Below, in pieces: positions 1 to 64,000 of a stretch of 64,000 nucleotides of DNA; position 1 is the first letter of the stretch; each line of letters opens with the position of its first letter. The translations under genes and the position numbers were made by a program. Source of the DNA: Octopus vulgaris. Taxonomy: Eukaryota. The notes under the pieces are model-generated. The model did not search any database and had not been told where the DNA came from. It saw only the letters and a program-made list of their open reading frames with translations. The stretch lies in contig OX597825.1 in assembly GCA_951406725.2 (NCBI GenBank), positions 17,174,001-17,238,000 on the forward strand. The letters run 5' to 3'.

Positions 1-45
1 TTGCTGTTGTTGTTGTTGTTGTTGGTGGTGTTCTTGTTACTATTA

Positions 46-274
46 AGGTAGTGAGCTGGAAAAATCGTAACATGCCTGAAAAATTCTTAGCGGCTTTTCA
101 TGTGTCTTTACGTTCTGTGTTCAAATTCGATCGAGGTCGACATTGCCATTCAATCTTTTGGGGCAAAATAAAATAAGTACCAGCAAAGTACTGGTGACGT
201 TATAATCGACTAGCTCTCTCTCCTCCAAAACTCCAGGCCTTGTGCCTATAGTAGAAAGGACTTCTACGATAACG

Positions 275-310
<36 letters not shown>

Positions 311-495
311 TGAAGGTGGTGCGCTGGTAGAATTGTCAGCGCAGCGGACAAAATGTTTAGCATTATATTTACTGGCTCTTTGGGTTCTTAGTTCAAGTAC
401 AACCAAGATCAACACTTGTTTTCAGCATTTCAGAATAGTTATTTTCAGAATAGTTAAATCGATGTAATCGATTAACGTCCGCTTCCCAAAATTCC
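46..495 (+). mobile_element. Two old tRNA-derived SINE copies (family B) separated by (CTA)n
   Basis: Diverged matches to the family-B head GGCGGCGAGCTGGCAGAA...GTTCAAATTC and core GGTCGATAAAATAAGTACC seen in younger copies (e.g. 32437). Confidence 0.7.
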
Positions 496-504
496 TCTCC
501 TCTA

Positions 505-1866
505 TAGCACGACACTGCTTAGACTCTCAACTAAATGTGTCTTCCTGTTAGCTAACCCCTTGGCCTGAAGCTTCTCATCAGTGTTTATCAGATTTACAGA
601 CAGAAAATTACCAATGTGAACCCCTTTTCAGTCACTTCTCAGCTGAGCAATCGCTCCTCGACACACAGAACTGTAAATTTTCCCCTCTGTTATTATTGTG
701 CAAGAGTTCGCAAGTGGCTATTGAATTTTGTCGTTGCGAATAAAGTTCATTTCGTTTTTGTTGTGCCATTTTCTTATTAAGTCCACCAACATCTTTAGAG
801 GTTAGATGGGTTTAGATTATTTTCGCTCGGAATGGAATAACTGCAACAGGACATCCAAATAATAACTAGATAGCGTATTCTAAAAACAAGTAGATAAAGA
901 TAGCGTAAGCTGTCTACAGTCTAAAGCGGTCAGATACACAAACCAAACCGTTTTGACCTGTAAGATTAACAGAAATTAGTTTCGTCGGCAAGGGTCTGAA
1001 TGCTGGATGCGTCGCTGCTTGAGTGCCAAGCTTACAGAAGGCAGATTGGTAAATTAATTGAATTGAAATTGACGGAGGCAATTGTCAACAACAAATAGTG
1101 GTCCACCCCGAAACGAGGTGTTAAAGTAGGCTCAGTTAAGTTTAGTATAGTCGTACCTAGAAAGACGGGAAATTTAGTAAGAATGATAAGAAGGCGCTTA
1201 GTAAAAGCATCGCAACCGATTTATTTGCTGTAATATAGTTCTTCATTACGAAACACAAATGATTCATTGTTAAAGTTAAGCCGGTCTCTCTAAGAAACGA
1301 GGGAATGGAAGTCGTTCGAGCGGCTGGAATGGCAGACAAGAAACGGAGCAACAATGCCACAATTCGGTGTTCAGCGGATCATAATGGGAGCATGTTACTC
1401 GAGGCCTAAGCAGATGTATAAAGCTTTTCTGCAACAATTCGGTACACTTTTCAGTCGAATGGCGATCCAGAACGCCGCATAGTCTGCAATTCCTATTTTA
1501 ACGGCCTGTCAGGATTCTCAGCAAAGGAAGTCGAGTTTTGCACAATGTTTGTTACGACTGCGGGAACAAGGAAAGCGATGTTCGGTTGTACAGGAGGATA
1601 TGCACCTGGTTTGGCTTATCTTCATTGCGAGCTTTTCATTGATAAGCCGGATTTGTTTGAAATATCTACCGCAACTAGCAGTCGAGCGGCGAATTCCCAG
1701 TTTTGTGCGTCGAGAAACGATTGCTCAGCTGAGAAGCGACTGAAAAGGGGTTCACGTTGGTAATATTCTGTCCGTAAATCTGATAAACACTGATGACAAA
1801 CTTTAGGCCAAGATGTTAGCTAACACGAAGGCATATTTAGTTGCGAGTCTGAGCAGTGTCGTGCCA
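505..1866. mobile_element. Non-autonomous DNA transposon with ~175-bp terminal inverted repeats, TA-flanked
   Basis: 505-679 is a diverged reverse complement of 1692-1866 (GCACGACACTGCT.../...AGCAGTGTCGTGC); TA at 503-504 and 1867-1868; no recognisable transposase inside. Confidence 0.8.
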
Positions 1867-4224
1867 TAGATTTTGGATTTGCTAGTAATGAGTATTAATC
1901 TATTACACCACTTATCTTTTTTTATATATATTAAACTAAAATCAGAACTCGATTATTGAGAAACATTGCATCTTACAATTTCTTTTTAATCTAAGGCCGA
2001 AGTTATTTGAGTTTTCCATTTTCGCATAGAATTTTGTGCATAACTCATTTCTTAGTTGCAGAAATAGGAAGACAGAACCTTCATTTATAACAATCATTAG
2101 CAATATATTCTAAACTTATTTGATGTTTACTACTAAACTATTAAATCATGTATTTTTTTTTCTCACATTTTTCTCTCACAGACGTAGCTGGATTGCTCTG
2201 GAAATTCATTATTTCTCGTCCCGATTGTAATTTTTCAATGCGTTCCATAATAAATTGCAATGATGGAAAGTTTTATTGATTTAATCTTGCCTTGAGGCAT
2301 TAAAGGATTATTTTTTCATCGAAATTTCTAAAACAATTTACATATCTTATACATCAGTTGTCTGAAATTTTAAGGAGGAATATCTATATATAAAAAGGGA
2401 GAATAATTCCTATTGCGTCATTCTTTGACAGGTCTGTTCTTGCCTTTCAATTGCTATATATTTTATCAGCAATTTATCTTTAATTTATAATACTTTCTCA
2501 ACTCCCACGTGATTATTGCTATAGTGTCTGAAAATCGTATTCGTTTAGTCATACTTCATCTATTAAATTTAGTTCTCGCAATAAATTGATAAATTTCTTA
2601 AGTTTATAGCCATATATTATGTGAAGCGAAGAATGAGATAGATAAATATAAAAGTATATAGATAAAACACACACACATGTACAGACACGCTCACTTTTGC
2701 ATGCGTCTACATTTGGGATTGTTTGTTTCTTTGTTTTATTACTTTGGCTAATTCTAATGTAATACCTTAATATTTATTGTTAATATTTCTCTAGAGCTTG
2801 TCTGTACTTATTGCTACTGACCGAGCGAATAAAAAGTTCGCTTCCCAATCACATCTTGCAATGGTCATCTTATGTATGAAACCTTTGATTGTTTTTTTTT
2901 TAAGAAATACCTGTGTATGAAGACTAAGTTAAGATGGTGACACGTCGAATGGCATATACGTACAATTTGAAGGCATATGCTTTTGAAACTGGGTGTCATT
3001 CTGAAGTATGCATCAATTTTATGCGAGTACAATAATTTTGAATGCTGTATTACTCAAACTATGATTATGAGATGAAAAATTGTTATTCGAAATGTTGGAT
3101 GATTTTTTTGTTAGAATGCGTCGCAGAATCTATAAATGCATAGAGCTTCTCTTTTTCTTTTGTTTTGGAACATACGTACGTACAGTTATTCGGAAATGCA
3201 TCATTTATCTATATAACAAATTACCATTTATCATAGGGTTCTTATCATTCCATGAATTTTAAATTTGTTTAGAATAAAAATATTATCGGGAAATACGAAA
3301 GATGAATGCAAGTATGTGCGTCTGTAATTTTAGGTGGATATACAAACATAGATATATCTGGTTCATATGCAGATGACTTACATATTTCTGTGATCTTATC
3401 AAATGTGCTGAATATATCACAAATATCCCATTAATATTATATTAATAAGTCAATGTTATACTGAAGTCCGAGCACATAGTTATGCTGGAGCCTATGTTTG
3501 GACACATCATATAAAAGAACGTGCTCAACATTAAATACAAAATATGGTTCACAAAATTTAAAAAAGCATTTATCCATATAATATCCGTGTCTCGCTATGA
3601 ATGAGAATGCCATAAATATTAACAAAATTCCATATTACTATAAATCAAAAGGGAAGATAGCACATAACTATTTTCATATTAAATACAAAATTTAGAATTT
3701 TAGCCGCCCATTGAATGACGTAGTAATAGACCTCGGCGGATCTGTAAAAGCCCTGTAATTGAATTACTGTGGAAAATTTCAAACAATTATCATTGAATAT
3801 TCAATTACAAACCTGATATTTTGATCCCACATTTGAAATAATTTGTATTTTCCGTCAATAAACAAATCGGGAAATAATAAATTACATTTACCAGATGATT
3901 TTTGCGAATCAACTCATACATGTTACAAAACATGTTAATAATTAGAAAAAACAATGCTGTTGCAAGAACACAGAACCGCTCTAAAACTATATCAACATTT
4001 GCAATTGAAACCCTATTTGATCACCAAATTATAACTTTTTACGCATTAAACACAAATAAGGAAATACTAGTGGGAGGACTAAAAACCGAGGGAAGAAATT
4101 AATATAAAATCTATTTGAATTTGGTTAATAACAGCAGCAAATATTTATAAGAGTTCTTGTTTCTGCAAAATTACACATTTCTACTACGCATCTAAGACAA
4201 AATGTTTTTCACATAAATAAATTT

Positions 4225-4960
4225 TGCAGGCGGTTTCACGGCTATATAGTAACAATTACTAACTGGCTAACATAATTTACTTCATATAAAGTGGATGTGA
4301 TACTCGTTACTAGCGGGCGCCTATTATTTAAGCGAAGACGTGAGAGGTATGCCGTTATATACGTAGAGAAAACCATACCGTACGGTTGGCACTATTCTTT
4401 GGCACCAAGAAATAAACTAAGCACCGAACAGGAGGTTACTGCACTACCCCACTTAGTCTGAGGACTATGTACTACAGTTGCTTAGAATTCAAGGGCCCAC
4501 AGCTATTCAGTCACTTGTGAAAATATCTGAAGGGTTCTTCATGGAGTAGGGGTAGATACTTTCAAAGAAACAACTTGATCTCCTGCTATCCACGGTCCCG
4601 CATGAACCTACATCATGGCAAGAAACTCAAAAGAGGTGAGCTGGCAGAATTGTTAGCACGCCAGGCGAAATGCTTAACATTATTTCGTCTGCCGTTACGT
4701 TATGAGTTCAAATTTCACCGAAGTCGACTTTAAGTACCAGTTACGCCCTGCGGTCGATGTAATCGAGTTAATCCGTTTCTATGTCCTTGTTCGTCCCCTC
4801 TGTGTTTAACTCCTTGTGGGCAATAAAGAAATAAGAAATTCAAAAGAGGACAGTTCCTCCTTCGCCAAAAGCCAATCGCATAAGTAAGGCCACTGAAAAG
4901 ATGATGTCATTGGCGGTGCTCCAGCTTGGCCATATTCTTTGGGTTGAAACATGAAAGAAA
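4225..4960 (+). mobile_element. Decayed CR1/L2-group LINE 3' end, interrupted by a SINE
   Basis: Frameshifted peptides RRERYAVIYV, FKGPQLFSHL, HGVGVDTFK/QLDLLLSTVPHEPTSWQ resemble a CR1/L2 ORF2 C-terminus; 3' tail GGCGGTGCTCCAGC...TGAAAC at 4912-4960. Confidence 0.65.
4637..4832 (+). mobile_element. SINE family B with 17-bp TSD
   Basis: TSD AAGAAA(C/T)TCAAAAGAGG at 4620-4636 and 4833-4849; family-B sequence between. Confidence 0.9.
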
Positions 4961-5364
4961 AAAAGAACAAGAAATCATTACCACAATCTTCATCTTTGCT
5001 TGCTGGTTGTTCATACATACGATAGAGCGTCAAAAGAAAATAAGAATAAGTGAAACTGGAGCCCAACTATTCTGGCTGACTTCTGCTGGAGTCTGAAACG
5101 TGATACACCTGAGATGAAGTAAATACTAAAATACTAAATTGCAGTATTTACTAAAACGAAGAAGTAAATATTAAAATGTAGATTAATACATTATATAATG
5201 CTAACAAACATGCCGATTCATTATATATTTATGAATTAATTTCAATGGACATATTTAATCTCAATTCAGGAGCATAATAAATGTAGTTTTATATCCAGAA
5301 TACATGACGATTACTGCATATCAGAAGCAAAGTTTAGGTATTTTATACATTAATCTTAATAATA

Positions 5365-5948
<584 letters not shown>

Positions 5949-6083
5949 ATTAAACCTTTTCATTAACTGGATGTACAAGGGCGATATTCCTGTAGTTTAA
6001 GCGTGCAATGTTATGATTATTAACTGTGTATTTTAATGGTTTTCATCCATCCCGATATTCCCGTACAACCCATAATACATATA

Positions 6084-6306
6084 CTCTCTCTTTTTCTCTT
6101 TTACTTGTTTCAGTCATTTGACTGCGGCCATGCTGGAGCACCGCCTTTAATCGAGCAACCCGACCCCGGGACTTATTCTTTTGTAAGCCCAGTACTTATT
6201 CTATCGGTCTCTTTTGCCAACCGCTAAGTGACGGGGACGTAAACACACCAGCATCGGTTGTCAAGCAATGCTTGGGTGACAAACACAGACACACAAACAC
6301 ACACAC

Positions 6307-6353
<47 letters not shown>

Positions 6354-6518
6354 TACGACGGGCTTCTTTCAGTTTCCGTCTACCAAATCTACTCACAAGG
6401 CTTTGGTCGGCCCGAGGCTATAGTAGAAGACACTTGCCCAAGGTGCCACTCAGTGGGACTGAACCCGGAACCATGTGGCTGGTAAACAAGCTACTTACCA
6501 CACAGCCACTCCTGCGCC
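6084..6518 (-). mobile_element. SINE family A, full length
   Basis: Reverse-complement match to 5365-5948. Confidence 0.9.
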
Positions 6519-6969
6519 TAAAGTGTCATTGTGTGAATGATTATAAGAATTATTTCGGCACCCTTCAACGAACGACTATTCCCTGGAATACTTGGAATAT
6601 ATCTTTCCACCCTTTTGTGAAAAAACTATCAAAAGGTAACTATAAGGATGCCGTATTTATTTTTAAAAAATGATTACTAGTGAAAGAACATTTCCCAGAC
6701 ATAAGGCAAACGTGCTGTGACAATGGGTTTTGAAGCGACGTGATGTGAAATAAACTTAGTATAAGCAGACTGCCTTTATATAAACGCTTTCATATCTTCT
6801 TTTAGATATATACTATCTGGATACATAAAGACAACTGAATACGACTGTATGTGATCGGATTTAAGTTTTAAAATATTTTTGCAATAGAGAAACGGCATTT
6901 CCCAAAGAGGAAAGAAAAAATAATACAGCTGACAGTTCAATTGGAATTCAGTCCATTTCTATCAGAATT

Positions 6970-7191
6970 ATGTATGTATGTATGTATGTATGTATGTATG
7001 TATGTTTATATGTATGTGCGCACGTGTCTGTAGATTTCTGTATATATGAGCGCAAAGAATTTCACTTCATGCCTGGATCCTTGTCTCTTTACATGTATTT
7101 GTTAATCCCTCTGTCTGCGAGCATGTGTGTGTTTGTGGATATATATATATGTGTGCGTATGCATTTGTGTACAATTCTGTGCTTTGTGGCA

Positions 7192-7263
<72 letters not shown>

Positions 7264-7295
7264 GCGTGTATGTATATATATGTATATATAAATAA

Positions 7296-7329
<34 letters not shown>

Positions 7330-7384
7330 GTATGCGTGTGCGTGTATATATATATATATATATATATATGCGTGTGTGTATGTT

Positions 7385-7418
<34 letters not shown>

Positions 7419-7420
7419 TC
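6970..7420. repeat. Compound (TATG)n/(TA)n/(TG)n microsatellite
   Basis: Directly visible. Confidence 0.9.
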
Positions 7421-8145
7421 TGAGTGAGTGTATGGATGTATGTTGCTTCAAAAAAAAGTGAGTCTGCTATTTCCGTTGAAGAAATAATCTGAACTCTTAA
7501 TAACTGCCGTCGTGCATGGTTTTATACGTACATAAATACACACACACACACACACAGAGACACACACATACACACACATACGTACTCACACACACACACT
7601 TATGCATATATATTCACAGACAGATCTAACCAAATCTCCATTATTTAAATAAAAAAAAAAATAATCTTTCACGTTCTAGATTGTTAAAAATATTCACCAT
7701 CTTCGAATCATATGATTTTTCTTTAAAATAGAAATCTACCGAAGAATATAAATACTGTTTGTTTTATTTTACATCTTTATATATTTTATGGAAGATATCT
7801 TACATTATATTTGGAACTTCATGGTTAGAATTAAGAGCATCAATTAGTTTTATGAAAATAAGACAAAAAGCAAAAAAAAAAAAAGAAAAACGAACTCATC
7901 TTACTATACTTTTCGTATAACTTTCCAAACGATATCATTTGACTAAAAGATGTATGTTGATTTCTCAGTTCAAGTAAGTTTGAAAGAATTTTTCGTTTTG
8001 TATAACACTTATAACGATGCAAAAAAAAAACAAATATTAAAACAAAAGCGTCATGATTCTGCGTATCTTAATTGGAAATTACACACATGACTTGCTATAA
8101 ATAAAAGAAACCACAAAAATCTTGACTACGACAATATTAAAGACC

Positions 8146-8741
<596 letters not shown>

Positions 8742-9234
8742 GACACACGCATATGTATGTATTTATATTTATATATTAGCATGTTGTATTGTTTTTATTT
8801 TCCTCGGTTTTTCGTTGTCTTATGAATTATATCGATTGTAAAACTAGTTCCATATTTTAAATTGCATAACTGAGTATTATTTTATTCAAAGTTAGTTTTA
8901 CTAATTTTTCAGTATCAATAATTTGTTTTGACATCTAATCGAAGGCTATGGAATTTATAATTTAAAATTCTACGCTACGTTTTTCACAATCTATACACTT
9001 TTAAATCTGAGGTGATTATATATTTTTTCATAGAGTTCCATTGTATACGTACCACATTTGTCTAACAACTGTTTTAGTCTATCTATAAGTAAGGGGTTAC
9101 ATCGTAAGTGTAAAGCATACAGGCTACTAGGTTATTGTTGCATACGTTCAACTTTTAACTGAGTCTATGCAATTTAAAATGCTGTCAAGCGGTTTTAAGG
9201 AAATACGCATTGTTAAATATTATTTCCTATTCGC

Positions 9235-9594
9235 GTCTTCTTTCAGTCATTTCACTTCGGCCATGCTGGAGCACCACCTTTAGTCGGGACTTATTCTTTG
9301 TAAGCCTATTACTTATTCTATCGGACTCTTTTGCCGAATCGCTAAGTTACGGGGACGTAACCACACGAATATCGTTTGACAAGACATGTTGGGGCACAAA
9401 TACAGACACGCAAAGACACACACAAACACACGACGAACTTGTTTGCGTTTCCATCTACTAGATGCACTCAAAAGGCTTTGATCGGACCGAGGCTATACTA
9501 GAAGACACTTGCGAAAGGTGTCACGCAGTGGAACTGAATACCCAAAACATATCGTTAAGATGCAAGCCTCTTACCTCACAGCCACGCCTGCGCC
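9235..9594 (-). mobile_element. SINE family A, diverged
   Basis: Matches family A tail, body and head on the minus strand. Confidence 0.85.
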
Positions 9595-9942
9595 CATGTA
9601 AATACACACACATATGTATGAATATAAATATATATATAAGCAAAATTTTAGATTCAGATGAATGTTAGTTAAGTTGAATTACCAGAATTTAGTACGGTAT
9701 AATACATACAATTTCAAAATAAGGTGATGAGAATGAAAATTGAACAATGCAACCATTACATCATTACATCTAGAAACCATTACATCATTACATCAAGCAA
9801 GTCCTATTATTGACCACTAGAATGCATGCTTGTTTCTAATAAGTTCATCCACACATAAATTAGTGCATTCTTTCGCTACATCTTACTTATACTGAGAAAT
9901 CATAGTTGAAAAATAATTTATTGTTGCACATAATACAAACGA

Positions 9943-10175
9943 GTGGAGGCGCATGATTTGAGGTTACTGTGCTGGGCTCCTGATCGTGAGATTGTGGTTT
10001 CGACTTCTGGACCGGATGATGCTCTGTGGACTTGAAGAAAATACATCTTTCCGCGTTGTTCCTGTCGATTCAGATGGCGAAAATGAGTAATCTTGCGACC
10101 GATTGGCGTCTTGTCCACGAGTGAGGATATATGGCACATATATCGTCTCCATAATCGACATAAGTTTGAAAGAAC
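9943..10175 (+). mobile_element. SINE family C (GTGGAGGCGC head), diverged
   Basis: Similar to 17456-17698 and 29803-30051; probable TSD ATAATACAAA at 9930-9939 and 10184-10193. Confidence 0.8.
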
Positions 10176-11184
10176 TTTATCATATAATACAAAATCTTTG
10201 ATAGGGCGTAACTGCTAGATAATTCACTTTGAATATAAGTCATTTACAGGAATGGAAGTGATTTATTTTTGAAAGAAACAGCATGCAGAAAAAGGTGATT
10301 TGCAATGCATAGCTTTTGTGTGGTTAGTATAATGACTATTATCCTTCGGATCAAAGCTCTTTTATTCTAGTGAAGTTCAGCATCGAAAGATGCAGATTTT
10401 ACACTTTTACCATTAATATCATCATTGAAAAGTAATATATTCTTGTGTGAGATGGAACACGTTCAGAATTTAGCTACCTGTGATTTCTTTTCTTGCTCCA
10501 ATGCGCTCTCAACTGACTCATAACATATCACAATGGGATATTCTTTTTCTATCTTTCTGAAGCCTTGAGCATATTTCGTTTACTAATTCATACATTTATT
10601 TTATTTTTTTTTTCATTATTCTGTTATTGCTCAAATTCCTTTTCTGAAATTCCTTTTGCAATATAATATAATATAATATAATATAATATAATACAAGCAA
10701 CGCAATATTTTATATGAAAAAAAAAAGTATTATAAGAAAGACATTTCCACTTACAAAAATTCAGAACATATTTGAATGTTTTGCATAATTATAAACAAAA
10801 CTTCACCGTATTTAGGAACTGAATGTGAAAGACCTAAAGTGTTTTTAGAGATAATAATTCAACTGTGCCTTAAAATGCAATATTAATATGATGATTTCAA
10901 TGAGTAATTTCTAATACGATATTCTGAAAGCCCTCAAGGTAGGAATTCGTCATCCGTCGTCTATAGTATTATTTATAACCTAGCGCATCTACAGAAAATT
11001 TAAAAAAATTAAAGTATTAAATAAATTTAATCAAAATACGATACTTCTTCATTAATAACTTTTATTTTTCCCCATTGAATTCTATGCCGTTCATGTTCAC
11101 ATATTCCTTATTTACTTAAAATGACAGCCGCTTCTTAGACATGCAAAATACATTTATTATCTACTAAGATGCTAATCGAGCAAA

Positions 11185-11950
11185 AACAACAACAACAACA
11201 ACAACAGCAGCAGCAGAAGAAAAACAACATGACAAAAACAACAAATAAACACAGCAATAACAAGAACAACAATTGCAACAACAACAACAATAATAATAAT
11301 TCTTCTTGCTACTAAAGGCACAAGGTCTGAAATTTAATGGGAAAGGTTTGTGGATTACATCGACCCCATTGTTTGACTGGTATGAAATTAATAGATCCCC
11401 CCAGAGGAAGAAAGGCATAGTCGACCCCGAATCTTTGCTCAAGGAAGGACGAAATACGTTGAAGTATTTTGCCTGAGCTGCTAACTTTTCTACCAGCTCA
11501 CCGCCTTAATTATAACAAGAGTAACCGTTTCTGTTATCGGCACAAGGCCTGACATTTGGGGGATGGGAATAGTCGATTACATCGACGCTAGTACTTGACT
11601 GGCACAATTTATCGACCCCGAAAGGATGAAATCAGAAGGTAACCTTACCGACTAGATTATGATAATAATCATGGTTTAAAATTTTGGCAAAAGGGCAGCA
11701 ATTTGCGGACAAGGTTTGAGTCGATTACAAGGGCACTAGTGTTAAACTGGTACTTATTTTATCTACTGTGAATGGATTAAAGGCAAATTCGACCTCGGTG
11801 GAATTGGAACTTGGAATACAACGACAGACGAAATACCGCTAAGCATTCCACCCGGCGTACTAATGATTCTTACAGCTCTCTGCCTTAGTAATGATAATAA
11901 TATTGATGATAATAATAATAGTTGTAGTAGTAGTAGTAATAATAATAATA

Positions 11951-12028
<78 letters not shown>

Positions 12029-12030
12029 GC
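11185..12030 (-). mobile_element. Cluster of three old family-B SINEs with (AAC)n/(AAT)n tracts
   Basis: GATTACATCGAC...ATCGACCCCGAAAGGATGAAA-type motifs at ~11310-11508, 11535-11640, 11675-11887; (AAT)n 11890-12025. Confidence 0.75.
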
Positions 12031-12089
12031 AACGAAACTCAAAGGAAAATTACAACAGTACACCAAATCACTTATCCTATGGTTAATCT

Positions 12090-12258
12090 ATACACACACA
12101 TATATATTTATATACTCGACGGGCGTCTTTACTTTTCCATGTACTAAATCCACTCACAAGGCTTTGGTCGGCTTGAGGCTATAATAAAAGACACTTGTGG
12201 CACGCACTGGGACTGAACCCGGAACCATGTGGTTCGTAAGCAAGCTACTTACCACACA
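12090..12258 (-). mobile_element. SINE family A, 5' half
   Basis: AAATCCACTCACAAGGCTTTGGTCGG...CTACTTACCACACA. Confidence 0.85.
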
Positions 12259-12940
12259 AAAAAAATTAGGTGATTCACATTCATCGTCTTCTCATTGTAC
12301 CCATCTCTTATTATGTCATAAAGTTAACTAGGGAACCTTGCTAAATGATTTATTAAAACAATGTTTACATCTTATTCGTAATTCCTACCTACGGATAATG
12401 AGGTTACCCGAAGCTTTGAATATTTGGAATGATTCCTCTAGGCACAATTTACATCTCGTCCTATTTATTTCATAAGGTTTAACTCTGCAGAGGTTTGATC
12501 ATTTGAGTTAGTATTCTTATTTTTCTTCCATATTAACTTGCTAAGGGATATAAAATTTTCCTTATTCTTATACATCAATTGCTTCAACCTTATTGTAGCC
12601 TGCCTTCACCTAGTCTACTTGAACCTCCCAATCTTGCCCCGCTTTCCCCGTATAACAGTCATTCTTCAAGTGACCTGTTTGTTATTTTCAGCACTGGCTC
12701 TATCGAAAGTAGCAATTTTTTCATCCTTGCTCCATCGTTTCATTTTAAGTACACAATACAGGTTATGTTGTTTTCTGTCCAGATGTAAAATCCGTTCAAA
12801 TATTCTCTCATTCCCCCATATTCCCTGTCGCCTCTCCTCTCCCCTCCCTTTTCCTTTCTCATCCCTCCTCCTCTCATTCCCTTCCCCTTCTCCTCTGAAC
12901 TCTCCCCTCTTTCTATATATACTTATATATCTGTATATAC

Positions 12941-12971
<31 letters not shown>

Positions 12972-13072
12972 CATACATACAGACGTACACACAAATACAC
13001 AGACACAGACACACATACACACATGTGTGCGCAAACACACACGGACACACGCACGCACACCCACAGGTATAT

Positions 13073-13121
<49 letters not shown>

Positions 13122-13570
13122 TTTGTGAAATTAGGAATATGATATTTGAAAGTCTGGAAGTTGCTCAAGGCATTGGGTGAATGAATTAATAGTAATTATT
13201 CCAATGAGAAATTATATTCTCGTCAGACTTTATACATACAGATGAACTTATATATAGAATACTTACCTAGCAATATGACACCAGACTTATAAGTGCAAAG
13301 GTAAAGATGTTACAGATGATAGGAATTTTTGATGTACCATGTTTGAAGGAAATTAGATTTACGCTGTTTTAAATCTGTGTCTCACCTTAGACGGCGACTA
13401 CTTATAAAGGCTCAGATATAATGTTCATTAGAATGGAATTTTTGTTCAATCCCAATACGTATATATACATATATATACATATATATATATATATATACAT
13501 ACACATATATGTGTGTATATACATATATATATATATATATATATACATATATATTTGTGTGTATATATAT

Positions 13571-13799
13571 AACTTTGATAGAAATATTTGATAGAAATAA
13601 GCATTCTTGACTGCTATTTCTATTTTTTCGGTATGCGGTCAAGCAACCTGTTTTGCCTGTCCCTTTTTCTTATATACAATATATATACTGAACTTTACAG
13701 AAGTTCCTGCCGGTAATCGGCTATATTTACATACCGAATTCTACCAGTAAATAATTGGGGTTTTTTTAAAAGCCTTTATAGAAATTATTTACACTTATC

Positions 13800-13803
<4 letters not shown>
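13571..13803 (+). mobile_element. Probable PLE terminal (pLTR) fragment between (TA)n tracts
   Basis: TGCTATTTCTA...TTCGGTATGCGG and TTTACATACCGAA..CTAC resemble the reverse complement of 40770-40930, which belongs to an HHR-bearing fragment; TA-rich runs on both sides. Confidence 0.55.
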
Positions 13804-13845
<42 letters not shown>

Positions 13846-13923
13846 TATATGTATGTATATATATATACATGCATACATATATATATACACAAATATATAT
13901 GTATGTATATATATATATACATG

Positions 13924-13988
<65 letters not shown>

Positions 13989-14830
13989 TCTTAAGCATTT
14001 TTTTACACGTATATCTGAATGATTTCGTTTTCATCTTAAATTCTTTGTGGTGTAGTCAAAGAAATTAGTGAAATGCCCAACACCGTTCCAAAGTCACGTA
14101 GATCGGTAGAGTTTGGGAATATATACAGTAAAATTACTTATGATGTAAGAGGAATAAATAGTCTCATATATCTGTGCTGGTGAGTTGAGAATAGCTGTAA
14201 CGTTCGTTATAAAGCGAACAACAAGAAAACAACCTACATGCTTGGGTGTAGTAGTATTGCAAGTAGTAACTGTTTAGTGAATTTTATCCCTTTAAAATTG
14301 CGATAGAAGATACGCAGGGAATAAAATCTTTATGAATGTGCTGGCTGATTTAACAAGATAAATCAATTGTAAATTATATTATTTTCCTTCTTTGCAATGT
14401 CCGTAAAACAGAACTATGTTGTGTTTGATTAAACTTCACAAATACGGGGTGAATTATTATTGTTTTTTACGCATAAGTGTCCGACACTTTAGAAGACTGC
14501 AAATGTATGAATATCAGTTCAAGTTTGGTGTCTCATTATGACTTTTGAATTCCTTGGTGGATTTACCCCAATTAAAAATAGTTCATATATTGTTGACTAT
14601 TAACCGATATCACCTGCAGCATATTTTGTTGATTGCACCGATGCAAATGTTTATGATTAAAGTTATTATGCTGGTTATAATGGTTGTCGTATTAATGCTT
14701 TTGATCATAGACACGCCGAAGTAGTTTAGAGCAGTGGTACGTGTTAATCACAGTGGTGATGGAGATTCATCTTTGGATTGTAGTAGACATGGCCTGATAC
14801 TAGCGTAGTGCTAACGGTAATGGTTCATGT

Positions 14831-15011
14831 TTTGCGTCTGCCGCTACGTTCTGAGTTCAAATTCCGCCGAGGTCGACTTTACCTTTCATCCTTTCGGGGT
14901 CGATTAAATAAGTACCAGTTACGCACTGGGGTCGATGTAATCGACCTAATCCGTTTGTCTGTCCTTGTTTGTCCCTTCTGTGTTTATCCCCTTGTGGGTA
15001 GTAACGAAATA
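14831..15011 (+). mobile_element. 5'-truncated SINE family B with 15-bp TSD
   Basis: TSD GGTAATGGTTCATGT at 14816-14830 and 15012-15026. Confidence 0.9.
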
Positions 15012-15414
15012 GGTAATGGTTCATGTCACCGAATTTGTAGTTTCGTCCAGTCTTTAAATCTATGGTAGAAGGCAACCGTGTTTTCTCCTGTTTTTTTCCT
15101 GTGTCCTGGAAACCTAAAAGAACGCCCAATATCTCTTTTCCGAAGGTATTGCTGCTTGAATTGAGAAATATTAAGTTGTTATTTTCCAGGCGGGCGAAAG
15201 ACCACGTCTAGGAATCCTTAGTTGTAAGAATTTCTAGCTGTGGTAATTCTTGCTAACGTTTCGGCAAGTTTAACCGTCATAGTGGTTGTAATTATTGTAG
15301 TTGTTTTAGTATTTGATGTAATAATACTCATCTTACTCTAAATCTAATACTAAAGCTCCATCTTAGCACTGTGGTGTATATTAATATTTAACCTAAAAAA
15401 AAAAAAAAAAGAGT

Positions 15415-15820
15415 GGTGCAGGAGTGGCTGTGTGGTAAGTAGCTTGCTAACCAACCACATGGTTCCGGGTTCAGTCCCACTGCGTGGCATCTTGGGCGAG
15501 TGTCTTCTGCTATAGCCCCGGGCAGACCAATGCCTTGTGAGTGAATTTGGTAGACGGAAACAGAAAGAAGCCTGTCGTATATATGTATATATATATGTGT
15601 GTATGTGTGTGTGTTTGTGTGTGTGTGTTTGTCCCCCTAGCATTGCTTGACAACCGATGCTGGTGTGTTTACGTCCCCGTCACTTAGCGGTTCGGCAAAA
15701 GAGACCGATAGAATAAGTACTGGGCTTACAAAAAGAATAAGTCCCGGGGTCGATTTGCTCGACTAAAGGCGGTTGCTCCAGCATGGCCGCAGTCAAATGA
15801 CCTGAAACAAGTAAAAGAAA
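15415..15820 (+). mobile_element. SINE family A, full length
   Basis: Close match to the other family A copies. Confidence 0.9.
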
Positions 15821-16347
15821 AAAAGAAAAAAAAAAGAAAAATACCAACAACAACATTGAGAAGCGAAATTCCAATTTTCGATGTGAGAAATTATACTTTT
15901 ATCCCAGTATCATCACCCCACCCCCAACCATCGGGATAAATGTGTTGCTAGGTTTACAGAAGTAAGGCCTTAATTGTCTTGACAACGAGCTGTGCCACTG
16001 ATAGACAAAATTCAATAGACAACGTCTTTAACATAGTGATCTGACACATTATCAATTTCCCCCGGTGCGATTATTAAATATATTTCAATATTCTATTTAT
16101 TCTGTCAAGGGATGAAAATTCTCCTCAAGGTCTAGCAAATTTGTTGAGTTGTACGTTAAATCTACTCTGCAATATCACATTTTGACGGCGGCGTGTTCAC
16201 AAATATCAATTATCTCAAGGAAAGGATTACAACAGAAAATATTGAATAAAACAGAACTTATTGATTCTATCTTCAATATATTTTATATCCTTTAATTTCT
16301 TCACGTGTGGTGCTGGCTATTTGAACCAATGCATTATTCATTGGTCT

Positions 16348-16379
<32 letters not shown>

Positions 16380-16608
16380 GAAAAAAAGAAAAAAGTTATC
16401 ATGTAGACATATTTTTATGAAAATATTGAAGAAGCAATTATAGACTCCACGATTACAATAATAGGAGGTCATTTTGTATTTTTGTAAGACATTAAAAATC
16501 AATATGTTAAATACAAGTACATACAATCGTATATCGCCATACGTAGGTGCGCACAGATAAACACATATACACAGATGTTTATGGAATACAGAGAGAAAGG
16601 TGTATATA

Positions 16609-16658
<50 letters not shown>

Positions 16659-16886
16659 ACTACGTACCTATGTTTCTATGTATGTATGTATATGTTTGAA
16701 GTTGTATAGGTATTCTTTTATTTGTTTCAGTCATTTGACAGCGGCCATGCTGGAGCACCGCCTTTAGTCGAGCAAATCCACCCCAATACTTATTCTTTAT
16801 AAGCCTAGTACTTATTTTACGTGATCATACCAGCATCGGTCGTCAAGCGATTTGGGGCGAACAAACACACACACACACACACACAC

Positions 16887-16944
<58 letters not shown>

Positions 16945-17307
16945 ATTCGAGACAAAACCACTATTTTAAAACCAAACAAGGAAAGACTTAATCAATACAT
17001 AAAATTTTAATATAAATTAAATAAACCGCCACTACAAATGTTTCATGTCTGCTCCGACAATCTTCAGGTGGATTTTCGATCTAAAAATAGCAATATTTTA
17101 AAATATAATTTAAAATAATTTAAAATAATAAAACCATAAAATTATCAATGAAAGAATGTAAAAAAATAAAAATATATAATCTATATATAATCTATATATA
17201 ATCTATATATAATCAATATATAATCTAAAATAATCTAAAATAAACCCTATAAACAATTGAATATAAAAACCTATTATAAAAGTTCTCATATTTAAAAATG
17301 TACAAAA
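16945..17307 (-). mobile_element. PLE terminal fragment carrying an HHR
   Basis: AT-rich segment ending at (TA)n, contains HHR 17029-17071 and 10-11-bp AATCTATATAT repeats. Confidence 0.7.
17029..17071 (-). ncRNA. Type I hammerhead ribozyme
   Basis: Minus strand: CCAC-CUGAAGA-uUGUCggagcaGACAu-GAAAC-auuu-GUA-GUGG; stem I CCAC/GUGG, intact core, U-U at base of stem II. Confidence 0.8.
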
Positions 17308-17455
17308 ACCAAAATCTACTCACAAGTCTTTGGCCGGCCCGAGGCTATAGTAGAAAGTACTTGTCCAAGGTGTCACGCGACTGAACCTGGAAGCATGTCG
17401 TTGGTAAGCAAGCTACTTTATTTCATAATATTTGCAATAAGGCAATACATAGAGG

Positions 17456-17698
17456 GTGGAGGCGCGTGGCTTAGTGGTTAGGGTGCTGGATTCATAGTCG
17501 TAAGATTGTGGTTTCGATTCCTGGAGCGGGCGATGTGTTGTGTTACTGATTAAAATACTTCATTTCACGCTGCTACAGTCCACTCAGCGGACAAAAATTA
17601 GCAATACAGTGACGGATCGGCGTCCCGTCAAGGTGGGGAGTTTCTACGCTACTGAAACCGGGAAACCGGCGTCATGAGCCTGGTATGTCTTGAGAAGA
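17456..17698 (+). mobile_element. SINE family C
   Basis: A-box TGGCTTAGTGG, B-box GGTTTCGATTCC, GACGGATCGGCGTCCCGTC and GAAACCGGGAAACCGG motifs. Confidence 0.9.
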
Positions 17699-18869
17699 AT
17701 ATATATATATATATATATAATGTATATACTTACATATATTTACATACATTTATACATGCGTATATATATATGTGTGTCTGTGTGTTTGTGTATGTCGAGT
17801 CAGTGTGTATATTAATAGATATGTAGTGATCAAACTTGTACACACGTATTAGATAATACATCACCTTAAATGAATTGCAAAAATATAAATTCAGAATGTA
17901 AAGGACATGTTATATCATTCAATTAGAAATAATTCAACGTTATCGATAAGTTATATGCATTGTTCTTCTAAAGCATATTTATATACCAAATTCGACGGAC
18001 ATGGCAAGTCGAAAAACATAAGGAACTTTAATTGGGAATATTAACATTAATCAGTGACACCGATATTGATAGAAGCGCACTTATTTAGTGAGTGAGAAGG
18101 ACAGATTAATATTTAAAAGAATAACCTTATATTATCTTCCTAGGAAGGAGGAATTGATAATCAATATGAAGATTTATATTTAGTGTGTAACAAAAAAAAA
18201 TAATTATCCTTTCTGGTGGAACTCAAACGTGTAGAGCACTGAAGCAACTTTTGTTCTATTTACTTCGTTAATGATATTTGAAAAGCATAAAACGTGGAAG
18301 CAATCTAGTTGCTGCCATATCATAATACTATTTAAATAATTTCTTTTCAATTACATTGATAATGATTTTTATGAAAATCGATGGATGATACGCGACGATT
18401 TTCTTCACCTTACAATATATGGATTTCCCATCTCACTATAATGAAGTTACTAGTGAAACGTATGTTTCAGAGTATTTTGACCAAAGTGGCTATCAGATAT
18501 TTATGATACAATTTTACTTTGACATTGTGCCGAACTGTGAATTCTAGAGAAGCTCTGCGCAGTATTCGAACAGTGTTGGTGTGGTATCGTATAATGTGCT
18601 ATACGCTTGTATGCTCTAAGAAGAACTCTATATCGTATGCCTTATGCTGAGAAAATGCAACTGATACAGACAAGTGACGTTTGATTCTTACACACGCTGT
18701 CTCATAGACGTATGTAAAACAAAGATTCAACACATAGAATAACACTGCTTTTTTTTTCATTAATACCTACGTATTATTTAGCAAAACACATATTTTTTCA
18801 GCCAGATCCTTCGATAAACATTATCCTTAATATGTTGTAAAAAATGACAATATAATTGTTTGAGACGTT

Positions 18870-19050
18870 GGCAGTAGGCCAGCAATGTTGTAGGGAAGGG
18901 GTTTAGTCTATTACATCAACCTTAGAACTCGATCGGTAGTTTAGGTTATCGACCCCTCGGAGGGATTTGAATTCAGAATGTAATGAACTGGAAGAAATAC
19001 AGCTATGCTTTTTATCCTATGCGATAACGATTCTAACTGTTCCCACACCT
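18870..19050 (-). mobile_element. Old SINE family B
   Basis: ATTACATCAACC...TTATCGACCCC...TTTGAATTCAGAATGTAA. Confidence 0.65.
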
Positions 19051-20249
19051 AATAATATAGAGCTAGGTGTTTGGTGGTCTTTGGCTACTTTCGTGAAGGT
19101 CGATTCTGATCCTGTCTTGAGAAGATATGAATTAATGCATTAACAAGTTCTATCATTCCGGTTCGCAGAACGTTCCTTTCCGATTTAGAAGTAAGGAGAT
19201 CGTCTTAATAATACTTCACAGCAGAATGTGAGAGGCGAAAAATACATCAACGGATTCTCCTTCTAATAGATTTTGAATCATTTTAACATAAAAAAGAAAC
19301 ATTAAAATTTTTCTTCTAGCGCTTTAATTTTCCTAGTATAACAAGCCGACTGCATGTATTTTACAGTTGATAATTAGGTTCATATAATGCACTTCTACTC
19401 TGGTAAGTGCAATTAACGTCCACGTGAATTAATTAAGTTAACAGCGAGCAGAAACCCCATATATTTCATAGCTTTACTAAGCCGGAGTACAATATTACTG
19501 AAATCTACACATGCTCTTAAATAAAAGTGGCATTCATATCCGAAGTGTTCTATATTCATAACAGAAATACAAGTTGCTCTGGATATATTATAGGAATTTA
19601 AATGAAGAGAAAGCATTTATCATAGTCAATATTAATTATTTACACAATATTGCTTTCTCGTTTTAAATTGAATCAAGGCTCAAAATGAGATATTAATTAT
19701 TTCGAAGTCATTAATATGTCAGAAATAGTTATGAGACTTTATCGCCTCGTAGAATTGCAATTACTAAATAACTAACGATAAAAATGTGTCCAAAGAAGGA
19801 AAAAAACAATGAAAACCGTAGGTAATAACTTCAATAGAATTTAATATTATAGGAGGAGAATGTAAGTGTAGCAAATTTACGCTTAAAAGTACTTTTGTAA
19901 ACTGTAGTTAAAATATCCAATATTTAATCACGTACGAAATATTGAAGACATATCAACTTCCATTTCTTATAATTTTCTTCGAATAGCAATAGCAATTTCG
20001 ATTAACATATTTTACAAAAGAAAGAAACAATACAAATTTCAAACACAAGACAATGAACAGCAAATAACAACCTTTCGAGCATAATTATAAGACGCATAAT
20101 TGAAATTATCAATAAAATTTGCATAATGGTTGCGCATTTCTGAACATCATTAAGAGTGTTATTGTACACAGTCACACCTGCAAATATGTGTACCCGTGTT
20201 AGCAGGTGTTTGTTTGTGTATGTAACAAATATTTACACACACACACATA

Positions 20250-20283
<34 letters not shown>

Positions 20284-20774
20284 GACGCTCACACACACAC
20301 TCGCAGACGTTCACAAATACACATATGTATGCATACTCAGGGCATGAGACAGTAAATATTTCGTAATTTAATACAGCAACACTAATCTAAGAAAAACGCT
20401 ATTTAATTTAAATAAAAATCGTGCTCACCTATTCTTGATAAGCTCTCTTCAATGATTATTATATGGATATAACTTCAGCGATTCGATGATTGTCTCAATG
20501 TGAAGCTGGAATCGGTGTCATGACTACGCTAAAAAGTTCTTATCCAATTTCAACATTCACGTGGGCACCGGCGGACTTTATTGTGACACATATGGCCTTC
20601 CAATGTGTACATCATTCATCGTATATTTTACAACTTTCTGCATGGTTTCCATTCCTTGTGTAGGCATTTTATCTTCCATGGAGGATCTGAAATAAATAAA
20701 AAACAATTGAATTGGCTTGAACTGAGTAATATTCTAATACTTTTGAGCCACTAATTACACTTCATACACTATAC

Positions 20775-21249
<475 letters not shown>

Positions 21250-21554
21250 TATCCAACTGTTGTTACATTTAGTGCAATGTACACTTCTTGATTAGCCTCA
21301 GGTCTCATGATATACTCAATCGTATACATACCCTGGATATCTTTCTACCTGTACTTCGGTACTCCCGTATGTATTCCTCCAATTTTGTCGTCTACACTTT
21401 TCAACCCGACTCGGTGCCTTACCATGTATGTGCCTGATTCATTTGAATCCCGATCTATTATATATACACACTGGACGTAGTGGAAGTAGTTCAGAAGATG
21501 CGAAGTGAGGTGCTACTGACATAACAACGAATGTAAGCATAACACCACATTTTA

Positions 21555-22070
<516 letters not shown>

Positions 22071-23780
22071 AGAAATTGAGAGTAACACTAACATTATATA
22101 TTGGCCATAAGAACAGAACGAAAATCTGAAAATTTGTCCACCAAGTTGCGGTAGTTAAACCTATCGAAATCTTGCAGCTGATTCAATTTGTAAAACGTTC
22201 ACCGAAGACAAGTGTCTTAGTCAATCTTCCCTCAACTCAAATATGATACTAAGAAGAAATTCATTATACTATTTTGTTGCCCCTCCTTCTTGTGATATGA
22301 ATTTACTAATTTTGACAACTGCTTGTCAGAACTGATCATGTGCATGTTTTATTGGATATACAGTTGTTCCTGTTGTTGGTGCCTTGACACATGTCATTTC
22401 CAATTATTTTTTATTGATGTCATTAATTGCTGAAATTTTTATGCTACTCCATATCAGTGTCATTGGGCAAATCTGTTTCTAACAATTTTACCAGCGTTGA
22501 CAATTCCATTATTTTTTATGTGTGTGCACGAGAGACTATGATGCATGTCCCCCTTATATACCTACTATTATGCAAGCAGCTAGAGTTTGATTTGAAGATT
22601 TGATCGATAAGCATTTTAGGTCGAGACAGCTGCATGAACTTACATATGTCATATTTTTCCATAAGCTAACGTTTAAAACGAATTCCAGCTCTTATTTATC
22701 TGATTGCTCATCATATAAATATTCCCGTGACAATCCTGTCTTAATTTTCAAAGAATACATCAGAGGCCTACATTATCCGATATTTAATCCCTGTATCTTA
22801 AAATTCTACTATTGTGTCACGTTTGAGATGTAGTGATTATTTTAAGCAGATCTAACCGTTGCGTAGGCATCTCTATCTTGCCTTGACAATACGCTGGAAG
22901 ATTTATGTCACAACTTTAGGATTCGTTATATAAACGAATAACCAACTCTCCACCAGGCTATCTTACATTGTCTCTCAACGTATCTATATTTTGGCTTTAT
23001 CTACATAGCAATCCTACCTCCGTCTCTATATATTAATCTCATTTCGTATGACCTCTTTCTGTATATCTATATATTGCATTTTCTCGCTTCCTTTCATCCT
23101 TATTGACATACACATATACAGTCGCTCATTCTGTCGCTCTCTCTTTATCTCTCTCCCAATCTTTTCTATGCTCGAGAGAGCTGAGTGTGTGACAGTAAAA
23201 TAAAATAACATGGGTAAGATTGTTTGAGATGATTAAGAAAATTACGATCAAATTGAATTTAATAGCATGGACATATATATCGTAATAAATGTGATATACG
23301 TCTTCACTGTAAAATGTTGTATAACATTATATATGATTTTGTGAAAGAAGAAATGAATTCGGATAGATATCTACAGCTCACGTGTGTGTATATATTTATC
23401 TCTGTGTATTTCGGCGTGTATTTGAGCTTGTATGTGCTTGTCAGTTTACATGTGTGTGTATGTATGTGTGTCTTTGTGAGGATATGATTAAGTTGTTTTT
23501 TAATCAGAAGAAAACTACACACTTCATCACAAAGGCTCAATGGATTTATTGCCGGACATTTTGCCTACAGAGAAACAAAGTGAATAAGAGAAAGAATTCT
23601 GATTTTCTGCAAGTATAGTGTTGATGATCTTACTTGTACTGTTAATCGTCTTGTGTCATTCGATGGTGGCTTTCGTTTTTGCACAAGCATAAACCTTTTA
23701 GTGAAACAAGATGTTTCTTCATACATTGAATATGCTAAGCATTAAGACACGAAATATGTGTATGTACCTGTGCGTATACA

Positions 23781-23984
<204 letters not shown>

Positions 23985-24231
23985 GTGGGTTATGCTTCTA
24001 CGTGCTTCTTTCTGAATGAGATAAACACAAAATATATATTCTCATATGTATATATATATGTATATATATATGTATCAGTATTTATACATACATACGTACA
24101 TACATACTTACATACATATATACATACATAGACACACACACACACATATATATACATTCATTCATAAATATAAAGATATATATGAATATTTGTAGATAGT
24201 ATATATTTATATCTATCTATTTGTCTATTTG

Positions 24232-24285
<54 letters not shown>

Positions 24286-25080
24286 ATTCTGTATGTATGA
24301 ATGTGTGTGCGTACGTGCGTGCGCGGATGTGTCGGTACGTGAGAAACAGCGGCACATTTTCTCTCATAATTTATAAATTATATCGATTATATAGAAAAGC
24401 TGAATATAGCCCCCGTCGAAGAGAATTATTCGGAAATTGTCTATTAAAGTGAAGAACTCAACTTCAATTATAGAATGAGTTATATATAGACAAGTATTGT
24501 TTTATTATTTCCAGCTATAGCTGCAGAAGTCACGTATCTTGTTTTCATTATTTTCCCATTTGTCAAACGTATAAATCGTTTAGCCGACATTCACTAAACT
24601 CCTACGCCATCTTTATAACATATTTCTCAAATTATCAAGAATATATAAAATAAATGTTGAATTCTAGATAAAAAAAAATATTGTAATATTCCATTTTCGA
24701 CTAAGTAATTGTATATCAGTGCTTTTATTTTTACATTTCTGCGCAGCATATAGCTAGAAAAGAAAAAATGAAATTGTATACATTATAACATATATTCGTG
24801 CATCTTTCAATAATTTCTTCTCTATCGTTGATGGTCTTTGTCTTGTGCAGTTAGTCTATCATCATTCTAGAATATTCCGACAATACCTATGCGTGTAATT
24901 TACTACGACAGATATATTCTACAATACTCTACCGCAACGCTTGTATCATAATACCTGTGACAGCCATATTTAAGTCGAAAATGGAGCAGAAGTGAAAGGG
25001 AATGGTCACAAGAATCAATATGTTCCAACAGAAATGGAAGGTAAATCTTCGCCAAATTACGATGTCTTAAAAATACGATT

Positions 25081-25196
25081 ATATTTTGTATAAGGAATCA
25101 CTGAAAAAGATGGGTTGAACTTGACTGGAAGCATTTTCATGCGAGCGTTTGATAGTAAGGGTAAACAGTATACATCAAAGACAAGAAATCCTACGT
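25081..25196. repeat. 116-bp inverted duplication, left copy (right copy 28775-28890)
   Basis: Reverse complement of 28775-28890 with 3 mismatches by eye. Confidence 0.9.
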
Positions 25197-25217
25197 AAAG
25201 AAATACTGTCGTATATA

Positions 25218-25790
25218 TCTCTCTATATATATAAACGGCAAAATGCCTGTGTTTCTGTGAGCCTGTGTGTCTGTGTCCTTTATACAAATCCACAGTTTGT
25301 CACGTAAAAGGCTCGTATTTTCTATTGGCTTCCAAAACTGTGTAGGGTGGTCGTGAAGAGCTTTTCATTTCCCCAGTCACCCCAGAAAGCCATAAAAAAA
25401 TCGATAAACCGACACCTTATGCCCATGGGTTATGGGCATATCCATTCAAAATCGCTAAAACATAGAAATGTGTACGCGGTGCATGCGTACAGCTAGATAA
25501 GCCAGTGGTCTGCCAACTGATTTTTGATTGGACGGAGATAATTTTACTTATGACAGTTGAATGCGCGTGCGCATTTGCATACAGTCTGTATGACTCAGCG
25601 AACTTTTGTGTTTTGCGAAGAGGGATCATCATGTGTTTTGGCTCTCAAACCTGCACGATTTTTTGATTTGAGAAATGTAGGGAATAATTAACGAGTTAGA
25701 ACAAGTGAATGACAAGAGAGCGGGATTTTCATGAAAGACCAAATATGATTGACTAGCACTAGAACCGGCAACGCCGGGTCATAGTACTAG
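25218..25790 (+). mobile_element. Non-autonomous Helitron
   Basis: A|TC(TC)TCTATATATATAAA start, subterminal hairpin CCGGC-AAC-GCCGG, then CTAG|T end; no TSD; inserted in TA repeat. Confidence 0.85.
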
Positions 25791-25812
25791 TATATATATA
25801 TATATATATATA

Positions 25813-25950
25813 CAAAAAAACGAAAACAAAAGCCGAAGATGGGTGTGTAAACAACAAACAGATGCATTAGTTTAACGCTCGGGAAGTGACAAAGTCCTTT
25901 ACGTTTCGAGCCTACGCTCTTCAACAGAAAGGAACACACAATAAGCAAAA
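25813..25950 (-). mobile_element. PLE terminal fragment, same family as 20965-21180
   Basis: Same HHR variant and diverged downstream flank; 3' end abuts (TA)n. Confidence 0.7.
25895..25933 (-). ncRNA. Hammerhead-like motif with variant core CUGUUGA
   Basis: Minus strand UCCUUU-CUGUUGA-A-GAGCguagGCUC-GAAAC-GUA-AAGGA; 34 nt identical to 21047-21080. Confidence 0.7.
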
Positions 25951-26276
25951 TAACCCCCCCCCCCAAAAAAAAAAGCACTGGTTTATAATATATGACTTGA
26001 GATGTCCGTTTTGCCTTAGCGTTTGTTGTCCTCTTTAACAAATATATATACGCTATCTCGGAAGTCTACAATGGTTCCATAAATCCCATCTCGGCTATGA
26101 ACCTGGACCCCTGATAATTCGTTACAACACTTACCAGCCTGTGAAAAAAACACCCATATTATATCTTACCTAATATTAAAAATTCCAGTGTTATAACCAA
26201 TCAACAAAATCGTCTATAAAATCGTGTCACATTTCACTACACAAAGAAATAAACACACACATACACATATTCATAC

Positions 26277-26379
<103 letters not shown>

Positions 26380-27592
26380 GTGTGTGTGTGTGTGCGTGCA
26401 CGCGCGTGTACTAACATGGCAGAACTGAAAACCAATTGACGAGGATATTCCGTTACTTTCTACAGGACTCACAATTGAAAATGGGAAGTACATTGCTTGG
26501 CAGAGATTGCAAGCCCAGGTTGGACATTCAATGATTATTATGCATCAAATGTATCGTTGTACAGCATTGTTATTGTTAGAATTTGTTGGATAGGGCTTTA
26601 TGAATGCATGCGCATAAAAATCTTCTTTGTTCTGGTTTCCACATATGTTGTAAATGTTAGAATTCGTGTCTGTCACTCATACTATTATAATTGTTCATGT
26701 GTCTGGTTTGTGGTTGTATGTGTATTTTAGTGTGTATACATGTTGGTATATGTTTGTGTTAATGTGTCCATGAATGTGTGTGCATGTGTGCATGCCTCTG
26801 GTGTGATATATTCTTGGTATAAATTGTGACGGTTTGTTTTTGGCATTCTCAAATATACAGGTAAGAAGACGAATAGCCAGTGGTGTGTGTGTTTCTATAA
26901 ATCGGTTGCTGTGGATCTGGATATTTAGGTCAATTAGTGTTAGAATAATTTTGTAGCGGTTCAGGAGTAGACACAGCAGATGTTTGGGTAATATCATCTA
27001 TGTATGAGTTCCCAGCTGTCTTTTTTTTTTTTTTGAGGTTTTATCTAGTAATTGCTATAAAACATTAATTATCATTCAAAATGATAATTAATGTTTTATA
27101 CGAATTCCTGGATAAAAATTATGATGAAAAGTTGAAAGTGTCAGATGATGAAAAAACTCCATTTACACATGAACTAGTAATATTTAATTTTTATTTTTCA
27201 GCTTTGCATTGATAGCAATCATTAATCATTTTGAACTCTAGATAGAAACGGAAACATTGAAATAATTCTACTAAAATTTATACTAACTAAAAACTATAAA
27301 ATTATACAGTTAGGTTATGAGCTTTCAACTTGAATAATGAGAAAAAAAATTATGATGTTCATAGTTACGTTGTGATACGTGCGAATTACAGCCGCATATC
27401 AAAAATGGCATGTCATATTTTTGGTGGAATTTAACAAAGCAGGATTTTGATAGACTGTAACAGCGTAGGAATTATCCATATTTTAGGATTAGAATATTTT
27501 GCTTAATGTGAAAAAGATATTTCCAGTTATAAAACAAATTATTCATGAAAGAACTCGAACGTTGTGTAAACAACGTAAACAGTCTTGAAATT

Positions 27593-27754
27593 ATTTACAT
27601 ATGCCCGTTGGCCATAGGGCGTAGTGGTTAAGAGCGCGGGCTACTAACCACCAAGATTCCGAGTTCGATTCCAGGCAGTGACCTGAAAAATAATAATAAT
27701 GATAATAATAATAATAACAACAATAACTATAATAACAATAAACATAACAATAAC

Positions 27755-27789
<35 letters not shown>

Positions 27790-27984
27790 TGATAATAATA
27801 ATAATAATAACAACAACAACAACAACAACAACATCGGAAAATACCTTAGGAATGAGAACCCGGGTTTGACATCTCCCCAAGACGCCTGATGAATGCTCGA
27901 GGGTATATCAGCCGAAACATTGTGTTAACAACACATAAAATGAGGACAAATATACGTCAAATGTAAATAATGTAAATAATGAAT
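27593..27984 (+). mobile_element. tRNA-derived SINE (family D) with (AAT)n linker, internal HHR and (AATGTAAAT)n tail
   Basis: 18-bp TSD GTAAACA(G/A)TCTTGAAATT at 27575-27592 and 27985-28002; A-box GGCGTAGTGG and B-box GAGTTCGATTCC in 27610-27683. Confidence 0.85.
27881..27926 (+). ncRNA. Type I hammerhead ribozyme (mutated) inside SINE
   Basis: GACGC-CUGAUGA-A-uGCU(c)GAggguauaUCAGCc-GAAAC-AUU-GUGUU; stem I GACGC/GUGUU; CA at the expected CG of ACGU is consistent with CpG decay. Confidence 0.65.
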
Positions 27985-28027
27985 GTAAACAATCTTGAAA
28001 TTGTCCCCACCAAAGTATATAACGAAT

Positions 28028-28250
28028 ACGAAGCGTACCAAAACGTTCGCGGATTAGATCTGTAACGCACCAATATTTGGAAGCACTCAGTTCCGTGCGC
28101 AGTAAGAGCTTGTAGTAACCTTCACGATGCAGTGTGCCGAGTGACCTCGCTGTGTTTAGTATGCACGCTGTGTAATTTGAGGGTTTCTAATCACATGTAA
28201 GATGTAGCCGACGATTTTCGTCATGAACAAGAAGCTGGAACAAATCACTG
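28028..28250 (+). mobile_element. Probable mariner 5' end fragment
   Basis: TACGAAGCGTACCAAAACGTTC resembles a mariner TIR; ends in MNKKLEQ-like start. Confidence 0.4.
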
Positions 28251-28262
28251 TCCTGATTGGAA

Positions 28263-28770
28263 ATACAATATTTTGAGGATTGAGATTTAGTAAGTTTAAT
28301 AAAGTACAAAACTCTGATCTCCATCAAAATAAGATCTAATTTCAAAGCACTTGTTTGTAGCGCAGCAGCCAATTTGTGAAAGCCCCATAGGAGTCCTTCA
28401 ATGTGTCCTCTTTCATCTTCTCCTTCAGCATTGGGGTACAACCGAATGTTAAAGGGAGCAAGTTCTGGAATGTAAGGAGAGCGACGGACAATTTTGATGC
28501 TCTTCTCTGTCATGTACTTGGTTATCATGATAGTATTGAGAACTAGAGCACTCTCTTGGCGCACAGGCATTGATCTTTTGCGATTCAATTTCTGCTTAAA
28601 ACCCCACACCCCAAAAAACGAACACAACGTATTTTTTGTTGACCATATGGCCAGAGGGAACCTAGTGTATGTAGGTGATGCATTTGCTGTCTCAAAAGAG
28701 GATCTTCATGAGCTTCTCTGCGGAATTGCTTTGCTTGGCCTCTTGTGCAAGCAAAAAATTCATTCTCGGT
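28263..28770 (-). pseudogene. Mariner transposase C-terminal remnant
   Basis: Minus-strand peptides EAKQSNSAEKLMKILF*DSKCITYIH*VPSGHMVNKKY and SPYIPELAPFNIRLYP match the mariner VPxGxTVN and YSPDLAPxDF motifs. Confidence 0.8.
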
Positions 28771-28774
28771 TCAC

Positions 28775-28890
28775 ACGTAGGAATTCTTGTCTTTGATGTG
28801 TACTGTTTACCCTTACTATCAAACGCTCGCATGAAAATGCTTCCAGTCAAGTTCAACCCATCTTTTTTAGTGATTCCTTATACAAAATAT
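28775..28890. repeat. 116-bp inverted duplication, right copy
   Basis: Reverse complement of 25081-25196. Confidence 0.9.
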
Positions 28891-29082
28891 TACTAGATAA
28901 AATTACTAGATAAAACCACAAGCATTTCATATGTTCCCGTAACATTTTTGCGCAGTTAAACATAAACCTATATTCTTGTATTTTGGGATGGTCAGTATGA
29001 TTTTTTGGCCAAATACGCACTATGTATTTGTTCTTCACTCGTCTGTTTTCTTATTTTTAAAAAATTGTAATTCATATCCATT

Positions 29083-29126
29083 GTCGGGAAATATTTCGTC
29101 ACACATCTGTGACCTCTTCAGAGACA
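29083..29126 (-). ncRNA. Degenerate hammerhead-like motif
   Basis: Minus strand UGUCU-CUGAAGA-G-GUCACAgaugUGUGAC-GAAAU-AUUuccc-GACA; perfect 6-bp stem II, damaged cleavage site and stem I. Confidence 0.4.
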
Positions 29127-29237
29127 CTTTTCGTGTGCTCTTGCTTCACTTACACCATTCTGTTCTTCTCAGATGTGTATCCTTGTGTGCGCATGCATTT
29201 GTGTCCATGTTTCTGTGTGTGCTTGTGTGTGTGTATG

Positions 29238-29268
<31 letters not shown>

Positions 29269-29802
29269 GCGCGTGTGTAAGTCTCTGTGTTTGTGTGTTC
29301 GCCCACGGTGTTGCTATCCTGGTTGTAGTAGTTGTTGTTGCTTTCATTGCCATCCCTGTCACTGCCGCAGCTGTTGTCGTTGTTCTTCGTGTTGTTGATA
29401 TTGTTGTGGCCGTCCGTGAAAATTCTTGAGTATGTGTGTTTGTGTGCGTATGTGTACTGGTTCGCTTCCTATGCTGTTTATATATATGTCCCTTTTATAG
29501 GGATTTATTTATTTATTTATTTTATCTATCTCTATTTCTTACTTTTATCAAAAGTTCTGTAATATACCTCGTTAGTACTTCATACAAATATACAGTTGAA
29601 AATGTCGCCTTGTTGTGTTCTAAGCGTGTGGACACTATTCTCTTTCTTTCTCTTATGTATTTTCTCTGTCTCTTCCTCTCTCTCTCTCTCTCTCCATACA
29701 AAAGAACGTAGAATCCAAAATAGAAGGTCACCTTCGATTTCCATGATATGCGAGAAACTTCACTCGTCCACCACAACTCCTTCATATTTGTAACGTTTTT
29801 TT

Positions 29803-30051
29803 TTGCGCCCTTTTCAAGCCTAGTCAGGCTCATGGGCCCGGTTTCCCGGTTTCTATGGCGTATGTGTTCCCCAGCTGGAAGTGACACCAGTCCATCGCAG
29901 CGTTACTTACTTTTGCCAGCTGAGTGGACTGCAGAAGCGTAAAATGATGTGTTTTACTCAAGAACACAACGCGTCGCCCGGTCCAGGAATCGAAACCACA
30001 ATCTTACGATCATGATGCTGACACCCTAACCACTAAGCCACGTGCCTCTAC
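29803..30051 (-). mobile_element. SINE family C
   Basis: Reverse-complement match to 17456; TSD-like GTAACGTTT at 29790-29798 and 30055-30063. Confidence 0.9.
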
Positions 30052-31710
30052 TTGGTAACGTTTACTAAAACAAAACTTCAGGCCGTATAGCGCTGGTAAA
30101 TATATTCGCATATATCTTTACACACACTTATATACATAAACCAAAAAGTCCATATTATAAATATTTAAAAATACAAATAAGAGTTTGACACTGAAAAACA
30201 TAAAACTAATTGCGAGTTAGCACGGCACACCTTTTTCGCTGAAAGGAAACGAAAATTAATCTCAACTTTAAGCAAAGATCAGTAATTATGATTAATGAAA
30301 AATAGCAAAGAAACCCTACAAATTGTCAGAAGTCAGTGGATATTGATAGGTTTCCTGGCGATCTGAGACAAAACTAAATCAGTCATATGACATAGCTCAA
30401 ACATGTCAAAGTAGAATTTAATGTTACAGAATGTTGACAATTTCCCATAATCAAACGTTCTCAAAAAGAGGCAACTGCTCTTGAGTAGCTTTATATGAAC
30501 CTCACCGTCACTACCCCATGGTGACTCCGATGGCCTTCGTAATTAAGTGCGTTATTGCCACTAATTATGTCAGAACAAACAAAAACGAAATGACTTATTC
30601 ATTGATAATTCTTTGTTCTTTGTTACACTTGTTCATTCTTTTTCCTTAACGGCACAGTCCAGTTGAAGATGACTTTAACTGTTATTTTATGCATGTCCAG
30701 GGACTAAATTCTTCGTCATAAAGAACTATGGTAACAATGCAAGCAGTTTGGATACGAAGGAAAAAAACCCTGGATAAGGAAAAGAATATTTACAAGAAGT
30801 GTGGAAGCATAAAATGGAATAAATAACACAACGCAGATGGACGAAGCGCAACAAAAAATATTGTTTACTGATATATGAAATCAACACACAAAAATAAAAA
30901 AGAAATATATAAAAAATAAAAAAAGAAACAGAATAAGGTAGGTATATGTGAAACTGCAGAATATCTAAACAGCTAATTATTGCAATACCCTACGGAATAA
31001 ATAATTCGAAATAAAAGGCTACGCAATGTTTATATACACTATAATGTCTAATGAAAATAGAAAGAAATTATATAGAGAAATGTATGAGCAAAATAATTGA
31101 AACAGACGCACTATCCAAAAGAAGGAAATGGAAACGTTCTGAGAGAAAAATTAACTGTACGAGAAATACAGTCCAATAAAGCAAACAAGGTCTTTCTCCA
31201 CGACCGTGAATATCAGTAACAATTGATGGATTTGGACAAAGGAGCTAAAACTTAGAAAAGAAAATAGAAATCGCCTGAGATCGACAAATTCTAGTAATTG
31301 TGGATGAAATAGCAGAAGCGTAATTCTACATGACAGCTTAACAAAAATATTAAATGTAATCTCCCTGACTGAATATCAAAGAAGACAAACGGTGTTTCTA
31401 TTGAAGATTCTACATTGCAGAATCATTCAAGGCTTCAGATTAACATAAAATCTACTGACTCAAATAATGATAAATGCAATATATATTTTGGTAGATGAAA
31501 ACCTGTTATGACCCTACAAAAATGTTCCTTGTGCAAAACCAACGGGAGATTTGCCTTATCCTCTGTTTAGCAGAAATAGTAGCTAAGATCACAAAAGTAG
31601 TATGTTGTTATTTGTGGCCAGAAAGGATTGCACACTTTGCGTTTATAATACATAAAGTTGATGGTCGCAGTCGAAAATAAGAGGGCCTGGGGATAAGCAT
31701 TATAAACAGC

Positions 31711-32017
31711 GTGGAGGCACATGGCCTATTGGTTAGAGCTGCAGACCTCGCGACGGAGGGATCGCAGGTTCGAATCTCATACTGGGCGATGTGTGTGTTT
31801 ATGAGCGATGCACCTAAGCTCCACATGGCTCCGACAGAAGGTATTAGCGAAATTCTGCTGACTCTTTCGCAACAAAGTTTTCTCTCTCTTTCCTCCTGCA
31901 TCTTGCGGCTCACCTGCGACGGACAGGCGTCCCGTCCAGGTGGGGAACCTATACGCCAAGTAAACCGGGAAACCGGCCCTTATGAGCCAGGCATGCCTTG
32001 AGATGGAACAAACTACG
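31711..32017 (+). mobile_element. SINE related to family C, 11-bp TSD
   Basis: TSD TTATAAACAGC at 31700-31710 and 32018-32028; tRNA head with GGTTCGAATC. Confidence 0.9.
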
Positions 32018-32436
32018 TTATAAACAGCAACGGGACTGCAAAATATAAACCTATGTCAGCAATAACCTACCGAATTTTGTTAAATGAGCTCTGGTAAATA
32101 ACAAAATAAAGAATGTTTTAAAATGGGACGACTTATCTTTGACGGGGAAAAGAAGTCCTTCCTCATTTACAATCTCAGACAACCTGCTGCTGATTGTGTT
32201 AGATATAGAGAAGTCAAATATATGTCGAGGTTGTAGGAAGCCTTCACAATTATTTTTGCTATGAGAAATGTAGAATAATGTCGCACGAAGCAGCGTTGAA
32301 TGAAATATATTCGCGTAAACTCATATTTAGCATGTTCGAGTAAATTCGAACGTGAGAACATTCGTTGCAGAAAGATTTTGGGGAGAAAATTCTCGTCCTA
32401 GAAGACATGTTTGAGAGTATATAGGGAGCCCTGAAA

Positions 32437-32666
32437 GGCGGCGAGCTGGCGGAACCGTTAGCACGCCGGGCGAAATGCTTAGCAGTATTTCGTCTGTCGC
32501 TACGTTCTGAGTTCAAATTCCGCCGAGGTTTACGTTGCCTTTCATCCTTTCGGGGTCGATAAATTAAGTACCAGTTACGCACTGGGGTCAATGTAATCAA
32601 CTTACTTCGTTCGTCTGTCCATGTTTGTCCCCTCTATGTTCGGCCCCTTGTGGGTAATAAAGAAAC
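32437..32666 (+). mobile_element. SINE family B, full length
   Basis: Full family-B sequence; TSD-like TATAGGG(A/G)GCC(C/G)TGAA; central GCCTTTCATCCTTTCGGGGTCGATAAA resembles the Meta/MESC SINE domain (from memory). Confidence 0.9.
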
Positions 32667-32872
32667 ATATAGGGGGCCGTGAACGGCGTCATTGGATCGC
32701 AGAAGTCATACAATCTTTCTAGTCATCAATTACGCAAACCAGATTTATTATTTACTTCTTGATAAGGACGAATTCATTTTTTGTCGAGTAACATCAGTGT
32801 ATTTGCTGGTGTGAGTAAGGTTTGGACAAACTAGAATTAAATAAAATCGTACGTAATAACGAATAAAATATA

Positions 32873-33104
32873 TATTTCTTTACTACCCACAAGGGGCTAA
32901 ACACTGAGGGGACAAACAAGGACAGACAAACAGATAAAGTCGATTACATCGATCCCAGTGCGTAACTGGTACTTAATTTATCGACCCCGAAAGGATGAAA
33001 GGCAAAGTCGACCTCGGCGGAATTTGAACTCAGATCGTAACGGCAGACGAAATACGGCTACGCATTACGCCCGGCGTGTTAACGTTTCTGCCAGCTCGCC
33101 GCCT
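32873..33104 (-). mobile_element. SINE family B, full length
   Basis: Reverse complement of 32437-32666. Confidence 0.9.
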
Positions 33105-34735
33105 AAAATAAAATATAGAAGTTCAAAATACCTGCGTTGCCATGACGTTACTCTCTGTCCAATAAGTGGAGGTGTTCCCGCGTACGAATGCATTTGAACG
33201 TGTTATGACTTTATACAAATGTATGAGTATTGTGTTTTTAATTATAATTAGTTAACTCTCTAGAGATATCAAGTACATGTTGAAAACCCTCTCTTGATTA
33301 CTTTGAAACAGAGTATGAATATATTCATGTATAAATGTGGTAGCAAATAGCCAATAGCAAAGAACAGATGCTATGTTCTGCAAATTGGAAAACCAGAAGA
33401 ACCTGAGACTTTTAGAGAGTAGTATACATTCTTCAAAGAACAGTGAAACTGCAAAATCAGAAACAATATTCACAATTAAAATCAATTTGTCCCCGAAAAA
33501 GAAAAATATCAAGAAAATATAGTAGTTAAACAGAAAATGCAAAACACGAGAATTGAGCTGCGAGAGGCAATAATATGGGAATTGAATTATGAGTGGCAAC
33601 ATTATAGGGCATTGTTACCTCAACAATACCTATTGTAATAGAAGATGTAGTAATAAAATGCGAAATTACGCAAAAAATAAAACCTTCATATAAGTCTTCA
33701 GCATGAGAGTTGCATGAAATAATTTCCCTGGAGAACTGAGACGCATGCGCATATATTAACCGAAATGCCTAATAACAAACACATGCAATATGTGTTCGAT
33801 GCATCTCTTGTTCCCGTAGCACGAGTATCCTTTAACTGAGAAATGAAGATTTCTTTTCTTCTACGTAATAAATCTTCAAACGCTGATATTGTTACAACTG
33901 CTATTGTTAGCCCAGGGTAAGTACTGAGACAAGAGACCTAATCCCAAAGTCGATCCATCCGTTAGAATCCCGTCTTTTCTTAGTTTGTAGGACGACGTTT
34001 ATGTAGAATTTTCTCATAAATTTTCTCATTATGAAGAATAGAAGGTAGGATATGATTTCCGACTAGTTAGAGACCCCTTTTGATACTGTCAAATGGTTTA
34101 TTGGTACTCCTATAACATTTAAAAATTTTCACTTCTATTGTTGAATCGTTATAAAATATGCGACGTTATTATCAAGCTCTGTTGAAAGATTTTGCTAGTT
34201 TCCAATTTTCGTCTATGTTATTGCCATCATTTTTCTATTTCTGCTATATTCAATGTGTTATTTCTTGGGAGAAAACAATGGTGTTTATGTTGAGGGAAAT
34301 TTAGAAGGACTGTAAAAAAAAAACCCCAAAAAAAAACCCATCATTATTTGCAGATGTTTTTCTTTGTCACTAGTAGTGGCTCTTAGACATTGTACTGTAT
34401 ATTAATATACTTTGCAAATCTAATTCCCCCTTCTAGAGAAAAGTCTTCTCTCATTTCTGTTATTGTATACATTGTAAAAGCATGTAAATTAATAGAAAAT
34501 AGCGTTTGAGAAGGTATAGAGATATTCCCTCAAAACCCTTTAATAAACAGGTTAGAAACAACAACACGAAAATAATCTATGAAGTATATCTTCAATAGAT
34601 GAAGAATTTAGTTGACATCTTCTGCTTACAAAGAACCAAGGAGTTCCAACTTCAGCGTAAAGACAGAACTAGAATCTTATGCGGTTTTCAGTGTAACTGA
34701 ACCAAGTGTTTTTGCAATAATATGATTTACATATC

Positions 34736-35560
34736 TATTTCTTTACTACCCACAAGGGGCAATACGCAGAGGGGACAAACAAGGACAGACAAAAGGATTA
34801 TGTCGATTACATCGACCCCAGTGCGTAACTGGTACTTAATTTATCGACCCCGAAAGGATGAAAGGCAAAGTCGACCTCGACGGAATTTGAACTCAGAACG
34901 TAACAGCAGACGAAATACGGCTATGCATTTCACCCGTCGTGCTAACGTTTCTGCCAGCTCGCCGCCTTAAAATATAATTTATATTCCATCAGAAGGAAGA
35001 AAAACAAAGCAGCGTTTATAAGTTTTGAACGCAGAAGATAATTGTACGTAACTATAGACCAACAGACATTAAAAATATACATTTCTTTACTACCCACAAG
35101 GGGCAATACCCAGAGGGGACAAACAAGGACAGACAAAAGGATGAAGTCGATTACATCGACCACAGTGCGTAACTGGTACTTAATTTATCGACCCCGAAAG
35201 GATGAAAGGCAAAGTCGACCTCGGTGGAATTTGAAATCAGAACGTATCGACAGACGAAATACTTATTTCTTTACTACCCACAAGGGGCTAAACACAGAGA
35301 GGACAAACAAGGACAGACGAATAGATTAAGTCGATTATATCGACCCCAGTGCGTAACTGGTACTTATTTAATCGACCCCGAAAGGATGAAAGGCAAAGTC
35401 GACCTCGGCGGAATTTGAACTCAGAACGTAACGGCAGACAAAATACGGCTACGCATTTCGCCCGGCGTGCTAACGTTTCTGCAGCTCGCCGCCCTCGACA
35501 GACGAAATACTGCTAAGCATTTCGCCCGGCGTGCTAACGTTTCTGCCAGCTCGCTGCCTC
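34736..35560 (-). mobile_element. Three family-B SINEs: one single, one with a nested same-family copy (35264-35494)
   Basis: Nested copy flanked by TCGACAGACGAAATACT at 35247-35263 and 35495-35511; flank 34970-35079 repeated at 35563-35651. Confidence 0.9.
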
Positions 35561-36466
35561 ATAATATGATTTACATATCATCAGAAGGATGAAAAGCAAA
35601 GTAGTGTTTATAATTGTACGTAACTACAGACCAACATACATTAAAAATATAGTTACTATGTTTCTGTTTATCAGTTATCACGTACATTCTGCATAAAATA
35701 AAAAAAATATAAGTAATCAAAAGTAGCGTTAATAATTATAATAGTGACTATAAAATATGTATATTAATCTAATCTCTTTTCTTCTAGAATATATTAACGA
35801 CACAATATCTGAAATTGTACTTGGTTTACGTAATTATTTGTCTTACGAATATGTTTCATCTAATCTACAATGTTTTTGTGAAGAATAGTGTGAGAGAAAA
35901 CTATCTATGAAAATAATATTGGAAAATACATAAAGATAAGAATTTCGTATACCTCCAGGTATTTCCCCAAAGATATAATATTTCAAGTAAGAAATCAATG
36001 AATATATTATTTCCAAGCAGATTTAGTTTGCTCGATGTTAACGAATCTAGAAAAAGCACCCGATGATTCATTTACATACTCTAAGTACATTATTTTGTTT
36101 CGTTTAGCCCCAAAACTACTGCAGTCTCCATTTTCTAAGCTTACATGGAAACGAAGAATATATGTTGATGATAAAAAGGTTCTTTGGAGTATAAGTGGTG
36201 TGCAATATTAAGATATTAAAGTTTCATAATGAAATTGATGAATATATGAAAGAACACCTCTTGACGCTGTTTCCTGTGTAACTCCACTATCATTTCTAAA
36301 TTTAAATCACGACAAAATATCGTATTTATTTCGAATAAAATTGTAGAAAATGGATTCAGCTTCATTCGATACGTCTTTTGAAAATGAGGACACGCATAAA
36401 ATTTCCAAGCAATATTTATACGATGTATGCTGCGTTTTGTAGCTAACCTTATTTTGATACGTACAA

Positions 36467-36910
36467 AGGCGGCGAGCTGGCAGAAACGTTAGCACGACGG
36501 GCGAAGTGCGTAGCCGTATTTCGTCTGCCTTTACGTTCTGAGTTCAAATTCCGCCGAGGTCGAATTAGCCTTTCAGCCTTTAGGAGTCGATTAAATAAGT
36601 ACCAGTTACGCACTGTGGTCGATATAATCGACTTAATCCGTTTGTCTGTCCTTGTTTGTCCCCTCTCTGTTTAGCCCATTGTGAACAATAAAGAAATAAG
36701 AAACGTTAGCACGCCGGACGAAATGAGTAGATATTTCGTTTGCCGTTACGTTCAAATTCCGCCGAGGTCGACTTTGTCTTTCAACCTTTAGGGGTCAATT
36801 AAATAAGTACCAGTTACGCACTGTGGTCGATATAATCGACGTAATCCGTTTGTCTGTCCTTGTTTGTCACCTCTGTGTTTAGCCCCATGTGGGTAGTAAA
36901 GAAAGAAATA
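36467..36910 (+). mobile_element. SINE family B head-to-tail dimer
   Basis: Full copy followed directly by a second copy starting at AGAAACGTTAGCACG. Confidence 0.9.
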
Positions 36911-37119
36911 ATTTTCTGTTCTCTTAAATGATATCACCTTCCTCTCTCAAAGTGTTCTTTTCACCATCCAAGAAAACATTCACATACTTTTAATTCTGAT
37001 ATTTAATTTAGCAGTGATATTAATTGTAACCACAATATTCGTAGAGACTCTATTGGATACACCAGTATCCAGTTGAACTTTCTTCACTTATCCTTTTGAT
37101 TTTTCTTATCACTAGGACT

Positions 37120-37575
37120 GATTTCAAATTTTGCCACAAGGTCAGCAATTTTAGGTAGTGAGGTAAGTTGATTACATCGGTCCAGTACTGAACTAGTACT
37201 TATTTTATCAACCACGAAGAGATGAATGGCAAGCTGGGACTCGGCGGATTTTGAACTGAGAGCGTGAAGACATATATATTGTTACCAAGTATTTTTGCCC
37301 CTTTGTGCTAAGGTTTCTGCTGGCTCACCAATCGTATCTTTAAGATTAATATTTACACTTAGGCGATGAGCTGCCAGAATCGTTAGCACGCTGGGCGAAA
37401 TGCTTAGCAAGCATTTCGTTCGCATTTACGTTCTGAGTTCAAATGCCACCGAAGACAACTTTGCTTTTCTTCATTTTGGGGTCGATAAAATAAGTTGCAG
37501 TTAAACGCTGAGGTCGACATAATTGACTTTCCCTTCCCTTAAAATTGCAGTCCTTCTGCCAAGATTTCAAACCAA
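37120..37575. mobile_element. Two old family-B SINEs head-to-head
   Basis: Minus copy ~37120-37330, plus copy ~37361-37575. Confidence 0.75.
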
Positions 37576-37722
37576 TATCAAAGATGAGATTTCATTATTT
37601 ACAGATATGTACTCGTAGCATTAACAACCGAATAACTATTTAGTGCACGAAAGAATTTGCATATATATCCCTCTAAATATCTACTTACTTATACTCACAC
37701 ACACACACCAGCATATATATAC

Positions 37723-37759
<37 letters not shown>

Positions 37760-37771
37760 CATGAAAGAATG

Positions 37772-37809
<38 letters not shown>

Positions 37810-37958
37810 TATATATATATATGTATATATATGTATAATAAATGTATGTTTATATATATATATATTCATATATATATATATATTCATATATATATATATA
37901 TATGAATATATATATAGATATAAACATACATTTATTATACATATACATACATAATTTA

Positions 37959-38002
<44 letters not shown>

Positions 38003-38155
38003 AAATAAACACTGTATGCCTTGCCGATACTTGTTTACATTTTGGATATATGATTTCATTTATTAAATATGTGCTAGAGACTAATATCAGGTTGCTGACG
38101 TAAGATAACCGCGCTGGTTTATTGATGAGACTTTGCGCACAATCAATCAATTGAT

Positions 38156-38194
38156 ATATTATGAAGGTTCATAATGACCGAAACGTCAGAATAT
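38156..38194 (+). ncRNA. Hammerhead remnant with 5' core deletion
   Basis: AUAUU-[CUCUG missing]-AUGAA-GGUUcauaauGACC-GAAAC-GUC-AGAAUAU; 3' half canonical (GAAACGUC) and AAUAU complements the upstream AUAUU. Confidence 0.5.
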
Positions 38195-38555
38195 TTGCTC
38201 AGTAATCTAGTACGTTTCCTAACGATTATACTATATACCAAGTTACGATGGGTTTTGTTACAGAATAGGAAGAGAAAATTACATATTAGAAATATTAGCC
38301 ATGCACAAATATGCTGTTACTACACAAATATTTTATCGAACTTCTATATATTTATGTATTTAACATATCCACAGAGACAAACTTTATATATTTACGTGCG
38401 TGTGTGTTTATTTACCGCAATTGCAAGTCATCAGATTGTGTAATTTGTAATGGTTTTCTCTATATATGCACAGGTTTCCAGTGACGTGCACACACACACA
38501 CACACGCACGCGCGAGCACACACACATATGTGAAGACTAGACTAAGAAGACTAGA

Positions 38556-39560
38556 CTTAACTACTTATCCAAAAGCACCACCCATCCATCCTTCTATCAT
38601 CTAATCAAAACCCACAAACCCGGACCTAAGCTTAAAACTAGATCCATAGAATCAAGAATTAATGGTCCTTTCTATAAGATTATTTGGCTCCTTTATACAC
38701 TTCTCAAGGTTTTTTGCACCCATTTCCCGGATACGTCAGCGGTTCCCACGAACTTTTCACAAGTCTCAAAGATATTGACCCCTCCATACTCAAAACTAAC
38801 AAATACCCTCTCAGGTTAGACGTAATAGTCCTTTACACTTCCGTACCTGCTCTCCAGGCTGTCGATATTCTTATAGACGACATCACATCCTTCATATCAT
38901 TATCTCCTGCTACATCCTCTTCGTCCTTACCTGCTTCTTCATCTGATATATGATTTCATTTATTAAATATGTGCTAGAGACTAATATCAACTGCAACCTC
39001 TTCCTCCCCATCTTTCCTTTCATCTTCTCCCGCTTTCCCAACAATCAGCCTCCAGCTCTTTGGACTCCCACCTACGGACATACGAGAATTACTAACCATT
39101 ATAGTTAGTAACACTTATTTCTAATACAACGGTGTGGTTTACAAACATACTTCCTTTGGCCTATCAATGGGATCCAGCCTTTCAGGGATGCTGGCCAACA
39201 CGTACATGGATAAGTTAGAATGCACAGAGCTCAACACATGCGGCACATGTATAGTCTTCTCAAGATACGTTGATGATATCCTTATCATCTCGTTCTCCAG
39301 GCTTCGGCAAGCCATTGACATACACCGGGCCTTCAATAACATCAACATATACACAAAATTCGAGATCGAAAATCCAATCGAGTCCGGAACCCTCTCTCAT
39401 TTCGTCTTTCAACTCAGGATCACAGATGAAGGCTCCATATTTATTAACTTCTATAGTAAAGCCGCTAGCAGAAAACTTTTCGTTCACTACCAATCAGCGT
39501 TACCCGCCAGAGCCAAAGCCGATTGCGGGAGAAACGAGATTGCACGAATAAGCAACAAAT
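38556..39560 (+). pseudogene. Decayed Penelope/Poseidon-type PLE reverse transcriptase, cut by a SINE
   Basis: PSFYHLIKTHKP, RLDVIVLYTSVP, NTYF*YNG, GLSMGSSLSGMLANTYM, RYVDDILI, TKFEIE, FVHYQSALP are PLE RT motifs; stops and frameshifts. Confidence 0.85.
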
Positions 39561-39890
39561 GGTGGCTTCTTGGGCAAGTGTATTTTACTATAGCTTTGGG
39601 CTGACCAAAGCATTGTGAGTGAAACTGAAAGAAGCCCGTCGTATATATATATATATATATATGTGTGTGTTTGTGTGTCTGTTTGTCCCCCTAGCATTGC
39701 TTGACAACTGATGCTGGTGTATTTATGTCCCCGTTACTTAGCGGTTCGGCAAAAAGAGACCGATAGAATAAGTACTGGGCTTACAAAAAAATAAGTCCCG
39801 GGGTCGAGTTGCTCGATTAAAGGCGGTGCTACAGCATGGCCGCGGTCAGATGACTGAGACACGTAAAAAGAGTAAAAAAAAAAAAAGAGA
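39561..39890 (+). mobile_element. SINE family A, 5'-truncated
   Basis: GTGGC..CTTGGGCAAGTG through GTAAAAAGAG tail. Confidence 0.9.
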
Positions 39891-40343
39891 GGTGCTGTGT
39901 GGCCGAATGATTAAGCAGCTTACTTCCAAAGGACGAGGTTCTGACCTAGCATTTTAGGCCAACTTCTTTTTCTAGAAGTAGTTGAGATCGCTCCATACCT
40001 TTTGATGAGCATCGGCTACTCAGAAGCAGAGTAGAGAGAATCGCACACGTGATTCAAGAGGAATAATCTTGTCACTCTCGACCTGTCATGTCCAATGAGT
40101 CTGAGAATTTCATTAACGTGCACGTGACAGAGGACTCGACAGAGAAGCGTACCCTCGACGTAGGATATTAGAGACATTCAGATTCACACAGGATGTGACA
40201 TGACTGGCCGTTTGAATTGTAAGTGCGTATATTTCAACAAACACACACGTCATTCGGGGTGAGAATTCAATTGTCATTTTTTTTTGCTCTGTTCAATAAC
40301 AGTTGGGTGGACTGGAACAAAATGAAATGAAGAGTCTTACTCA

Positions 40344-40535
40344 TGGATAGATGGATGGATGGATGGCCGTACGGACTGACGGACGGACGGACAGATGGAT
40401 AGATGGATGGATGGGTGGATGTATGATTATTAGTTTAAAACAAAATGCCTGTTAGAAATTATTTGTATGTTTGAATTTAGATGGATGGATAGATGGATGG
40501 ATAGATGGATGGATTGATGGATGGATGCATGGATG
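40344..40535. repeat. (GGAT)n/(GGAC)n microsatellite with local duplication
   Basis: Directly visible; GGATGTAT(G/A)ATTATTAGTTTAAA occurs twice. Confidence 0.85.
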
Positions 40536-40677
40536 TATAATTATTAGTTTAAAGAGACCGATAGAATAAGTACTAGGCATCCAAAGAATAAGTCCTAGGG
40601 TCGATTTGCTCGACTAAAAGGCGGTGCTCCAGCATGGCCACAGTCAAATGACTGAAACAAGTAAAAGAGTAAAGAGA

Positions 40678-40762
<85 letters not shown>

Positions 40763-40765
<3 letters not shown>

Positions 40766-41134
40766 TGTCAATAATAAAAGAGTAAAATTAATTAATTATT
40801 AATTAATGTTACCAAGTAGTGTTCAGTATGTAAAAAGACCATTTACGGTATATTTAAAACATCACGTTATATAATTATGGTTCAGTAAAATAATTTACTT
40901 TACCACACACCGAACTTTTAGAAATAGCAACCAAAAAATTTTAGCTATTTCCTCTACTATAAGAAAAGTCTTCCCAGACAATGCATACTCAAAAATAATT
41001 CACGCAGGTATAGAGGGAAAAATAACGAAAGATTACACGTACATCGATTACTTGAAAACGCCGTTTCTGGATTAGTTGGATATAGAGATCAACATTTCCA
41101 TCATCAGCTCAAGATTTCTTTAGATTTGGATAAT
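40763..41134 (-). mobile_element. PLE terminal fragment carrying an HHR, inside (TA)n
   Basis: Absent from paralogous site 43128-43180; contains HHR 41051-41113. Confidence 0.8.
41051..41113 (-). ncRNA. Type I hammerhead ribozyme with extended stem II
   Basis: Minus strand CUUGAG-CUGAUGA-UGGAaauGUUG...CAACuaaUCCA-GAAAC-ggc-GUU-UUCAAG; 6-bp stem I, intact core. Confidence 0.8.
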
Positions 41135-41227
<93 letters not shown>

Positions 41228-42626
41228 CCAGTTAGATGATGCAAAAAATTAAGGTTTTTATTTTCTGAACATATACATTTATCAAGTTAACTTTCGAAAT
41301 AGAACGCCTTGGCTGCTGCCTTTTCTTTAAAGAAGTACGAGATAAATATGCCACACTCGCATCCGGATATGTTTTCATGTAACAGGCAATCATAGCGAAT
41401 CGAACCCATAGTGAATCGAACGCAAATCTTAAAGCCAACTGCCTTCTTTTACTCATTCTATATATCATCGAGAACAAACTGTCTTGAAATGGACTATTGG
41501 GGAAACATAAATTAGGGTACTTAAAACATGTCAAAGGCAATCTAGTACTCAGACGCACATAAGCCTAACCAGAGGAAATTTTAGCTCATCTGAAATATTG
41601 AATCACTGTGAGTGAGAGCTGTGTCAGATTATACCATTGATTTCAGTAAGCATGTGTATACTTTTGTCTCTCCACTCACAACTGTATATTTATAGAGTAC
41701 ATATGTGTCTGCGTACGTCACCGAATGAGTCGGTTCGGTTCCTATATTCTATATATGTGTTAATACACATGCTCATATTATGCTGTTCCGAATGTGTGGA
41801 GCTATACATTAATTTCTGTGTCGCAATCAGTAGGTGTTTTTTCATGGTAGAGCGAGCACCAATATCTGTCTATTATGTACGTATATCTGTGATCATGTAT
41901 ATATATATATTTATATAGGAATGTATTTATAAATGTACGTATTTATATCTGAATAAATGTATATATGCACAGATTTAAGCAAGCATACAAGCACATACGG
42001 TTATATATTCAATGTAATTCTATTCGAGTGTGTGTGTAGCGAGTGTATATAAATGTGTTTGTATGTATATCATTGTGATTCGTCAGTGTCTATTTAGCGG
42101 AAACAAAAGGAAACATCAGTCTATGCTATGAAGAGAATAAATTAAAATCTTTCTTGTGTTTCTAGGATATCATTTCGTTCCATTTCACGCTTGGTTTGTT
42201 ATTTTCAATCATGTATTTAACCTTGTTTATTCATGAAATACTTTCAAACTAAACACTTATTTATTGCAATGAAACAGTTAAATTAGAACCAGAAACCATT
42301 TCTTTTCTCTACTCGCATGGTTTAACATTCTATCGTAATTACAATTTAATTTTTTGACAGGGTATACTTGCCTACATGTCGAAGATGGCGCAGAGGCGTT
42401 CATGATTTTCCCAACTGCATTAGCTTCATAATTAATACGAAATAATTCCGAAGTGGGCTAATCAATTTGTGAGACCTTTATTGATAGCGTGCTCGTGTGC
42501 AGAAAACGAAATAATAAACAGGATTAGCTGATTGAAACGACTTAAAATGTTAATTGATGTAAATACTAATTCATACCCTTATGGCAATCTCCCTCTCTCT
42601 CTCATTCTCTCTCTCTATCTCTCTCT

Positions 42627-43183
<557 letters not shown>

Positions 43184-43664
43184 AGTTAGACGATGACAAA
43201 AAATGAGATTTTGTTTTCTGAACATATAATATATATATCAATTTAACGTTCGAAATCAGAACTCCTTGGCTGCTGCCTTTTCTGTTAGAAGTACGACATA
43301 AATCTGCCTCACCCGCATCCGGATATGTTTTCATGTAACAGGCAAACATTGTCTTTTCTCTTCCGAGACGGACCACGTCTGCTAGCTAAAAATAGTAGAG
43401 CCACTACCGCAATACGATTACGCAGAGGTCCCATTGATAAAGGGGTTATAAGACACACAACAACACACATCCTATTCAAAAGCTGCATTTAATCTCCTCC
43501 GTGTGATTAATCAATATTTTAGTAGATTAAATGCAATGTATCGCGTTTCAATTACCAGATTTCAATATGCAGATTTAGTTTGAAAATTATGAAAAATTCC
43601 ACAATTTCCTATGAGTCACTTTTGATAGTCTGAGACTGAATCACTTTGCAATGATACATAACTG

Positions 43665-43888
43665 TATGCGATGGCGTGCTGAAAAGTTCCTGGCTTTTGT
43701 TAACAGAAAATATGGGAGGATCAGTTAATTATGATTTTTTTAAAAGCATATTCCACTCTTGGCTTCACACACTTATTACAGCAGTCCTTCAGTTTTTCTA
43801 AATACTGTAAAAGAACTCGGAAAGTTGGGCTTTTAACCAGGCCATCTGCAATACTCTTAAAGCCAGAAACTTTTCAGTACATAGTATA
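43665..43888. mobile_element. Mariner-derived MITE
   Basis: TIRs GTGCTGAAAAGTTCCTGGCTTT / AAAGCCAGAAACTTTTCAGTAC, TA-flanked. Confidence 0.75.
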
Positions 43889-44380
43889 CACCTTATATGT
43901 GTTTTTTCATCTTGAATCTTAACATTTCAAATAACGTACAGGAATTAAAATTCTTAAAAAATCATTGTCACCGGAATATCTCATTTAGCTGTTTCCAAAA
44001 TCTACTGCTTGAATGCATATATAAGGAACATTTATTTTTAATGGTTAATGAAAATATTTGATGGATTTGTTCTTACCTACATTACTCCATTAGATAATTA
44101 CTCGAATTGGGAAAGAGATAATATTACTGGGCACTGTTATGAGAGCAATTGAAATATTACCCATATTCTATATATACTGGGTGTATATATACAGGGTGTA
44201 TTTACAAAGGGCGGAATAGATTACGAGCGGCCAACGGCCATCCAGCAATACGTGTACATGTGTATCCATGCATGTATATATATCTGTATACATACGTATG
44301 TGTGTATGCATGTATCTTTGTTTGTCTGTCTGTATGCATGTATGTGTCTATCTATATATCTATCAGCATTTCTATCTATA

Positions 44381-44415
<35 letters not shown>

Positions 44416-45142
44416 ATGTCTGTCTCTCTGTTTGTCTGTCTATCTATCTATCTGTCTGTCTATCTATTTAGCTGTATGTCTGTGTTGCATATATTTATTA
44501 CTTATTTACTCACTGGTCATTTCATATAATTAATTTTAATGAAAGCATATATCATTGAGCATTATGCAAATTTTGATTCAATTTTGATTCACGTAATTTT
44601 CTCTTTAAATTATTACGCCTATTCGTGTATCGTGTACAATGCAGTCTGCTGAAAATTATAAAAAAAAAAAATATGAGTACTACTCAATTTGCATTTTAGA
44701 CATTATGACACAGTAATTATAGTCTGGAAATAGTACAACGGAATAATTTATATTCATACAATTCACGGCGGAATTGGGAACACTCTAGAAAGTTGCTGAA
44801 GATATGCTGTAGTAAATTCCTTTTTCTCTCTCTTCAAAATATATGTCGTATAGAAACATCGACTTCTGTATCTGCAGACATATTTAGTAGACGTAAGCTT
44901 GACTATAAATACACGAGTGTAACCAATAATCTTAAATAGAACTAATTCTTTAAGTTCTTAAATTCGCAATACATCACATAAAAATTCCATGAAAATAAAT
45001 ATGTATAACAGGAAAAATACTAATGATTTGAATATTTGGCATGACAGGAATATTAAGGAAACTTACGTGAAATGTACAAGGCTAATAATAACAACATTTT
45101 TATCAGGAATTTGAAACGGTAATCAACATGGCTCATGGACAT

Positions 45143-45202
<60 letters not shown>

Positions 45203-45400
45203 TTATAACTAATAAATTCAGGAGATATTTCTCTCTTATAAATTTAGACATCGGCTAGTGTACTGCTCTAATAATGAAAATATTACAAAGGGAACGGCAA
45301 GTAAAGAATTTTGTACATATTTCTGAAGTTTTTTCTGCACTTATATCTAGGCGATTATGTATGTGTATACATAGATACATATATACATACATACATATAC

Positions 45401-45480
<80 letters not shown>

Positions 45481-45524
45481 TGTGTACAAATACATATATA
45501 CATGTGTGTATATAAATATATATA

Positions 45525-45717
45525 CCCTTTACTCTTTTATTCTTTTACTTGTTTCAGTCATTTGACTGTGGCCATGCTGGAGCAACGCCTTTAATCGAGC
45601 AAATCGACCCCAGGACTTATTCTTTGTAGACTAGTACTTATTCTATCGGTATGCTTACGGGGGCGTAAACACACCAGCATCGGTTGTCAAGCGATGTGGG
45701 GGGGGCAAACTGACACG

Positions 45718-45789
<72 letters not shown>

Positions 45790-45902
45790 TACAATGGGCT
45801 TCTTTCAGTTTCCGTCTATCAAATCTGCTGACAAGACTTTGGTCGGCCCGGAACGTTGTGGTTGGTAAGCAAATTACTTACAACACAGCCACTCCTACGC
45901 CT
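45525..45902 (-). mobile_element. SINE family A with internal deletions
   Basis: Match to family A. Confidence 0.9.
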
Positions 45903-46782
45903 ATGTATATGTATATATATAATATATATATATAAACATACGTATGTGTGTATGTATGTATTTTCCAAGACTTTAGTGTATGAAGACTGATTTTTGTTTG
46001 TTCATGGTAGGCGATACGGTACGGTTTGTGGGGAATATGACCACTGCCATTATGATCAACATAGCTGGAATGCATTTTGTCCTAATTCCACCGGATAACG
46101 TTTGACTTTTGATGTAAACAAGAAAAACAACACAAAATAAGGGGCTTTGAAACATAATATCCCGGTAAAACACTGTGAAGAGGGAAAAGATATGAAAGAT
46201 AGCTTTCATTAAAAAAGCTGTGGAACAGCATGATCTTAAAATGATTAAAATGTAAAGAAAAGAATAAAAATTAGATCATTACAGAATTTATTATGAAGAA
46301 AAACATTTTAACCTGTCGGTCACATATAAGATTGAAGAAATGAAGCTTAGGATTCGAAATCAGTAGAGAAGCAGTAGAAAATCTTGCTGAACAGAAGGCA
46401 ACACACAGGGCGGAAAGAAGAGATTGACAATTTTTATGCTATACACCAGCCGTAGGTAACAAAACTTCCTTAAAAATTGGCCTCGTTTTCTGATTGGTAC
46501 CCAGCCAAATAATTTTATTAAAAAAAAAAGGATTAGGCGTTTGTTCTGAAATAATTATACGTATCCTTTTAGCTCACGATGACAATAATCATATAATTTT
46601 ATAAAGAGTCGTTCCATTGCTTTACTGAAATTCAATCAATGTTTCACGCTTTTCTTTAAAGAATTCTGTAACCATCTTTCAAAAGAAGACACAAGACATC
46701 ATATGAGCATTTCAGTTATATGGTAAATATTAATTCCCGAGGCTTTAAAAAATATTTGTGAATTAAACGCATGTATTATGGA

Positions 46783-46814
<32 letters not shown>

Positions 46815-47259
46815 ATATATATATATATATATATATACATATATATATAAATATATACACATTCAAAGAAACAGTGGATATTGATGGTTAGTTATTCCTC
46901 AAAGCAAGTGTTTTCAATAAAAGAAAATTATGCCACCATTCAGGCAACTTCATATCTGTAAACACGTTTCACACATGCGCATGCGTAGCGACTCATACAC
47001 AGCCAACACATTTAATTATTGCTGCTTGCGTTTATGCATATATATACCTCAATGTGAGTAAATAAACACACACACACGCACAAAGGCATGCATATTTTTC
47101 ATATGAACGTGTGGATGTGGGTGTGGATATGTATGTGTGTGTGTGCGTGTGTGCCATGTGTGCGTTCTGTATATAGGTATATGGATGGGAATTTAATGAT
47201 AAAGAAGAGAGAGGAAAAAGGAGCAGATGGATCGATATATATATATAGGTACATAAGAG

Positions 47260-47314
47260 TATATATATATGTGTGTGTATAAATATATACACAAGCACAT
47301 ACACACAGACGCAC

Positions 47315-47345
<31 letters not shown>

Positions 47346-47539
47346 CACATATATATATATGCATATATTTATACATATATATGCATATATACATATATAT
47401 ATATATATATGCATATATATACATATATATATATATTCATATACATACCTACATATATACATATGTATATGTATATACATATATATATGTATATATATAT
47501 GCATATATGTATTCATGTATGTATGTATGTGTGTGTGTG

Positions 47540-47624
<85 letters not shown>

Positions 47625-47775
47625 ATACATATATACATATATATGCATATATATACATATATATATATATATCCATATACATACATATATACATATATAT
47701 ATATGTATATATATATGCATGTATGTATGTATGTATGTATGTATGTGTTTGTGCGCGTGTGTGTATATATATACA
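47260..47775. repeat. Compound TA/CA/TG microsatellite, quasi-palindromic
   Basis: Directly visible. Confidence 0.9.
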
Positions 47776-48239
47776 TGGTGAAAGTATGCAAACGTAGACT
47801 CGTGCATAACACACGGGGATGTACAATGTCAAATGGCACAAGAAAGTTTACAGGATCTGTGAAAACTCTTTTCGAAATATGCATTATTTTATGCCAGAGG
47901 GAATACATACGCTGCGTAAAGTCTTTTTTTTCTAATGTTTTTATTATTTATATCGAAGGTAAGAAAATCAGTTTTATACATGAATATATATATATTATGT
48001 TTTTAATTTTTTTTTTTTTATGCTTCGGTTCTCACTAAGGATAAAACATCTTGTTTCAGGCTAAAATATGCGGCAGAAAATTATATTCGGTTTTTCCTAC
48101 AAGTTTTAACCAGTATTTCACATTTTCTAACGTTGGATTGATAGACTTCCATAGTAGAAATCTCTTCAAACTTTTCATGAATGCAATCATTTTTCTAAAT
48201 ACACTTTCGATATAATACATAGGATGCCGAAATATATAT

Positions 48240-48451
48240 TACTCTTTTACTCTCTTACTTGTTTCAGTCATTTGACTGCGGCCATACTGGAGCACCGCCT
48301 TTAGTCGAGCAAATCGACCCCAGGACTTATTCTTTGTAAGCCCAGTACTTATTCTATCGGTCTCTTGTGCCGAACCGCTATGTGACGGGGGCGTAAACAT
48401 CGGTTGTCAAGCAATGATAGGGGGACAACCACAGACGCACAAACACACACG

Positions 48452-48489
<38 letters not shown>

Positions 48490-48660
48490 CATATATACGA
48501 CAGGCTTCTTTTCAGTATCCGTCTACCAAATCCACTCACAAGGCATTGGTCGACCCGGGGATATAGCAGGAGACACTTGCCCAAGATTCCACGCAGTAGG
48601 ACTGAACCCGGTACCATGTGGTTGGTTAGCAAGCTACTTACCACACAGCCACTCCTGCGC
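48240..48660 (-). mobile_element. SINE family A, full length
   Basis: Match to family A. Confidence 0.9.
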
Positions 48661-49009
48661 AAAACAACTATAGCAAAACTGTCTTACAGAACATTAGATT
48701 TTGGGCCAAAGTTTTCCATTGTCTAACGTCAAGCTCTAAGCCGTGACGAATTAAAATATCATCCACGCAATAAGATTTAATTTGTATAATTACATTCTTC
48801 TACATGTGCTCAACTACATTACAAATATTTACGTTTTGATGAATCTGACAAAGCTATAGTAAGGAGTTAACACCCTCTCTTTCAAACATTTCCTGCTGGT
48901 CTGCCATAAAAGTATAAATTCATAAAAAAGTAGACAGAATAATATTTCATGAATTCAAATGTTTTGATGGCAATTGCTGACTGCATCGTTTAGTGATGCG
49001 AAATAATAT

Positions 49010-49207
49010 TCTTTTATTCTTTTATTCTTTTATGTGTTTCAGCCATTTGACTGCGGTCATGCTGGAGCACCGAATTTAGTCGAACAAATCAACTCCAGTA
49101 CATATTACATCAGTTTCTATTACCGAACCGCTAAGTGACGGGGACGTAAACACACCAGCATAGATTGTCAAGCTATGTTGGGGGGACAAACACAGAAACA
49201 CAAACAT

Positions 49208-49277
<70 letters not shown>

Positions 49278-49439
49278 GACGGGCTTCTTTCAGTTTCCGT
49301 CTACGAAATCCACTCACAAGGCTATGGTCGGTCCGAGGTTATAGCAGAAGGCACATGCCCAAGGCGCCACGCAGTGGGACTGAAACTGGGACCATGTTGT
49401 TCATAAGCAAGCTACTTACCACAGAGCCACACCTGCGCC
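49010..49439 (-). mobile_element. SINE family A
   Basis: Match to family A. Confidence 0.9.
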
Positions 49440-49947
49440 TTGTAAATAATCTTCGTAAAACAAAAATCCACAAAATTTTCCCGAGTAAGCATAATCCGAG
49501 TCCTTATGTGATCATCAAGTGGCAACCAGAACATGACTAGAAACCCCCAGACACGAAATAGCCCGGAGACAGCAGTTACTTGAAGGACGTCACCCATTTG
49601 AATGAAAAGAATGGTTTTCTGTGACTGCAGTGGCTACAAAAGATATCTCGAATATAGCCTGTACCAAATTATTCAACTGAATCCACTCGCAAAAAACGTC
49701 ATTGCTTTCCGATAAAATAAACAGTTTGTGTAAATCGGGAATATACAATACTCTCACTAACAAACCGGTCAGGCAACGGCTAGAAGAGCGGATAGAAATC
49801 ATCTGATTACTGGCAGGCATCAAACATGCCAAGACCTTTACTCATAACAGATCGACAAACACAAAAAAAACACACGAAAGCGCGCGTACACACACAAACA
49901 TGCGTGTATGTCTGTGTGTCTTTGTCAATATTATCCCTAAACCAACC

Positions 49948-50364
49948 TGTTTCTTTACTACCTACAAGGGGCTAAACACAGAGAGGACAAACAAGGACAG
50001 ACAAACGGATTAAGTCGATAATATCGACCCCAGTGCGTAACTGGTACTTATTTAATCGACCCCGAAAGGATGAAAGGCAAAGTCGACCTCGACGGAATTT
50101 GAACTCAGAACGTAGCGACAGGCTAAATACCTATTTCTTTATTACCCACAAAGGGCTAAACACAGAGGGGACAAACAAGGACAGACATAGGTATTAAGTC
50201 GATTACATAGACTCCAGTTCGTAACTGATACTTAAGTTATCGACCCCGATAGGATGAAAGGCAAAGTCGACCTCGGCGGAATTTGAACTCAGAACGTAAC
50301 AACAGACGAAATACAGCGAAGCATTTCGCCCGGCGTGCTAACGATTCTGCCACCTCGTCGCCTT
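49948..50364 (-). mobile_element. SINE family B dimer with a single TSD pair
   Basis: TSD ATT(A/G)TCCCTAAACCAACC at ~49930-49947 and 50367-50384. Confidence 0.9.
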
Positions 50365-51205
50365 CTATTGTCCCTAAACCAACCGCTTGGTAACTAGTGT
50401 TTGGATGTGTACGTCGTCGCAGGTAGCGTATCGGTGACGTATATGATAAAAATAAAAACACGAAATAAATACTGGAATCGAATTGTTCGACTAAAGATCC
50501 TTGAAGACAGCACGTCATCAGGGCTGCAGTGAAATGATCGAAGCAAACAAAAGATAACGCAGATGATAAAAGCGACAACAAATGATCAACATCTGTCGCG
50601 AGGAGAACCGTTTGAGCGTCAGAGGGATTCCTACCGAGTTCAACTTTGATCTTTCGGTTCTGGAAGATGATAAAAGAATACCAGTCCAGAGCGTCATATT
50701 CGCGATTGTGTTAGAGCGTCGGACGTCATGCAGCGATATATCTTGTCCGATTTATTTGGATGATTCTTGAGACGACACAGATTTTTAGATGCATCGGCCT
50801 ACGCTTCCAATTAGACATTATTTGGTGGTATGGAAAGGAACGCAGCAGGTAGAATTTTTTCAACGCCGGAAAAAAATAATTGCTTAACGGCATTTCTTCC
50901 CGTCTTGAGTGTATTCAAAATCAACAACTCCAGTCGATTTTGCTTTTCACCCATTCCACGTCCATACAATAAGAACCATCTTGAGCAACGGCGTCGATCT
51001 AACCGTCTACCTGATCCCACAAAATATCAAATATTTTAAAACGTTAAAAGAACATGAATATTGATGTAGAGAATGGAAACTTGGATGTTTAAGATGTGCG
51101 TGACTTGACCAAATCTCTACATCTGCGGTTCATTCTAGGAGAAAAGATTCCAGTTCAGTCACAGATAAAGGGGACATCGTAATTACTTAAAATTTACCAT
51201 CAATG

Positions 51206-51292
<87 letters not shown>

Positions 51293-51293
51293 T

Positions 51294-51331
<38 letters not shown>
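51206..51331. repeat. (CTAT)n(CT)n(TA)n tract, left flank of the PLE
   Basis: Directly visible. Confidence 0.95.
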
Positions 51332-51332
51332 G

Positions 51333-53383
51333 GTCTGTGACAGTAACAACTTTAGCTATAATAGAAATAAATTTATACAATTCGATATACAGAATTATTA
51401 CACTTCAATTAACCCTATTATATTAAATAAGTCCTTAATTTTTGCTAGAAAACACACTAAATTAAGTATGGGGGAGATTAAGGTTATACTAACAGCCAGG
51501 AAAACTTTAATAGAGTTTGATAATAAACTTTGGGCTAGAAAGGACACACCCAACTTGTTCGATATCACAATGGGATCGCCGGACTCAGCGGAGGTGACTG
51601 ATCTAGTTGGGATGTATCTATTAGATAACTTTAGTAGGGAATTCCCTGAATTAAAAGGTGGATTATACAGGGATGACGCCTTATTTTGTGTTAGGAATAC
51701 ATCTAATAGGAGATTAGATCTTCTGAAAAAAAGAATAAATAAATTTTTTAAAAGCTTCGGCCTATCCATTATCATTGAAAGTGAAAATTATTCTGCTAAT
51801 TATTTAGATGTTAATTGTAACATTACTAATGGTTTACATGAACCCTATATTAAACCTAATTCTAACCTAATATACATTAACCATTCTAGTAATCACCCCC
51901 CCAAATTAAAAATGCACTAGTGCGTAGCATTAGTCAGAGAATTTCTAGTTTATCCTCAAACGGAGAAATTTTTAACAAACACTGTGATAGATACAATGCA
52001 GCATTACTTAAGGCAGGATATAAAAGTAAGATTTGGTTTATACCTAAGGGGAACCCCCCTAATGGAGGTAGAACTATCAGGAACAACACAAATAGATTTA
52101 GGATAATCAACAATATACATAAGAATAGTAAAAATAGAATATATGATAACACCTATAATAAATGTAGAAGTGACGTTAACCTTGGAAAGGTGAACGGTAG
52201 CTCAAATAGATCTAAGCATACGGGTAATAGTAGTAATATTAATAATAATATACGAATTAAAACTTATGGTAGACATGATAATGGTAAAGTTTACTTGCGC
52301 AATAACCATGGTAATATTGATATAGATAGATATAATAATAACAGTGGTAAGAATAGTAATCCTATGAGTTGGTCTACGAATAGGATTTTCACAAATAACA
52401 TTAATTCTATAGGCATTCCTAATTCTGATAAGGATACTCTTTGGTTGATTATCCCGTATGCAATGCAGATTAAAACAAACATAGTGAGAGCTTTGCATAA
52501 TGTTATTTTTAGGCATTTTGGTAAGGATAGGAATAAATTTAGTCCTTTAATTAACAACGGTACTGTTAGAGTGGGATATAGCATTACTCATAATCTAGCC
52601 ACCATTATCTCCTCTTTTAATAACAAGAAACTGGATCACTTCTATAAGGATAGAAAATTGAATTTAGACCAGGATAACTTGCCCCTCTTCATTAATAATA
52701 GGAATAGAAATTTTCTTGGAACAAATGGGAACAACCTCCTTACTAATAATGAGTGCACCATACCTGTCAGAGATAATATAAATGTAATAGATCACACTAC
52801 TACTACCAATACTAGTACTAGTGATGGAAATATAGCCGATAATGTGAAATTAACTCATTCGTTGATTTTGGGTTTGGATGATGATAACAATTGTAACACT
52901 TATAATGTGAATAGTAGTATAGGGGTGGTGTCCAATCTTAGATTTCCTCATTCTGTTAATCTTTGTAATTGCAGAAATAAAAATAAATGTGTATTTGGTA
53001 ATCAATGCCTCAGGAAGGAGGTAGTTTACCAATGCACTGTAGATACACAATTGAGTAGTAGGGTGTATATCGGTGCAACTATGAATAGCATAAAACAAAG
53101 ATGGAATTATCACAGATATACTTTTAGGAATAAAAATAGAATGTACTCTACAGGGCTAAGTGCATACATTTGGGAACTTAAAAGTAAGAACTTAGATTTT
53201 AGATTAAACTGGAAAATACTAACTTCAGCACCTGTGTATAATGGAAAAAATAGAAAATGCTCTCTATGTATTAATGAAATTTTCTTCATTATTAAAGCGG
53301 GTCGGCAAATTATTAACAACATTAATGAGAAAAACTTCTTTTGTATTCATAGGCTACCGTTCACCTTTTCTAGATTCAAATAG
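51333..53383 (+). CDS. PLE polyprotein (RT - Zn finger - GIY-YIG endonuclease), 5'-truncated, one -1 frameshift at C7 51896-51902
   Basis: Frame open from 51333: FIQFDIQNYYTSI, FDITMGSPDSAEVTDLVGMYLL, GLYRDD, YINHSSNHPP; then CNCRx4Cx5C, VVYQ..VYIG..KQRWNYH, STGLSAYIW, CSLCINE..CIH; signature fits the Naiad clade as I recall it. Confidence 0.9.
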
Positions 53384-55136
53384 AACTTAGCACTTCCACT
53401 ATTATTAATTTTTTAATTCCCTTCTTTAACTAAATATACCTGTGGTCCTCTATAATTCTAAAGTATACAATTTATAAATTTCATAATTTTATAATTTTTA
53501 TAGCTACATTTGTATAATAATTAATGGATGTGTCTAGTATTATTGGTTTCTTGATTTTTGTATGTGGGTTTTTTGTTTTTTTTTTTTTTTAAGAGAAATG
53601 CAATATGACATAAAATAGCATATTCATTTTGGTATTTGCCTTGTAATGTGTGATTTTTGAAGTTTTCCAATATTGCATAGTATATTGCATAGTATATATG
53701 TATATCTTGGTTAGATACCTAGCTCTAGATAATGTAATGATATTGTATAATATGTAATATATGAGAGCCTTTTGTGAGTTTGGTGGGTTTAGGTTGAGAT
53801 TATAGGTTTTTTGTATGTGTTTATTTGGAAGGTTTTTATTATATATTTGGTCTTTTTGTACTCACCTTAATTTGTATCTTATGCTATTCACTGATAAACC
53901 TTTTTCATTTTTCTTTTTTTCATTTTCTCATTTACATGCATTTTGCTTTATAATTATTACCAGCCTCATATATTTAGTTTATATCTATAGTCCTCTGGAT
54001 CTGTACTTTAAACTATCCTTCCATACATATTTACTTTCAACAATATAAAATATATATAAAATATATATATTCACTTTATTTATTTTTATTTATTTCCCAT
54101 TTTATTGTAATATTATCAATCTTTGCATCTAGTCTTCTATTCATTTATTTATTTGCCTATTTAAGTGTGGATGTTTACATACATATCAAGTCATCTAATT
54201 TGTTACCTATTTATTTTTTACTTATTTACTTATACTGGTGTAGTTTTATACATACATATCTATCATTTATTTGTATTTAATTTTAATAATATATGAATAC
54301 ATATATACTAGTTTGTACTTATAATTATGTGTATAACCGTATTTATTCCTTCGTATTTATTCCTTTTTATTTATTTTATCTCTTTTCATCTTAAGTCTTT
54401 ATAATATAAAATTTATTTAAAATTTCTGTGATGTTCTCATAAGCGTTTACATTAATACTTCCCCTTCTATTCTTTAATGCCTAAACTGGTATATTATGGC
54501 ACTATATTTATTAAGTTAATAAGTGACTTATTTATAATATTTAAATTAATATATATTTTATATTTTATATTTTATAATTTAGCGTACTTAAAATCATAAC
54601 AAACTTACGATAAACCTAACAACCGTATGTTTTACTCTGTAACAAACCGGTGTTATAAATTTTAAGTTACCCATGAAATAATTATCTGAATTAGTAACAT
54701 ACTGATATTTAAAAATATATTTATATCTAAATTAAATATTTTATAGAATGCATGGATGGTTCTTTTTTTGTTATTAAGGCTCAGTTATAATTTTGAAGGA
54801 CTAAATGTTAGCATAGTTGCTTCCCTTTTTTGTTTATCTAAGTGCTAGTTGTTGCTTGTAATTTTGTATGTGTATAAGTGTATGTATATACATATAACTA
54901 TGTGTGTATGTGCGATTGATCTGTAGATGCGTGTGTGAATATTGGCGTTCCTTGACTAACCAACCGTATAATTTTCTTTTGTGATTTAAATTTCAAACCA
55001 ATAGCCAATCGAATTAATCTAAATTTTCTTTACCTAGTGGTCAGCATTTCTTAACTCATAGTTATTTCGATCTTGAAAGGATGGACTTGGTGCTAACTTA
55101 ACTGTATCTATTTTTAGTATTTTTTTATTATTATTA

Positions 55137-55189
<53 letters not shown>

Positions 55190-55530
55190 AGTAATTTTTA
55201 TTAACTTTTATAGCTTTAGAATTTTATGAACTGTACCACGGATTTAATTATTATTTTTCATCTCCATATGTGTTAGCCCTTTTTTTTTATAAAAAAAACT
55301 ATTAGCCAAATATGTATAATATCGGTACTTATTAATATTAATATATACACTGTTATATATTTTGTTTTATATTGTTCTGTTTACCTTCCTTTTTGTACAA
55401 ATGTGTATTATATTATATAAGTGTAGCATTATGATATATAAGTTTTTATATTTTACATTTTTATATTTTTATATTTATATGTATATGATTATATAATATT
55501 TTTCACTATTATAACAAATTTAATTTAATT

Positions 55531-55638
55531 CTCTGAAGAGGCCGTGGGGCATCCTTGTTAATGCCTCATTTATACCTGCCTTTATGGCTTATAGGTTAAA
55601 TGAGGTATGACTGTCCTCACTGCCGAAACAGCTGTCAG
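55531..55638 (+). ncRNA. Type I hammerhead ribozyme with ~85-nt stem II
   Basis: CU-CUGAAGA(55533-39)-GGCcGUGGGG...CCUCACuGCC-GAAAC-agcu-GUC-AG; palindromic ACAGCUGU stem III. Confidence 0.85.
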
Positions 55639-55919
55639 TTTTGATTTATTTGCATATTATATTTGAAAAATTTTTTACTTATATCTCTTTATCTTTTTAC
55701 TTTTACTATTACTGTATATCTCATTTCATTTTATATATTGCCTTTACTCATATGTAATGGTGTATTAAAGTATGGATTGAGTATCATCGGATAGTTGATG
55801 TTTTACTGATTTAAGTATGTTTCTCCATTCTCTAATTTTGTAATATATATATATATATATATAAATAATATATATATATATATCTGTATATATATATAAA
55901 TAAATAATCCCTCTCGCTT

Positions 55920-55951
<32 letters not shown>

Positions 55952-56000
55952 ATATATATATCTCTCTCTCTGTATATATATATATATATATAAATAATCC

Positions 56001-56035
<35 letters not shown>

Positions 56036-57274
56036 ATATCTCTATCTATCTATCTATCTATCTATCAATCTGTGTCTGTGGAAAAGTGTGTGTGAATGTG
56101 TGCATTAAATACGTGTTCACGTATGTGGAGGTATATATGTGCAGTTTCTTACGCATGCCAATGATTGTCAATTCTTTTGCCGAAAGTCGGAATTTTAAAT
56201 GATCAATGTTAACATATCAGATATAATATCTTGAGTTGTAATTTGCTTGTAATTTTACCGGCAAGTATATATTTGTTAAGTATCATATGTTAAGTAACAT
56301 CAAATTATAATTACCATCTATTGAATAATTTCAAACACGAATTTGGTGATTTGAAAATAAAAAAAGAGAAATTTAAAATATTCATATTTGAAATGGCATC
56401 GAAATATATGTATAGAAATTTTTATTTATATTGTGATAAATTTAGATGGTACAAAGCGTCTTCGTCAAACTTTGTCGTTTTTTATGTTGAATGAAGGAAA
56501 GTGATCCTGAGTATCACGCGTTATAAATGACAAAGTAAAAAAAAAAAAAAAATTCCCCCGAGTTATTTATAAAGTAAATCATCTGGAATTCCTTCGAAAA
56601 GGAGGGTGCAGTATAATAGAAATGGTAACTTTGACACAAATTTGCTTTTCTTCAAATTTCTTCCAAAAACCCACTCATTAAACAGTCTTGATATAGAAGC
56701 TAAATATCGCTATAATTATGCCATAGTTTTATTTTTTTGTATAGGTAATACTGTATAACGCAGTCCTAGATATATACTAATTGCCAAGCCCGTGGGGCTG
56801 CAATGCCTTTGAACATGTACCAGATTCATTAGTTCTGACATATGGGAATCAACACCAAACAACAAAGCAAAGGCAACAAGACAAATGATGTACAAAAATA
56901 GCAGCTAGAGGTATATTAAAACCAACGTTGCATTGAAACTGCTATTAAACTTTACGTATTTATGTATATTTGCATATTTTTCAACTCACACATATTTAAG
57001 GATGAAAATGAAATTATTGAGAGGAGTAAATTAAAACATATGAAATACTATAATTTATTAACCATTACAAATATATGTAAAGAATAATGTCACACTTGTA
57101 ATTTCATCCCTAGGACACGTTTTCTGTCAGTGTACATTTGTGATGAAGCATGCTGCAAAGAGACACAATTTTATTAGACGAATATAATTCAAACACGCAC
57201 ATAAGCACACACAATGGGAGATAATCTATCCAAATATATGTATGTATGTATATGCATTTATGTATGTGTGTATG

Positions 57275-57334
<60 letters not shown>

Positions 57335-57368
57335 TTTATGTATATGCATAAATATATACTTATATGTA

Positions 57369-57610
57369 TATCCGTTTGCATTGGTATCGTGTGCCGTGTT
57401 AAATAATGATTTTTTATGCAAGACTTTATTCAAAAACAATAACAACAACTTTTCTTCAAAATATAGACCATCATTTTCCACGATCTTCTGCCAATGAACT
57501 GCAAGCTTCGGATTTGGCCAAAAAAAAAAAAACCAATCCTTCGGCTTTGAATCGAAAATTCTTGACAGCCTTCTTCAACTTCATCGAATGACTCAAACAG
57601 TTAAACAATT
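57369..57610 (-). pseudogene. Mariner transposase C-terminal remnant
   Basis: Minus-strand [34 protein letters not shown] matches the mariner terminal motif. Confidence 0.75.
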
Positions 57611-57670
57611 GTAACGATTTAAACTGTATATTTATAAACAGCAATTAGTGTATATATATATAAATATATG

Positions 57671-57885
57671 TAGGCCCGTAGCCAGAAAAAATCAGGAAGG
57701 GGGAGAGGGAGAGGGGGAGGAAGGGTACCTAAAATTTCTTTTCATGAGACCCCCACAAAAATGCTCTCTGTGGGTACTCGCCTAAAAATTGCCAGAAATG
57801 GGCACTTTTTTCTACAATTGTTTCTTTTTCCATTCTGAAATAATTCGGAGGAATGTACACTCCCACCCAATTGGCTACAAGTCTG
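57671..57885. mobile_element. Possible hAT-type MITE
   Basis: Imperfect TIRs TAGGCCCGTAGCCA / TGGCTACAAGTCTG; in TA-rich site, TSD unclear. Confidence 0.45.
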
Positions 57886-58519
57886 TATATATATATATAT
57901 ATATATATTTACCTTTCTCCTTGGAGATAGGGGCCGCAGAAACTCGCTTAGCGGGCCGCTAGTTCGAGACTCCTGGTTTATATAGTCACATGTTGAGAGC
58001 TATAAATGCTCACTAGTAAATACGAAGAACCTAAACACGTCTCCTTTTCTTCAGCATCTCCATAAACACAAATGAAGAAACAGTGAAACACCCATATTCT
58101 CCTCGTATTTTTTCTGGACAATGAACTTGCTTCAATTCCAACGTCATGGTCAGTCGAGGATTTGACTGAAATGTAAATTGACACTCGTTGAAAAGTTCAA
58201 GAACCGGAAAATATATGTAACATCTATTAAAGGAAAACCAGTAATAACTGTAAATTGCCACACTCAGAGCAGTTATCGCTCAGAAAGTTTTTATTAGAAA
58301 CTGACACTCCGCGCCAGGAAGAAAACCTTTGTTGTAAAAAATCTTTCGGTAAATATACAACTCTATGCTACTATGTATACAAAAACTACCGAATAATGTA
58401 TTTAGACACTTCTATTATACATAAATAGATGTGTGTCGTAGCTGCTAATTCGTGTGCTTGCATCTCGCTACTATATTGTGACTGCTAGAATACTATTTAA
58501 AATTTCCCGTAAAATTTCA

Positions 58520-58760
58520 GCATTGCTTCCACATCAGCGCCGACCTCATCGAGATATTCCGACCCCGTCCAGAGGAGAGTGATTCGGCTGATTCACATTA
58601 AGTCAGTATCGGGTACGTTTTAGCCTCTGGTTCATAGACGTCTTCTCGCTTGCTATTTCTTTCGTTACAATAATATTCTCTCTTCCTCGGAAGTTGCTTG
58701 ACTAGTCAGGTCCCACGGCCTAGCTTTCTCTGACGTCTCGACTCACTGGCTACATTCACC
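58520..58760 (+). mobile_element. LINE ORF2 C-terminal remnant (CR1-Zenon/Jockey-like)
   Basis: DPVQRRVIRLI...F*PLVHRR...YFFRYNN..SSEVA resembles LDxxQRRAxRLI...LxxLxHRRxVA...FYRYxxG. Confidence 0.6.
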
Positions 58761-59970
58761 ACCAAAACAGAGAGACAAATCGGCCCTCTAGATTCTTCTC
58801 TCTGCTTACAAGTTCCATGCAGCTGCTGACCAACGATAATTTCAAAGAATTACTACCAACAACACGGTCATAGTGACGGAGGACTAGAAAATATGGATAA
58901 CATACTGTCCTTCCACAAATTAGAATCGTATTATGAATTAAGTTTTTGCAGATATCAAGCCATTTAGTCTATCTTGTTCCTTAACATGCTTCGTGTACTC
59001 TATAATAAATAATGCACTCGTTGAACGCCAGTAGCAACTATATGCCAGATCGTGGTCTGTGTCTGCATGAAAACTGATTCGGAAAGTACTTATGTGTTTA
59101 TAATTATTAACAAAGTAGGAATTAATATCACCAATGAATCGTGGAAAATTTCAACGAGAATTAATGTTATCATAATTATGAATTATGAAATGGCGTTCAT
59201 TTTGTTTAGTCATAGACCGCATTTTGAGAATTATTTCAAGATTACCAAGGCTGGTTACACATTTTCAAAGGAATGATACCTGCTTCACTGGAGATTTTAT
59301 GGCAAGAGAGAACAAAGCGTATCAGATCAATTCGGCAGAACGAATACCAAGCGAGAAATTTTAATTCAAAGGTTTTTCGTCGTAGCTATTTAGATTTTCG
59401 CCTATGTTTATCGGCGTTAATACACTGGCATAGAAACTTATGCATAAGCATATAAACATCCAAACAAACTCAAGGAAGTATACTAACACATAAACACAAA
59501 TACAACTGCACAGACCCACGTACTTACACGACCCGGCGTACACACAGACACATGCACACGCACACACGAACACATGTATGCATACATATGTGATGTGTGT
59601 GTAGTTTTTGTATACGTTTATGCCTGATGTAGAGCAGACGGTAGTGTGTCATATATTATTTTAAAATGCGTAAAGAAGAGCAACAGTCGAATCAAGTAAC
59701 TAATGAATCAAACCATAATTCCAGCAAGGGTTGATAACATTTGTGAGTTTAAAATAAAATCTGTGTGTGTGATTTTACTGGAAAAGTGGACCTGCAAATG
59801 TCAACACGCAATCGTACGCATACATACAAATAATATTATACAGACGCGTGCATGCATGCATATATACATGCAGGCATATACATACATACATACAGATAGT
59901 ATGAACCTATGTATATGCGTGTTTGTGTGTGCGTGTATTAACTAGTGTATGTATATATATATATATAACG

Positions 59971-60004
<34 letters not shown>

Positions 60005-60014
60005 TAATAATAAT

Positions 60015-60250
60015 GATAAAGGGTAAAATTAATTAATTGATTAATAATAATTTCACTAAGTAGTTCTGTATGTTAAAAGAACCCTTATCGGTAAACTTAA
60101 ACAAGTTTTTTTTCTCTTTACCTGCGTGGGTAGTTGAGTATTGTTGTCTGGGACAGAAATAGTTAGTTTTAACTGCTATTTCTAAATTTCGGTATGTGGT
60201 GAAGCAAATTTTTGCTGAATCCTAATTATAATTATGCTCATAATTATAAA
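60015..60250. mobile_element. PLE terminal fragment related to 40763-41134, with internal inversion
   Basis: 60015-60095 colinear with 40772-40850; 60106-60235 is a reverse complement of 40870-41022. Confidence 0.65.
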
Positions 60251-60742
60251 AATTCCTTCTATATATATATATATTCATTCTCGCGAAGTTAATTCTCATG
60301 CTTGTGAGAAAATTACATCTTTGCCTAACACAAAACAGTTTATAGACATATGTCATGTCTAGTTCAGCCAACTCAATATGTTTTGATTACTTAATAAAAC
60401 CTTCGATACATAAGATGTGTTACAAATCATTCAAAAAAGTGAATGGCATAGATTTGAAAATCAGGTAACTGGTGTGTAATTGATATACTAAATGCAGTTC
60501 ACCAATGTATCCTAAGCTAATGACATTCTATTTAGAATGAAAAACGACACAATTAGGTTCATTAAAATTCATGTCATTTGTCCATTTGATTTATTCTTAG
60601 ATCTGATTAATTTCTGTTATTGTTCCGCATATCGAATTTTTGTCAAAATGGCTCGAAATAATTTTCTCATCACAGGTATTTTTCTCTAATACTTGCTATT
60701 ATATTATTTCAGTTAATACCAAAAATAAATGTTGTATAAGCA

Positions 60743-61305
60743 AAAAATGAGGAAGGAAGGAACCAGTGCACATATGAAGATCGCATGTGCGTGAAACTTA
60801 AATCGTGAGGAAAGGTAGTTCAAGAAATATCTATGTACTTGTATTTGAACTGTGGATGAACATAGGAGGGAAAAGAAGAAAGGAGAGGGAGAGTTCGACT
60901 ATTTGTGCGTGTGTGAAGCTAAAAATGAGGAAGGAAGGAATCAGTACACACATGAAGATCGCATGTGCGTAAAACTTAAATCGTGAGGGAAGGTAGTTCA
61001 CGAAATATCTATGTACTTGTATTTGAACTGTGGGTGAACATGAGAGGGAAAAGAAGAAAGGAGAGCGAGAATTCGACTATTTGTGCGTGTGTGAAGCTAA
61101 ATAGGAGGAAGGAAGGAATCAGTACACACATAAAGATCGCCTTTGCGTGAAACTTAAATCGTGAGGAAAGGTAGTTCAAGAAATATCTATGTACTTGTAT
61201 TTGAACTGTGGGTGAACGTGAGAGGGAAAAGGAAAAAGGAGAAAGGAGAGAGCGAGAGAGCGAGAGAAAGAGAGAGAGTTCGACTATTTGTGCGTTTGTG
61301 CAGCT
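60743..61305 (+). repeat. Tandem repeat, 3 x 178 bp
   Basis: AT(G/A)AAGATCGC at 60774, 60952, 61130. Confidence 0.95.
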
Positions 61306-62105
61306 AATGTAATGTTAAGGAAGCTGTGAAGAGAATCAATGAATTCTCTGAAGGAAGGCGTGCTTTGTTGACATTAAAATTATTTAATTCTATACAAAAG
61401 TAACCAAGAACAGTAAATCTCAGAAAGAAAGCAAATAACAAAGGGTGAACTGGAATATAATCTGATATTCGATGCAAATAATCAATACATTGTTCAGACT
61501 TGATACAGCAAATATCAAGGTATACATAAATATTGCCAGATCTATATTTTCAGTGTAAGTGTAGATGTCATTTCGTTTACAATCAGCGAAATGTATTGTT
61601 ACTATATAAAGGAAAATACAAGACAATGATCTTTTATTGAAACCACACATCATGTTGCGTAAATACTCACGAATAAAACAGTAGATAAAAGTAAACACAA
61701 AGAACAATATGTCTGAGCGTGACCCAGCATTTGTTGTAATGCAATAGGCTTCTGTTCTTTTGAAATATATTGCTGTGATTAAATAAATCAAAGACTATAA
61801 TTTTGGAACAATCATTGTCCGGTCTCTTCATCAAGCATGCCTACTTTCTAATATACACTGTTCAACTTTATTGATCAAACGTATGGTGAGGCAAATCGAT
61901 ACGTTAGGAAACTGTATTAATCAAAAGCGAATAACATTAACTAAACAACTCTTGAAACACAAAATTTACACGTTTGGAGATTTGCTGTTTATTGTTGGTG
62001 CAAAATTAAAAGAGAATGGATCACATTTAGTGTATTTGAGTTAGAAACAGGAAATGATGCGCTGCTGTAATTGATCTTTTAAAACTGATTAACTTTAAAT
62101 CGTCA

Positions 62106-62106
62106 T

Positions 62107-62169
<63 letters not shown>

Positions 62170-62244
62170 GTATGAATATATATACATACTTATATATCTA
62201 TATGCATATATATACATACACAGACGTATGTATGTACATATATA

Positions 62245-62284
<40 letters not shown>

Positions 62285-62690
62285 TATATGCATATATATA
62301 TATATATATATGTATATATATGCATATATACATGTATATATATATATGTATATACATATATATATATATATACATATATATACATACATATATATATGCA
62401 TATATATATATATATATGCATATATATGTACATACATACGTCTGTGTAAGTATATATATGCATATAGATATATATAAGTATGTATATATATTCATACGTG
62501 TGTATATATATATATTTATATCTATATCTATATATACGTACGTATATACAGCCATGAATAAGTACATACTATATATGTATATATAAATCTCTCTCTCTCT
62601 CACTATATATATATATATATATATATACATGCATATATATAAATATGTGTATGTGTAAACATGTGTTTGTATATGTGTATATGTGTATAT
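62106..62690. repeat. Compound TA-rich microsatellite with inverted symmetry
   Basis: CAGACGTATGTATGTAC (62221) and GTACATACATACGTCTG (62428) are inverted copies within TA runs. Confidence 0.85.
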
Positions 62691-63392
62691 GTGGGTGTTT
62701 ATATTTGGCTCGGAATTTGAATCACTATAACTGAATCTGTTTGAAGCTGTTTATCAGTGATTATTAAATGTTGGAATCTTCTAACGCTACCTCACTTCAC
62801 TGACTCAGTACACCTACAATGATACTAGACCACAGCTTCAAATATATACATTCAGCATTGCACTCTAATGATGTTACACTGATTTCTTGATTTACCACTT
62901 ATCTCTTAGTATTCTAGCGGCAACGTTTTCGTACCATGAAACATAACCTGTTTTCTTTTAAATTCCACGAAGGCATATCGACTACTTCGATTTGTTGCTT
63001 TCAGTGAAAAATGGGAATGTTTGCATTGTTCAGATACAAATTTCATTGCCTAGATACGTGCAAACTATTGCCTACTGATGTCCGACAATTATATCTCATT
63101 GGGACGTGTTTTTAGAAGGACAACATATATGAGAGGCAGACGCACTAAGAATGACACGCAGAGTGCTATTTTAATCTAATTCTGCTTCTGTGACATATAA
63201 CGATGGTAATTCAGGTTATTTGCAGCAACAGGGGATCTTCACTCATCTTTTATGTATCTGTGACAAAATATTTTGCTATTGGCCATAACTATATAATACT
63301 GACAGCGGCCATTGGTGTAGAAATGGATTTTCTTAACTCACTGAAGGGCGATTTCTGGATGCCACTTATTATGCATTTTGGTTTTAATCACA

Positions 63393-63799
63393 CTCTCTAT
63401 CTCTTTACTCTCTTTTACTTGTTTCAGTCATTTGACTGCGGCCATGCTGGAGCACCGCCTTTAGTCGAGCAAATCGACCCCGGGACTTATACTTTGTAAG
63501 CCCAATACTTATTATATCGGTCTCTTTTGCCGAACCGCTAAGTGACGGGGACGTAAACACACCAGCATCGGTTGTCAAGCAATGCTAGGGGAACAAACAC
63601 AGACACACACATATATATATATATATATACATATATACGACAGGCTTCTATCAGTTTCCGTCTACCAAATCCACTCACAAGGCATTGGTCAGCCCGGGGC
63701 TATAGCAGAAGACACTTGCCCAAGGTGCCACGCGGTGGGGACTGAACCCGGAACCATGTGGTTGGTTAGCAAGCTACTTACCACACAGCCACTCCTGCA
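63393..63799 (-). mobile_element. SINE family A, full length
   Basis: Match to family A. Confidence 0.9.
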
Positions 63800-64000
63800 T
63801 ACATAAGAAATATATCAGGAGGAATGTTGCCGTAAGCCTCATCTTTCGCAATGAATATACATTATATGTGATACATAGGTGACTAATTTAATCTAGTATT
63901 GCTATTCTTGTGTTTAACAGCTACAGGTATGTATACATAATCATAATCAGACACATATACACTCTCACACACACACATATGGGTGATGAATGAAACAACT

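What the first reader, a model, noticed from the sequence alone, without database searches (positions are those of the whole stretch)
27593..27984. tRNA-SINE that carries a Penelope-type hammerhead ribozyme
Seen: one insertion defined by an 18-bp TSD contains a tRNA-like Pol III head (A and B boxes), an (AAT)n/(AAC)n spacer, a minimal type I HHR on the sense strand and an (AATGTAAAT)n tail. There is no T4 run between head and tail, so Pol III could transcribe it whole. Known: such HHRs typify PLE termini, while tandem-repeat tails and long TSDs typify LINE-mobilised SINEs. Inference: a chimeric ribozyme-SINE whose transcripts could cleave by dimerisation, limit their own retroposition, or pair in trans with PLE RNAs. 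I do not recall this architecture being described for cephalopods. This copy has two likely inactivating changes.
Basis: partly seen in the sequence, partly recalled or inferred. Interest (0 to 1): 0.8.

Follow-up and report, generated by a model that had tools for sequence, protein, structure and literature searches.

The report
Penelope retrotransposon with tRNA-derived promoter
This is not a SINE but a worn, shortened copy of the end repeat of a protein-coding Penelope-type jumping gene whose repeat begins with a tRNA-derived stretch; most short copies start right at that stretch, so the element likely used the cell's tRNA-copying enzyme (RNA polymerase III) as its promoter, an arrangement I did not find described for such an element.

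Summary
The anatomy is real: 18-bp TSD (17/18), tRNA-Arg-like head, (AAT)n spacer, minimal hammerhead. The reading as a LINE-mobilised SINE is wrong. The same head lies ~25 nt behind the stop codon of a Penelope-type RT/GIY-YIG-like ORF (27 of 30 ORF-end loci), and head, hammerhead and 'tail' run on into the next ORF in tandem copies. The 9-nt 'tail' repeat is coding sequence. Inverted 5' pieces and a one-sided 33-nt tail are Penelope signatures. ORF-linked and solo copies share the commonest letter at all 267 columns compared, so there is no separate SINE lineage. The new part: of 68 arms that reach the tRNA start, 56 end within ~20 nt of it, and the 2.6-kb sense strand has no T4 run, unlike 35 of 35 long control Penelope ORFs. 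This points to a Pol III promoter in the terminal repeat of an autonomous element (likely, untested) and possibly Pol III read-through of the whole unit (weaker). No RNA evidence was obtained. This copy has three damaging ribozyme changes and a damaged A box. The scan noted this family three times before on other DNA, as a short tRNA-headed element or SINE.

The parts
27575..27592 (+). left target-site duplication (18 bp, last 3 nt shared with the inverted tail piece)
   Evidence: 17 of 18 identical to 27985-28002
27590..27600 (-). 11-nt inverted copy of the element's short 3' end (Penelope-type inverted 5' piece)
   Evidence: sequence, position; same structure in many copies
27601..27609 (-). 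short fold-back copy of the element's start region
   Evidence: sequence; head-to-head fold-backs at the same point
27610..27686 (+). tRNA-Arg-like head = 5' part of the pseudo-LTR; A box 27617-27627 (first base mutated here), B box 27663-27672; predicted Pol III promoter
27689..27833 (+). (AAT)n/(AAC)n microsatellite spacer, very variable in length among copies
27852..27854 (+). ATG that opens the element's ORF in tandem copies (frame closed after 5 codons in this copy)
   Evidence: position; open through ribozyme and tail in natural copies L142, L143
27881..27926 (+). minimal type I hammerhead (stem I 27881-27885/27922-27926, core 27886-27892, stem II 27894-27913, predicted cut after 27921); three damaging changes in this copy
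27960..27984 (+). 9-nt repeats (coding Asn-Val-Asn in the ORF frame) and the 'short' 3' end; the 33-nt tail to the 'long' end is absent here
27985..28002 (+). right target-site duplication (first 5 nt match the tail unit)

Best explanation
[quoted passage not shown] Shown: the unit is ~2.6 kb, ORF (N-terminal domain, RT, GIY-YIG-like end) - stop - ~25 nt - tRNA-like head - (AAT)n - ATG - hammerhead - 9-nt repeats - 33-nt tail - next ORF. Shown: two 3' ends 33 nt apart, with the long end usually on one arm only; inverted 5' pieces; TSDs of about 12-18 bp; 5' ends piled at the tRNA start. Inferred: (1) TFIIIC/Pol III started RNA at about -7 to +1 of the tRNA-like sequence; (2) the element's RT/endonuclease nicked AT-rich DNA and began cDNA at the two internal sites, as the anole Poseidon protein does in vitro; (3) most cDNAs ran off the RNA's 5' end at the head, often folding back or switching template, which gives head-to-tail inserts such as this one; (4) longer-than-unit RNAs from tandem masters gave ORF-bearing copies, and if these too were Pol III products that would explain the lack of T4 on the sense strand; (5) the hammerhead can fold only as a dimer or with protein help, and a cut would separate the ORF from its ATG and promoter; it does not mark either end of the inserts.
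For: Head directly behind ORF stop in 27 of 30 ORF-end loci, hammerhead part in 26 of 30. Hammerhead/tail directly before the ORF start in 18 of 30 ORF-start loci, full series ORF end-head-hammerhead-ORF start in 4 of 30. RVT_1 E 5.8e-8; C-terminus aligns with PF01541-labelled homologs. ATG-to-ORF frame open in L142, L143; repeat length varies in steps of 9 nt in 66 of 70 copies. 3' ends: 84 short, 36 long, 5 long running into ORF, 52 unclassified of 177. One-sided tail: 31 short-forward/long-inverted, 20 long/short, 6 short/short, 2 long/long, Fisher P 1.4e-8; 76 had no inverted tail. These match PLE features in PMC8557442 (passages) and PMC11167929 (parts 1-2 of 4). TSD-like 12-16-nt matches in 27 of 90 copies vs 3 of 90 at control positions. 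5' ends of 95 position-ordered head arms: 27 inside the head, 56 at or abutting -12..+5 of the tRNA start, 12 going on into the ORF (11 by an independent motif test); stop rate about 0.07-0.10 per nt there vs 0.007 in the head and 0.0018 in the ORF. Exact 24-25-mers genome-wide: hammerhead 5,017, head 3' half 2,597, ORF end 491. 73 ORF-linked vs 121 solo heads: commonest letter differs at 0 of 84 head and 0 of 183 hammerhead/tail columns. T runs: 0 runs of 4 or more T among 2,863 column-majority letters (15 runs of 3; 30 A runs of 4 or more); chance of a fourth T after TTT 0.033 (7 of 209) in 12 natural copies vs 0.24 in 31 T-matched control PLEs; 101 control PLE ORFs show 693 T4 runs vs 643 expected, none of 35 with 590 or more codons has zero.
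Against: No RNA evidence: only assembled contigs of runs guessed to be RNA were available. A 5' pile-up marks an RNA start or an RT stop, not which polymerase made the RNA; D. virilis Penelope has an internal TATA-less promoter in the same place (PMC2377424, abstract and discussion), and a 4-bp hairpin sits at the pile-up. The copies descend from one or few masters, so T4 absence is a single observation: P 0.014-0.032 in 5 of 12 copies but 0.06-0.36 in the other 7 under synonymous-codon shuffles, and only P 0.08-0.17 under Markov nulls that keep TT/TTT frequency; shared variants had no power (0 of 45 one-step sites). Codon-level avoidance of TT is matched or exceeded by 3-6 of 72 controls and seen in some host LINE fragments; control L250 is T4-poor without a tRNA head. 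A and B boxes are no better conserved among copies than their neighbours (neutral decay). How an uncapped Pol III RNA would be translated is unexplained. The endonuclease had no direct Pfam hit. No intact ORF was seen; copies are 3.8-9.5% from the column majority.
Confidence: 0.7

Rival explanations
1. Same Penelope pseudo-LTR, but the tRNA-like stretch is a passive relic (an old SINE or tRNA pseudogene caught in the 3' UTR); RNA starts come from an ordinary Pol II promoter, or RT stalls at the small hairpin, and T4 absence reflects an A-rich, TT-poor strand.
For: Pol II-type internal promoter in D. virilis Penelope pLTR (PMC2377424); head profile weakly matches an abundant host tRNA-SINE head as well as tRNA-Arg genes; Markov null for T4 absence only P 0.08-0.17; hairpin at the pile-up (sequence).
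Against: The pile-up coincides with the tRNA +1 position, the geometry expected for an A/B-box promoter; both boxes match consensus in the column majority; drop in T-run extension is strongest at the fourth T (0.19, 0.17, 0.033 vs 0.25, 0.25, 0.24 in controls).
Confidence: 0.2
2. A true SINE: ORF-less head-to-tail copies became masters of their own and were mobilised in trans by the Penelope protein.
For: Solo copies outnumber ORF-linked ones about 5 to 1; each carries promoter boxes and one or both RT start sites; no T4 inside.
Against: No diagnostic column separates 121 solo from 73 ORF-linked heads; the anole protein needs the first 172 nt of the ORF (PMC11167929), and short-end solo copies hold only about 130 nt after the ATG; solo copies still alternate between both 3' ends, which needs a template with the tail.
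Confidence: 0.08
3. One reading: a chimeric tRNA-SINE with a borrowed hammerhead, ending in a tandem-repeat tail and mobilised by a LINE.
For: Long TSD, microhomology at the 3' junction and a repeat at the 3' end of this copy.
Against: The repeat is internal coding sequence followed by a fixed 33-nt tail and the ORF; inverted 5' pieces and one-sided tails; the ORF upstream is a Penelope-type RT/endonuclease.
Confidence: 0.02

Closest known systems
Poseidon from Anolis carolinensis (PAc) and other endonuclease-positive Penelope/Poseidon elements (PMC11167929 parts 1-2 of 4; PMC4209133 parts 1-2 of 4; PMC8557442 passages)
   Same: Single ORF with N-terminal domain, RT and C-terminal GIY-YIG-like endonuclease; partial-tandem pseudo-LTRs; inverted 5'-truncated pieces; 30-40-nt one-sided tail between two RT start sites; minimal hammerhead (short stem I, extra base before stem II, palindromic 15.2-16.2) overlapping the ORF start.
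   Different: The pseudo-LTR opens with a tRNA-derived A/B-box stretch at which most copies begin; the sense strand is free of T4. The parts I read mention no tRNA-derived promoter; D. virilis Penelope uses a TATA-less LINE-like promoter (PMC2377424).
TRIMp3 elements: Cassandra (5S), Helenus (tRNA), Ajax (5S) (PMC10886601, passages)
   Same: Small-RNA-derived Pol III promoter inside a terminal repeat of a retroelement.
   Different: Those are short non-coding LTR elements (311-1263 bp); the paper argues that their autonomous partners must use Pol II because Pol III is weakly processive. Here the promoter-like stretch is in the repeat of the coding element itself.
Schistosoma Sm-alpha / Sj-alpha SINE-like hammerhead repeats (PMC6765202, review passages; primary papers not read)
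   Same: Pol III promoter and type I hammerhead in one repeat.
   Different: Non-coding short tandem repeats liberated by ribozyme cleavage; here the ribozyme is minimal, lies inside an ORF start, and marks neither end of the inserts.
Animal non-LTR retrozymes (PMC7229834 passages; bioRxiv 10.64898/2026.07.22.740005 part 1 of 5 and passages)
   Same: Type I hammerhead, proposed origin from PLE pseudo-LTRs.
   Different: Retrozymes are short tandem monomers giving circular RNAs; this family is dispersed, ORF-linked and has a tRNA-like head (the preprint has no occurrence of 'tRNA' or 'promoter').

Membership tests
Endonuclease-positive Penelope-like element | single ORF with RT followed by GIY-YIG endonuclease | tested here: met
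   RVT_1 E 5.8e-8; C-terminus aligns with PF01541-labelled homologs, BLASTP E 2e-13; 72 homologs mostly with PF00078 and PF26215. No direct Pfam hit on the endonuclease.
Endonuclease-positive Penelope-like element | pseudo-LTR from partial-tandem arrangement | tested here: met
   18 of 30 ORF-start loci preceded by hammerhead/tail, 4 of 30 by ORF end, head and hammerhead
Endonuclease-positive Penelope-like element | inverted 5'-truncated piece at the 5' end | tested here: met
   50 of 95 head arms; 59 of 135 forward ends; 11-nt piece in this copy
Endonuclease-positive Penelope-like element | 30-40-bp tail on one side only | tested here: met
   two 3' ends 33 nt apart; 51 of 59 inverted insertions have the long end on exactly one arm, P 1.4e-8
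Endonuclease-positive Penelope-like element | minimal type I hammerhead in the pseudo-LTR | tested here: met
   column counts on 241 copies; 42 of 241 intact in core and both stems; no covariation, variation is mostly CpG decay; cleavage not tested
Penelope/Poseidon clade specifically | RT phylogeny with named reference elements | not tested
   tree holds only unnamed or uncharacterised homologs; the clade label rests on domain order and ribozyme position
tRNA-derived SINE | tRNA-derived head with A and B boxes | tested here: met
   tRNA set incomplete (10 isotype labels), so the Arg assignment is provisional
tRNA-derived SINE | transcribed by RNA polymerase III | not testable with these tools
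   no raw RNA reads; indirect signs only
tRNA-derived SINE | 3' end borrowed from a partner LINE, simple-repeat tail | tested here: not met
   3' part is the PLE's own ORF start
tRNA-derived SINE | non-autonomous lineage with its own masters | tested here: not met
   0 of 267 columns differ in commonest letter between ORF-linked and solo copies; minor solo masters not excluded
Non-LTR retrozyme | short tandem monomers each with a hammerhead | tested here: not met
   single copy here; fetched loci are mostly single or inverted pairs; short arrays not searched genome-wide
TRIMp3 (Cassandra, Helenus, Ajax) | true LTR pair, non-coding interior, 5-bp TSD | tested here: not met
   coding interior, TSDs about 12-18 bp; PBS/PPT not searched

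The most novel reading that the evidence does not exclude
An autonomous, protein-coding retrotransposon that replaced its Pol II promoter with a tRNA-derived Pol III promoter and purged every T4 terminator from its 2.6-kb sense strand, so that Pol III made the whole replication template (and perhaps the message), while the same promoter shed tens of thousands of SINE-like pseudo-LTR copies: a snapshot of how a SINE can arise inside an autonomous element.
Probability: 0.35. Interest if true: 0.85.

Novelty: new variant of a known kind. Interest (0 to 1): 0.6.

Why it matters
Autonomous retrotransposons are taken to be Pol II-transcribed, and a recent paper on Pol III-promoter LTR elements argues that coding partners must use Pol II (PMC10886601). 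A coding Penelope element with an A/B-box promoter at its RNA start and a terminator-free sense strand would be a natural counter-example and raises the question how uncapped RNA is translated and what the in-ORF hammerhead does. It gives sharp tests (5' RACE, Pol III ChIP, B-box mutants). Practically, tens of thousands of copies (estimate from exact-match counts) will be mis-annotated as tRNA-SINEs. If the head is only a relic, the finding reduces to an ordinary Penelope family.

Tried and rejected
Rfam (window at gathering; 16 loci at E<=10) and ARAGORN gave no hit on head or ribozyme. Pfam missed the endonuclease. Search for other PLE families in this genome with a distant homolog returned only this family in all 30 loci, so there is no same-genome PLE control. 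Metagenome scan with a single protein and viral scan found nothing. Among 101 control PLE loci none had an A+B box pair after the ORF; one (L230) had one ~480 nt upstream of the matched stretch; many had short flanks. Sequencing runs: no RNA holder listed, contigs only; four runs guessed to be RNA cover all 30 bins of a tandem copy with depth following copy number: no inference drawn. An empty orthologous site in related species remains unchecked. Test for T4 avoidance among shared variants lacked power. MFE folding of a natural intact ribozyme does not give the active monomer or dimer; a constrained dimer scored -17.7 vs -35.4 kcal/mol for the MFE dimer, stem I left out: uninformative. PDB search gave only remote RTs. 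Rejected: LINE-derived tail; separate SINE lineage; ribozyme cut as element end. Literature: nine searches listed no paper on a tRNA/Pol III promoter in a PLE repeat; most hits were seen as listings only; Repbase/Dfam and subscription journals were not searchable, and bioRxiv supplements were not visible.

Full report
Observation. The window holds one copy of the element. An 18-bp duplication with one mismatch frames it (27575-27592, 27985-28002). Inside lie an 11-nt inverted copy of the element's own 3' end (27590-27600), a short fold-back of its start, a tRNA-like head (27610-27686), an (AAT)n/(AAC)n spacer (27689-27833), a minimal hammerhead (27881-27926) and two 9-nt repeats. Rfam and ARAGORN call neither head nor ribozyme. 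Against 37 distinct tRNA sequences found in fetched loci, five of six heads match tRNA-Arg(TCG) best and one tRNA-Arg(TCT), 51 of 78 aligned positions for L048, and 0 of 200 shuffles reach the score in each case. A profile of 14 heads also weakly finds an abundant host tRNA-SINE head, so direct tRNA or SINE origin is open. In 241 ribozyme copies the commonest letters give the full core, a 5-bp stem I, an extra A, a 5-6-bp stem II and a loopless ACGU palindrome; 42 of 241 are intact throughout and decay is mostly at CpG. That is the minimal PLE hammerhead of PMC4209133 (parts 1-2 of 4 read). This copy differs from the column majority at 3 of 77 head and 13 of 133 ribozyme-region positions, including the first A-box base and three ribozyme-damaging changes.

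What it belongs to. Two of the first 30 loci had coding-like DNA directly before the head. Searching with that peptide, 27 of 30 loci have the head within 120 nt of the stop codon and 26 of 30 the ribozyme part further on. Longer copies give a ~2.4-kb ORF with RVT_1 (E 5.8e-8) and a C-terminus that aligns with GIY-YIG-labelled homologs, though Pfam did not hit it directly. At the other end, 18 of 30 ORF-start loci are directly preceded by ribozyme and tail, and 4 of 30 show ORF end, head, ribozyme and ORF start in series. In natural copies L142 and L143 the frame is open from an ATG 29 nt before the ribozyme, through it and through the 9-nt repeats, into the N-terminal domain; repeat length changes in steps of 9 in 66 of 70 copies. 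The 'tail' is therefore coding. The anole Poseidon likewise starts its ORF inside the ribozyme and begins reverse transcription at two internal sites that bound the tail (PMC11167929, parts 1-2 of 4). Here 3' ends fall into a short and a long class 33 nt apart (84 short, 36 long, 5 long into ORF, 52 unclassified of 177), and in inverted insertions the long end is on exactly one arm in 51 of 59 (P 1.4e-8; 76 further ends had no inverted tail), as drawn for PLEs in PMC8557442 (passages). TSD-like matches of 12-16 nt occur in 27 of 90 copies against 3 of 90 at control positions. 73 ORF-linked and 121 solo heads share the commonest letter at all 84 head and 183 ribozyme/tail columns (one CpG column differs in frequency, probably through how solo copies were sampled). 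The insert is thus a piece of the autonomous element, not a separate SINE.

The unusual part. Exact 24-25-mers number 5,017 for the ribozyme, 2,597 for the head's 3' half and 491 for the ORF end; at about 93% per-base conservation this suggests some tens of thousands of ribozyme arms (estimate). To locate the fivefold drop I took 90 stretches around the first 100 listed head matches (position order on contig C1), giving 95 arms. 27 end inside the head, 12 continue into the ORF, 40 end at -12..+5 of the tRNA start and 16 were called slightly further out but are inverted pieces abutting the same point; a motif test finds spacer or ORF end in only 11 of 95. The stop rate there is about 0.07-0.10 per nt, against 0.007 in the head and 0.0018 in the ORF (30 ORF-end loci). 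This is what an RNA 5' end at an A/B-box promoter would leave. It does not identify the polymerase: D. virilis Penelope has an internal TATA-less promoter in its pseudo-LTR (PMC2377424, abstract and discussion), and a 4-bp hairpin lies at the same spot.

T runs. Pol III stops at four or more T (PMC3141230, search listing, for human). Among 2,863 column-majority letters of 24 aligned copies (22% T) there is no T4 run, against 15 T3 runs and 30 A runs of four or more; 28 further copies hold 24 scattered T4 and one T5 in 54.7 kb. As control, 108 PLE loci from other organisms were fetched; 101 had 250 or more codons and show 693 T4 runs vs 643 expected; five have none, all of 521 codons or fewer; none of 35 with 590 or more codons has none. 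Chance of extending T, TT, TTT by another T is 0.19, 0.17, 0.033 in 12 family copies and 0.25, 0.25, 0.24 in 31 T-matched controls. Against this: the copies are one lineage; codon shuffles give P 0.014-0.032 in five of 12 copies and 0.06-0.36 in seven; Markov nulls give only 0.08-0.17 and shared variants had no power; TT-codon avoidance is equalled by 3-6 of 72 controls and some host LINE pieces; control L250 is T4-poor without a head. I rate this as suggestive.

Mechanism. Shown: unit structure, two 3' ends, inversions, TSDs, 5' pile-up, T4 absence. Inferred: Pol III start at the head; cDNA synthesis by the element's own protein from two sites behind the ribozyme; run-off, fold-back or template switch at the RNA's 5' end giving this 400-bp insert; longer-than-unit RNA from tandem masters giving ORF-bearing copies. 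The ribozyme marks neither end of the inserts; in the anole element it needs protein and is dispensable in vitro. A cut would sever the ORF from ATG and promoter. No RNA data bear on this: only contigs of runs guessed to be RNA were offered, and their depth along a tandem copy follows copy number.

Comparison and novelty. All defining PLE features tested are met; SINE membership fails on tail origin and lineage independence. Pol III promoters in terminal repeats are known for the non-coding Cassandra, Helenus and Ajax, whose describer argues that autonomous partners must use Pol II (PMC10886601, passages); Pol III plus hammerhead is known for schistosome repeats (PMC6765202, passages). Nine searches listed nothing on a tRNA-derived promoter in a PLE; passages of two cephalopod repeat papers (PMC13282606 with one supplement, PMC8967140), of PMC7229834 and of the retrozyme preprint (supplements not visible) do not mention it. 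Repbase and Dfam could not be checked. None of 101 control loci had A and B boxes after the ORF (many flanks short).

Verdict. New variant of a known kind. Identity as a Penelope pseudo-LTR copy is near certain; Pol III promoter function about 0.7; Pol III transcription of the whole coding unit about 0.35. Interest 0.6.

Noticed in passing
L003, L011, L013, L015, L056, L058 (LINE 3' ends); L002, L004, L018, L024, L025 (host SINE-like ends): The (AAT)n spacer is a landing pad: LINE 3' ends (R4/Dong-like by recalled resemblance; Pfam gave only zf-RVT) and other short repeats sit inside it, separating head from hammerhead.
   Followed up: partly
   Followed up: partly
L023:226-3076: Cluster of tRNA-Arg(TCG) genes (3 full, 1 partial) around a copy of this element.
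   Followed up: no
window 28190-28705, - strand: 172-codon stop-free stretch resembling a decayed Tc1/mariner transposase end (resemblance recalled; no Pfam hit).
   Followed up: partly
window 35081-35558, 49945-50314, 60738-61250: Tandem units of 184, 64 and 178 bp; the 184-bp units look like a host SINE body.
   Followed up: no
L250:165-1562 and L237:193-1611: Two control PLE ORFs from metagenomes are also T-run-poor (1 vs 5.6 expected; 0 vs 1.6) with no tRNA-like head seen after the ORF.
   Followed up: partly
L297-L324: Penelope-type ORFs inside bacterial genome bins, likely animal-host contamination.
   Followed up: no
L091:1788-2124: About 330-bp near-perfect palindrome (same translation on both strands).
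   Followed up: no
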